A stretch of 64,000 bases of DNA from Chrysemys picta bellii (GCF_011386835.1 NC_088809.1:13454001-13518000); one strand, 5' to 3'; counted from the stretch's first letter, positions 1-64,000 are shown. The notes: generated from the letters alone by a model not told the origin. Program-made: numbers and translations.

Positions 1-1064
1 CATATACAGGAAGGGGGGAAAAATGGTAAATACATGATGAACCAAGTTTGACAATTTCACTACACTACGGGGGCCATTTAACTTTCCCTTCCAATCACCC
101 TTTTCAAGCAGGGAAAGTTCACTGGTATGGTAATAAATTCATGAGCTTTTTGGCATCTCAGTTTCCTTGAGGATACAGGGAGGCCATTGTGGGGAGCTAA
201 AGTAGAAAGGAGAACTGATTCTGGACACAGCAATATGGAGTTAGGATCTCCAGATGCATAGATGCCAACTTTTCATCAAGTAACCCATCTTACTCTGCAG
301 GCCTGGGTGCCAGAAATCAGGGGCTTGCTTCAACTCCCACTGGTTTTAAAAGGTGTTGGATCAAGCCCCAGGAGAAAAGTATGTGTTATCCTGAGCACAC
401 AGGCTGTCGGGGGAAAAAAGAAAGAAAGAAAAACATATTGCCAGCAGCATGAGCAGGGAGGCACCGGAGGCTGAAGAAGCCTCCAGCCATGAAAGAATCA
501 CTCAATGGGAAATGTCGGGCAGGTCCTTTCCACAGTTAAATACTTGCACTGTAGGTGCACTTGCACAATTGGTTGTGATGGTGTTTTTTTTTTTTTTGGT
601 GCTATGCCAGACCTCAGCGTTTTTCAATGGAATTCATCCTGACGAGCAGATAGTGTGCATCTGGGAAGACGCCATGCATTCATTTCAAGTTTGCATTTGC
701 AAAATAGGAGAGGCATTTTTACATGGCTTCCCCCTCCAGCAAGAGCAATTTGCATTTATTCCTCTCAAATGACAGCTAGGAATCAATCATTCACTGTGCT
801 TGTGACTATCCTGAAAAATAAAAAGATACTGACATGAGTGGAAGGTATATGCCCTCAGGGCTGAGATGGGACCAGGAGATGAAGCACTCTGTAGCCTGTC
901 AGAGAAAAAGGCTATGTGCTCTAGGATTGCCACCTGCTAAGATTATTGCACGCACTTTAATAGAAAGAGAATGGCTGATTACTTTAGGAAATGCAATATA
1001 CAAATGGTGTGTGAGCGAGAGAGACCCAGGAGATGCCAGGTTAACTAGATCAGCTCATCTCTAC

Positions 1065-2713
1065 TCACTCTCTCACTCATGCCCGTCACCCCAGTCGGGG
1101 TATGGGCCGCCAACCACAGATCTCCAGAGTCCTTTATCCTGGGCCATTTGCTCTAGCTGGTTCCAGGTATAGCCCATTTTTTTGCTATCAGCCTGAAGGT
1201 CGCGTCGCCAGGTGTTTCTTGGACGGCCTCTTTTCCGCTTGCCTTGGGGGTTCCACCGCAATGCCTGTCTAGTGATGTTGGTTGGCTGCTTGCGTAGTGT
1301 GTGTCCTATCCAACCCCACCTTCTCCTTCTAATTTCTTCCTCTGCTGGAAGTTGATGGGTCCTCTCCAAGAGGTAGATGTTGCTGATGGTGTCTGGCCAG
1401 CGGATCTGGAGAATCCTTCTAAGGCAACTATTTATGAAGGTCTGGATCCTCCTGGTGGTTGTTTTAATTATCCTCCAGGTTTCAGCTCCATACAATAAGA
1501 CTGATTTCACGTTGGAATTGAACAGTCTAATCTTTGTTGCCAAAGACAGCTCTCTAGAGCTCCAGATGTTCTTGAGCTGTAAGAAAGCTGCTCTTGCCTT
1601 ACCAATCCTTGCTTTGATGTCTGCGTCTGTGCCACCCTGTTGGTCGATGATACTGCCTAGGTAGGTGAAGGACTGCACTTCTTCCAGAGGGATTCCATTC
1701 AGTGTGACTGGGTCATTACTGATGGAGTTAATCTTGAGGATCTTGGTCTTGTCCTTGTGGATGTTGAGGCCAACCTGTGATGATATGGCTGCCACTACGT
1801 TGGTCTTCTCTTGCATCTGCTGTTTGCGATGCGAAAGGAGTGCAAGGTCATCGGCAAAATCCAGGTCATCAAGCTGGGTCCACAACGTCCACTGGATTCC
1901 GTTCCTACGCTCATAAGTGGATGTCTTCATAATCCAATCAATGACAAGGAGAAAGAGAAATGGTGACAACAAGCATCCTTGTCTGACTCCGGTTCGCACC
2001 TGGAAGCTGTTTGTAAGCTGCCCTCCATGGATCACTCTACAGTGTATGCCATCATATAAGTTCTTAATCAGGTTGACCACCTTTACTGGGATGCCATAGT
2101 GCCGAAGGAGCTTCCAGAGAGTCTCTCGATCCACGCTATCGAATGCTTTTTCATAGTCAACAAAGTTGATGTACAATGAGGAGTTCCACTCCATAGACTG
2201 CTCGATTATGATGCGAAGCGTTGCTATCTGGTCCGTGCATGATCTATTTTGCCGGAAACCTGCTTGCTCATCTCGTAGCTGTGGGTCGACGGCATCCTTC
2301 ATTCTCTCTAAGAGAACTCGGTTGAAGACCTTCCCTGGCACCGACAGAAGTGTGATTCCTCTGTAGTTGGCACAATTGCTGAGGTCTCCTTTCTTGGGGA
2401 TTTTAATAAGATATCCCTCTTTCCAGTCTGCTGGAATCACTTCTTCTTCCCATATCTTCTCAAAGAGGGGGTATAGCATTTCCACTGAAACATCCAGATC
2501 TACTTTCAGGGCCTCTGCTGGAATATCGTCAGGTCCAGCCGCCTTCCTATTCTTCATCATAGTGATGGCTTTTCTGATCTCATCTCTGGTTGGTCTATCA
2601 CAATTGATTGGAAGGTCTTCGTTGGCTGGGTCAATGTCTGGTGGATTTAATGGTGCTGGTCTATTCAGGAGTTCCTCAAAGTGCTCCGCCCAAAGGACCT
2701 CTCTGGTGGAGTT
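1065..2713 (-). mobile_element. RTE-clade non-LTR retrotransposon, 5'-truncated, young copy
   Basis: Contains an RT ORF and a short GAGT/GAGA-type tail after the stop codon. Flanked by a perfect 10-bp direct repeat TCATCTCTAC at 1055-1064 and 2714-2723 (candidate TSD). Confidence 0.93.
1073..2692 (-). CDS. RTE-type reverse transcriptase plus C-terminal domain (partial ORF2; endonuclease domain absent)
   Basis: The 495-aa ORF has [38 protein letters not shown] and FTYLGS motifs and a GKRKRGRP C-terminus. The frame stays open upstream to [12 protein letters not shown] at 2692. Dead-on-arrival TE ORF, not a host gene. Confidence 0.92.
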
Positions 2714-3069
2714 TCATCTCTACAGCCACAGAAATATTGTTCACAGTGTTAAGTAGTTAAGAACAATTTCCTTTCCTGTTCCCTTTGCCCTCAAAGAAGT
2801 GCCATAACCATCCATTTGCTTTGCTACTGTCGGACGGCAGCAGCAATCACCCTAAAAGGAATGTTCTTTAAACAAAATGACCCTTCACAATCAGTCTAAC
2901 GTCAAAGCAACTTCTCAAGCAAAAAGCATAATCCAGGTCTAGTGATCAGGGTTGATGCTGCCCTCATGAAGTAGGTAAAACTCCAAGTTCAGTGGGAGCA
3001 TCTCCCTGCATAAGCATACGGGTCTGTACACCTTTTCAGTACTCTCTGATACCTCTTGTGAGAACTCCC

Positions 3070-3240
3070 TGGACTGGGACTCTAATCCCTGTTCTGCCAC
3101 TGATTCACCCTGTCTGAATCTCTGCCTCTAGACATTAATTTCCTCATCTGTAAAATGGGACCAATAATATGTGTTTGATTTACTAGCTAAGCTCATCCTT
3201 TGCAATCCATGAAGGAAGGTGCACTGTAAGTGCAAAAGAT
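3070..3240 (+). mobile_element. MIR/CORE-like SINE remnant
   Basis: CORE-like TTTCCTCATCTGTAAAATGGG motif preceded by a degenerate GGACTGGGA..CTGCCACTGA segment; boundaries approximate. Confidence 0.55.
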
Positions 3241-3440
3241 TCTTACTGTTACAAATGTGGTCTATGAAGCACACAGAAAGGTTTGTTTTGCTCATATTAC
3301 TGAAGTGATTTTTATACTCCATACACAACTTGTGTGGTATGTAGGTCAATTGAGCCCTAATCCTGTTTTACTACTCCTCTCCAACAAGTTAAGCACATGC
3401 TTAAGTACTTTGTCGGATTGGGCTGAAGCATAAATGGCTA

Positions 3441-4074
3441 CGTAACGGGGTCAGCACCTGCCTCTTGTGAGCGCTCCCTTCCCTGGCCAATAATGCCTGC
3501 AATCACAGTTCTTTTGAGCAGGTCTTCAGCAACTCAGCCCTCTGTCTGAGCTGCATTCACTGCCCCCTCTTCCAGGGTATACAGTCTCAGGTTTTTTCCC
3601 CCAACCCTGGTATGGGGCCATAGCTCTAAGGTTTCTTCCCAGACACCCTGCCTTCAACAACCCAACCCAGGCTCATCTCTGTACCTGCAGCTGGTGTCCT
3701 TTCAGCAGTGCCCTCTGGGCTCAATCTGCAACCAGACCAGCTGGGCCCCATCTCGGTGCCCTTGCCTGGTCAGGCCAGGTTGTAGGCTCAGACTGCCCAC
3801 AATGACCTGTCCACAATCCTGCTACTCAGCCAACCAGGCACCTGGTCTTCTTGGAGCTCCAAACAGAAACTGAACTCTCTGCTCTGCTGCTTGCCTTTTA
3901 TATGGCCCTTCTGACCCCTGATTGGTCACTCCAGCTGTCCCTCCAATTGGTTGCTTCTCTGCAGTCTCTCTAGGTTGCCTGGAGGACTTCTCCTCTATTC
4001 TATTCTGAGGTGGGGTGATGCAGGGCCAGGAGGCCTCCAGCAGGGGGCCTCCAGACCGAGTCCACTCCATCACA
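3441..4074 (-). mobile_element. Solo-LTR-like element (TG..CA termini)
   Basis: Termini CGTAACGGGG ... CCATCACA, related to those at 20693-21375. Minus strand has CCAATCAGG and ATATAAAAGG promoter-like boxes. No clean TSD. Confidence 0.6.
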
Positions 4075-5689
4075 GGTAAGATGAAAAGGCGAGTGGTTTT
4101 GATTCTCTCAAACAATGATTTTATGGCAGAGGGAAGGGATATTTCCACAGCACTATCAAAAAAGTTAGGAAGTGAACTAATTAAAAGAGAGAGTCTAGCT
4201 TATAGAAAGTAATCTCCCAAGCAATTCACAAGGAAACAATACTAGTTCAATCATGATATTCACTGAAAGGGAAACATGGGTGATTTGTACAGTTAATAGA
4301 TTTACCCTTAAAGAAAAGGACAATAGTCTAATTTAAAAAAAATCAGATACGTGCCAAAGACAGCCCCAGATAAATTATCATTCGTAAACTACTAGCTATT
4401 TTTCCTACAGACAAGACATTTGCATAGTTATCTTTACTGCCAAACCACTGTTGGATCACACTTCACTGTCACCCTTATATAATGCTGCAGTTCCTTTTGA
4501 TTTAGCAATATTATAACAATAAAAAGGAGATAAATGCAATGCTATATACAGAGTACAGAATTATAGGCAGAGCTGGTAATAACACATTTAGTTAAGGTTG
4601 CCTGACACTTTCCAGTATAAGACCCTGTTTTCAGTTGTTATTACTTTGCCAAACCATAACATTCAGGCTGAAATATATACTAGAGCAACTAAACCCCCCT
4701 ATAGTTCACATAAGCAGATGTTATATGCAACATCTAATCAGTCTTCTTTAAAAAAAAAAAAAAACTTTTGACAAAAAAGGGAAAGTGAGGTGGGACCCTC
4801 CTAACTTTTATTCAGCAGCCTCCAGCCTTTTTCAGCTCACCACACTGAAAGACTGACAGGAGGCAATGGGCCACAACTTGATTCACTTAAACTATCTGGG
4901 GGGTACATGACAAGTTGTACAGTCATCATCCTTTCCTTAATCATTTACTAGTCATCCCCAACTAGGTCCCAGCTATTCCGCTCACTGCAGAAGGTGAAAG
5001 GGGCCTATAAAAGGAGGGAAATAGACTTCCCACTGTTCCAGACATACCATCCCCAAGCCCTTCTTCTCCGCTCCCTTGAAGGGGACTCAGGAAAAGGGGG
5101 GGGGAAATCAGCTCCCCACTGTACAAGTTGTAGGAGCCCTAAAAATGCTTGTTCAGCTCCCCTAAGGGATGCTTTCCTTCACAGCCTTTTCCGATCTATT
5201 TCATCAGATAACCACATCCCTTCCATACGAAGTACCCACACTAGACATCCACCACACATTTAACATACTAAGTTGTGACATCCTACTCCACCTCACTGAG
5301 AGCCAGACCTGCTGTTGGGAGACAAAAAACACCCCATCCCTGCCGATATGGTGATGAGGGGAAAACTCGTTCCCAGCTCCCCCAAGGAAAATGGCAACTA
5401 GCATAATGCCCACAGCAGGTCAAGAGGGAGCCTGGTTTCAACACCAGGCAGACAAATCAAAAGTCACTTCTAACTAGCCAAGGAATTGTCTACAGAAATG
5501 GAAATCAACGTAACTTTTGGAATGCTGGATTTGGAAACAAGAAACTGGGGGAATTTCCCAGAGATAAATAGGGGACAATACCGGGGGTTGGGGGAGGCCG
5601 GGGGGGGGGGGGAGGGGGAGGAAGGGAGGAGAAGAGAATGGGACAAAAAACACTCCTTATGAAAACATTGATGGAGCTTCACCCTGATC

Positions 5690-6170
5690 AGCTAATGAAC
5701 TCTAACACCTGGACTTGATAATGAGCTGAGTGAAATCTTTTTTGGCAAATAGATATTTGCCAAAAAAAATGCATTTTGGGTCTCTCTGAAATTATTTGCA
5801 AATTCAGGCTGAATTTCACAAATAGCTTCAATTGATTTTTTTTTAAGTGAAAACATTTTATTTTGACTGGACTTAGAAATGGCATTTCATTTTTTAATTT
5901 GGCCAATATTTAAAATAACCTCTTGAATCAAAATGGAAAAAAAAATGAAGGAAGTTTCTTCTTTTCAAGTCAACTGAAATGTTTTGTTTCATTCTAAATG
6001 AACTTTTGAGTTTTTCAATTCAAAGAAAATTTTTGGAAACATTGGTTCCGATTTGAACTTTATTTTATTTTATTTTATTTAAAAAACAAAAGACAAAACA
6101 AAAAGCCAACCTTTTGGTTTGGCTCCTGAACCAAAAAATAAAAATAAAAAATCCATTACATACTCTAGTT
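5690..6170. mobile_element. AT-rich MITE-like repeat (TAGAGCTG..CAGCTCTA-type family), degenerate
   Basis: A/T-run-rich body with TTTCA/TGAAA motifs similar to the copies at 14078-14345 and 15007-15341; boundaries approximate. Confidence 0.45.
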
Positions 6171-7784
6171 CTGGTTGTTAAGCAGAGGGGAAGTGGAGGT
6201 GGATGGGGGAGAGAAATGCTTTCTGTATTTAACAGTGGCAGGGTCAGAAGATGACTTCCTTTCTAGAGATGTAGATTTTCTTCTCTTGGCTGTAATTAAG
6301 CTAAGGAAAGCCTGCCTCACTGGGCTTTAGTCAAATAAACAGATATGTAAGCCATTTCTTTTAATCAGATTTTCTCTGTTTTTAAAACAAATCCTGTTTT
6401 TTAAGAAGGATGCTAGTGGGTTGGTATTGTGTGCAGATCTCCCTGAAAGATGCAAAGCCCTTCAACCTCCAAGGAAAAGTAGAGAAGGCAAAAGGTGGGG
6501 TCTAAGGCCTGAGCCTCTATGCCTATTCCTAGTCAAACAGGTGTCCCTCGCCAAGTGAGATGTGTTGCAAAGGCTATGCCAGGCACATGCTCCAGGTGAA
6601 GTGTAAGGCCCAAAACAGAGACATGAGTTATTTGACAGGGATTATTAAGTTTTATTTAATGGTCCTGAAAGGTCCCAGATTGAAAACCTGGATGACAAAG
6701 GGCTTTTATTTATCTATAAAAAAGTACAGGATGGGCAATTGTAGTGTCAGATTCTGCCAACTCATGCCAAACCATTATGCCTCAAATCCTCACTTGAAGG
6801 GGCCATTTATAGGGCTGGCAGGGGGAAAAAGGAAAATATATTAAATGTACTCAAAATAATACATTCTTGTGATGCTTTCCTGCTTCTCTCCCCCCTCCTT
6901 AAGCTGCATGATCTATGGGGCTGGATAATTTTATATTATGCATCTCTTCTGGTGCCATGTAAACAACAGTAATGCCCATATAACTCTTGGCCTTACTGAC
7001 GAGACTACCAAATTAAAGCCATCTGTGGTGGCCATTTGATGTAACCACCTGTCCAGTAGGAACTGGATTGGGACCAGCAACTCACTATACAAAGTCCAGA
7101 GTATTTTATCCCTGTAACTGTGAAAGGAATATAATCAGCTTAACATTTGTCATACTGGAGAATATTAGAACAAAACACTTCATGTCTATGCATTGTACAG
7201 TTGGTGGAGCTGAAGTAATTATTGCTCTGTGCCACCACTTGTCCAATCAGAATGACACGTACACTTGGTAATTAGGTTTGTATAAAATTAAGAATTAATG
7301 TTGCATTTCTCCAACAACCACAAAACAAACCATTTTAAAAAGTGCACCATTGCCAGATAGAATGTACATTGATTTGACTGTATCAGCAAAAGGTAAAATA
7401 TTAAAGAATGACCTTTGGCGAAAGTCTATATTTAACAGACTTCCAATTGCAGATACACTGCACTAGTTGCTATGATGAAGTTCTGTACTCTCAGCTCTGA
7501 AGAAACTATAGAATGTACCACTTTTTAACCCTTTTGCGGTTGATACTTATTACACAGTTAAACTACTGGCATCTACAACAACTGCATGATCAGACCAGAA
7601 TTTTGTCATCTTAACTTTAATAGTTTATCCCCCTTCTACATTAGACTATTTCTAAGCAGGCATCTTGGGGAGGTATCACATTTCTCTAACCTGAAGATAT
7701 AAACTAAATTCAGCCTGAACCTGAATCCCAAATCCTGTCTGAAACCTAAACTACATCAAAACCCCACCTCCTCAGCACATCTCT

Positions 7785-8068
7785 GGCCTTGTCCACAGAG
7801 TGACGTAGTGTGCAGCAAGCCAGGGTATGAATGTGCAATGTGCTAGCCTGCTGCATGCTAACGCTACGTCTACACTATGAGCCAGTGGTGTGACTCCCAG
7901 CTTGAGTATACATACTGCTGTTCAAAGGTCTCATTGAGCGATCGTAAGTACACTATGGACATTTGAGTGTATGGTAGCCTGGTCAACATGGCCACTTAGG
8001 TTGTGGCACAAGTGCGTACTGTAGATTTACATTCTGGCTTGCTGTGCACTAACTAGTTAGACAAACGC
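7785..8068. mobile_element. Nested Harbinger-like palindromic MITEs
   Basis: Outer inverted arms TAGTGTGCAGCAAGCCAG / CTGGCTTGCTGTGCACTA, with an inner GCTACGTCTACACTA-type terminus near 7862. Confidence 0.55.
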
Positions 8069-8282
8069 ACTAATATATGGCCAAGTTCTACGGTCCTTGA
8101 ATGAGCAAAGCTATATTTGTGGGCGTAAGTTATTCCTAGGTATTGTAGTATAAAATCGACCATAGATTTGCACAGTACTTAAATTCCCCAACACATTGAG
8201 GTCACATGACCAGTCTCGTCAGCATAACAAGGACCTTATTATGTTTAACAGTACAATACAAACATTCTAGGCTTATAAAATA

Positions 8283-8537
8283 CAGCGGTGGCTCCAGGCA
8301 CCAGCGCTCCAAGTGAGGGCGGCAGTCAGGCAGCCTTCGGCGGCTTGCCTGCGGGAGGTCCGCCGGTCCCGTGGATTTGGTGACAATTCAGTGGCGGGAA
8401 CGCCGAAGCCGCGGGACCGGCAGACCTCCTGCAGGCATGCCGCCGAATCCGCGGGACCGGGGACCTCCTGCAGGTGCGCCGCCAAAGGCAGCCTGCCTGC
8501 CGTGCTTGGGGCGGCAAAAAAGCTAGAGCCGCCCCTG
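8283..8537. mobile_element. GC-rich hAT MITE
   Basis: TIR-like ends CAGCGGTGGCTCCAG / CTAGAGCCGCCCCTG and a perfect 8-bp TSD ATAAAATA (8275-8282, 8538-8545). Confidence 0.9.
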
Positions 8538-11500
8538 ATAAAATAGACACATACTTAAAAAGCCACTGTAAACTATAATCACTATCCCCTATGGAACAAA
8601 CAGAAATAGCCAAACCCTTTGTGTTATCAGTATAGAAAATACGGTAGTCTCCAGAAATTGCAATTTTATTGCAGGTCACACACCAAAATAACCTTGATCT
8701 TATTTTCCCCATTATTGTATATAGTACATGTATCCAGTCACATAGTGATACAAGTAAAAATGGTGGAAGATGTTCAACAGAATTTTGATCTATTTTTGAT
8801 GCAAAGAGTCTTCAGAGCAAATTAGCCATAATCTGTTATTTAGGATAGCAGGGCTCAATACTGTGTGTGTGCGCATGTCATATTAAGTTTTAATCATAAG
8901 AGGCAGTTCTGAAACAGAATTATTTATGCAAAGACAGGCACCAAGTGTGATATAGCAGCTCCCGTGTGGACAGTGTGCCCACTTCCTTCAGTCTATTATT
9001 ATTCCTCTCCACTCCCGCGCATCATTAAAGGGGCTTTTGTTAGCTGTAATTATAGATAGCCTATCCTCCGATCTGAACAGAGAATGCATTGAACGGAAGC
9101 TACTGAATGATTTCATAGGCTATCCGTTTTCATGTAAGTAATTCAAATCTATTCTTTCTAATAGAAAATCAAAACAGAAAACTTGCTCAGGTAACTCACC
9201 ATGAAGAATAGATAATGAAATGAGCATGTACCAGGTACGTACACTTAAGGCCTCCAAACATTTTAAAGCACAACTGACAATAATACTTTGTAGGCTCTTA
9301 CAAGTTCTTGCTACAATCTCCCTTGCTTATTAGTTTCAGCCAGGGTTTAGCAGGTTGTTAAACAGTTTTCCCTGGAACAACCCACCTTGCTCGCAGGTGC
9401 TATTCCTACTTGGAAAGGTTTAAGTGGGTTCTGCCTGCTCACTGAAGCATGTATCTGATTGGTGTAACAGACTACAAGGGAGGAGGCAGTGGTGGTCTGG
9501 AAGAGAGAGGCTCTGGAGTGTGAGTTGAGAAATCTGAAGTAGGAACCCTAGGTGCTGAAGCACCTTGGAAGAATGCTTGGGTCTGAACTTCGCACTAAAA
9601 GCCAACCCCTAGGAAGCATTAAAAACAGCTAGTGGAAGCTATTTGCAGTACACAACAAGTTTTACTGATCGTCCAAAACCCAGAAACTATCCTACATATT
9701 CATGAGCACCATCTACTGGCACTATATCTATTAACTCCCCTCTTACATATGCACAGGTATCGAGCATTTTTGTAACAAGAAATGGATGAGTTTCAACACT
9801 GCACATCTGCCTTTGTTTAAGAGCAGGTTGAGAAAGGCATCTGCCCACAACTGTATGTAAAGAATACCAGTTCGTAGTGACAGTAGTACGGACGGCACTC
9901 GGCACAGCCTAATGCACGGCCTTCTGCAATGCAAAAAATCTGCTAGAGACCTCATAGATGTGTGCAACTTTAAAACCAGGTCTCTATAAAGGTCCTAAAC
10001 AGATGGTCAGAGACTATAGCAGGTCTGTCATATTTTTGCCATTCATTCTGCCCATCTGCCTATCTTTTATAGCAGCCTAAAAACTTCCATTTTAATCAAG
10101 TTATTAAAGTACAAGATGAATACTCAAACGCTTAGCATGGACAAGCACTGTGGTTCTGAGGTTATCAGCTATAGAAATACTGTTAATTTCTTACACTTCC
10201 GCTGAGTATTAGAGCTCAACCAAAAACTTCTCAAAAATTCAGGCACATGTGAACATCAAGTAGTGTCCAAAGGCTCGTAGGATTAATAAACTATCAGCTG
10301 CACTTTTAAAAATAGTAGTAGGCACTGTCATATGTTGAACACTCCAAGTCCAGCCAATCCAGAAAGCATTTACTTCCAGAAGTAGCATTGGAAAAGCACT
10401 TAGGCTGGAACTGTGATTTTAAATGTGGAAGTACTATCTTCAGGGGAGTGTTTAGTGCAATGAAAATGATGCAGCCATTGGATGTACTGATGGTCCTCTC
10501 CACGGCCTTCAAATTACCTTCGGTGATGGGTCATCTAGATTCTGTTGTCTTCAAAGGTTTCCATTAGCTAGTTCAGTATTTATTGATACATGTCAGTTTG
10601 ATGGAGACCATATAATTCACTGGATTCTGAACTGCTTGGTGCCCAACTCAGACTTGATGGACTGAATCCAAGTCTGACTTCAGGGGCCTCTCACTTGTTT
10701 ACAGCTGCTAAGAATTTGGCCTCTTGACTTTGAACATCACACAAGTAATGAGGAAGAAGGCTGAAGGCTGTCAGGGGATTTGGAATGAGTGTTTAATTTT
10801 GTCTGTGGAAATAAAAATCTGTCTGTTCCAGACTGACAATACTTATTGCATAGTGGGTTTTCCTCCTTTTGGCTTATTGGCTAAACTGCACTCTTATTTT
10901 TATTAAGAGCAATATTCAACACTTTCTGTCAAATCTAGTTCTGAGTTAAGGCTTGTTTCGATTCTGAGGGTGAAATCCTGGCTCCAGTGAAGTGAACAGC
11001 AAAACTCTGATTGACTTAAGGGAGACCAGGATGTCCTCCTGTCTCTATAATGCCAATAACCATGGTCCGTTTGCCAAATACAATGTGTTTTTTAAGTATC
11101 AGCATGGTCCTAGTTAGGACTGGGGGTGGCAGGAGAGAGAGAGACAGACTTCCCCATTACTGTGGGAAGATCAGTGTAAACAGGAGTCTTGCGTTGCATT
11201 CTCAAGAAACGAAAGACAAGTTCATCTTGATCTTGCAGGACATTGAGCTCCAGAGCCGTATCTTCTTCACCAAGAAGATTTTGGATCTCCATCCACAGTG
11301 AACTTACATATGGGTAATAACTTATAATAATTATAACTGGTTGGAAAATGCCAATTGTTTCTTGCCGGAAATGTCTTTAATTTCTCACAATTTTGTGAGT
11401 CGCCCCCCTCCCCCCCAACAAAAAAACAACTCCCCCAAAACCCAATACTTTTTGGGTTTTCAGTCAAACATTGTTGAAAACTGAATCTGACTTAAATGGG

Positions 11501-12719
11501 ACTTGAAGATACCCTTAAAATAATGCGTACATCCTTCCCGAACAGGGATACTGCCCTGGATTAGGGTCAAGGGCTCCTTTTGTTTGCAGCTTTTTTGCTG
11601 GGAAGTTTGACCTTAAAGTCTGCTATTTTGGATACTTTGATCCTCCACTAGTTAAAGAAGTCAATGGATACAGGACCTACTAAATGACAGCCAATGAAAC
11701 CGCCTGAGATTGAGAAGGGGGCAGACTGCTTCTTTTAACAAAATTGCTTTCATGACGGCACAAAAATCATGCTGCTTTGTTAGGCCCCGTAATAACCTAC
11801 ATTGCAAATTGTTCCTTTGATCTCAGGGACCAAATTACCATGGTAGAGATCAAAATGATTTTTAAACATTATCTTTCCCACTGGCTGACTTCATTAGCTT
11901 TTTACAGCTGACACCCTACTCCTCAGTAACATGTTCAAAAGCGGTTTGTTTGCTATCGCACTCCAGAAACCTCAGCCAACAGGGGCTTACTGAATAGATT
12001 TCTGTTTACCTTGGGGTATGGTCACAGCATGGACCCTACTTGGTTGAGCATCATCACTAATGATTTTTTGTGTAACAAATGCTGGGACACTGTTGTGCTC
12101 ATTATGCCAGATCTTTTCATTGGAATTTAATGGCATTAAGTTCCAAAGGAAATGTTCTCTGCGTTGTCCCTAGATGACTTCCGTTATTATTAGTCTGCCC
12201 AGTTATACACTGGATAGCACAAGTGGCATCCTAACATAGCAGATTGTATCTGCCTGTCCCAGAAGAGGTAGCTAGCTTGGTCTCCAGGCTGTCACGATGT
12301 CTGGCCATTGTCCGGATCTCTGGCTGAAGGTTAAGCTAGACAAGAAACTAATTTACAGCAAGTAATATTTAGAATAACTATTTTTAATACTTTCCTACCC
12401 TTGATGGATTCACACCGATAAAAAAATATCAAAAATATGAAGTTTTCATGCAGATAGGTTTTTTTATATTTTTAATTAGTCTCAATAGTCAGATTAATAT
12501 AGCATATCTACAAGAACCTGTTCTCTGCATAGGGGTGTGTGTGACATATATCCTATAGAGTAGCGAAATACTACTCTTCTAGATAGGGGTCTGCTCCAGC
12601 ATTTTGCTCTTTAAACTGTCCATAAAAAGCTCAACTCATAAAAACCATGGGAATGGAGGATGGTGAAGACCGATTACATGTGGCTCAGTCAGGTGTACAA
12701 AGAGGGTAAGTGAGATGTA

Positions 12720-12985
12720 GTGTGGTCCAGTGTATATTGGACTAGGACCCTAGAGATCTAGGCTCCATTCTGAGCTCTGCCAGTAGCCAGTCGTGTGCCC
12801 TTGGGCAGGTCATTTCAGTGCTGTGTATCTGTTTCCCCTCCCACGCATTATGTGTCTTGTCTCATTAAGAGTCTAAGCTCTTTGGGGCAGGGGCTATCTC
12901 TTACTACAGGTATGGATAATGCCTAAAACTATGGAGCTCTCATCTTGATCGGGCCTCATGATGCTATTGTATACAAACAATTTCA
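12720..12985 (+). mobile_element. CORE-type SINE with L2-like tail
   Basis: CCCTTGGGCAGGTCATTT..CTGTTTCCCC core followed by a TAAGCTCTTTGGGGCAGGG L2-like 3' segment; boundaries approximate. Confidence 0.55.
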
Positions 12986-13010
12986 GAGAGGTATTGGGTT
13001 TTCAGAGTGA

Positions 13011-13014
<4 letters not shown>

Positions 13015-13054
<40 letters not shown>
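13015..13054. repeat. (GT)n microsatellite
   Basis: Uninterrupted GT dinucleotide run seen directly. Confidence 0.97.
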
Positions 13055-13057
<3 letters not shown>

Positions 13058-14077
13058 TACTGTGCCTAGAACAAGAGGGTGTGAGCTGTGATTGGAGTCT
13101 ATAGGCACAACAGTTCAGAGGGGAATATAAATGGAAAGGTTCCCTTTTAGAGGTTAGGCAAATCTCTATCCCCTATTTCAACAGAATACAGATCTTCAAT
13201 GGAAGTTACACCAATAGAGAATTTGGTTCAACGACTTTGCAGGGAGAGTGATGAAACATGGGCACGTGTCAAAGGAATCTATGGGCAAACTTTTTTTAAA
13301 AAAAAAAGTGATCAGATCTGCACCAAAAATGTCTTGGTATTTGTCGGAGCTATTCAAATTTCTTGGATGAATCTGTGTTAGAAATCTGTGAAAGCAGTCC
13401 TTTCCTAAAAGAGTTCCAGTGCTTCCAGATTCAGGTGTTTTATCTTACTCAGTTGGCCTATTCCAAGTCAACACATCTGATGACAAGATTAAGCTCATTT
13501 ATTTGAAAGGTTTTTTAGGGCTAACATTATTTTCCTTGCATGAAATATGAAATATGCAGAGGAGAAGCAGTGGCAAAAATATGTGCTAAAGCCTCCATGA
13601 AGGTAAGAATGCATTGTTTACTCCCTTAATAGCATTCTGCTTATCACAAGAATGCACTTTCCCTTACAACATTACTCTAAGGTCCCACTAGGCATTTCAT
13701 AGATTTTTTTTTTTAAATTTCTTCCAAGTTCCCAAATGCACAGTAATCACTGAGAAAACACCAGCATTTAAATTCCTATGTTTCTTTTCTTTTCTTTTCT
13801 TTTTACATTGCATTTCTTTGTTTTAATTATTAGGGAATACACTTCTCTTACAAAACTGGCATCTCTGAAGTCCCCAATTCATTGCATGGGGTGTCACAAA
13901 ACTAGGTAATGGCCTTTTTGTAGACCTTAGATATTACTTTAAGAGTGAGGCTGATCCATGCCCAATCATTTGTCAGCTTCCCTTGTTATGCCTGCCAATT
14001 AATACACATTGTAATGGATGTTCTGCATCTGTACCCATAGCACAGTACTGATTCCATGTAGACTACTGAGTAACAAA

Positions 14078-14345
14078 TAGAGTTGGTTAGGAAAAGAATA
14101 TTTTTCCCTTGGATTTCTTTAAAAAAAAAAAAAAGCGCTTAGGTTTTTAAATGCAACCTCCCAAAATGGTTCAATTTTCAAGTGGCTGAAAGCTAAAAAC
14201 ACAAAGAGTTTGAAATGTCTCAATACAAATTTCCATGGGAAATGTCAGTTTTCCAATGGAAACCTGAAAAATGTAATAGAAAAAAAAATCAGACACTTCC
14301 AAAGGAAATTCTCATTTAGATAAATAAATCCACTTTCCAACTCTG
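14078..14345. mobile_element. AT-rich MITE-like repeat
   Basis: Inverted termini TAGAGTTGG ... CCAACTCTG around an A/T-run-rich body. Confidence 0.6.
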
Positions 14346-15006
14346 CCATAAAAATTCCAACCACCTCTAATAGACTTAGTCCACAGCATTTTGCTTGGTG
14401 TGTACAGAATATTTTCCGAGCCATATTTTATTCTGAATGAAATATCAAGATATTTTTATGGAGATAATGACTTATAGACATAATTAGGCTGGAGTAACCA
14501 GAGCATGTGTAGTTTTGCCGGCTTCATTCCAACTACTGTCTGTCCCCAAAAAGAAGCTTTATCCAGCTTTAGAATCCAGTTCAAGCTTTACTCCTGCCTC
14601 TTCCAAGCACTGACTGCCGGCTCATGAATTTTGCGCTATCTTTGGTTAAAGACCAAAAGAAAATTCTCCTGAGCCAGAACTGCAAAATGAAGGACCCTCA
14701 TTTCAACCTTCTGTCTCTTAATATTACATTCTCTCTTCCTGTGCCTAGCAGTACTAACTCAAAATTCTGCTTAAGTGCTAACATGACTTAACTCCTTTTA
14801 AATGCATTTTAAAGAGTGCTGAAAAATGGAGGCTGCTGGTTAAAACAAACAGCTATAGTGCAGCAGTGTCAGTGCTCGTTTTCCCACTAGGAGACTCTGC
14901 TGCACAACGAATACAAGTGACACAAATGGACAGTGTATTTTGTTTCAGTACTTTTGGATATCTGTCATGCCCTTAGCTTGTGAACTCCTGGAAAAAGCTT
15001 GAAAAG

Positions 15007-15341
15007 TGAGCTGGTTTAAAATTTTCCGATGTCAGAAAAGAGTTATTGGGTCAAAACTGAACCTTTCTACAGGACTGTCAATGAAATTTCATTTTTACAA
15101 AATTTGAAATTAAGTGTTTGGATAAGGTCAGTAATATTGTGCTTTGACCTTATTGAAACGTAGTGTTTAGATTTCTCATTTTGAAATGACTGTTTCAAAA
15201 TCTCTTTCACTATTATTCCAACAGAAAGTTTTGCTTAACCTAGCAAAAAAAATTCAATTTCATTTAATCAGAAATGTAGTTTTGTTTTGTTTTGTTCTGA
15301 TTTGGAACGGAATCAACAATTCTGAGTTTTAACCACCTCTA
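15007..15341. mobile_element. AT-rich MITE-like repeat
   Basis: Termini TGAGCTGGTTTAAAA ... TTTTAACCACCTCTA; same family as 14078-14345. Confidence 0.6.
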
Positions 15342-16059
15342 CTTGGAAACTGGAACTCGATCAGTAAATCACTTTAGGAGAAAAAGCTGAAAACAACAAG
15401 TAAACCCCATTATCTCCATCTATTATGATGTTATCTGATTCCTTTTCTAGTTGGCTGTCATGTTCATATTTAAATAACTGACAATGAGTGGCTATTCCAG
15501 GCTCTAAGCATTTTTACTAATTATTACCCAATCACCGAGATCCAAAACAGCAGCACATGCTTTCCCTCCCCACCACTGCAAATCCATACAATCATCAGGG
15601 GAAGGAAAACAAAATGAAAATATTTCCTCCTAAATGCAACTGGAAACTCCTCTCAAGACCATTCGAGAGCCCTGTTAGAAAAGATGCACTTGGAAGCAGG
15701 CCTAGAGCTATTGCATAGCAAGGAAGTGAATTCCAAAGTTGAGAGGTGCCCAGGGGAAGTTCCCTGCCAGAGCAGCACCTACTCTTTTACAGCAAAAAAG
15801 CTCCAACTCAAGTACTTCCACTGAGCTCTGCTGCGGTGGTGTTGCACAGGGCAAGGATAGTCTCTTAGGTAAGACAGTCCTAGGCCATTCAGGAATTTAT
15901 AGGTCAAAAACACCACCTTACATTCCATCTGGATGCCAGTGGGCAGCCGCTACAGGTCACGAAGCCGTGATCCAATGGCATGCCATCTGTGTACGCAAGG
16001 CATGCATTGCAAATGCCAGGATCAGCTGTGCTCGTAGGATGATTCCGTCCAGCATTCAC

Positions 16060-19000
16060 ACGCACTTGGAAGGCACCATATAGGCGAACTAGGCGGTTGC
16101 CTACGGTGCCAAGTTAAATGGGGCACCAAATTCGAGGAAAAAAATCAAATTAAAAAAAAAGAAAAATGAAAAAAAATACAAATAAAATAACTAAGATGTC
16201 ATTATTTCAATTCCCGTTCGCGTATGGAGGGAATCTGAATTATAATTCATTTCTCTATATTTCTGAGAATTTATTAATATGTCAAATCTTTTGTTTACTG
16301 CAAAAATAAATATGTTAGCGAATTTTTTTCTTCAATTTGGGACGTAGAGTCAAGATGACTCACTCCGCAATTTTGATAAGCAATAACTCAGCCACAATGA
16401 AACACATCCACCAGTGGCAAGAGCTGCAGTGCTAGTGACACCTAACTCCAATATAAATCAAAGTCGCATAGCCGGAAATTCATGTAGAGCGGAGATATTG
16501 CGAGTTGATACATGTCAAACGGTCATTTTAACACACGTCACAGGTAGATGGTTAAGAATCGAGTGAATACTGTGGAAAATTGTGTTTCTTGGTGCCAAAG
16601 AATAAATCTTTCAGCATTATGAATCCAAAATGTGAGTATCTTAAAGCGTTATTAAACCTTAGCGTTATTATTGGGCTGTATAATTATGAACTTTTCTTTG
16701 TTATAACTGGTTCACATGTAATAAATAAGGTCTATAAAAGAAAAGTAACAGCGTTAACGCTTTGACTACAAAAGTGATGATGTCACACTCCAAGCGAGTA
16801 ACAGTGAGGAAGGGGATTACTTTCCAAACAACCGGTGTTTATAAAACTGTTATAATGTTGAAAAAGGTCATTTTGTTTCCGTGAAAACACTAACTAACTG
16901 TTTTAATAGGTAAGTGAGTTTATGTTACCAATCATTGAACCTTTAAGTGGTGAAAAGACGTGTTGGGATGGCTGCAATGTGGTTTAAATCGCCAAACATG
17001 CGATGGGTGTGTCAGCCATCCTTAACGCGATAATGCTTGCAGTCGGGAGCACAGTACATAACAATATTCAAATGCCCCATGGCAGAAAGAGGAAAAAGAA
17101 AACCCTCAGGAGCTGAGCATCATAAATGAAAGGCTGAGAAGAAAAAGGACCAAGCAAAACAGCAGGGATCCTTCCTGAAATAGCTTCTCTTTAATCCAAA
17201 TAAAGATGGAAGCAGTTCACAGCTTCCAGATGAAGGAATTTTACTTGGAGAGGAGGTTAGCTCACATCCGCATGGAAGCATCTTGGAACATCAAGATGAT
17301 GCAAACTTACTTCTAGATGAAGGCAGCTCACAGCATCAGACTGATATGGAAGTGGAGAAAATTTATTCACCTTCAGAGACACATGTAGAAATTGAAGAAA
17401 ATGAAGAAGAAGGAAGAAAGGATGAGGAAATTACAAACAAGTTACAGTATGGGGACCCAGCTTCATGGCCCAGATGTGATGACAGTGTGCGACAAATTCT
17501 CATGGAACATGGACCCGAACAAGTTCATGAATTTCCCTTCCCTAAGGATGGAAATAAAAGAAAATTATCTGCTCAGCATTAAAAAAGGAAATTCATTAAT
17601 GGGGAAGAAATTCATCGAACCTGGTTACAATATTCAGTGTCGAAGGACTCTGTTTTGCTTTTGCTGCAAGTTGTTTAGAAATCAAGCAATTGGTACATCA
17701 CTTACTGAAAATGGTTCGAAGGACTGGAAACACATATCTTCAATTCTCTCTTCACACGAAAAGTGCAGAACATTTGAAATGCTTTCAAAATTGGAAAGAA
17801 CTTGAATTACGATTGAAAAAAAGGAAAAACTATCGATGAAGAACATTCATGTGTGATCAAGGAAAAAAGAATATTGGCAACAAATATTAGAGCATCTGAT
17901 TGCTTTAGTGAAAGTTTGCAGTGGGCAAAATTTAGCGTACCATGGCTGCGGTAGAAATGAAAAATTATACATTCCAGGTAATGGAAACTTTTTAAAATTT
18001 GTTGAATACCTAGCTTTGTTTGATCCAGTCATGAAGGAGCATCTACATAAAATAACTGATCATGAAACACAGGTTTATTACTTAGGAAAAAATATGCAGA
18101 ATGAACTGATTCAAATCCTAGCAAATGCCATTAAAAAGAAAATTGCAGAAGCTGCCCATTCTGCAAAATACTTTTCAATAATACTGGACTGTACACCAGA
18201 TGTGAGTTATGTTGAACAAATGACGATCATTCGTTTTGTGGATATGGAAATGTCTGCAGATGAAGATAATGTTAAAGTGCTCATAAAGGAACATTTTTTG
18301 GGTTTCGTACCACTGATGGAGATGACTGGAGCATTTATGACTGAAACTATTCTACAAGAGCTTGAAACAATGTCATTATCTGTTGAAAACTTACATGGCC
18401 AAGGCTATGATAATGGTTCTACTGTAGTGTAGATAATGGGAGTAATATGAAAGGTAAAGACAATGGTATGCAAAGGAGAATGATGGAAATCAATCCTAGG
18501 GCCTTTTTCGTTCCTTGCAGTGTACAGTCTCTGAATTAGGTTGTCAATGATGCTGCTAGATGCTGTTTGGAGGCAAGCAGTTTCTTTGACCTGGTGCAAC
18601 GTGTTCATGTGTTTTTCTCAGGCTCAACATGCCGTTGGGAGATTCTGACTCGCCATGTGAATTCTCTAACTGTGAAACCACTTAGTCAGACAAGATAGGA
18701 GCATCGTATTGATGCTTTGAAGCCTCTTCGCTATGAACTTGGAAACATTTATGATGTCCTAATTGAAATTTCTGATGATACTACCTTTACTGGATTATCT
18801 GGCAATATGGCACGTTCAGATGCAGAAGCTCTTGCAAATGGCCTTTCCAAGTTCAAATTTGTGACTTCACTCATTTTGTGGTATAATCTTTTCGAGATTA
18901 ACCTCACAAGTAAGCAACTTCAGGAAAAGAACTTGAACATACATTCTGCTAGTCAAAAACTGCAGCAAACTAAAAATATTCTGAAGGAATTCTGAAGGGT

Positions 19001-20050
19001 TCGAAAGAACACTGGTAGATTCTCTCGAGCTTGCTGAAGAAATAGATTTTTCGACAGAATTTGAACCAGAGCCAGTTCGCATTTGGCAAAAGAAACAGCA
19101 GTTTTTGTATGACGGATGAGACACACCCATTCAGAACCCAAAACAAAGGTTCAAAGTGAATTTCTACTTCGCAGTCCTTGATACTGCTATTCACTCAGGT
19201 TGATGAAAGATTTCAACAGATGCAGCAGCTAGAGTCAGTATTTGACTTTCTATATGATATCCACAGCTTGCAAAAGAAAACAGATAAGAGAATTTTGTAT
19301 AAAACTGGAGTTAGCATTGACTCATGAAAATTCAAAAGACATTGATGCTACATATTTCTGTAGTGAGCTTCAGGCTTTTTCAAGACGACTTAAGAAACAT
19401 TCCACTCCTGAAGAAGTCCTGAAGTTCGTTTGTGAAAATAAACTCAGTTTTCCAAACATTTTTATAGCTCTATGCATTCTTTTAACTTTGCCAGTTTCCG
19501 TAGCTAGTGGAGAACATAGCTTTTCAAAGTTAAAACTGATAAAAACATATCTGCGTTCAACAATGGTGCAAGAGAGACTTGTTGGACTTGCCACAATGTC
19601 AATAGAGCATGAAATAGCTGGAAAACTGGATCTAAAAGAACTAGTGACTGAATTTTCAAAACTTAAAGCAAGAAAAGTCATGTTTTAAGAGCAGAGTATT
19701 TTTATTCGGTGTGTTTTGTAAATACAGGTTAAAGTTCATTGAAGAGTTTTCTTATTTCTTCCTATATTAGATGTGGTGGTAATGGCAGTTAAAGCAGGAT
19801 AGAGTAATGGATAATTTTGGATTTGTAATCATAAAAATTATAATTAACATTTTAAATCATTTTTATTTGAAATCGGACTGCAATATCATCTAGCTGTTGT
19901 GTACAAATCTATTCTGAAAATTTCGTGTCTCTATTTTAGCTGATTTCAGAAACATTGGTTGGACAGACGGACGGACAAACCGAATAATTAAGCCTCTGTT
20001 TAAAAAAAAAATGCTTAAAAAACAATAAAAGGAAAAAGGGGGCAAAATGT
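16060..20050 (+). mobile_element. Large decayed hAT DNA transposon
   Basis: Internal transposase remnant. TAGGCGAACTAGGCGGTTGCCTA subterminal motif near 16080. TIRs and TSD not confidently located, so ends are approximate. Confidence 0.75.
17079..19688 (+). pseudogene. hAT transposase (ZMYM1-like, with TTF-type zinc finger and C-terminal dimerization domain), multiply disrupted
   Basis: Fragments in shifting frames: MAERGKRKPSGA, DPASWP, FCFCCKLF..G.KDWKH, GNGNFLKFVEYLALFDPVMKEHL, YFSIILDCTPDVSYVEQMT, GQGYD, FPNIFIALCILLTLPVSVASGEHSFSKLKLIKTYLRSTMVQERLVGLA. Many stops and frameshifts. Confidence 0.92.
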
Positions 20051-20181
20051 TTCCCAGTTTACCAAAAGCCTCAGCCTAAATCGGGTTTGGGGGTGGGGGC
20101 GCTGATTGCTGGCAGCTAATCTAGGGCTGCCCCAGTCCTCTGCACAGCATGGTCGCGCACACACTGACCGTGTGAGATCAT

Positions 20182-20638
20182 TAGAGCCCTGCACGGATAC
20201 AAATTTATATCCACGGAACCGCTGGGCTCTCCCGGGAACTGTAACGGTGAAAGGAGAAGAACGTGGGGCTGCCACTCCCAGGGGCCAGCGCCCCATGCCG
20301 GCAGCTCCTCTGGCACGGTACTGCCCCCCAGCGTCTCCTCCCCATCTCTTCCACACAGATGTCTGCGTCTCCTGTCTGGGGGCATGTGCGCCGCTTGAAC
20401 ACAAGAGTGTGACCAGGGACAGCTGCCAGTGAGCCTGGTGCCTGCCCCAGGGGGGTGGGGCTAGAGGCAGTACACCTGCGCTGGAGGAGCTGCCAGTGCA
20501 GGGCGCTGGCTCCTGGGAGGGGCTACCCCATGTTCTGCTCCTTTCCCTGCTGTGGTTCCTGGGAGAGCCCCGTGGTTCCACGGATACTGATTTATATCTG
20601 CATCTGCTGATATACATTTGTATCCGTGCAGGGCTCCA
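20182..20638. mobile_element. hAT MITE with long inverted arms
   Basis: TIR TAGAGCCCTGCACGGATACAAAT / ATTTGTATCCGTGCAGGGCTCCA and a perfect 8-bp TSD GAGATCAT (20174-20181, 20639-20646). Confidence 0.92.
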
Positions 20639-20692
20639 GAGATCATACTGCATGGAGCATGGCATTTGCAGGCAAGTATAGAATTGAATGTC

Positions 20693-21375
20693 TGTGATGG
20701 TCTTTGGTAGCATTGCTTAGTGGTCTGAGCTTAGGCCCTTCAACATGCGGTGAGAGGGTTTGGTAGGGAAGCCTAGGCCCTCCCACTCCACCGGGCTCTG
20801 GCCCTGTGAAAGCCACAAGGTCTGACGCTCAAGAGTGCCTTAAGGCTGCCCTCCCTCGGTCACCTCCTACCACTTCACCATTGTCCGAAGTTTGAAGTCC
20901 ATCACAGGAGACAGTGAAGGGCGTCAGCCCACCACTTGGCATCTCTTCACAGCCAAGCATGGTATGGTAGCTTTCTCCCTTTTGGGGCAGCGCCTGCCTG
21001 CCTTGGCCCTCTGACCAGGTCAGCTCCAGGTCTCTCCCCTTCAGGGGCAGTCCATAAATACAGGGAATCAACACCAAAACTGGGTTAGTAGGTGAGGGGG
21101 AAATGCCTCCCTCTCCAGGTACAACAGAAGTACATCCTCCCTTCCCTCAGGGAAGGGGCTTCAGGCAAGTGTGAGGGAGAGATCCTGCCTTCCCTCAGCC
21201 CTCTTCTCAGGAGCTGCAAGGTAGAGGTCCCTTCCCTGGCCCACCCACAAAGGAGCTGTTCTGCTCCCTTTTAACTCCTCCTCCAGTCTGTGCATCTCTT
21301 GCAGGTGTGGTGGGGCAGGGCTGGCTGCTCACTCACCCCTTGTTGCCCAGTGTAGGGTTTTTATACCCCATCACA
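20693..21375. mobile_element. Solo-LTR-like element (TG..CA termini)
   Basis: Perfect inverted termini TGTGATGG / CCATCACA; 5-bp flanks ATGTC / ATGCC (TSD with one mismatch). Confidence 0.7.
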
Positions 21376-21414
21376 ATGCCTGTCACAGCATACCGCAGGA
21401 TGTCATAGGCCCAC

Positions 21415-21720
21415 TGTGGGATTCCCTACACTACAGGTTATGCCAGTATAACTTGTCCCCCTGAGAGGTGGGAATAAGCCACCCCCCCCTCCGCCGAGTG
21501 ACATAGCGTTACACTGACCTAAGCACTGGTGTGGACAGTGCCATGGCTCGGGGAGCATCTCCTGCTGACATAGCTACCGCCTCTCGCAGAGGTGGTTTTA
21601 TTACATCAATGGGAGAGCTCTCTGCTGGCATAGAGCGTCTTCACCAGACCTGCTACGGTGACACAGCTGCATCGGGTGCAGCTGCATCACTGTAGCGCTT
21701 CTCATGTCGACTAGTCCTTA
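21415..21720. mobile_element. Harbinger-like MITE, degenerate
   Basis: Body motifs (GACATAGCTACCGCCTCTC, GGGAGAGCTCTC, CAGCTGCATCG) resemble the other GTCTACAC-terminated copies; termini decayed. Confidence 0.55.
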
Positions 21721-21929
21721 AACAGGCGGCCACATTCTGCACCAGCCTCCAAAAAGCCTTCTAGCCTGAGCCCCAGCTTGTAGGAGTCAATGGAAACACT
21801 CCTATTGACGTCAGCGGGCTTTGGCTCAGGCCCTTAAGCTGTAGTTGCAGATACGGCACACTGCAGCAGTTCAGTCTAGAGCCAGGTGGCAAAGGCGTGG
21901 ATCACAGTAACAAGATTTAAATCGCAATG

Positions 21930-22014
21930 TGATAGCAAGTAATCTCTTTACTGGACCAGCTTCTGTTGGTGGAAGAAAATCTTCAGAGTTTCACGGAGTT
22001 CTTCAGGTCTGGAG
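21930..22014 (-). mobile_element. Degenerate PLE pLTR remnant (second family)
   Basis: Similar to 44430-44615: TAATCTCTTTACTGGACCAGCTTCTGTTGGTG ... CTTCAGGTCTG. Confidence 0.6.
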
Positions 22015-22945
22015 ATTCATAGAGGGACGCACTGCTTTGGGTCGGAGGTGTAATTTGTGAACTTCTGTTCATTAGGTTAACTAGAAGCATGCATGCTGAC
22101 CTTCCCTGTAGGGTTAACAATCACTAGTAGAATTTATGCACAGTTATGCATGCCACACCGGGGGCAGAAGAAGATACCATTTGTGTGCTTGCCATTCCTT
22201 TGGCTGGCCCATCTCCTGATAAGGCAGCCTAAACCGTTAACATTTGAAGGAAACACAAAGATCAGACTTGTTACCACCAAGCAAAAGTCTCCGAGGCAAA
22301 GCAGTGCATTACAAGCATGCGTGCAGGCAGACACACAGAATTTGCGGTTATTAACATTACACATTGTACCAAGGATAATGGGGTTTTCTACATGTTCACA
22401 AAGCATATAACTACTTACCTTGTTCTCATTTGCTGTATTCTGTCTGTCATGGTTTGGGTGCTGTTAAATGTCTTTGGAGCTATTTAGAATTACTCATCCC
22501 CATGCTACCATGAAATGAGAAGGTGAACTCGAATTGCTAGCACATCGGTTGTCGCTGACTGTGTTGATCTCTGTATAATTACTTGGAGATAGATACCCTT
22601 AACACAGAAAGATGACTCAGCTTTCAAAGACTAACACTCTTTATATGCCTCAGACACTCTTTGAGGTGCACTAGCAACCTTGCTTGCAGGACTAAGCTCT
22701 TTGGGGCCAGACCCAGTGTCCGTGTCTATGGCAGTGATACTCCGACTGCTACTAGTGAGCTGCAAGTGGCTCTAATGTGTCTCCTGCGGCTCTTTGCAGC
22801 ACAGACTATTAAAATGCTGTGATTTAATTAACAACCAGTCAGTATGCTTCTTCTATGTTATTATCCAATTAAGTTATTAACTTATTTGCTGTGAGACTAT
22901 ATACACACACTAAATATTTCCCATCATACTGTTTAAACATGAATA

Positions 22946-23260
22946 CAGTAGAACCTCAGAGTTCTGAACACATCAGGAATGGAGGTTCTTCATAACTGTA
23001 ACTCTGAACAAAACATAGTTCTTTCAAAAGTTTACCACTGAACATTGACTTGATACAGCTAGAAACTTTACTATGCAGAAGAAAAATGCTGCTTTCCTTT
23101 TTTTTTCCTTAAAGTAGTTTATGTTTAACACAGTACTGTACTTGCTTCTTTTCTCCACCCTCTGTACTGCTGCCTCATTGTGTACTTCCGGTTCCACATG
23201 AGGTGTGTGGTTGACTGGTCAGTTCGTAACTCTGGTGTTCAAAACTCTGAGGTTCTATTG
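22946..23260. mobile_element. Tc1/mariner (Tigger-like) MITE
   Basis: TIR CAGTAGAACCTCAGAGTT / AACTCTGAGGTTCTATTG flanked by TA on both sides. Confidence 0.85.
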
Positions 23261-23460
23261 TAGTTCTATAGTAAATGAAACAATTAATTCTCACGACTGA
23301 TACTCTTTTGGGTATTCTTGATCACTAACTTGGCTCCTGAACCACTAAGGTCTGAGTATCACTGGTCTAGGACTTTGGTCCTGCACAAAGCTTTGTATGG
23401 GCAGGCTTCTGGGCTCACACAGAATAATATTAAATTAATCTGAATTTACAGAGCTCCCAA

Positions 23461-23551
23461 ATCATGAAGTCATAGAAACATAGGGCTGGAAGGGACCTCA
23501 GAGGTTCATCTAGTGCACCTCGCCATGCTGAGGCAGGATTGAGTATACCTA
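23461..23551 (-). mobile_element. CR1 LINE 3' end fragment
   Basis: CATAGAAACATAGGGCTGGAAGGGACCTCAGAGG..CATCTAGT is the reverse complement of a typical CR1 3' terminus. Confidence 0.75.
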
Positions 23552-24224
23552 GCTATAAATTATTATTTAAGACAATTACAGCGGTCAAAGGTTGGTTGTT
23601 TTATTTCTAAAACAATACAAATTTCTAGCCAAAAGATGGCTTTCTGACCAAAGTGAAAATTTTTATTTTAGTCAATTTTTCTATTTTTGGATGAAAATGG
23701 AAAACTTGTCTTCAGGGTTTGGTTGTTTTTGTTACCCTTCACTTTTCTCCCCCTTTTTTTCTGAAAGGAGAAAAGGAAAAGAAAATTGAAGGTTTTATTT
23801 CCATGTTGTCAAAAAACTAAGAAGTGCTGAACATAATTTTCTTCATCTAGTTTGACATTTTTCATGGAAAATTTAGCATTTTTCAAATATCTTTAAAGAT
23901 ATTGTATTGCACTATGTTGGTACCTATGAAAAATCAATCTAGAGCCTTACACCTGAGAGTAATGGGTTTGTAATACGTGCATTCATCGTCAACCTGACCA
24001 CTCTACTTATATGTTGTATCCCAATCCCACCACTACCCTTCGCCTATATTTCTGGTGTCTGCCCACAGACTTATTCCTGAATAACTGCGATAGATGCCCC
24101 GAATTTAGTTTAATCATTTTAAAATAGATTAAACTGTAAAAAGACACTCTTATTCCAGAATAAGGATGTCCACATGGAGTTATTCAGGATGGGATATTCT
24201 GCCTTAAAGTCACATCCTATCTTA

Positions 24225-24500
24225 GGGTATGTCTACAACAGAAATGTTACAGCAGCATGGCTGCACCTGCTCTACTGTAGCATAGATGCTTATTACAGAA
24301 CTGGAAGGGATTCTTCTGTCATCGTAGCAAATCCACCTCTGAGAGCCATCAGCTAGGTCAATGGAAGAATTCTCACACCAACCTAGTGCCATCTACACAG
24401 TGGCTTGTGTGATGAAATTAAGACAACCTAAGGCATGACACTTTTCACAGCCCTGAATGAAGCAGTGAAATCTTCCGAGTTTTGTCCTGTAGACCAGCCC
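24225..24500. mobile_element. PIF/Harbinger-like MITE
   Basis: TIR GGGTATGTCTACA / TGTAGACCAGCCC with TTA on both flanks. Confidence 0.8.
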
Positions 24501-26408
24501 TTAATTTGCAGTGACTTATACATGTAGAAGACAAGCCCTCACATTATAAGTTCTTTGAGGAAGTAAGTATGTTTTATCATGTGCCTATATAACAAATAGC
24601 ACATTTTAGGCCTGAGGCTATCCCCAGTGAAATGAATGAACGGACTTCCATGGACTTCAATAAGCACTGAATAACAACTAAGATGTCCAGTCAATGGAAG
24701 AGATTCCCAAATCCTTTTAAGATTCTCACTGAAATATACATAATTACAGTTGGTTGAAAAATGGAGGTGGGGGGGAACAATTTTTATGGACAATTTTCCT
24801 TCTTGTCAAAATGTTGATTAATACGATCATTACCACATCAAAATTTGAAACATGGTGACCAGACCTGCAAAGTAGAGTAAATAAATAGGAGACTTCAAGA
24901 AATCCTATTGAAGAGATGAACAATACTGTAAACAAGAAATAATTCAAAGAAAAAAGAGACTGTCTTCACTGACGGATGGTTAACAAAGAGCTAGATTTCA
25001 GATCTCAGCAAAATAATGACCCTTGTCTGGTACATGCTAATCATCTGAAGCGCACTTTCAAAATTCAATTTTTTATTTTGTTCTGTGTGTTCATTTAAGT
25101 GACAAATGTGCAGGATAATAATCCCACAGTATAGTGCACAACAGTTCTGATTCACTTAGGAGTCAGGCTTTGTGAAAGGAGGAAAAAAGTTCAGTTACTG
25201 TTCTCTGTCTCTAAAAAGGAAGATGAATGCGTTTCAGGGCACTGACAGTTTCACACAGCCCCCTGCCAGATATTACTGTATTTGCCGTAACTACAGAAAC
25301 AAAAACAAATACGCTGCACAAATACATTCATAATCAGAATCACACCGCCACAATTGTGGCTGTCCAAATGCTTACAGATTTTCTGACCTCATGTATACAG
25401 TCAGTTATACACAGCATATAGAACGCAGTAAGAGAAAACGCACAGAGTGCAGAGTAAAACTTGTCTGAAAACTTTTAAAAACCAAGATCATATCAGACTG
25501 CAGAAACTCGAGGATGGCAGAAAAAGAGGGAACTGGGTTACTCAGTGAATAAAAATTTTCAAATGTAGCCGGTTTTATAAGGGCTGAATTGCGAGCCCCT
25601 GGTTCACACCAGTGAGCAGTTATTCACACAAGCTATTCCACTGAAGTTAGTGGTGCAGTTTTATAGCAATGAGCTGAGAATGACCAATTTAGGGCCAGAC
25701 TTTCGAAGCTTTGATTCCCACTGGTCATCTGGTATGCAGTGGGGCTGCTCATGAGGAACCCCCCACCAAACTAAAAAGAAGACACAATCTGGATGTAAGT
25801 GGAATGAGTTTGGCAATCTCAGCTCAGTCCCTGGTGATTTCATTCCAACGCTTAAATCTATTAGCTGCAGACCATAACAAAGGCATGAAAGACATTCCTG
25901 GAGGGTTCCTCCATTGCCATCTGCAAATAATTACCTAGCAGTCCTAAAAATAGTGGTAAGGGCGGGGAGGGGGAATACTTCAGGTAAAGCCTTTGAACAT
26001 GTCTTATTTGAGGCCTAAGTGAAGGAAAACAATTCCAGGTATAGCAATTATCCATGTGTGCCTATTGATAGGAAATTTCACCTCAGCTTTTCTTCAGTGC
26101 ACACGATAGGATTTTGAATGCTGTTTGTGATACATGGCCCGGATCTTGCCCCTTTTAGCATGAGCCGTAGGATTTATCTGCGTAAACGAGCAGCTGGTAT
26201 GAGACACCCAACAGAGAAAGAATCACCATCTAATCTCTGAATGGGACCAGCTTAAGGACAAATGGAGAAAAGCTGCACTGCAGAAGCGATTTGCTGCACA
26301 TTTAATATTATTAAATGCTCAGGTAACTACAGTAGTGAGCACCAAAGAAACTTATATGCCCAGATCTTGCCACCTTTACAGTATGTTGAAACATACATTT
26401 GATTAATC

Positions 26409-26490
26409 AGAGAGACACAAGGTGGGAGGTAATATCTTTTATTGGACCAACTTCTGCCAGTGAAAGACCACAGAGCTCTTCTACAGGTCT
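26409..26490 (-). mobile_element. PLE pLTR remnant (second family) with internal deletion
   Basis: GGTGGGAGGTAATATCTTTTATTGGACCAACTTCTG..CAGAGCTCTTCTACAGGTCT matches 44430-44615; the GAAAGCTT half of the hammerhead motif is missing. Confidence 0.7.
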
Positions 26491-28849
26491 AATTAAACTA
26501 GCATTTCCCCTCCAACAATCAGGTTGCAAGAATCCCAGTGCAGAAGGAATGTATCCCTATAAATAAGTGAAAGAGGTTTGTTTATGACTGTATCCCAGAA
26601 CAGGTAATACAGTGGAACTTAGATTAAAATGACTAAATCAAGACCCAGGACAAACTGGCTGCTTGATTTGTCTTTACCCAAAGGTTGCACCAAATTATTC
26701 TGGAGACCACAATGGGATACTTTAAGGGCATTGCTTAAGAAAGGGGTTTCTCCATCAGAAATAGTGTCCCTAGTGCAGGTTTCTGGGCCTGATTCGCCAC
26801 TAACTCATACCAGGGTGTAATAGGAGTAATTCCACTCAAGCTAATGCAGTTACACTGTAAGTGAAATGAGAAGACCATCAGGCAATATATATCATGATGC
26901 TAGAGTAGGACCTCCAAATCAATGGTTAAAGGGAATAAAAGAATTTGGGCAAGGTCACAGTCTCGTTACCCATCTGTTTAAAGGCATTTTCCTGTGCTAG
27001 TCCTGCTTGAATCTCATGCACACCTCCCTTAGCACCGCAGGTCAACATGTGTGCATTGAAATGTTTAAGCTTTGTACTGTGCTGAAGATAAAAAAGGATC
27101 AGTGAATAAACACTTGGGTGGATTTCTTGGTCCACACCCAAGTATGATTTGGGCCACTTGGCGCTGATGTGGTGGCTTATTTCTTTTGCTCAATTTTGAA
27201 AGAGGGGGGATTAGCCTAGTGAAAGAGTTTGCTAGGCTGGTATCTAGTACGATCTTTTGGACTAAGTTTAACACGTTCCAGTGTGAATGATGAGACTGGA
27301 ATAAGTGAGATGGTAGGATAAAGCAAGTTATCAGCACTCCATCACTGGAAGAATAAAGCCCCTTTTTCTCTGCAATGGTGATTAACGGGGAGCAAAGGGA
27401 GATGAAACCAGGGCACACCGTCTGCCATCCACTTAATCTTCAGATAATGGTTTTCTTAAAACTCCCTGGTCTGGCTGCTCTACATCCCCAGCACAGTGGG
27501 CACCGTAAATGAGTCTGTCTAAAGAAGAAGGATAAGGACGTAAAGGAAAATAGGAAGATAAAGGGATGGGGAAAATGCCTGGCATGCTAAAAAGGGTGGT
27601 GGCCTACAAAGCTATTACTTAGAACCAATGCGGTAACAGAGATGAAAGGAGAAAGATTAACTTTTGTTGTTCAATTTTGATGAAGGCACTCCGCTCGGTT
27701 TGAGTGAACACTATTTCTTGCTGAAAATCATATAGAAGAGCATCAGCCGCAGTGTCGAAAGGGACCAAATGGAGGATTTTGAAGCTTGATTCTCAAAACG
27801 ACATTAATATTTGTTCACTAGGCTAATGTATTTAAATGTCATGGCCTTTGAAGTTTTCTATTGCCTCAGTCTGAGGATTTGAGAGAAGGAGAACAAAACC
27901 CCCAAACAAGACATTTATTTAGCGATCCTGAAAGTTGTGGTTGCAGACCTACAGAACAGGGGCAGCGCAGGCAAAGACAGTGCAAACTGCCCTAGACCTA
28001 GGGGAAGATGACCAGCTGTCCCAATGTTATAGGAACTTTCCTGATATTCAGGGCTTTGTCTTATATAGGTGCCTATTGCCCCCCACTCCCATCCCAATTT
28101 TTCATACTTGCTTTCTGGTCACCCTACTTATACCACACACTGACAACATACACCAAACTCTACTAAAGCAGCCAACTCAAGCCTCCATGACCATTCAGTT
28201 CCTGGATCTTGTTGAGGCTGGTGACAAGGGACGAAGTTGTGATGAAAGTGCTTTCCATGACATGGATGTTGTCCACTCGGAATTTGCTGGAGACTAAAAA
28301 TTCATTCAACATAGTCCAGCAATTATTCATGTAGCCCCATCTGTCTGCAGAAATAGAGAGGCAAGGTCCCTGCCTCACAAAACATGCAACTTAACTTGGA
28401 CAAACACTGGAAATTATGGGAACAGATAAAGGAGTAGAGTAGGAGGAAAGAAAGGAGGACAGAGAAAAAAGGAGGAAGAGGATCAATTGAAACAGCAGCT
28501 AAGTAAGTAGATAGAATCAAAGGAGAGTCAGTCCTTGAGACAAAAGCCATTGTGACAGACATCATATACTGATTAGTGGACATATGAGAAACAGACACTG
28601 GCTTTTGGTCACTCACTTCTAGAGCTGGATAAAAATGGCAGTTATTTTTCACAGGAAATGTTCAAAATTTTCGGCAAATATTTTTCAGTTTTTCAAAGAA
28701 AAGCCTAAGTCTAAAATATTTTTGATTTCAGAAAACCTGAAACTTTTACCAAACACCAATTATTTTGGTGGGTGAGGGGGGTCTCAAAAGACAACCAACC
28801 AGTAAATGTCTACAAAAATGAATTTTTCCCATGAATATGTATTCTACTC

Positions 28850-28958
28850 ACTTCCAGATTGAGTATTATGGTCTAGGTATACTTGGCCCTGTCTCAGCAC
28901 AGGGCTAGATTAGATGACCTCTCGAGGTCCTTTCCACTCTTACATTACCATGATTCTA
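28850..28958 (+). mobile_element. CR1 LINE 3' end fragment
   Basis: TAGATGACCTCTCGAGGTCCTTTCCA..CATGATTCTA terminus. Confidence 0.75.
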
Positions 28959-31900
28959 AAATGCAGTGACCTAGGAGTGAAAAATTGCATATCCCACACC
29001 CATTTCCCAGAACCTCTTGAAACAGTTTGTTCATGAACAAAACCACCTAGACAAGTACATCGACACTAATGTCTACAGGATTACCAATTCTTCCACACTT
29101 AGATGCCACCAGTGATGGGCATACTACAAATGGATTAAATACTGTAGACAGATGTTGTTTGATTTGTTTTTCTTGAGCCTAAGACTACGATCCTAGAGGC
29201 TATTTTATATTTTTTTAATCCAAAACTGAAACATTAATGAGCACTCTGGATTGTATTAGAACATCAAAACAACCTCCCACCCCCACCATCATGGCTCTTA
29301 TAAAATCATTGTTAAAAAAATTTGGCCTGTTTTTCAAGTTGAAGTAGTCAAAATATTTTACATGTTCAGTGCTCGTGTACACTTATGATTGCCAATTATT
29401 CCAGATGTCTCTGCTAGTAAGTGATATCTCACATTCTTACTTTCTAACTCCTTTATTCATTCCATGGAAACACTTGATTATAATTGTCTATTACAGGCGG
29501 GTAAACAAAATGCATTTCCAATAGGACGCCTACATAATGCATGTGAGAGACGACATACCAGATGAATCAGCCAGAACGGCTGCTTTGACAGAAACTACTA
29601 GATGGATTCAGAATACCTAGATAGTTTGGGGAATGGTTTCTAAATACTACACCAGATACTAGGGCAACAGTGAAATTTTACTGGGAATAAGTATGTGACA
29701 GAATTTTAGCCAAAATTCTGACATTTGGCTTTGACTAATCTTAAGAGGCACCTCTCGCTGCGCAAGTATCTACAGCATAGCTGGATGTTAGTGCTGCTTA
29801 TCTCTGTGTCTTGGCAGTTTTCACTGGGGCCTGGCACAGTTTGGGGTGGAGGAGAAGTTAGAAAGAGGCCCCATTTCCTTGTTAGACTTCCCTGGAGAAT
29901 TTCATGTCAGACTCTCTTCTCTCACCCAGTATCAGAGACACACAATTAAAAGCCCCCAAACCCCAAAATTAAATAGAAGATTTGTGCACATACTGGTCCG
30001 GATCCTCTGCTCATGTAAATTGGCCCCGATTTACACCAGTTGAGTATTGGCCGTGCGTCTGTTGGATGAAATTTAAAAAGTGATGTTCCGATCATTAGTG
30101 TCCCTGTGACACTTTTTTATAAGAAAAGGGATGTTAACCATTGGTGGGCTGGCCAAACACAAGCTGGTGTGAATAGTCAGCCTGGCTAAATTAAACTCTT
30201 CTTAATTTCCTCTCTTAAACTACTGTGCAGGATTGCTGTATGCTGCTCAACAGTTACTGCGTTCAAAACAGAGGAGGCTGCATTTTCACGGTGAGTGAAA
30301 TGATCCCTTCATATAGTTTGTAACACAGCACTGGTATCCTTCAGGATGAAAGGCATTGTATAAACTCAAGCGAGTGTTATCCACACATCACTTTGAAAAT
30401 AAATTCCTTCAGTTATCAAAGGCACAAGAAATCATTTAGAAGCGTTTGTTATCTGAAACTCAATTATAGTCTGAGCACCCACATTGCCAACACATACATT
30501 TATTAGGCCTTCTGCTACTGCCAAAAGTACAGGGAAAATCATAATGGTTGGTCAGCTAAAACAAAGAGTTGCTTTGTACTATTTAAACAAGTGTCCTGTA
30601 GCCCCAATTCCCTCATGCCTCCGTTATAAAAAGTGAGTTGGTTAATTAGCCCTTGACCAGTTATTGCAAACATTAATAAGCAAAGCTACAGCGATGAGAG
30701 AGCCTGTAATTAAGCATTCTGCCGCTGTCTGGTTCTGCAAATAAGCTCTTTGAGACTTAAAAAACAAAACAACCCAAACCCTCAAATTAAAGGCAATCTG
30801 AAAATGAGTTCTGTTGCAGGGGAGTGTCTACTCACTGCTGGACAGCTCCTCCTCTTGGCAGTTCTGGCGATTAGCTTGGCCAGTCCTCCTGGCTTTATAA
30901 AAACCCCGCCTATACCCTCACAGGTGACCTTCCTTCTAATTAGCTCCCTCCACACAGCCTAAATTTCCCCCATTTGCAGCTTAATTGGCTGATTGAGCCC
31001 ACCTGATCTAATTCAGCTCTGGCAGGGCTGGTGTGGGGAGCACATTCCCCAGACTGAAGGGTATTTATATGTTTGATTTTTACACAGCCCCCGTCCTCCT
31101 TTACAGAGAATTCTCTGTCCATAGCCAGATACCATATGAAGATAGTCAAAGGAACGCATCCTGAACAGATTAAAGAGGAGGAGGATGGCAGGATCTGCCT
31201 GAACTAATAGGCATTCCAAACAACACAAGTCTCATTTAAAAAAGGAGAGCCTCCTTCTACATTAGGTGATTTTCTACCAAGCCCTTCTGAAAACTTGGTC
31301 TCATGTGGTCATACAAAGACCAGGTCCAGAATAGCACTTCTCAAAAGGTTTATCTTGACACGTGTTTCGTTTTCATTTAGGAGAAGGAGCACTGTCTAGC
31401 AGTTACAGCTTATGTAGAGAGTAAGGGTCATCTTCCTGACTTTGCAACAGACTTCCTGCTTGACCCTGGGCAAGACACTTAACCTGAGTGCACCTCAGTT
31501 TTCCTTATTTGCACCCTGGGGAACTAGCAGGAGTGTAATGTCTGTAAAGTGTTGTAAGACCTTTGAGTGAAGGTACTAGAGAAGAGCAACATCTTATTTA
31601 CAGGAATACTGTACTTCACGCGATCATGGTAAACACACCATACAGAATAACTTCTAAGAACAATAAATTCTTAGTCATCTGAGACCAGACTGTGGTATTC
31701 CTCCGTTGCAGTGTTTGCTGAGGAGTCGGTGAGGTTGGATTAATTTTTGTGGAATCTAATTGGCCGAGAAGTGAAGTGAGAATTAGGAAGGTTCTGCAGC
31801 ACAGCGCAGAATTTAACTTGGCAAGAGTGCAACAAATAACTTGGCTGAAAGCCATTTTGGGTATTTCCGTTGGAAGCCCCTTGGGATCTTTAGTGCCCAT

Positions 31901-32009
31901 AATATCATATATGCAATGCCGGTAAGCCTGCAAGGATGAGAGTCAGTATGCTAACACAACCTTACTTGTAATCATTCGCTAGGGCTCAGGAAGTCACATG
32001 GTTTGTATT

Positions 32010-32315
32010 AATAGCAAGTGCATATTATTATTTTTATTATTTGTATTACAGTAGTGCCTCAAAATCCCTACCCTGTGTACTGCTAGGTGCAGTACAAACA
32101 CACACAGACACAAAGAGCTCATTGTTGAAAAAGAAAACATAAACTCAAGGTGAGAAAAAGGAAGCATTGACATGCCCATTTTACAGAGGAGGAAATGAGG
32201 CACTGTGATAAGAAGTGACTTGCCTGAGGTCACAGAGGAAGACCTGTGCAGAGACAGCGACTGAACCCAGAGTTTGAGTGCCAGTTTAGCACCTAGACCA
32301 TGGGCCACCCTGCCC
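32010..32315 (-). mobile_element. MIR/CORE-like SINE with L2-like tail
   Basis: CCCATTTTACAGAGGAGGAAATGAGGCAC..GTGACTTGCCTGAGGTCACA reverse CORE motif with a TATTATTTGTATTACAGTAG tail. Confidence 0.7.
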
Positions 32316-32962
32316 CTGTCCAAAGAGTGATAAATCTGGGGTATGTTTCAAGAAGTGCACAGTTTTATCTCAATGAAGACCCATCACTAGGAGACAGTGT
32401 GTTTGATCCCTTGGTGGGAGGGGAGTTGGGACACACCTTGCATTACTTTCCTGCCCCCCTCCTCTGGAATAAAGGAGCAGATGAGTCTGGCCGTTGGTGG
32501 GTCCCAGCAAGAGCCAGCCAGGCCTCCCGAGCTGAGGGACGACTGTCTACAAGGGGGCTGATGGGGAGTCGAAGAGGGGAAGGATGGAGACATCTTGGGG
32601 AGGAGTCCTTTCCTCATTTCCTTCCCCATCCGAAAAACAGCCAGTTCTATCACGAGGCTCACAGACAATGTTCAGTTTGTCCTACAGTGGAAACGTGATG
32701 CGACTGTTTCGTTTCAGGAAATTTGTGGTGAAATTTATGATGTCCCTGGAATGGGACCTAGACTCGGATTTGGCCAAGAAGTTAGACTGTGTTGAATATT
32801 ACCGGAGGGTGGAGGGGGTAAGGAGGAGGGGGAAAAAGTCCTTTCAAATTTGTTCAATGGATTAGCAAAAACCAACATTTACCCTCAGAAGCTATTACAG
32901 CTCTGACAGGGGAAAAGGCAGAGAAAGTGATTTGTCATGCTGGTTCAGTATTTACAGTTTAG

Positions 32963-33098
32963 NNNNNNNNNNNNNNNNNNNNNNNNNNNNNNNNNNNNNN
33001 NNNNNNNNNNNNNNNNNNNNNNNNNNNNNNNNNNNNNNNNNNNNNNNNNNNNNNNNNNNNNNNNNNNNNNNNNNNNNNNNNNNNNNNNNNNNNNNNNN
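32963..33098. other. Assembly gap (136 N)
   Basis: Run of N seen directly. Confidence 1.
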
Positions 33099-34624
33099 TA
33101 GCTCCATAGATCTGGCCAGGCTAACAGTGATACATAACATATGCTTCCCCCTATATTTTAGTTGCCAATTTCTCCCTAATCCTGTGTCCCCCCTCCACAC
33201 ACACACACACACCCCCCAAAGCAGATGTGGCTTTTGCGGTAATCGTTAATGATCCTTTGCACGCATCAGAAACCAGGATTAGGAAAGCAATGGAGCCAGA
33301 CAGAGACAGATGTTGAAAGCTCTGGTTTTGTAGTGCGAAGAGGCCAATCCTGCAAGGTGCTGGGCACCTCCTGCTGAGCACTGCCACCTCCATTCGCTGC
33401 CAACATCAGGCCCTAGATTTTTAACAGAACAAAAGGTTCCTTGCACAGAAGAATTCAATTAGAGCACTGGAATGCTCCCTCTTACAAAGCTGAACGCAGA
33501 CAGGCACATCCATTTCTGCCCACGATTAGCTGAATGGGAAAAAAAATTTGAAATCGAGGCTCCTGAAAGAAAACCTCATTCTCTACTGACTAAAATTCAT
33601 ATTCGGCTCCCAGACAAAGGCCGTTGCCAATCGATCAGTCTATCTGTCAGCATTATCCAAACCAGCCTGAACAAGTGTTTAAAGTACAAGATGCTGAACC
33701 TGGTGAAAACTTGAAAATGATAAGAGGGGGTGGCTGAAGAGGGAAAGGCAACAGGCGCGTGTAGCAATGGGAGGTTATGGAGCTGCACAGAAAGAACAAC
33801 ATAATCTAAATAACCTTGAAGCCAAGCGATCGTCTTTGCAATGTGCTCTAGTTTGAATTTGGTTCCCTGCATTTTCATCTCTCTTCAATTATTTTCACTC
33901 CATTTATTTAAAAAAAGCCTTTTTAATGAGTAATCCTGACATTAGTGGAGACTTTTGGAACATGTTAATGATGATGAACCTGCTAATGAGAGTGAAGGAA
34001 CTGAAGCCCTTGTAGTTTTCCATAAAGTAAATTCTTCTGCGACAAATGCTTTTTTTTTTTTAAACTCCTAACACTTAAAGTTTCAAGCTCAATATTATGA
34101 GAAAGGTGAAGCAGGATGACAGGGTTCATTTATTCTGCTTTGTGTTTCACTTCTGAGACTTCTCTGGAGCCGAGACTGCTAATCAAAATGTCCTTTCAGA
34201 TGTGTGGTGACTTTTTATGTGGAGCAGTTGACGTTTGTTCATTAAAGATTTAACTGTGGCCATGAAGCTTATTTTATCCAGGGCTTCAGACAAGTCCCAA
34301 AGCTAGATGATTTTTTTTTCTTTCCCGGCAATCCACCAGCTCCAAGCAGATCTCAGGTATGTGATGGGAACCACATATACCAGGGGCATCAGCACCTCTG
34401 CTGCAATTTAAATATGAACAGGACTATGCTGTGTACTCTGTGCAATCTGACTACTTTAACTGACTGGTGGATACGTTGTGATGGCTATTAAATGATGCTT
34501 TGGTGGAAAAAAAGCCACAGTGGATAAGCATCTTTCCTGTGCAAAGAGCAGGGTGGGACCAGGGATAGTAACATACCTCGTTTTTATTTCTAAGGTATTC
34601 AACCATCCGTCCTTACTATCTTTA

Positions 34625-34812
34625 ATGTGTTTATCTTCACAACACCCTTGTGAGACAGGTAAGTACTATTATCCCCATATACAGATGGGAAACTGAAGCA
34701 CTGGGACACTAAATGACTTGTCCACAGTCACAAAGGGAGTCTTTGGTGGAGAAGAGAATGAATCTGGGTCCCCTAAATCCAAGATGAATGCCCTAGCCAG
34801 TGGACCAGTCTT
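34625..34812 (-). mobile_element. MIR/CORE-like SINE
   Basis: CCCCATATACAGATGGGAAACTGAAGCAC..TGACTTGTCCACAGTCACA reverse CORE motif. Confidence 0.7.
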
Positions 34813-37800
34813 CTTTGTTAGCATACCTCAGGCAATGATTTCAAAGTGATTAACACATAAACGATAATTATTCTCATTTTACCGATGATGAGCCTGAGAC
34901 AGAGAGAGATGAGGTGACTTGTCACACAGTCAGCCAGCTCCCTTGACTCATATTCCAGTGCCCTATCCACTCACTCACTCTCTCTGGATGAGCAGACAAT
35001 TAACACACCAGTCATGGATCACTTTCCCAAAGATACATGGTGTTGCACAGATTAATAAGAGTTTCCAGGTCCACTCAAAGTTGGCTACTGCTATGCTATA
35101 CTGTAGATTTCTTATTTGATCCCAAACCAGATTGGTTATCCCTCTGTAAAGTAAGTTCTTTGATTTATGAAACCAGCCCTTCACCCACCCTTCTGTACAA
35201 AGAAGTGTTTTATGCAACGGATCCAGAGTTGAAGCCAGGTGTCGTTACTGACCACTCTTTGTAAAAGCTCAGTTGCTTACAGAACTCAAAATGCATGTGT
35301 CTGTTCTTCTGCTGGCAAAAATAAAGTCTGAGAGTCAACTGGAGTTCATACTCTCTGCAACGAAAATGACAGAGAAAAATTGTGTCAGAGACAGCCAAGG
35401 AGCAACTTTTGGCTGTTATAATAATGGGGGGGGGGGGGGGGAAATGGCTTAAGCTAGTTGGGTGTAAGAGTTGGATATTTTTCTGTATCAGCTTGAACTT
35501 CATAAAGATTACAAGGAATAATCAAACTGCAAACATTTTAGCACTTTCCGCTAGTTATTTTAAATATATATAAAAGTTTCCATAAAAAAGTATTAGAAGA
35601 AACCAAACGTTGAGAAAATGTGCACGAGCTTCCATTTAATTACACCTTTTGTTTTTGCTAGGCAAAATGCCTGGAACAGTGGTGTGTGTCTGTCATTTTC
35701 CCTGATAGAGTTGGCAGCTGTTCAAATGCCCCAAAAGCACGACCAGCAGGGTTATGAAGGAACGTTGCCAGTGATTAATATTACATACTGGTTGACCTGC
35801 TGTAATCATTAAGCTGTTTTCCCAGATAAAATTAGAAAACATTTCATTCTCACCTTAACTTGCATGTTGTTCACCTGCATATTCCACATTTATTACCGCA
35901 TTCACATCAGAATAATTAGGCTAAGGACTGAATGTAAAATTGAACTTCATTTCCCAACCTCTGTTCTATACTTTAATTATAGCCTAATAATTTTTATATT
36001 AACTAGAGCTGTGCCAAGTTAGGACTTTTTGTGTGCGTGTGCAAAGTTTTCTGCAAAAATATTTCTTTAAGGTAATTTTTCAGCTGCAAAGTTTTGCTTT
36101 TGCATGAAATGTTGGGATGATGGATTTTTTTTCAGATTGATTCATTGAAAAGCCATTGCTGCATGAAACTGTGAACAGAAGAAGAGATGGGATAGTTGCC
36201 ATCTTTGAGATTTTCATTTTGTGGGCATAGAGTGGGAGGAGGCAGGGAGGGAAATACTTAATATATTTCCAGAAATGGCTCTGGTTTTCAAACAAGTGCT
36301 TTTATGCTTCCCCCACCATGGCATTCCTCATACTTGGGAGGAGCTCCCCATAAAAATCCCAAAACTGAATCATTGTCCTCCTTCAAATCCCTCTTTAAAA
36401 CCCTCATTTGCTGTGCTGCCTACAAAAAACTCGACAACAGGCAGTTGGTGTGCTGAGAGCACTGCCTGTCATGCTGACCCATATTGTCTTGTAGTTTCCT
36501 TTTGCTCCACTTCTCTCTATAGCACCCGTTGTTTCTTGTTTCATATTTAGATAGCTCTTTGGAATAGGTGACCATCCTTATGTTCTGTATATGTACAGCA
36601 CCTAGCACAATCAGTCCATGACTGTGGCTCCTAGGTGCTACCTCAATAAATAAATAAATAAACAAACAAACATCCATCATTTTGTGTGTGTGTACGTATG
36701 CACCACTGCCCTCTTTTGGGTAGAATCTGAAGTCCTCACCTGTGTGTCATAGAGCCTACAGCTGCCGGAAATCCTTCTGTATTTCAAACGGTAGGGGCAC
36801 TGCTTGTTGGGACAGAGGTTCTGATTGTATAAAACAGAGCTGAAAAGTTTTACATAAAGTCTGCACCAGATTTTCTTTTGACACAGGAAGGAGTCTGTTA
36901 CTGGCACAGTTTTTCCGCCTCCTAAAGCACTATGTGAAACTCCTGAAAAAGTTTCCACACTGAAAAATAATAGTTTCATTGTTTTATTCCAGGCAATTTT
37001 GCAGCTAGGTCAATGAAACATGGAAAAATTGGAATGAGCTCATTTTCACTCAGAAATGGGACTCCCCTCCCCCCCCCCCCCCCAAGTAAACAGTTCACAG
37101 ATCATGGCTTATTTTTAGGTAAAAATGGGTCCATTTTCTAGTGCAGAACAACATTCAAAAAAGTAAAATCAAATTCCAAGTATCTTCTACTTTCATTGCA
37201 AATAGTTCACACATATCTAAGAGCTAGGCCTCCAGTTCCCTTTCAGGAATGTCATATATGGCTTTGCCAAACAGATTTCATAGTCCAGGCAAGGCACATC
37301 ATTTAAAGGGGGTTTAGGAGGTTGCAATGTGTTTTTATCTTCTAGAGAAGCTTCATGAGAGCTCTTAGAATCGGAGGATCTGATCTCAACCTCTTCCGGC
37401 ACTGAGAAGTTACACAGCTTGACTGAAATCAACCTATCTCCAGTACAACAGAAACAAGACAAAAAACACCCAAGGAACCTAACAATGTGTTATCTTTTGC
37501 TCGAATAGGCAGGAAAATACATGAAATTCAGCAGTGCAAAACTGAAGTAAGGGAAAATTCAGCAGTTTCGAGTGAGTTTTCCTTCAAGATTTTTGGTACA
37601 AGCCCACTAAAAAAAGCTTGTATGAACCTGTGGGGATGTTCTTCCTTTACGTCTTTAGTGGACAGCAGGCAGGAAGTGGGTCTGAGGAAGATTCTGAGCA
37701 AAAGCTCTCCAGTGAAGAAGGGAGAGACAGAAAATAGTTATGGGGGGAACACCATTCAGGGTTAGAAGAAAGTTGCTTTATCTCTGCTTCTTCACTATTG

Positions 37801-38941
37801 CCACAGAATAGAACACCTTGTAGCTGAAGCTGCTCAGGAAGTGGTCTGATTCCAAGCTCAATGAAGTCAGTGAAAATTCTCTCAGTGACTTCAATAGCCC
37901 ATAAAGTATATTTTTCCATGTTTTGTTCCAAGTGTCTGAAATTAGAATTTTAGGGCCAGAGTATGATTCTAGCCTACTGACTAGGCTATACCCGTTTTCA
38001 TAGATCACTATCATCTACATTACACCAATTTAACCGAGACCAGAATCTGGTTCTTAGAACAGACAAGCTTATTCCCCGAACTGCAACTTTTCCAAATGGC
38101 ATTTCTCCATAGTGCTCATACTCACATTATTTTTTTTACTGTTTGAGATTTTCTTTCCTGGTTTTAGTATTAGAGAGAGGTTTTGAAATGTCAGAAAGAA
38201 AGTCTGTTTTTTCACTTCTCCTAATAAGCTTGCACTGTGATATGGAAAACAGTTCTACTGCAAAGCAATCTCCAAAGGAAGACCCCACTTTGAGGGATTT
38301 TTCTTTGGCTTCCTAATCATTTCAGCATGCTAATTCTTGCCATTAATGATCACTCACTGCATCTGGTCTGTTATACAGTGATTGCCACTTGAAACGATTT
38401 CCTATATATCAGAACACACTTATTCTAGCAGGGAATTTGATCTCGGGTAATGCAGTTGCCCTAAACTGGGTAAAACAGACAGTGTTAGTTCTGGGTTGTT
38501 TATGCCTACTGTATGGTAAACATGGCATAAAAATATCCCCTTATGATCTGAAATCAGGGATAGCCTAACAAGATAACCCAGAAAAGATGTGAAATTTGGA
38601 ATATGCAATGACTAAAAGCAGCCTTTGTTCCGATGAGGTGGCTCAGAATCAGATTCCTCTGTTCAGCAATAGATAAGCCAGATCATTTGTTCTGCAAATC
38701 AGGTACAGATAAGCATGGGTGGTGGAATTAGGTGAGCTGCCGCACACCCCTGCCCCGAACTAGTAATAACAACACAAATACATGGCTTCCGCCTTCAGTA
38801 CCCCCCGACCCTCCCTATAAAAATTGCTCCAGCACCTCTGCAGATAAGAAAACAGGGAGAAAAATATGATAAATAATTTAACCTTCCTTGTATAAAGAAC
38901 AGGAGTACTTGTGGCACCTTAGAGACTAACAATTTATTAGA

Positions 38942-38981
38942 GCATAAGCTTTCATGGGCTACTGCCCACTTCTTCGGATGC
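38942..38981 (-). ncRNA. Minimal hammerhead ribozyme motif (U4C variant)
   Basis: Minus strand reads GCAT-CCGAAGA-A-GTGGGC-AGTA-GCCCAT-GAA-AGCT-T-ATGC. Structure inferred by eye; activity untested. Confidence 0.65.
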
Positions 38982-39171
38982 ATATAGAGTGGAACATATA
39001 TTGAGGAGATATATATACACACATACAGAGAGCATGAACAAACAAACAAAAAATTGTGGGTTTTTTTCTCTTCCTTAATTGGCCTCTCAGAGTTGGTAAG
39101 ACAACTCCCACCTGTTCATGCTCTCTATATGTGTGTATATATATCTCCTCAATATATGTTCCACTCTATAT

Positions 39172-39211
39172 GCATCCGAAGAAGTGGGCAGTAGCCCACA
39201 AAAGCTTATGC
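39172..39211 (+). ncRNA. Minimal hammerhead ribozyme motif, probably inactive (G12A)
   Basis: GCAT-CCGAAGA-A-GTGGGC-AGTA-GCCCAC-AAA-AGCT-T-ATGC; the catalytic G12 is replaced by A. Confidence 0.55.
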
Positions 39212-40350
39212 TTTAATAAATTTGTTAGTCTCTAAGGTGCCACAAGTACTTCTGTTCCTTTTGCGGATACAGACTAACACGGCTGCTACTCTGAAACCTT
39301 CCTTGTATAGGTTATCAAATTTTGTTTAAAATAGTTTAAACAAATACTTAAAAAAAGAAGAAGACATAACTGAATCGGCACTATTGTGTGCAGTCAATAG
39401 ACAGTCTTTAAATAAATCTTTTTCTTTCAAAGAGAAATAATATAGTGAAAAACAACAGCCTGCCTTCCATTCTGGAAATAATCAGTCTTCTAGTAAGTAA
39501 TCCATCATTTCAAACTCCTCATTCTTTCAAATAATTATTTAGAGTTCACAGTTTATTAATTTGACAGCGCATCTCATCTACATAGTATGTTAAAAAGCTT
39601 ACATTTAATCAGAAAATCAGCACCACGGCTTGCTGAACAATGACACCTTCTCTCGCTTCTTTGATTTAACTGATTTCAACACGCTTATGAAGGTCCTTTA
39701 TTTATATGCAGGTAGTGCAAGTTAATGCAAAACACATTAACTAATCTTAAATGCCACATTGGCGAGTAACGGAGCTGGGCAAGCTGTTCGTAGGGAATAA
39801 TTTATCCAATGTATTTAGCCCCATTTTTCTGCTTATGAATTATCAGCAAACAGATACATATAATTGTTTTATGAGCACTTTATGTTAACATCTTGTAACC
39901 CAGGGGTATTTGCATAAGCTGTATTGCAGTTGTACCTAGAAATGTCAGTAATGGAATTATGCTAAGCACTGTACTCATCAGAACAATAAGATGACCCTTG
40001 CTCCATACAGTTTACAAGCTAAGTAATAATAGGAGTTAACAGTAGGGTAATTATTGAACTATTCATTTCAACTATGTATTCAACTGTTCATTATTTGTGG
40101 TCTGTGATTGGTTGCTTCAATTCCATGGTATAGTTTCAGCTCCTTGATCTGATGACTAAAACTGCATAAAATGAGGATGAACACCGTTGGTGCAAATGAT
40201 ATTTGCGAACAAATACCCTGGATCACCAGCAAATAGTAGTATTTGCATGAAAAGTAGCCATTCCCCAATGTCACTCATCTGAATGAGAGCCCAGGAGCAC
40301 AAATGTTACTGCGAAAACTACTGTGATTTAAACAGTTATTTGTAATTCGA

Positions 40351-40458
40351 GGAAGAGATTTTCAAAAACTGCCTAAGGGATTTTGATGCACAATTCCCTT
40401 TAATTTTAAGGGGAATTGGGAAACCAAATTCCTTAGGCAGCTTTGAAAAACCCAGCAT
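40351..40458. mobile_element. Short palindromic MITE
   Basis: Inverted arms TTTTCAAAAACTGCCTAAGG / CCTTAGGCAGCTTTGAAAA around an AT-rich centre. Confidence 0.65.
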
Positions 40459-43139
40459 GAATATCTGAATGTTGAACATTATTTTGCACTGTTCACCAAA
40501 TTCTAGCTGGATTTATATGCACACGGTAGTCATTTTATAAAAAGATTCAGTTGTATGATGGTAGATTATTAACAGTAAAAGGAAATGTAACATTGCACCC
40601 GTAGGTGGGTCATCACCAGCAGTGATTGACTCTGGGATCTCTGGTTCTAAATGTTCAGTTAGCTGAGGCTGTAAGTAGGCTCATCAACCTCTAGATGAAG
40701 ACCTCCCACCACTAGAGGGGGACAGAGTGTCACACTGAGTGAGTGCAAGTTACATAAAATAGGAAGCAAATGTGCGCTGAGACATTGTGGTATGGTGGAA
40801 CTGTACTGGAGACAATCTCCTGGTCACCTTTTGTATTAGGTTCACATGCATAAAGGGTTAATAAATTATGAATACATGTTATAAGCATGTTACAGACACA
40901 AGCAGTATGTGTCGCAGAAAGCAGACTGGTGCTAGCCCATTGGGGGGCCCCAAGCAGGAATATTTTTTGCCCCCCACCCCCACTAATAATTAATAGGTGG
41001 CCTATTGCTCAGGGGCCTAAGCAAGTGTTTAGTCTGCTTATGCCTAGTGCTGGCTCTTTCTATTAGAAAGTTATACGCACATCTGTAGAAGGTGTTAGAG
41101 ATGGTTGTAACCAACTGGCTGAAGTCTATAACAATCAATCACCCATTGATTAAAAGATCTACTAAGCATTTCTTATTCCTTCATGCATCATTTATAAATG
41201 GAAACTTACTATAAAATATGCTACTGTGATAATATAAAAATGAGTTTCTCACCTAGAGTTCCATTAGAGCCGCAGTAGACATATAGGGAGAGAATGGATT
41301 TAATAGATTCTTGTGCTTTTTGGGAAAATTAATATTTAATTCAGCTGAGCTTACTTTTTATTTTTCACAACAATAATTTTTTAAACATTGCATACAAATC
41401 ATCTTCGTGAATGTATTTCCTCAGCGTCCCACTGTATAAATCAGAGTGCTGGGTAAACATACAGCCACATGATGCTGCATCTAGCACCCTTGCTTCCCAT
41501 AGATCATGTTAGAAAACACTGCTGGCTGCCTCATTAGCAGGAAGAGAGGCGCCAAATACATTGTTGGAATATGAATATTCCTGAAGTATGGCATGCTTTC
41601 AGAGTAAAGTGTTTTGTTACTTTTCTATTAGACCTTCCAATCATATACATTTACAATCTATCAACATTGCAGAGACCACTAATCGATAGACTGTCCCAGA
41701 CCACAGGCCCATGATTGGATAGGATAAGCGATCATTGTATGGGCTTCGTACATTTTCTGGAAGACGTGGCAAGAGATGTCCAGTTGTGAAAAGTTTAACA
41801 GAGCTTCTACTGGCATTTGGCTCAGCCTGGTGGGAAGATAAGGTGAGACCTGATGGAAGTCTTTATGGTAATGTGTGGGAGGCATACACAGAGGCACAAG
41901 ATGGAACTCAGAGCCCAGGGAGAAGGGAAACCACCTTAGCTGTAAGAGTCTGTCTTCTGCAGTGCTCGCACCAGAGAAATCTTCTTCTGGTTGGATCTAG
42001 AGCTTTTATCCCTCTTTGGCCTTTTAACTCAGCTGACCTCACCCAGAAAGCCCAGATATCCAACTGAGAAGGTTCCACTAACTGATGAAGTCTGCTTCTA
42101 GGGCCTAGTCATCAGTTGGCTAACACAACAACTCAACTTCCATTTGTCAGTAGTGAATCCTACTTTGGCTGAAGTACCTTTCAGGTATGGCTGAAAGACC
42201 AGTGAGGTGGGGTTAACCACAAGAACAAATTGAGACACCGCTGGATACACTGAATTGCTTTTAGGAAAAATTCCTAAATCAGCCTAATTCTCCTCAGTAT
42301 CTTCCGCACTTGAAATCCTTAATGCAAACAAACATATTGGAGGTCAAAGCTACACCACACGCACTTGAATAGCTAAAACTGCAGTGAAACAAGAAAAGAT
42401 CTCAAGGTCACACCTGTGGAAGGTGAGAGCGGGGTGGGAGGGAAGGCCCGTCTAAGTGTTTAGAATCGTGGGTTTTATCAAATCCTGGCTATGCACATGA
42501 ACTGGAGGACATAATTTAACTTCTGCGTACCTCAGTTTCCACAACTGTAAAATGGGAATAATGGCCCAATCTCATCACCACCAAAGCCAATGGAAAGATT
42601 CCGATTCACTTCAGTGGAAGTTGGATTAGGCTCATTCTCTCTTTTACTATCACTACCTCACAGCTTTGTAAAGAACTAGAACATTATCTGATGCAAAGTC
42701 GTACCTATAGAGGTGTAACCTATTATTATCATTGTCATCATTAATCTCAAGATCAACAGGAGTATCCAATTCCACTAGGACTGATGATTTAATTTAACCA
42801 CCATCCATGAAAATTAATTGAAAGAACTAGCAAATATGAAAACAGAGGCCTAAAGACTGCTCAAATGCTAAGGGAAAATACAGCTTTAGACACTTTATTA
42901 AATCATTACCACCCAAGAGGGTTATTATTGTCATCACAGGTAGCCAGGCTCATGCATGGGACTGGGACCTTGAGAATGGAATGCTCTAATGCCAACACCT
43001 TAATTTTATTTATATCTGTGCTTTAGCAATTAGAGCACAGTCCTGTTTTGCCAATGAAACAGTTCACTATGGCTCACTGACCAGATGATAAAAGAATGAC
43101 AACATGATTATACATCCACATATCATCCAGTGCTCTCTT

Positions 43140-43395
43140 AGGCCTTGCCCACATGGTGTGCTAGTGTGCACCGGCCAGGGCGTAAAGTCTAGTGCGCACC
43201 AGCCTGTCACACACTAACTGATCCGTGTGGACTTTGTTGATGCACACTAAAAGTTCCTTAGCGTGCGCTGACATAGTCCCATTTGAAACAATACTACATT
43301 AATGTGCACGGGGGGAACTTTTAGTGTGTGTCAGCAGGGTCACTTTAGTGTGTGACACACTTGTGCACTCTAGAATTTACCCACCAGCTGGTGTG
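43140..43395. mobile_element. Harbinger-like palindromic MITE
   Basis: Left terminus GGCCTTGCCCACA; internal inverted ACACTAAAAGTTCC / GGAACTTTTAGTGT; right end decayed. Confidence 0.6.
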
Positions 43396-44508
43396 CCTAT
43401 CTGCAGGGGAGGGCTGAAAAGAGAGTAATAGAGCAAAATGAAAAAGCAGGCCTTCTGATTCACACACATAGGTCCCAAACTCATGCAAAGCCCCTCTAAA
43501 AGTTAAACAGGGATCTGCCTGTGTGGTTCCCAGAGCAGAATTGGGTCCTTAGTTTCCATTGCCTACAAATTCTTTATCACTCTTGAAGAAATGGGCCTGA
43601 GCTGTAAAGTTTGGTTCTGGATCTGAACTTTCCCTAAGTTCAGTGGCACCCAGATCTGGCGTTTTGTTTGTTTACTTCCTTTAGCTATTTGATGTGGGAG
43701 CTCTCTAATAATTAAGGATTTAAGAACAATCCTAGGGAGCCAAATATTTAAATCTTTACTGTCTGTCTTTCCTTGGGAAAATTCCACTGAAGGCAAGAGT
43801 AACAATAATTTTGCGGAATAAAGGCTGCCTTAGGCTTCAGGATTTGGCACAATAAAAATTCAAAGGATTGTTCACAATGAGATCCACAAAACAAACTAAG
43901 CTGGGGAAAAATTGTTTCCACAGTTTTCTGTGTACAACATATCTAACTGGAACCTTGGGAAAAGCATTCTTCCTCCTGCTTTTTATATGTGCAAAACTCA
44001 AAAGCACACAGCTGGAAAGATTTTACTGAATCTATCAACAACAACAAAATTTCCTCTTGGCTGAGATCAGGAAATGGGGCAATTTTACTCCAAAAAGAAG
44101 TGGTGAGCAGCTGAAAAAACAGAATTGTAACAAAAGTTACATTTTAACATTAATGACAGTGGTCACTTACTGTGCCTGCAAAAACATAAAACTATGTATG
44201 CGTTCATAGTAAAATAAGTTAGCTGATTCTTTAATGTAAAACTATTTCATTACTATAACTCTTTATTTGTTGCAATTGTAATAAATTGACAATATAGAGC
44301 ATCTTCAGGGCAAAATATCAAAGATATTTTTGCCTCGGAAACGTAGCTGTTCAGGGCGAAGAGGAGGATCCTTACACCAATGCATCCCTATTTTCTTTAA
44401 AACCTTTTGGTCTTTCAAAGGGAGAAGGTGAAGGTGGGTGAGATAATATCTTTTATTGGACCAACTTCTGTTGGTGAGAGAGTCAAGCTTTCCAGCTTAC
44501 AAAGAGCT

Positions 44509-44601
44509 AGCTTATGGAGATATTCTATCTCCTAGAACTGGAAGGGACCTTGAAAGGTCATCTAGTCCAGCCCCCTGCCTTCACTAGCAGGACCAAGTAC
44601 T
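44509..44601 (-). mobile_element. CR1 3' end fragment inserted into PLE hammerhead
   Basis: CTAGAACTGGAAGGGACCTTGAAAGGTCATCTAGTCCAGCCCCCTGCCTTCACTAGCAGGACCAAGTACT is the reverse of a CR1 3' terminus and interrupts AGAGCT|CTTCTTCAGG. Confidence 0.8.
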
Positions 44602-44805
44602 CTTCTTCAGGTCTGAGAAATGTACTCAAAGTCACAGCTAAATACAAGGCAGAACAGAGGAGTTTACACATATTTCAAGGGACCATTCAAGGTGAAGTGG
44701 CCTGTTAACACCTCTCCAGTCATAGTGGGGAAAGGAGAGAGGGGGGGGAAAAAGCTGGGGGGAGTGAGGTTTAGTGGGGTATATATTGTAAGCCTTAAAT
44801 TTAGT

Positions 44806-44842
44806 AAAAAGAACAGGAGTACTTGTGGCACCTTAGAGACTA
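44806..44842 (-). mobile_element. 37-bp PLE pLTR micro-insertion
   Basis: AAAAAGAACAGGAGTACTTGTGGCACCTTAGAGACTA matches the left arm at 38895; 12-bp TSD CTTAAATTTAGT (44794-44805, 44843-44854). Confidence 0.88.
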
Positions 44843-45323
44843 CTTAAATTTAGTGTGTCTGTTCAAGCCATGATTTTTAGAGTCTAGCAAAGTTATGAAT
44901 TTTATGTTATGGGAGTTATGAAGCTCCCAGGCTCGCCTTTTGACGGTGTCATGCAGGTTTCCTGGGAGGATGATGATCAGGAGGTCAGATATAGAGTGAT
45001 TGCTTTGTGAAAAGTGTCAACCCACAGGTGATATGGTATTTTTGTCTTTTATTGTTTTTCTGTGTCAGTATATTTGAGAGCGTAGTGATTGTCTGGTTTC
45101 ATCCACCTAGTTGCTATTCTGGCATTTAGTACACTGGAGGTTACACCCTATGTTGTGTAGAACCGATGGATCTTGAAAGGTGTGTTGTGGGGGGTATTGA
45201 TCATTCTAGCAATGGAGATAGGTCTGCAGGTTTTGCATCTCTTGTTCTGGAAGGACCTGGTGCTGCTTTGAGTTGGTGTGCCCTGGTCCGTGGGAGCTTG
45301 GTTCTGATGATGAACTTGAGATG

Positions 45324-45897
45324 TGTAACAGCTTTACCATTCCAGAGTGCCCCCTTGTGACCTTTCCCAGTGATCTCCTGGAGTCAGGCCCTGGGACTCC
45401 AGCCAGATTCCTTTAAAGTCCCACCTCTTTCAGGGCAATAATGTCCTTCAAGTTCCAAATAACGTTTTCCACCAGCATTAAAGCAAATATAGCAATCCTC
45501 CAAAGGTCTTCTACCTCTTCTGGGACTTCCCCTCTCCAACCAAACTAGAGTCCAAACCACAAATACCACTGCACCTCTTTGACCCCCCCTTGAGTTTGAG
45601 GTTTCAGCCTCACCATCCTGTCCTCAGGTTGCAGGGCCGCGAGATGTGATCCCTCGCAAGGCCCACTACAAGGAATAATCCTGCCTTCTGCAGCTATCCC
45701 TATTTTGCCCCATTCCTTTATCCAACGTCTCCTCCCAGGAGAGGGCTTCAACTTATCCTGTCCCCTGAGCTTCCTCCGGAGTGACATGCACATATTCAAG
45801 TTCCTCCCTCAACCTGACCACACCCACCCCAGCTGTACCAGCTTCCAGGCTCTTTAACTCTTTCTCTGCCTGTGTGAGGTTTACACACCCCATCATA
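45324..45897. mobile_element. Solo-LTR-like element
   Basis: Termini TGTAACAG ... CCCCATCATA and body resemble 3441-4074 and 20693-21375; abuts the truncated PLE. Confidence 0.55.
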
Positions 45898-46118
45898 GAC
45901 AGGAACAGGGAACCATTTAAGGAACTAAGGTCCTGATCATGGGATGAGAAGTGTATGAGCAGATCCCTGTATCTGTGTGGAGCCCTACAGATTTCAGTGC
46001 AGAGGCATGCAGGTGCCAGGGTCCACCTGACTAAATTTCATTGCAGGACTGGGTCCTACGCAAGCACTAAGGTACAAAGAATATATAAGATATCAGGTAA
46101 ATGATACAAACAGGATAT

Positions 46119-46719
46119 TGTACCTGAGGCCTGGCCTGACATGAGTAAAATTAACACACGGAGGGACGCCTAATTTCTTGGAAAATAGAATTAGGGATAT
46201 AAATGAATCATTGGGTTGAAAACAGAATATTTGTGCTAAATAAAATAAGTAAATAGGGTCAGTAAGCTAAGAAGACAGAATGTCTGAGCCAACTAAGAGA
46301 AGAGGAAGAAAACCCAGGGAAATATTTACTATGAATTAGATAACAAGAGACAAAAATAAGTTAGGAATATAGAGATGAGGTAACGAGGAAGTCGAAACAT
46401 GGACCGTGCCTGGACAGAGCATGCAGTACAGGGACTGGTTCCTGCTAAGTAACCAAGCCAATCCTAAAACATATGATACAATGTATAGTCAATGCAATGA
46501 GATGTGAAAATGTATATAAAGAGATAGAGTTTCTGTGTAACTTTGGAGCCGTGATGTACCCTTCATCTGCCTTCACTCCTGGGTTTGAGTCTGATGAATT
46601 CAGCATAGCACTGCTATATGCCAAATAAAGATACCTGGGTGATGAAGTCTGGAGCCAAACTGAGTTCTTAGGAAGCTGAATAGAAAGAAGTCTTGGAGGG
46701 AATCCCAACCGATATAACA
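46119..46719 (+). mobile_element. ERV-type solo LTR
   Basis: TGT..ACA termini, purine-rich U3-like segment, then CCAAT (about 46458), TATATAAA (about 46512) and AATAAA (about 46623) in LTR order. TSD not clear. Confidence 0.6.
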
Positions 46720-46765
46720 CAGGGATAGTCACAGTCAAATACTACACTGGTATTAGGCACGCTAA

Positions 46766-47006
46766 ATACTTGTCTACACAGTGGAGTAATGTGCTTATGT
46801 GGCTGTGATTTCTAAATTAAACTAATGTGCCACACATTAATTGGTCCAGTAGACCCTGCTGATGTGCACTAATGGTTCTCTAGTGCACTTTAACACAGTA
46901 CTATATGAAACACAGAACATTGGTGCGCTTTAGAAATCACACCTCTGTAGAGCGCATTACCCACTTCCCTCCTCTACCCTCCCCCCGCCGCCATGTAGAT
47001 AACCCC
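46766..47006. mobile_element. Harbinger-like MITE
   Basis: Termini ATACTTGTCTACAC / ATGTAGATAACCCC with TAA on both flanks. Confidence 0.65.
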
Positions 47007-49539
47007 TAAGTGTCATGTTGTTCCATTGATAGTTTAGTTCAGGGTCAAGGTAGCATGTCTGTTGTTTTAGAAGTTGTGAGTAACAAGTCTGCGGAGACCT
47101 CTTTTCCTTGAGCTGGACTTGAGATTAGAGTTAGAGATGGGCTATGGTTTTCTCCACATCTCATATTGACTTGATTTTTTTCTAATAACATTTCAATCAC
47201 ACCACTCTTCTTTGTGAGCCGCAGTAGAGTGATGACACACTCCCTAGAAGCTGCTGTTGAGACTGGTGTTATTGCAGGTGTATTTATTTCCCAGAATATG
47301 TTGGATTTTTACTCAAACTGCACATTGACGGTATTTTTTAATCTATTGGGTATGTGATGAACTAAAATTTTGGCTCTCATGACATCCCAGAAAAAGTTTG
47401 CTTTTTGACCCCTTTGCCTGCAACCTCTCCATCACACGTCTCTGTGTGTGTATGTACATGTCTTCAGATTAGCACACATTTTTAATGGCATAGTTAATAC
47501 CCGCTAAAGAGGTTTAAAATAAGAAGGACGATACACCATCTCTGGCTGCAGAACAAGAGTCCCAAAAGCGGTACTCTTATAAATTGTATTTTCCCCTTTG
47601 TGCGCTCTCTCTCTCACACACACACAGAGGAATCTCTGGTGAGGAAAGGTGAGATGATGAGCAGCAGCAGGAGAAAAGTCCAACAAAAAGTCTGCGATGT
47701 TTGCCGACACCCTTTTATTATTGGTTCAGATAGACAGGTGGTGTAGCAGCCGAGCAGAGGACACATGTCGTGTGCAGCCAAGCACGCTAATCTGATTAGC
47801 AGGTTACTGAAGGGCAGAGCTGTAGGAAGGATGTGGGTGAAGGGTTAACAAAAAATCACAATTCCAACTGCAGATGTGAGGACTATTTCTGCCTCGATGA
47901 TGAAATGAGTTTAGCTTTGACAGATTTGGGTCTGGACTGCTTAACCTCCCCTGCAAAGAAATTTTGAGATGATTTGCTTTGTCAGAAGAAATCCTTACTG
48001 GTGTGCACCTTCCCATACATATTAAGACTTAGCTGGTGGCAGAGCACAAAGGCTCCTTGAAAATCACTTGCTGTAAAATTTTGTGCATTTTCTGTGCTTT
48101 ATGGGTTTCCTAGATTACACAGTTATTCTGTAAATAGAGCAAACTTCTGAAATCTGGGACAATGTAAAGGCTGGCACTTGGATTCTACGGGGATAGATGC
48201 AATAAGAAAACCTAAATTAAAGCAGCCTAATTCAGTGGGGACATAAATGGAGGGGTCACTGAGTTGGACACAGGTGCCCTGCAAGTTGCACAGATTTGGC
48301 ACTCTGTAAAATGAGTGCACCTTAAAACGGGGCAGAAAGGGATTGCTGCAAAGAAGGCAACTAAGAGGAGAGCGTAAGATAAAGCAAGTCTTTCCTGTGC
48401 TTTGGGCCCAAACTTGGTGCCACTGTGATTCCTGTTGCCTCTAACAGCACAAGGATCTGACACTTTACTTGATACTTCCCTGTCACCTTTATTTTGTACC
48501 CAGAAGCTTAGAACCCATGGAAAACCAGTAGGCAAAAATGAGCCATTTTTATTTATTTATAGTCCTTTTTTTCTTTGAAGAATAAGGGGCCTCTCTGTCC
48601 TCCTCCCCCACAAAAGAAAGTGGGTGAAAAGTTAATCCAGGGCATAACCATACAGAAAAGCCGAGAGGGAGAAAGAACCCTATCTGATGCATCTGTTCCT
48701 GCATCAGGCCCTCTAATGTCAACATCTGTGTTTGCAGTAACAAACGCTTAAAGGGTAACTTCAGTACAGACATCTGAAAACTTTTTGTAACGAAGCAGCA
48801 CACTCTCTTCCAGGTTCCTTTTCAGACACTCGCCGTTAACAAAATAGGCTTTTCATGCTTCTGTGGTATAAGTTATCAGCTATTCATTTCGGTCTGTTCT
48901 ATTTACATGATGCACACTTGCCAAGAGCGAAATGCTTTCAATGAGAACAATGCATTACATGTTACCGGTTTGGAAGGGACCCCTCTGTATTTCTTTACAG
49001 TGATGTTTTCCAATAATGAAGATCGGGAATCCTGAATCTTTCCAGGATGTATGGATCTCGCCAGTAAGATATTCTATTCAGGATTTGGGGGGGTTTCTTT
49101 TTTAAGAGAGAGTAAGCACTGCTTCAGTACCCACTGCTCTCATAGAACTGTTCGTTAAAACTATTCCTAGCTGGGAATGAAGTATGGAAATGCAGGAATG
49201 ACTCATTTACACAGCTAGGGGCCTGATTCAAACCCCAGAAAAACTAACAGGAGCCTTCTCGTTTATTTCAGTGAGCTTTGGATCAGGCTCAAAATACAAG
49301 TTCCATAAAGGTTTCGGTGTTTCTGGAGATCTGCCGCTATGCGCCAGATCTTCAGCTGCTATAAATGGGCATAGCTCCTTCCACTTCAATGGAGCTACAC
49401 GGATTGACATCAGCTGAGGATCAGACCCTATAAATAAAAATAAATATCAGTATCTACATAGATGTGATGTATGTATGTGTATGTATAAACATTTCAATTA
49501 ACATATAAAGCATTCATAGTAAGGATAATTAATCAATGG

Positions 49540-49690
49540 AACATCTTACCTACAGTTGTGGTGCATTCCCCATCACTGGCAATTTTTAAAGCAAGACTGG
49601 ATGTTTTTCTAAATGATATGTTCTAGTGAAAACAGGAATTATTACGGGGAAGTCCTATGAAGGAGGCCAGATCAGATGATCACTGTGGAC
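49540..49690 (+). mobile_element. CR1 3' fragment
   Basis: TTCCCCATCACTGGCAATTTTTAAAGCAAGACTGGATGTTTTTCTA closely parallels 63310-63365. Confidence 0.8.
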
Positions 49691-51142
49691 ACTTTTAGCT
49701 TTACCCTATCAATATGTACTCTATGTCTGTATATACGGCACCGTCGCTTTAAATTTTGCTATAAAGTAGGCAATTTTTATGGGCTTATTGTTTATGCTGT
49801 TTTGTTAATGATCATTTTTCTACTTCAACCTGTATGGTGGAAAGCAGATCAGTTGTAGAGGAAAAAGAGGGAGCTAGTTTTATGAAAACAAAGGAGCAAA
49901 TGTGGTTTACAGCTTATTACTATTCCTGTTTCTCCTGCAGATGTTTCAACATCTAAAGGACTTCACTTTTTAAATATATATTTTCCTTGACACTCAATAG
50001 TTATGAGTGGTTTTAGAGAAACACCAGTTGTGGTAATATAACTGAAAATAATGACATGTTGTAGATACTACATTATGCAGTCAGCTTTATAGGGCTTGGC
50101 TAATAACCATGTCACAGAACTCTGCTCAGTAAAACTGTGAGAAAGTTTTGCAATGACAACAAAACTGATCTTTCTGGCTTTATACTGAATTTGTACAAAA
50201 GGCTAAAAAGCATCTGAAATGTTACGAGTCTTCAGAATTTTCCATTAGAAAAAAAGCTGTTTTCACTTTTAAAATGTCACAAAAAAGCTTCTATGCAAAG
50301 CTCATAAATGTATGTACTACCATGCAAACAACAGGAAACACAATTCTGATTAAATCAAACTAGCTCATATTTGCACTTCCCATGTTTTTGTGTGCCTGTG
50401 AAATTCATAGCATTTCATAACCTGAGCTTGGCTGTGAAGTTCTGGGCAGGAAAATGCAGGAGCAACTTGGTACAAGATTATCATCCTCATCTACATCATG
50501 TCACCCTGAACTGGAAATGTGTTTATTATTTTGTAAGTGAGGGGCTGATTTAATGAAAATATAGAACCATGGGCTCCTGTGACCTTGCATAGACCCTATG
50601 GTTCAGAAATTAGATATGTATTATATTTCATTGGGCCCTAAAGGTCAATAAGTTTTATTTGCTCATACATGAGTGTGTGCGACTGTCTGAAAGAGGTGGG
50701 GGCTTAAGGAGAGATGAACAATACACACCAAAAACCGAACTTTAAATGGCAATTCCTAATCCGGCAATTTTTTTGTGAGAGGCTTACAACTATTCATATT
50801 TCCCTTCAGGGCATAAATGTTGCTTGTAGTTCTGAAAAAGGGGTGGTGGTGGGGAGAAGGGGACTCCATTTAAGTTTCACTCTCATAGAATGGGGAGGTT
50901 TAGGAAAATGTTTAACAATAGTGGTTGAGATTTTGGAGGACCCTGTGGATTTAGACACAGAATGCCTGCTGCTACCTCCTCTTATGCAACGCCAGCCTTC
51001 AAACTCTCTGTGATATGGCTTACCCACCAGCACTTGCAAGGCAAGGGAAAGAACTCAATTACTCATGCTCTGTACAAGTATGGGGAGGGTGAGTAACTCA
51101 TTGTCTCCTGGCTAGAGGTAGACTGAGAGAGGTAATGGGGAG

Positions 51143-51390
51143 CAGGGCCGGCTCTAGATTTTTGCCGCCCCAAGCAGCAAAAAAAAAAAAAAAAAAAAGC
51201 TGCGATCGCAGTCGGCGGCAGCTCTACCGCCACTTCATTTTACAGCAGTAGTTCGGCGGCAGGTCTTCGCTCCCAGAGGGAATGACGGCCCCGCCGCCGA
51301 ATTGCCGCCAAAGGGCCGGACATGCCGCCCCCCTCTTCATTGGCCGCCCCAGGCACCTGTTTCCTAGGCTGGTGCCTGGAGCCGGCCCTG
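51143..51390. mobile_element. GC-rich hAT MITE
   Basis: TIR CAGGGCCGGCTCTAG / CTGGAGCCGGCCCTG; perfect 8-bp TSD ATGGGGAG; related to 8283-8537. Confidence 0.92.
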
Positions 51391-52217
51391 ATGGGGAGAC
51401 AGGTCTCTCTGATAAAGAAAGGTATCGGCCTAGGGCTTAATAGACAAGATGAACCAGGGACTATAGTGAAGCCTGAGAGGGGTGGAAGGGCTATTAATTT
51501 GAAGACTTGTTTGAATCTTTATTTGACTTGTTCAGGCCGCAAGGGGCTTAGACTTTTCGGCGACTTGGCCAGAGCGTCAAGCCACAGAATACTCTGAAGG
51601 GGAGTCAGAGAAAGGCCATTGCTGATCCAAGAGAGATCTCAGCAGGGGCTGCTAGAGTTGAGGACTCTGTGCAATGCTGCGACCAGAGTTGAGGGGGTGC
51701 CCACCAGGTGAGAACGCGCTCTCACACTCTCTCAGCTCCTTCACGCATCCATTCACCTGTTATTTGTCCTCATCTGGAAGCATTTCCCACCCACACCAAA
51801 GAATACAAATAAATCAATCACAAAAATTAAAACAAAAAACATGGAGTGGGAACTCATGCTCCCCTTCCCTCAAATAATACACACACAGAAAGAAAACCTT
51901 TCCATCCTATCCCAGGTGACTGGTCTAAGTCACCAGAAAGTGAATATGAGTATTAAATGCTAGCTATTGCTCCTCCTACCCAACTCCTCCTAGCCCTGGG
52001 GAGCAGAGAGTTAACATTCTGTGCAGCTTTAGCTACTGCTGAGTATGCTTATGCTCTAGGGAAAAAATAACATTTATTATTTAATGGCACTTCTTCAACT
52101 TAAAAGGTAGTTTTCTTTTTAATGCTCGCAAATGCTGCTTTTATATCGTACAAATGCTAATCCCCGGTGAACAGCCATTTGCTACTCTTATGTAATCTAA
52201 GCAGACAACATAACTCT

Positions 52218-52240
52218 GACAAGACAAGACAAGACAAGAC
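52218..52240. repeat. (GACAA)n short pentanucleotide repeat
   Basis: GACAAGACAAGACAAGACAAGAC seen directly. Confidence 0.85.
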
Positions 52241-53402
52241 ACTCCGCCTTAAATTTGGCAAAAGTAGCAGATGATCTAAATGAAAGGATTGTTAAATGGC
52301 TCAGTCTCTAGGTTTTCACTGACAGCAACACTGTTGTTGCATTGTCCCAGCTCAGAAAGGTGCATTCACTATTGCTTTAGCTTTACGAACTTTTCACAAG
52401 TCTGGATAACTTATAAACTACGAGGAAATGATGGACCGGGCTTGGTTTTTTTCACTGCAGTATTTTGGAACTTCTGCTTCTTGTTCTCAGAAGTGCAAAG
52501 ATACATTTAAATGAAATTCTGGACCCGATTGTGGCCTGTCTAATGTTCCCAGGCAGGGGAGCAAGGGGGCTCCAGGCATCCTAGGTGGACTATTCAAGTT
52601 CAATTCAATGAGACTTTATCGGCAGGGCAAACTACACAAGTGTTGCCCCCCATACCAGGTCTGTCGGGGCAGGTATGACCCACTCAGGATGGATACAGTC
52701 ACACACTGTGTTTATGGTTTGAGCCCATGTGTCTCAAGACAGTGCAAGGGAGAAAGCAGCCTTCCCAGAGCTGCTACTCCCACTCCTACACGGGTGAGTG
52801 GGGAGGGAGTGAACTGGGGAAGAGAGAGGGCAAAGCCCCTGCCCACTCCACATGCTAGCACCCTGGGGCAAGTCAGGAGAGAATCATTCCATGCCTCCAG
52901 AGCCAGAGGGAAATCTGGAAGCAGTATGTGAGTCTCAGTCACAGTCTGCTTCCTGGGCTGCGCAACAGCAAAGCCACAGTTTTTAGCCCTTAATGGGTGT
53001 TGAATGAGCAGAAGTTTTCCAGTTTTCTAAAGATGGTTTGGTTCAAGATTTGGGGGAGAATCTCAGGAAGGATCTTATTTTATGCCAATGTATTTAATTC
53101 AATTTTTACTTAATACGATCACCTGTAATTGCCATTAAAACACTCCTGAGAAACTGTAGGGGGTCGCAGAGTGTCAGCACCAGTCACTCAGCATGTCTGA
53201 CGGTGGGCTGATGCCGGCAGGAATAGAACAACACATCAATACTTGCCAAATTCAAGGTTTGCCAGGAAGTCCCCACAGTGAGATGCTAAAGAACCTTCCG
53301 CTGAGTTACTGGTAACTAGAACCATGCAAACATTCCACACAGAATCCTTTGTGTTTCAGCCCAACCCAAAACACAGTTCAAGGTCCTGAAAAGATTCACT
53401 GA

Positions 53403-53643
53403 GGGCTTGTCTACACTTGGAAAACGACAGCAGCACACCGTAGACATAACAGGAAGGGTTCTCCCATCGGGGTAGGTAATCACCTCCCCAAGAGGTGGGA
53501 GCTATTTGATGGAAGAATTCTTCCATTGAACTAGTGCTGTCTACACAGTGACTTAGGTCAGTTTAACTACGCTGCTCAGGGGTGTGGATTTTTCACACCC
53601 TGAGCGACGTAGTTAAGTTTAATTTTCTAGTGTAGACCAGCCT
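53403..53643. mobile_element. Harbinger-like MITE
   Basis: TIR GGGCTTGTCTACACT / AGTGTAGACCAGCCT; body homologous to 24225-24500 (GGAAGAATTCT, AACCTAGTGC-like motifs). Confidence 0.75.
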
Positions 53644-56600
53644 TAGGTTTCTGCAAACTGGTATCTAGTTTCAAATGAAAGCCACCAATTGAAGGTTTTG
53701 GATGGAAATGAAATGGAATGCTGTAGTTTTACATGGGTTTGACCCCAAAATAGATAAAACACGGTGGTTTATACATGTCTCATTTCTTCCCACTGGAAAA
53801 CGAACACAAGTTGTATTTCTTGGAAGAAAATACCGATACGTCTTTAACACAGTCAATGTGTGAATGAGGCAGAGACAACAAACACCTAATAGAAAAGCAA
53901 TGTTACATCCAACATGCTGAGATGAATTTGCCAATTAGTGAATCTACTCCTGTTCTTCCTGCACTACAGAGCCAGAGCTCAGGTGAAGGTTCCATGGCCA
54001 TTGGGAAGAAACAGGCCAGAGACCGTGTGTGTCCAGAGGTAGGAGTGTGACAATGGACAGAATGCCATTCAGGTGCTAAATTAGCAGTTGAAGCATCAAC
54101 AGTGCTTGTGTATGAGTAGCACTCCTGGCCTGCCACTGGGGGTTGGTCTATCACAGCACTCTAGCAACCCCATGAGGAAGGATGGATCACAACGGGAAAG
54201 GATATTATCCCAGATAAACTGAACACATCTCCGTTCAACAGGGAAAAATCCTTATTTTACTACTGTTTGGGTACTGTGATCACAACAAGTCTTGGAAAGG
54301 TAAGGACTTATTGGACTTTAAACTGACGCCTCTTTTTTTTTAGTTTACACTTGAACTTAAGTTCAACTGTCTTCCCCCACTTTAACCCTGTGGCTTTGGC
54401 AGAGCAAAACAGCTGTTGCAGAAGGACACATGGTTTTCCATCCTGCGGGAAATTCAGACAGAAATTTTTCAAGTGGGATCATATATGGATATTCTGTTGC
54501 AGAATGGTGAAATCATAGGACCCTCCCTACCCATCCGCCACTGGGCTGCAAGGCATGATACACTAAGACAGCACAGAGCAACCTTCTTTATGAGGTAGAA
54601 AATGTAACAGAAATGCTGATCTTGAAATATTGGTTTACACTACTTCATTTGCATGTGCCCATGAGCAACAATGGGGTTAATTAATACACGTTCTGGGTTT
54701 CCAGCTGAATATGAAATAGTTACTGCATTGAGGCTTTAAGTATAAATCTATTTAAAATACAGATTACCTTGCCTCCTGGTGTCTTTTCCCTGTGTTTTCT
54801 GTGCAAATGAGGTATAATAACTCTCAAAAGTAGAGCCACGTAACCCAATCCAAGAAGGATGCACATATATTTTAGAGCCAGAGCCAGTTAATTAGGACAT
54901 TAGGAAGAAGATTGTTTTTTATCTTTTAATACTTTTTCAAACCCATGTTCACTTCTAATAAAAATAAGGTTGAGTGTTTTGCTTTACAAATATCAGTTCT
55001 TAAAGTGCTTTGGTTCAAGTTTAACTCTTTAAGGCATCAGTACAGCAATGCACTTAAGCATGTGATTAAATTTACAGCATACAGACTAGTCTCAAAGAAG
55101 TCAATGTGACTTCTCATGTGCTTAAAAGTTAAGCGTTTGGCTGGATCACGGCATATAGGGCCAAAGGTAGAGTTCTGGACTAGCTCACCCAAACTCTTTT
55201 TCCTTCTGCTTCTGACAACCAGAGGGAGAAAATGTGTGGCCCTGGGCCAAATCCTGAGCTCTTTATTCTTTTCTGTTCTATTTTGGTTCTTCTATCGCAC
55301 CCATCACCATGGTGTCTGAGTTTTTAAACAAAGCCAAGGAAGGGATGGTGCTTCTGTTGGTCAAGCCCCTGAGTCATTACAGAGCTTAAGGGAGGAAAAC
55401 GACCTATAGGGAGGAAAACGACTTATAGTCTACTACCAAAGGGGTGGGGGGAGAGATGGACTCATATATTTGGAAAACAGCAACAATTCTAATGCTGAGA
55501 GCAAGAAAGGAAGCACAATGCACATCATAGTACAGAACTGAGGGCGGTTATGGCTAACACACTAAAACCATGAGCCACTACGCATGTGAAAACTGTAGTA
55601 TATAAAAACATGCCTGGTATCTTTACACAGTTATTAAATAAGGCTGAGGACTCTCGTCAATGAAGTAGGTGGGTTGTAAGCATTCTCTGCTGCTTTGGAA
55701 CTGCTGGGAAAGCAGTGATGAGAAAGAGACCTCTGAAGTACCAAGGAGAGAAATGAGAACTCAGTGCATTGAGTTATTGGGGTTAACCACCTTTCATGTA
55801 TCATGGCAACAAGTGCACTGCATGGATTAGATTCTGTATGAACGAGAAGCCTTGCCTTGAATAATAAAAACACCAATGGGAAGCCAGCTAGTGTGGCACT
55901 CTGCTACCTTCATATTGTAGTGAACTTTGCCTATGACTGTGATTCAAAATGAGTCCCCAGGAGCAGTACCCACAAAGCATAACAGGGACACACAAAGGAG
56001 GAGGATAAATGCATCGGGATGCAGGACATAAACCTTCAGAAATTATTCTATTGTTCTAAATACCACACAGAGCAAGTCTCGAGTTATACCACAATGAGAA
56101 TAACGCATGCCGGTCTGGTCATTTACTGTCTCAAGGAGAAGAGAGATTCTCAAAGGTGGCTTGAGGAGTGAAGCAACCAACTCCCGCTGAATTCTGATGG
56201 GAGCTACCTGCCCTTTGTGCCTTTGAAAAGCTCACCTGAGATTGTTGGGATTGTAAGAACGGTGGCAAAAGTGACTAAATAATCTGAAGAGATGATTAAT
56301 AAAGAAAGGTTTATTGTCATTATTGGTGGTGCCCAAAATTCTCTAGGCCATTTCCAAATACTTAAGATGACATAATTCCTGCCCCAAAGAGCTTGGTCTA
56401 TATGGAAAGTACATAAGTCTCACAGTAAGAGCAAACTGAATGTGAGTGGATGGGTGAAGGAATCCACTTTTCACAAAACAAATCTTGAAGATTAATTGAA
56501 CCAACACCCAACTGTTGGAGATAGTGGGCCTGATTCTCCATTGACCTGTACTACTGTGACTGAGATCCAGATTGTCCCATTGGATTTATGCTTCTAAGGA

Positions 56601-56829
56601 CCTAAATCTCTTTTGGAAATGAGACTTAGGTTCCTAAATCAGTTAGGCATTGCAATGCTGAGCACAGCAACAGTAAACACCATTACAAATCTGGGCCTAC
56701 ATGTTTTATACCCACTTGGCTCTCACCGTGCACTGACGTAAATAACAACACATGGTGCAGGGCAACAGAGAATCACACCCTGTAGCTAAATGAAAGACAA
56801 AAAGTCAGAGAGGAGAAGATTGGCATGTG

Positions 56830-56965
56830 AATCCTTCGGACCAAATTTCTTTGCACGGAAATTTGCTTGGAACAACCTGCCAAATTCAGCAGGCGAAGGC
56901 CGGTGTAAGGCAAGAGGTGAAAATCACTCAAGAGGGAATTAGATGTGTATCTGGAAAAGGACTAT
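56830..56965 (+). mobile_element. Ancient CR1/L2-group ORF2 C-terminal remnant
   Basis: Frameshifted translation AWNNLP ... SLKRELDVYLEK resembles the WNxLP..FKxxLDxYL end of CR1/L2-group ORF2. Confidence 0.5.
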
Positions 56966-58465
56966 CATGTTCAAAGGAACTCTGGCAGCAGATGCACCAA
57001 CTAAGACGCTACCACTGTAACATAAATTTTCAACAGTATAAAAAGGTTGAGGCCAACATATTAAAAAGGGTCAGTGATAACAGGTGTCTAATCTGAGCCC
57101 CCCAAAAAAGGGATGAAGTCCTTCAGAACAAGTAGGGAGCAGGAGAGGAATTGTGATCTGAGTCATAGTTCCTTCCCAGAGCTCCTCCAGGGGGAGCACA
57201 TATATGTGCTACCCCTTCTTCTGAACCTAGCCTACCATTCTAGCCCTATAATGAGAATATTTGGCCATTCGTGGCACCCAGCCTTAAAAAAATAATACTG
57301 TGCAATTATTTTCAGAAAGCTGATTAGAGGGAAATGTCATCTTATTATTCGACGTACTGCTCTCCTTGCATGGCTTCTTTGTTAGAAAAAACAGGGAAGC
57401 AGATATGACCCAGATATCATTTTATTCCTGCTAGAACTGCAGAGCCAACATCTATGGACAAGGAAGCCTGATTCTACCCTGTCTAGAAGCATCAGCTACC
57501 AAACTATCAGCTATGTTTTAACTGTTCTTTACGGGTGATGATTTAAGAGGCAGAAGGAACAGCTTGAGTTTCTGTCAGAGCCCAGGCTTATGTTTGCAGT
57601 GCTGGCACTTAGAAAATTGTGTTCTGACTTACGAAAATGAACAGATTTGCTCGGGAAGTCCTTGAGAGAGGACAGATATGAAACCCCACATTGCTATTTA
57701 TATAGTTACACTTTGCAGAGTGTAACATCATGTCAAATTTTCTCTTATCTTTCCCAACGTGCACTGTTTTTTTAATAAGAAGGCAACCTTCAGTTTTTTT
57801 TAATGGTTTTGTTTTCCACATTATAGTGCAATCAGACGTTCCAGGAACTTAAGATGACTTGCTAGCTCATTGTAACAGTGAACAAGGGAGGAAAGTTGGA
57901 TTATTGTTTCATGCATTTAGGGATATTTTAAAGGACAGTTGTACTCTGAAAAGGGATTCTGAAAAAAACGACATTGTGGTGGCTCAGTAATTCTCGACTG
58001 AATTGCTACTAAAAGGAGGTTTATCTCCAACAATCTTAGCCTGTCCTCTGAGAGCAGGGTTCATTCTGGCTCATGCACCATGACCACAGTAATAAATGTT
58101 CAGCAAGTGAAATTTAACATTTCTGTTGATGACGACAGGACTGGAATGCAGCTCAATCTCCCAGGACCGCATTGACTCAGCAGGGCTAACAGGAATGGTA
58201 AAAACATATCTGAGTCAGAAATACAAGCAGATCTAACTCACAATGCACTGAAGGACCAGGCCTGTTGAACTTTTCTAGTTGTTTTCTGACCATAACTGCA
58301 TTTTCAAAGGCAAGTTAAATAATTTATACACCCTCTCAGTGTTGGCCTAACTCTGATTCCATTGAAATTACTGGGAATTATTTACCATTGGCTTCAATGG
58401 GAGCAGAGTTAGACCAGTGCTGAGTGCTTTTGAAAATACCACTGCATAGAGTACAGATCCTAGAC

Positions 58466-59216
58466 CAGGGGTGGGCAAATTTTTTGGCCCAAGGGCCACA
58501 TCTGGGTATGGAAATTGTATGGTGGGCCATGAATGCTGATGAAATTGGGGGTTGGGTTGCAGGAGGGGGTGAGGACTTGGGCTGGGGGTGTGGGCTCTGA
58601 GGCGAGGCCAGAAATGGGGAGTTCATGGCGCAGGAAGGAGCTCCGGGCTGGGGCAGAGGGTTGGGTACAGTGTGGGGGAGGACTCCGGCTGGGTGTGCGA
58701 GCTCTGTGGTGGGGCTGGGGATGAGGGGTTGAGGGTTCAGGAGGGTGCTCCAGGCTGGGACCAAGGGGTTCGGAGGGTGGGAGGGGGTCAGGGCTGGGGC
58801 AGGGGGCTGGGGCACGGGAGGGGGGGGTCTGACGTGCAGGCTCCGGCTGGTGCTTACCTCAACCAGTTCCTGGACGCAGCGGCATGTCCCCCCCCTCCGG
58901 CTCCTACGCAGAGGCACGGCCAGGCACCTCTGCGCGCTGCCCGGTCCGCAGGCGCCACCCCTGCAGCTCCCATTGGCCAGTTTCTGGCCAATGAGGGAGG
59001 CGCTTGGGGCGGGGGCAGCGTGTGGAACCTTTTGGCTGCCCCTATGCATTGGAGCCGGAGGGGGGACATGCTGCTACTTCCGGGAGCCGTGCGGACCCAC
59101 AGCACGCATGGAACGGGGCAAGCCCCTGACCCCGCTCCTCGGCGGGAGCTCAAGGGCTCGATTAAAACATCTGAAGGGTCGGATGTGGCCCCCGGGGCCG
59201 TAGTTTGCCACCCCTG
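58466..59216. mobile_element. Non-autonomous hAT (Charlie-like) element with G-rich interior
   Basis: TIR CAGGGGTGGGCAAA / TTTGCCACCCCTG; perfect 8-bp TSD TCCTAGAC (58458-58465, 59217-59224). Confidence 0.92.
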
Positions 59217-61227
59217 TCCTAGACACCAAATGAGCGAGTAATGAGAGGTGTAACTCATTCCTCGTCTGAGCTATCTAATCCCCTGAATTCAGGAAGGTGA
59301 GATGGTGCTGCAGCTTTCACCCTGCCTTGTGGTTTTCTGCTTGGAGGGTGGGGGGTAAGGAGCTTTATCTTTTGGCCAGAGCTTTACAGGAGATTTATCA
59401 CAGGAAGCTGCTGGGAGTTCACACTGAATTGACTGTCCTGCCTACACTCCCTTCTCAGCCCGTGCTGCTCATTCTTCGAGTTCTGCAGACCCACATATCT
59501 ACAGGCCCTTTAGCAGAGGGAAAGCTGTGGCTGCTCGCCACAGCTGGAACGTTCCCAAGAGCGGCCCAGAGCCTGCAGTTACAGTGGCGGAAGACAGGGC
59601 GGTACGTCTGGTTCTGTATGTCCAGCATTACGTCAGGCCTTTGGCAATTCTTCAATTAGTAGTCACTCGAAGACCAGAAAAGGCTTATAAGCGCCAGAAG
59701 CTCAAGTGGAAATTAAGGGGTGCATAGTCTTGAGAGCAGGACCTCTGTACACAGAAGTGAATTTCATCTGCAATATATTGCCTGTTGGATGGGAAGAGCT
59801 AATATTTTTCGATGAAAACGATGAACTTTTTCCCTGCATAAAAAGAATATTGTCGGTAAAAACACTAGAATCAGAGTGGGTGAGAATGCTCCCTTCACCC
59901 TTCCTTATTGGAGTGGAGATAATGGGCAGGGACAATAAATCATTTTCTATCAGGAGAGAGCAAGAGAGTGAGCAGCATAAGCGACATGACTGCCTGCTTG
60001 CAATTTCCCTTCCTTAAAAGAGACAGCTCTAAATTGCTCACACCACTGCAACTCTAATAGAAGAAAATGGTGTAAATGTCTGGCACACAATGCGTCAGAA
60101 AACTAGACTGACATTTCCTATAAAACATCCTCCGGCACCTACAGTAAATGCGGCACTGACAACAACGTGGAGGAAACGTTCTAAATTCACAATAGTACCA
60201 ATTTCTGTGGTTAAAATAAACGTTTTTCCTGATTGGCTATTTGTCAACAGTGGAAATATTTCTTTCAGCCACACAACAATAATGCTGACTGAAGAATAAA
60301 ATCAATCTTAATACAATGGGGATACCGACCGATATAAATAGCATGTGACCAAGCACATGGGCGCATGGGAATTGGTATGTTGCTTTATTTCTAAAGCTAT
60401 GCTTCTAAGACATTTTCCAGGGTCAGTCTTATTCTATTTCTTCCTTTGCTCTGAGTTAACAATATTTTTACCTGGAAATATCCTTTGTTTAAAAATTCCC
60501 CACTTTCAGTAGTCCCTGTGGTTTTTGCGCATAGATTCTGTGGTATTGTGTGAGCCATCCAGGGTCTTTCACGGATCCTGCAAGTTATGCAGGTGCTTCC
60601 TTGTTCCCTGAAAGCAGGGAAGAAATGGACCCATCTTTATGTGTGGCTTCCTCCTTCCCATTTGCCAGATCAGAGCACTTACCTCCATTTGTGGCTTGCC
60701 CTCTCCTAAGACCTCATCAGTCCAATGTGGTACCCTGCTTGCCACCCCTCACATCATGACTATCTGCATCTGGCCTTTTACCCACTTTATAAAGTTTATA
60801 GCTGTTCAGTATAAATGCTAAGATACATCAGCTGATTAGGCAGATGGGACAGACAAACACCAACTCATTAGGCCATGAAAGACATCATAATGTACGTAAT
60901 TAGTATCTCATAATTCCAACCTCAACCTCCAAAACTAGTTTAAGGCACATCTCCTTTCCAGGACCGACTGAATATATGGAATTTGGGGTATATATGTCAA
61001 GCCATTTGGGAGATGTGAAAACCAACCAAACACACTAAGAAATAAAATTAAGGATATATTCCAAGAGTGAACTCCACTTAAGATTTGAACCTCTCAGAAG
61101 TTTTCTCTGATTCATCCCCAGACTGAAGATCTTGCAGGTGGAATTTCAAGCAGATCAGTTTCATTCTGGCAAAGTGACGGTTGGGTGGGTAAAAATCCCA
61201 CATCATGCTAATTACGTTCTCTTCACG

Positions 61228-61398
61228 AAAACAACAAGGAGTCCAGTGGCACCTTAAAGACTAACAAGTGCATCTGAAGAAGTGGGTTTTTTACCCACGA
61301 AAGCTTATGCCCAAATAAATCTGTTAGTCTTTAAGGTGCCACCGGACTCCTTGTTGTTTTTGTGGATACAGACTAACACGGCTACCCCCTGATACTTG
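61228..61398 (+). mobile_element. 171-bp PLE-derived hairpin mini-element
   Basis: Inverted arms 61228-61266 / 61322-61360, 38-nt tail, perfect 10-bp TSD TCTCTTCACG (61218-61227, 61399-61408). Confidence 0.92.
61270..61310 (+). ncRNA. Minimal type-I hammerhead ribozyme motif with intact core
   Basis: GCAT-CTGAAGA-A-GTGGGT-TTTTT-ACCCAC-GAA-AGCT-T-ATGC. Stem I GCAU/AUGC, CUGANGA box, 6-bp stem II, GAAA box, palindromic AGCU stem III. Predicted cleavage after U at 61306. Confidence 0.8.
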
Positions 61399-62019
61399 TC
61401 TCTTCACGCATTCACAGGCCTAATAAAACCTTATGAATAAATTATATGCTTTTCAGCCTCATATTTTTCAGAGTGATCAATGTAACAATATAGCATAATA
61501 GATCTCCCACTATCTCACTCAGTGGGTCGCAGCCTGTGGACAACAAGCTGCAGAATGTCTTGTAAAATCAGCAGACATGACAGTCACAGGAACTATACTG
61601 CTATGTGCTGACAGGCAAGGTGCTAAAGAAAGAATTTCATGTACAATCCTGCCATCAGATATTCCTGTCTGTAGCCTGATTTACTCTTTTAGTCCAAAGA
61701 ATTTCAGTTATTGTCCTGCCATCGGGTATCCATATCAGTACTCAGGGTTTAGAGAGTTGAAGATCAAACAAAGCTCAAGCCAAGTACATTTAGAATGACA
61801 ACAAACAATGCTTATCGCTCAGCCACAAGGGGACATTTTATAGTAGGTGTCTGCATTTGGCTAGTACTAAGGTATTATAAAAACAACATACAACCAAACC
61901 TGGGCTATTTTAAGGCTCTGGTAACAAGTACCAAGCATTCAGACTTTCCTTTCATAAGATTAAAAACACAGCTAAGTATTTATTTATCTAAGCTTTTTAT
62001 AAGGCCCCCATTTCCATAG

Positions 62020-62230
62020 TACCTGAGTGCCAAACTATATTAATGTGTTTATCCTCACCCTGTGAGGTAGGGCAATGCTATTCTGCCCATTTTACAGATG
62101 GGGACCCCTGGCACAGAAAGACTAAGTGATTTGCACAGGATCATATAGTAAGCCCTTGGCAGAGCAGGGAATTGAACCTGGAGTTCCCATGGCCCAGGTT
62201 AGCACCTTAAATACGGGACCATCCTTCCTC
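62020..62230 (-). mobile_element. MIR/CORE-like SINE
   Basis: CCCATTTTACAGATGGGG..AAGTGATTTGCACAGGATCA..GGAATTGAACCTGGAG reverse CORE and tRNA-like head. Confidence 0.75.
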
Positions 62231-62354
62231 TATTCACTCATGCATAGAACATCACGGAGCAGATTCTCTGCCCTATTCCTCTCCCTTTGCTCTGCCTATG
62301 TGGCACAAATGGCTAGAGACTTGCTGCAACTTGGTACCACATGAGATGTTGATT

Positions 62355-63462
62355 AAAAAACTAGAACAGTATAAAATTAACATGGCACATCTTAAAAGGA
62401 TTAAAAACTGGCTAACTGATGGGTCTTAATATACAATTGTAAATGGGGAATCGTCATCAAGCATATGTTTCCAGTGGGATCCTGCGGGGGGTTGGTTCTT
62501 GGCCTTATGCTATTTATCATTTTTATCAACGACCTGGAGCAAAACATGAAATCACCACAGTCAACCTTTGCAGATGACACAAAAATTGGGGGAATGGCCA
62601 AATAATGAAGGGGACAGGTCACTGATTCAGAGCTATTTGGATCACTGGGTAAACTTGGCACAAGCAAACAATATGCATTTTAATATGGCTAAATGTAAAT
62701 GTATACACCAAGGAACAAAGAATGCAGGCCACACTTACAGAATGGGGGACTCTCTCCAGGGAAGCAGTGTCTCCGAAATAGATTTGGGGGTCATGGTGGA
62801 TCATCAGCTGAACATGAGCTACCAATGTGATTCTATGGCCAAAACAGCTAGTGCAATCCTGAGATGCATAAAGAAGGGAATCTTGAATAGGAGTAAAGAC
62901 GTTATTTTACTTCTGTATTTGGCACTGGTGCAACTGCTGCTAGAATTCTGGGTCCGGTTCTGGTGCCCACAATTCAAGAAGGATGTTGATAAATAGGAGA
63001 GAGTTTAGACAAGAACCATGAAAATGATTAAAGGATTAGAAAACCTGCCTTCTAGCGATAGACTCAAAGAACTCAATCTATTTCAGTTACCAAAGAGAAG
63101 ATTAAGGGGTGACTTGATTACAGTTTATAAGCAACTATATGGGGAACAAATATTTAATAAGGGGCTCCTCGATATAGACGAGCAAGAGCGAACACGAACC
63201 AGTGGCTGGAAGCTGAAGCGATACAAATTCAGACTGGAAATAAGACATACATTTTTGACAGTGAGGGTAATTAACCATTGGAGCAATTTGCCAAGGGTCA
63301 TGGTGGTGGATTCTCCATCACTGACAATTTTAAAATCAAGATTGGATGTTTTCCTAGAAGATCTGCTCTAGGAATTATTTGGGTGAGGTTCTCTGGCCTG
63401 TGTTATACAGGACGTCAGACTAGATGATCCCCATTGTCCCTTCCAGCCTTGGAATCTATGAA
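62355..63462 (+). mobile_element. CR1 LINE 3' portion (decayed RT C-terminus and 3' UTR)
   Basis: FINDLE..FADDTKIGG, MHFNMAKCK, DLGVMVDHQLNMS, RRLRGDLITVYK, FLTVRVINHWSNLP motifs with stops and frameshifts; ends GTCCCTTCCAGCCTTGGAATCTATGAA. Confidence 0.93.
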
Positions 63463-63681
63463 CTCTCGAGCTAGCATAGAGGAACTCAATGGAAGCGGAG
63501 AGATTCAGCTGCTTTCAAAAATCCAGCCAAAATACTTTATTTTATCCTTAGTAAAGAGTGATAGTTGACATTAATTTTATGCAAAACATACAGAGAAAAA
63601 AAACATTTGATTTTCTACATACAGAAATCCATGAGCTCCTCTGTGCTAAAAAGGAAACTAAATATATAGTTTTTGTTTCTA

Positions 63682-63931
63682 AGGCCCTGATTCTGCAAAC
63701 ACTTAAGCATGAGAATAATTTTACCCATATAAATTCAATGAGACTATTTGTGGGTAAAATTCACCCTGTGCACAGGGCCCATCCCGGACTTATGTACCAT
63801 TGAAGTGCCACCTTGAGAACTTATGTGGGAGTTAACGGGTGCACAGTCCTTGCACCCTCTGCACAGGGGTAAATTTCACCCCCTAATTATAAAGTTACTA
63901 ATGTGTATGAATGGTTGTGGAATTAGAGCCT
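63682..63931. mobile_element. Nested short palindromic MITEs
   Basis: Outer AGGCCCTGATTCTGCAAAC..GGAATTAGAGCCT interrupted by an inner element at about 63752-63882 with inverted ends GGGTAAAATTCACCCTGTGCA / TGCACAGGGGTAAATTTCACCC. Confidence 0.6.
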
Positions 63932-64000
63932 AAATAATTATTAATAAAATAACAACCACCCCAAAATGTTTGATTCCACCCATTTGCATATATTACCTGG

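What the first reader, a model, noticed from the sequence alone, without database searches (positions are those of the whole stretch)
61218..61408. 171-bp mobile hairpin presenting an intact hammerhead ribozyme in its loop
Seen: between 10-bp TSDs, arms 61228-61266 and 61322-61360 form a 39-bp stem with one A-C mismatch. Through a 3x11-nt internal loop the stem closes onto GCAU/AUGC stem I of a hammerhead with all core residues (CUGAAGA, GAAA, U16.1, H17 = U; predicted cut after 61306). An unpaired 38-nt tail follows. Established: PLE hammerheads are minimal with a palindromic stem III (here AGCU) thought to need dimerisation, and an extra A between A9 and G10.1 is tolerated in a viroid hammerhead. 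Inference: the inversion stops just short of the ribozyme, so it extends stem I instead of masking it. That could make a stabilised self-cleaving cassette able to cut any plus-strand host transcript or intron crossing it, or a minimal non-autonomous retrozyme-like unit. Whether this exact architecture recurs as a family is the key unknown.
Basis: partly seen in the sequence, partly recalled or inferred. Interest (0 to 1): 0.8.

Follow-up and report, generated by a model that had tools for sequence, protein, structure and literature searches.

The report
Truncated Penelope-element insertion with inverted arm
This is one young, ordinary copy of a very abundant Penelope-like retrotransposon end piece; both its hammerhead motif and its hairpin shape come from how these elements insert, not from a new kind of self-cleaving mobile cassette.

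Summary
In detail: 10-bp target duplications, a 39-bp stem with one A-C mismatch, a complete minimal hammerhead core (cut predicted after 61306) and an unpaired 38-nt tail.

The interpretation mostly does not hold.
- **What the piece is.** It is the last 131 nt of a Penelope-like element (PLE) terminal repeat. The own-genome search flagged over 1,300 candidate places. A sister subfamily lies just downstream of RT + GIY-YIG reading frames.
- **The hammerhead is inherited.** 40 of 62 sampled copies keep an intact core. The "extra A" is a published hallmark of PLE minimal hammerheads.
- **The hairpin is an insertion signature.** PLEs often carry an inverted, 5'-truncated partner and a 30-40 bp "tail" at one end only. 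In 28 of 28 clean head-to-head pairs, one arm ends at ..GTTGTTTT with no tail and the other 38 nt further on.
- **The inner joint varies.** This copy's exact joint is unique. A joint within 1 nt of it recurs at about 10 independently inserted loci, and about 399 loci carry the full double-hammerhead palindrome.
- **Cleavage is unlikely.** Single PLE hammerheads do not detectably cleave alone, and clamping stem I should disfavour the dimer form.

Best reading: a neutral by-product of priming on both target strands. The scan had already noted similar PLE elements in this genome.

The parts
61218..61227 (.). Left target-site duplication (TCTCTTCACG)
   Evidence: Exact 10-nt direct repeat with 61399-61408 (D3). 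Other copies have their own 7-15 bp TSDs.
61228..61266 (-). Inverted arm: an antisense copy of unit positions 93 down to 55 (unit position p = window 61267 + p). It starts at the no-tail end (S1) and stops before the hammerhead.
   Evidence: 38/39 complementary to 61322-61360. The same outer boundary is seen in every inverted partner sampled.
61267..61267 (.). Joint nucleotide (A) between the inverted arm and the direct unit; its assignment is ambiguous.
   Evidence: several solo copies also begin (A)AGTGCATC. The exact joint is unique in the genome.
61268..61398 (+). Direct 131-nt unit: the 3' end of a PLE terminal repeat, made of hammerhead, body and tail.
   Evidence: 96-99% identical to many TSD-flanked solo copies. 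83-86% identical to units lying downstream of GIY-YIG/RT frames.
61270..61310 (+). Minimal type-I hammerhead motif: stem I 61270-73/61307-10, core 61274-80, unpaired A 61281, stem II 61282-98, GAAA 61299-302, AGCU 61302-05. The predicted cut is after U61306.
   Evidence: Direct reading, pattern search and fold. The features match the min-HHR description in PMC4209133.
61322..61360 (+). Body segment that pairs with the inverted arm. It ends at the no-tail boundary S1 (..GTTGTTTT).
   Evidence: About half of all family 3' ends in the genome stop here.
61361..61398 (+). 38-nt AC-rich 'tail', the stretch between the two alternative element ends S1 and S2.
   Evidence: Present on exactly one arm in 28/28 clean head-to-head pairs. 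Matches the PLE 'tail' of PMC8557442 and PMC11167929.
61399..61408 (.). Right target-site duplication
   Evidence: D3.

Best explanation
The 171-bp element is a single, fairly recent insertion of the 3' end of a Penelope-like element (PLE) terminal repeat. It was made by target-primed reverse transcription on both strands of the cut target.

- One cDNA started at the distal start site (S2, element end 61398) and ran 131 nt to the 5' end of the RNA, copying the hammerhead.
- The other cDNA, primed from the opposite target strand, started at the proximal site (S1, 38 nt upstream, at ..GTTGTTTT). It stopped after 39 nt, just 3' of the hammerhead.
- The two cDNA ends were joined and the 10-bp staggered cut was filled in, giving the TSD.
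- The hammerhead is simply the family's own motif, still intact because the copy is young.
- The 39-bp stem and the unpaired 38-nt tail are the geometric consequence of one S1-primed and one S2-primed arm.

At this locus the element most likely does nothing.

Shown: family membership, TSDs, the fixed S1/S2 ends, the variable inner joints and the link to RT/GIY-YIG elements. Inferred: the order of events, the two-cDNA route and the lack of activity.
For: 1. **Abundant family.** The own-genome search found 1,323 candidate places. The best are 96-99% identical and have their own TSDs.
2. **PLE origin.** All 20 sampled GIY-YIG loci carry a sister-subfamily unit a few hundred nt downstream of the GIY-YIG match (about 170 nt after the ORF stop in L090). 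RVT_1 lies upstream in L086, L072 and L076.
3. **Fixed outer end, variable inner joint.** All inverted partners begin at the same S1 boundary, but their inner joints differ: unit positions 60, 55, 53, 52, 51, 50, 44, 40, 29, 2 and 1.
4. **One tail per pair.** 28/28 clean head-to-head pairs have one S1 end and one S2 end, 15 in one polarity and 13 in the other. About 14 of these come from searches blind to the ends. TSDs flank the whole pair.
5. **Independent templating.** In many pairs the arms are not nested, for example S2 arm 52-131 with S1 arm 2-93, or 73-131 with 1-94. Each arm was therefore copied from RNA on its own.
6. **Literature.** PLE insertions often carry an inverted 5'-truncated copy and a 30-40 bp tail at one end only (PMC8557442). 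The Anolis PLE protein nicks and extends both target strands and starts reverse transcription at two internal sites that bracket the tail (PMC11167929). Its main start lies 85-92 nt 3' of the hammerhead cut; here S2 lies 92 nt 3' of it.
7. **Arm mismatch.** The only mismatch sits at a CpG.
8. **Intact core is common.** 40/62 sampled copies keep it, and the main loss is CpG decay at C11.1-G12.
Against: - No experiment or read-level data exist for this locus.
- For this particular copy the short arm is nested inside the long one. A fold-back of a single cDNA cannot be excluded for it alone.
- In vitro, no difference in start site between top and bottom strands was reported (PMC11167929). The strict one-S1-one-S2 rule seen here is therefore not yet explained by that work.
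- A joint within 1 nt of this one recurs at about 10 loci. This could mean a hot spot or a small propagating lineage.
- The copy sample is limited: 40 candidates scored per search, and the first search was biased towards look-alikes of the query.
Confidence: 0.8

Rival explanations
1. Fold-back route for this copy. A single cDNA primed at S2 reached the RNA 5' end, snapped back on itself and copied part of its own sequence. The element's endonuclease then nicked at S1 and the intermediate was resolved into the inverted arm.
For: In this copy the short arm (unit 55-93) is fully contained in the long arm (1-131), so self-templating is possible. An endonuclease that recognises the tail region is reported for Drosophila Penelope, as cited in PMC11167929.
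Against: It cannot be the general route. Many pairs have arms with content the partner lacks (L033-35, L037-38, L054, L055, L067). No microhomology of more than about 1 nt exists at this joint.
Confidence: 0.1
2. The hairpin-plus-hammerhead unit is itself a non-autonomous mobile element (a mini retrozyme-like cassette), transcribed and retro-copied as a unit.
For: A dozen full-length matches at 83-96% identity were found. A joint within 1 nt of this one recurs at about 10 independently TSD-flanked loci.
Against: - The exact joint is unique.
- The full-length matches have different inner joints.
- The four most alike (L004/5/7/8) share flanks, so they are segmental duplicates.
- The recurrent joint occurs with the tail on either arm and in three subfamilies whose diagnostic bases are present in both arms.
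- The shared A-C mismatch among hits is a search bias. The CTGG variant occurs 335 times genome-wide, with the same share carrying the tail as the CCGG variant (46% against 50%).
- The hairpin sequesters the native 3' stem-loop that holds the start sites.
- There is one cleavage site only, so no unit-length RNA can be released.
Confidence: 0.04
3. Functional cassette. The inverted arm clamps stem I, making an efficient cis-cleaving ribozyme that cuts host transcripts crossing the site.
For: All core residues are intact, and the MFE keeps stems I and II inside the loop of the long stem.
Against: - A single min-HHR shows no detectable cleavage, and dimers cleave only weakly (PMC4209133).
- The Anolis PLE hammerhead is inactive without the element's protein (PMC11167929).
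- Helix III here is AGCU with no loop, so an active fold needs a second copy with swapped stem I pairing. An intramolecular clamp opposes that (inference).
- The RNA-labelled contigs laid (the run type is a guess) do not cover the flanks of this locus.
- 35% of sampled copies have lost the core, so there is no sign of selection on copies.
Confidence: 0.03
4. Two separate events: an older truncated copy and a later inverted insertion beside it, or a longer palindrome that lost its centre after insertion.
For: PLEs tend to insert next to older copies (PMC6765202). About 399 loci carry the full palindrome from which central deletions could derive.
Against: One exact 10-bp TSD brackets the whole 171 bp. 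The arms differ only at one CpG. The strict S1/S2 pairing across 28 pairs is not expected from independent insertions.
Confidence: 0.03

Closest known systems
5'-truncated Penelope-like element (PLE) insertions with an inverted partner copy and a one-sided 30-40 bp 'tail' (Craig et al. 2021, PMC8557442; Frangieh et al. 2024, PMC11167929)
   Same: TSD-flanked; 5'-truncated; inverted 5'-truncated partner; a 38-nt AC-rich tail on one end only; hammerhead in the terminal repeat. The distal end lies 92 nt 3' of the hammerhead cut, against 85-92 nt in the Anolis element.
   Different: Very short: 131 nt plus a 39-nt arm, with no coding part. The A subfamily to which it belongs was not itself seen attached to an ORF; only the sister subfamily at 83-86% identity was.
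Minimal PLE hammerheads (Cervera & de la Pena 2014, PMC4209133; Lunse, Weinberg & Breaker 2017, cited in PMC6765202)
   Same: Type I; 4-bp helix I; a long helix II (here 6 bp against the 7-8 bp described); an unpaired nucleotide 5' of helix II; a palindromic helix III without a loop; reported in turtle and snakes. Opposed pairs 100-700 bp apart were already noted.
   Different: Nothing essential. Here only one of the two arms retains the motif.
Metazoan retrozymes (Cervera & de la Pena 2020, PMC7229834)
   Same: Non-coding elements that bear a hammerhead and presumably depend on a retrotransposon's enzymes.
   Different: Retrozymes are tandem repeats with one ribozyme per unit, and they release 170-400 nt linear and circular RNAs. 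This element has one ribozyme, no direct repeat and no evidence of circles.
LINE-1 'twin priming' inversions
   Same: An inverted 5' segment made by priming cDNA from both target strands, joined internally, with the TSD kept.
   Different: In L1 the two segments are adjacent parts of the element and do not form a hairpin. Here both arms copy the same 3' region from two fixed start sites 38 nt apart.

Membership tests
Penelope-like element (PLE) terminal-repeat insertion | Minimal type-I hammerhead: short helix I, long helix II, unpaired nt 5' of helix II, loop-less palindromic helix III | tested here: met
   Criteria taken from PMC4209133. Helix II is 6 bp here against the 7-8 bp described.
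Penelope-like element (PLE) terminal-repeat insertion | The unit lies in the repeat downstream of an RT + GIY-YIG reading frame | tested here: met
   Met for the sister subfamily only (83-86% identical to this unit; 93-96% to the window's second copy). 20/20 GIY-YIG loci carry the unit downstream, with RVT_1 upstream in three. Not shown for the A subfamily itself.
Penelope-like element (PLE) terminal-repeat insertion | A 30-40 bp tail at only one end of the insertion | tested here: met
   38-nt tail at 61361-61398, absent from the inverted arm. 28/28 clean pairs are heterotypic. The window's second copy is likewise.
Penelope-like element (PLE) terminal-repeat insertion | Inverted 5'-truncated copy adjacent at the 5' end, with the whole flanked by a TSD | tested here: met
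Rfam hammerhead families (type I/III, HH9, HH10, type II models) | Score at or above the gathering threshold of a hammerhead covariance model | tested here: not met
   No hammerhead hit at gathering score or at E <= 10 on 331 nt. These models expect a helix III hairpin, so this says little about the minimal motif.
Retrozyme | Two same-strand ribozyme sites (tandem or LTR-like direct repeats) that bracket a unit to be excised | tested here: not met
   One hammerhead pattern in the element and no direct repeat other than the TSD and a 12-nt chance-size match.
Retrozyme | Expressed as unit-length linear or circular RNA | tested here: inconclusive
   Only assembled contigs were available. They cover the repeat but not this locus's flanks and cannot show ends or circles.
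miRNA precursor (mir-559 / MIR172 hits) | Score at or above the family gathering threshold | tested here: not met
   33-40 bits against thresholds of 70-95, and both strands score alike. This is a generic long-hairpin effect.

The most novel reading that the evidence does not exclude
The interest lies not in the single copy but in the population it belongs to.
- Head-to-head PLE insertions here obey a strict rule of one end at S1 and one at S2.
- Their arms are templated independently.
- Most short copies and about 399 palindromes end exactly at the 5' edge of the hammerhead.

Together this could mean two things. First, the PLE enzyme, predicted to be a dimer, primes the two target strands in a coordinated way from two RNA sites 38 nt apart. 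Second, the 93/131-nt hammerhead-only copies would be run-off products from the start sites nearest the transcript's 5' end. That would be a genomic read-out of steps of PLE integration not yet resolved in vitro.
Probability: 0.3. Interest if true: 0.5.

Novelty: already known. Interest (0 to 1): 0.2.

Why it matters
As a single locus it does not matter much. It is a neutral, young copy of a known kind of repeat, and calling it a new ribozyme cassette would be a mistake. Its value is as an illustration. Thousands of such copies in this genome record the outcome of PLE integration: two fixed start sites, priming on both strands, and joints at microhomologies. They could be mined to test the in vitro model of Frangieh et al. 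2024.

Tried and rejected
- **Rfam scans** (gathering, and E <= 10 on 331 nt) found no hammerhead, only sub-threshold miRNA-hairpin look-alikes. I rejected these as generic hairpin scores.
- **First hammerhead pattern** had a wrong spacer and missed the site.
- **A hairpin lineage?** The A-C arm mismatch is shared by nine independent hairpin copies, which suggested a propagating lineage. Genome-wide counts rejected this. The CTGG variant occurs 335 times with a tail share of 46%, against 50% for the 1,185 CCGG copies. Unbiased samples show symmetric or opposite states. The likely cause is the search's use of rare words.
- **Arm identity test.** Arm-to-arm identity within a locus (0.947) against identity between loci (0.936) points the expected way in 20/27 pairs, but the difference is too small to discriminate.
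- **RNAcofold.** Monomer and homodimer folds do not favour AGCU:AGCU pairing for either the hairpin or the solo unit. Two-dimensional energy models cannot judge the double hammerhead, so this is not evidence either way.
- **RNA runs.** Only assembled contigs were available. They cover the repeat family but not the locus flanks, so there is no information on expression or on ends at 61306.
- **Literature search** for a 14-nt string of the tail found nothing.
No full-length element of the A subfamily was examined.
- **Bacterial promoter/terminator scan** is irrelevant for this genome.

Full report
**1. The observation**

The sequence is as described.
- An exact 10-bp direct repeat, TCTCTTCACG, lies at 61218-27 and 61399-408.
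- Between the repeats, 61228-61266 pairs with 61322-61360: 39 bp with one mismatch, A61245 opposite C61343.
- The 171-nt RNA folds at -79.6 kcal/mol, z = -10.4 against shuffles. The MFE keeps GCAU/AUGC (stem I) and a 6-bp stem II in the apical part.
- Read directly, the motif runs as follows: stem I 61270-73 / 61307-10; CUGAAGA 61274-80; an unpaired A at 61281; stem II 61282-98; GAAA 61299-302; AGCU 61302-05; U61306 as H17.
- A pattern for this motif hits once in 64 kb, against 0.00 expected.
- Rfam reports no hammerhead at the gathering score or at E <= 10. The weak mir-559 and MIR172 hits are generic hairpin matches far below threshold.

**2. What it belongs to**

The own genome is 2.37 Gb, and the window is C19:13,454,001-13,518,000. 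A search with the 171 nt gave 1,323 candidate places. The 40 that were scored include many 131-nt copies at 96-99% identity, each with its own TSD.

I use unit coordinates in which position p equals window 61267 + p.
- The hammerhead cut falls after unit position 39.
- The body ends at 93 (..GTTGTTTT). I call this end S1.
- The element ends at 131. I call this end S2.
- The tail is 94-131.

Exact-pattern counts show 1,185 copies of the body end with the CCGG variant and 335 with CTGG. About half of each (592 and 155) continue into the tail. Both ends are therefore used on a large scale.

A Pfam GIY-YIG search of the genome gave more than 10,000 candidates. All 20 loci fetched carry a sister-subfamily unit a few hundred nt downstream of the GIY-YIG match on the same strand. 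That unit is 93-96% identical to the window's second copy at 39100-39300 and 83-86% identical to this unit. In L090 the hammerhead lies about 170 nt after the stop of a GIY-YIG frame. RVT_1 frames lie upstream in L086, L072 and L076. This is the RT / GIY-YIG / terminal-repeat-with-hammerhead layout of Penelope-like elements (PLEs).

**3. The hammerhead is the family's, not this locus's**

Cervera & de la Pena 2014 (PMC4209133) describe minimal PLE hammerheads. [quoted passage not shown] They note such motifs in turtle and snakes, mostly as single motifs in truncated PLEs, and sometimes as pairs on opposite strands 100-700 bp apart.

Among 62 other sampled copies or arms, 40 keep every core and stem I letter. 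The main loss is CpG decay at C11.1-G12, with 11 copies reading CA and 10 reading TG. An intact core in a copy that is 96-99% identical to the closest sampled copies is unremarkable.

**4. The hairpin is an insertion signature**

Every inverted partner in the sampled loci starts at the same outer boundary, the complement of S1. The inner joint varies between unit positions 60, 55, 53, 52, 51, 50, 44, 40, 29, 2 and 1.

In 28 clean head-to-head pairs at distinct loci, 28 have one arm ending at S1 and the other at S2. There are 15 in one polarity and 13 in the other, and none is S1/S1 or S2/S2. About 14 of these pairs came from searches that could not see the ends. TSDs of 7-15 bp flank the whole pair, so each pair is one insertion event. 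The window's second copy (38895-39294, 15-bp TSD, older subfamily) obeys the same rule.

Many pairs have non-nested arms, for example S2 arm 52-131 with S1 arm 2-93, or 73-131 with 1-94. Neither arm can then be a copy of the other, so both were templated independently.

This matches the literature.
- PLE insertions are 5'-truncated, often have an inverted 5'-truncated copy at the 5' end, and carry a 30-40 bp tail at one end only (Craig et al. 2021, PMC8557442).
- The purified Anolis PLE protein cleaves and extends both target strands. It starts reverse transcription at two internal RNA sites that bracket the tail, in an AC-rich stem-loop 111-118 nt into the ORF. The hammerhead cut lies at +26, so that start is 85-92 nt 3' of the cut (Frangieh et al. 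2024, PMC11167929).
- Here S2 lies 92 nt and S1 54 nt 3' of the cut. The tail is AC-rich and pairs with unit 55-63 in the solo fold.

**5. Family or one-off?**

The exact joint of this copy (31-nt pattern) occurs once in the genome. The ten other hits within two mismatches nearly all carry the neighbouring joint ..GACTAACAG|ATGCATCTG... That joint has these properties:
- It lies within 1 nt of ours.
- It is flanked by different TSDs at each locus.
- It occurs with the tail on either arm.
- It appears in three subfamilies whose diagnostic bases are present in both arms.
- It coincides with a 5-nt repeat (ATCTG at unit 5-9 and 52-56) and a 2-nt AT overlap. A microhomology or pause hot spot just 3' of the folded hammerhead is the economical explanation (inference).

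By far the commonest outcome is the full palindrome centred on ATGCAT at the 5' edge of the hammerhead, at about 399 loci. The four most similar full-length matches (L004, L005, L007, L008 on C12) share flanks and are segmental duplicates.

One observation pointed towards a lineage. Nine independent hairpin copies share the A-C arm mismatch. This is explained by the search favouring rare words of the query, combined with ordinary CpG decay. The variant is common, its tail share equals that of the CpG form, and unbiased samples show symmetric or reversed states.

**6. Would the arm help the ribozyme?**

With AGCU and no loop, helix III cannot close in a monomer. The accepted active form is a double hammerhead (Forster 1988, via PMC4209133 and PMC6765202). 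In that form helix III, and by topology stem I as well, pairs between two units. A 39-bp intramolecular clamp on stem I favours the inactive monomer (inference).

Experimental reports point the same way. A single PLE motif showed no detectable cleavage and dimers cleaved weakly (PMC4209133). The Anolis motif cleaved only with the element's protein and was not needed for insertion (PMC11167929). Nearest-neighbour folding does not favour the AGCU dimer with or without the arm, and it shows the arm sequestering the native 3' stem-loop that holds the start sites. That also argues against re-mobilisation.

RNA-labelled contigs of the same species cover the repeat heavily but not the flanks of this locus. 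Being contigs, they cannot show ends.

**7. Verdict**

This is a neutral, young, TSD-flanked PLE terminal-repeat fragment. It was most likely made by priming on both target strands, S2 on one and S1 on the other. The S1 cDNA stopped short of the hammerhead.

The kind of object is already described. The population-level regularities are worth a specialist's look but lie outside the finding as posed. They are the strict S1/S2 pairing, the independently templated arms, and the sharp 5' ends at the hammerhead edge.

Earlier notes of this scan had flagged the window's second copy (s1-325718) and a dispersed family of such elements elsewhere in this genome (s1-329893).

Noticed in passing
window 38880-39309: Second PLE insertion, from an older subfamily that is the one found next to GIY-YIG/RT frames. 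It has a 15-bp TSD (AACCTTCCTTGTATA), two opposed hammerhead motifs and arms of about 150 nt. The left arm starts at the no-tail boundary and the right arm carries the tail. Both hammerheads have lost the C11.1-G12 CpG (CATGAAAGC read from the left arm, CACAAAAGC on the right).
   Followed up: partly
G000 loci L012, L018, L024, L027, L028, L046, L063, L070 and others; about 399 palindromes: There is a sharp 5'-end hot spot at the 5' edge of the hammerhead (unit position 1). About 15 of 24 solo copies that reach it stop within a few nt of it, many with clear TSDs, and the common palindromes are centred there. This is not the ribozyme cut site (position 39/40). It may mark the transcript's 5' end, so that the 93/131-nt copies would be run-off products from the start sites nearest the 5' end.
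   Followed up: partly
28 head-to-head pairs in L001-L067: Strict heterotypy: every clean inverted pair has exactly one tail. The in vitro study reports no strand preference for the two start sites, so the rule is unexplained.
   Followed up: partly
window 61185-61204 (5' flank, outside the TSD): An 18/20 match to the antisense of the hammerhead stem II region. The 3' flank at 61423-61443 weakly resembles the GAAAGCTTATGC..AAATAAAT part. This may be an ancient, decayed PLE copy at the target site, or chance (E = 0.001 in a tiny database).
   Followed up: partly
G000 C12: 12,133,689; 12,446,691; 12,826,041; 12,969,584 (L005, L008, L007, L004): Four copies of one hairpin-type insertion with the same flanks, in both orientations within about 840 kb. 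This is a recent segmental duplication block on C12.
   Followed up: no
window 61629-61673 and 61696-61740: A 45-nt direct repeat at 76% identity, spaced 67 nt, just downstream of the element. Not examined.
   Followed up: no
L025 (G000 C6:79,068,887-79,069,197): A complex nested cluster of four alternating inverted fragments of the unit. It is the only sampled place that breaks the simple two-arm pattern.
   Followed up: no
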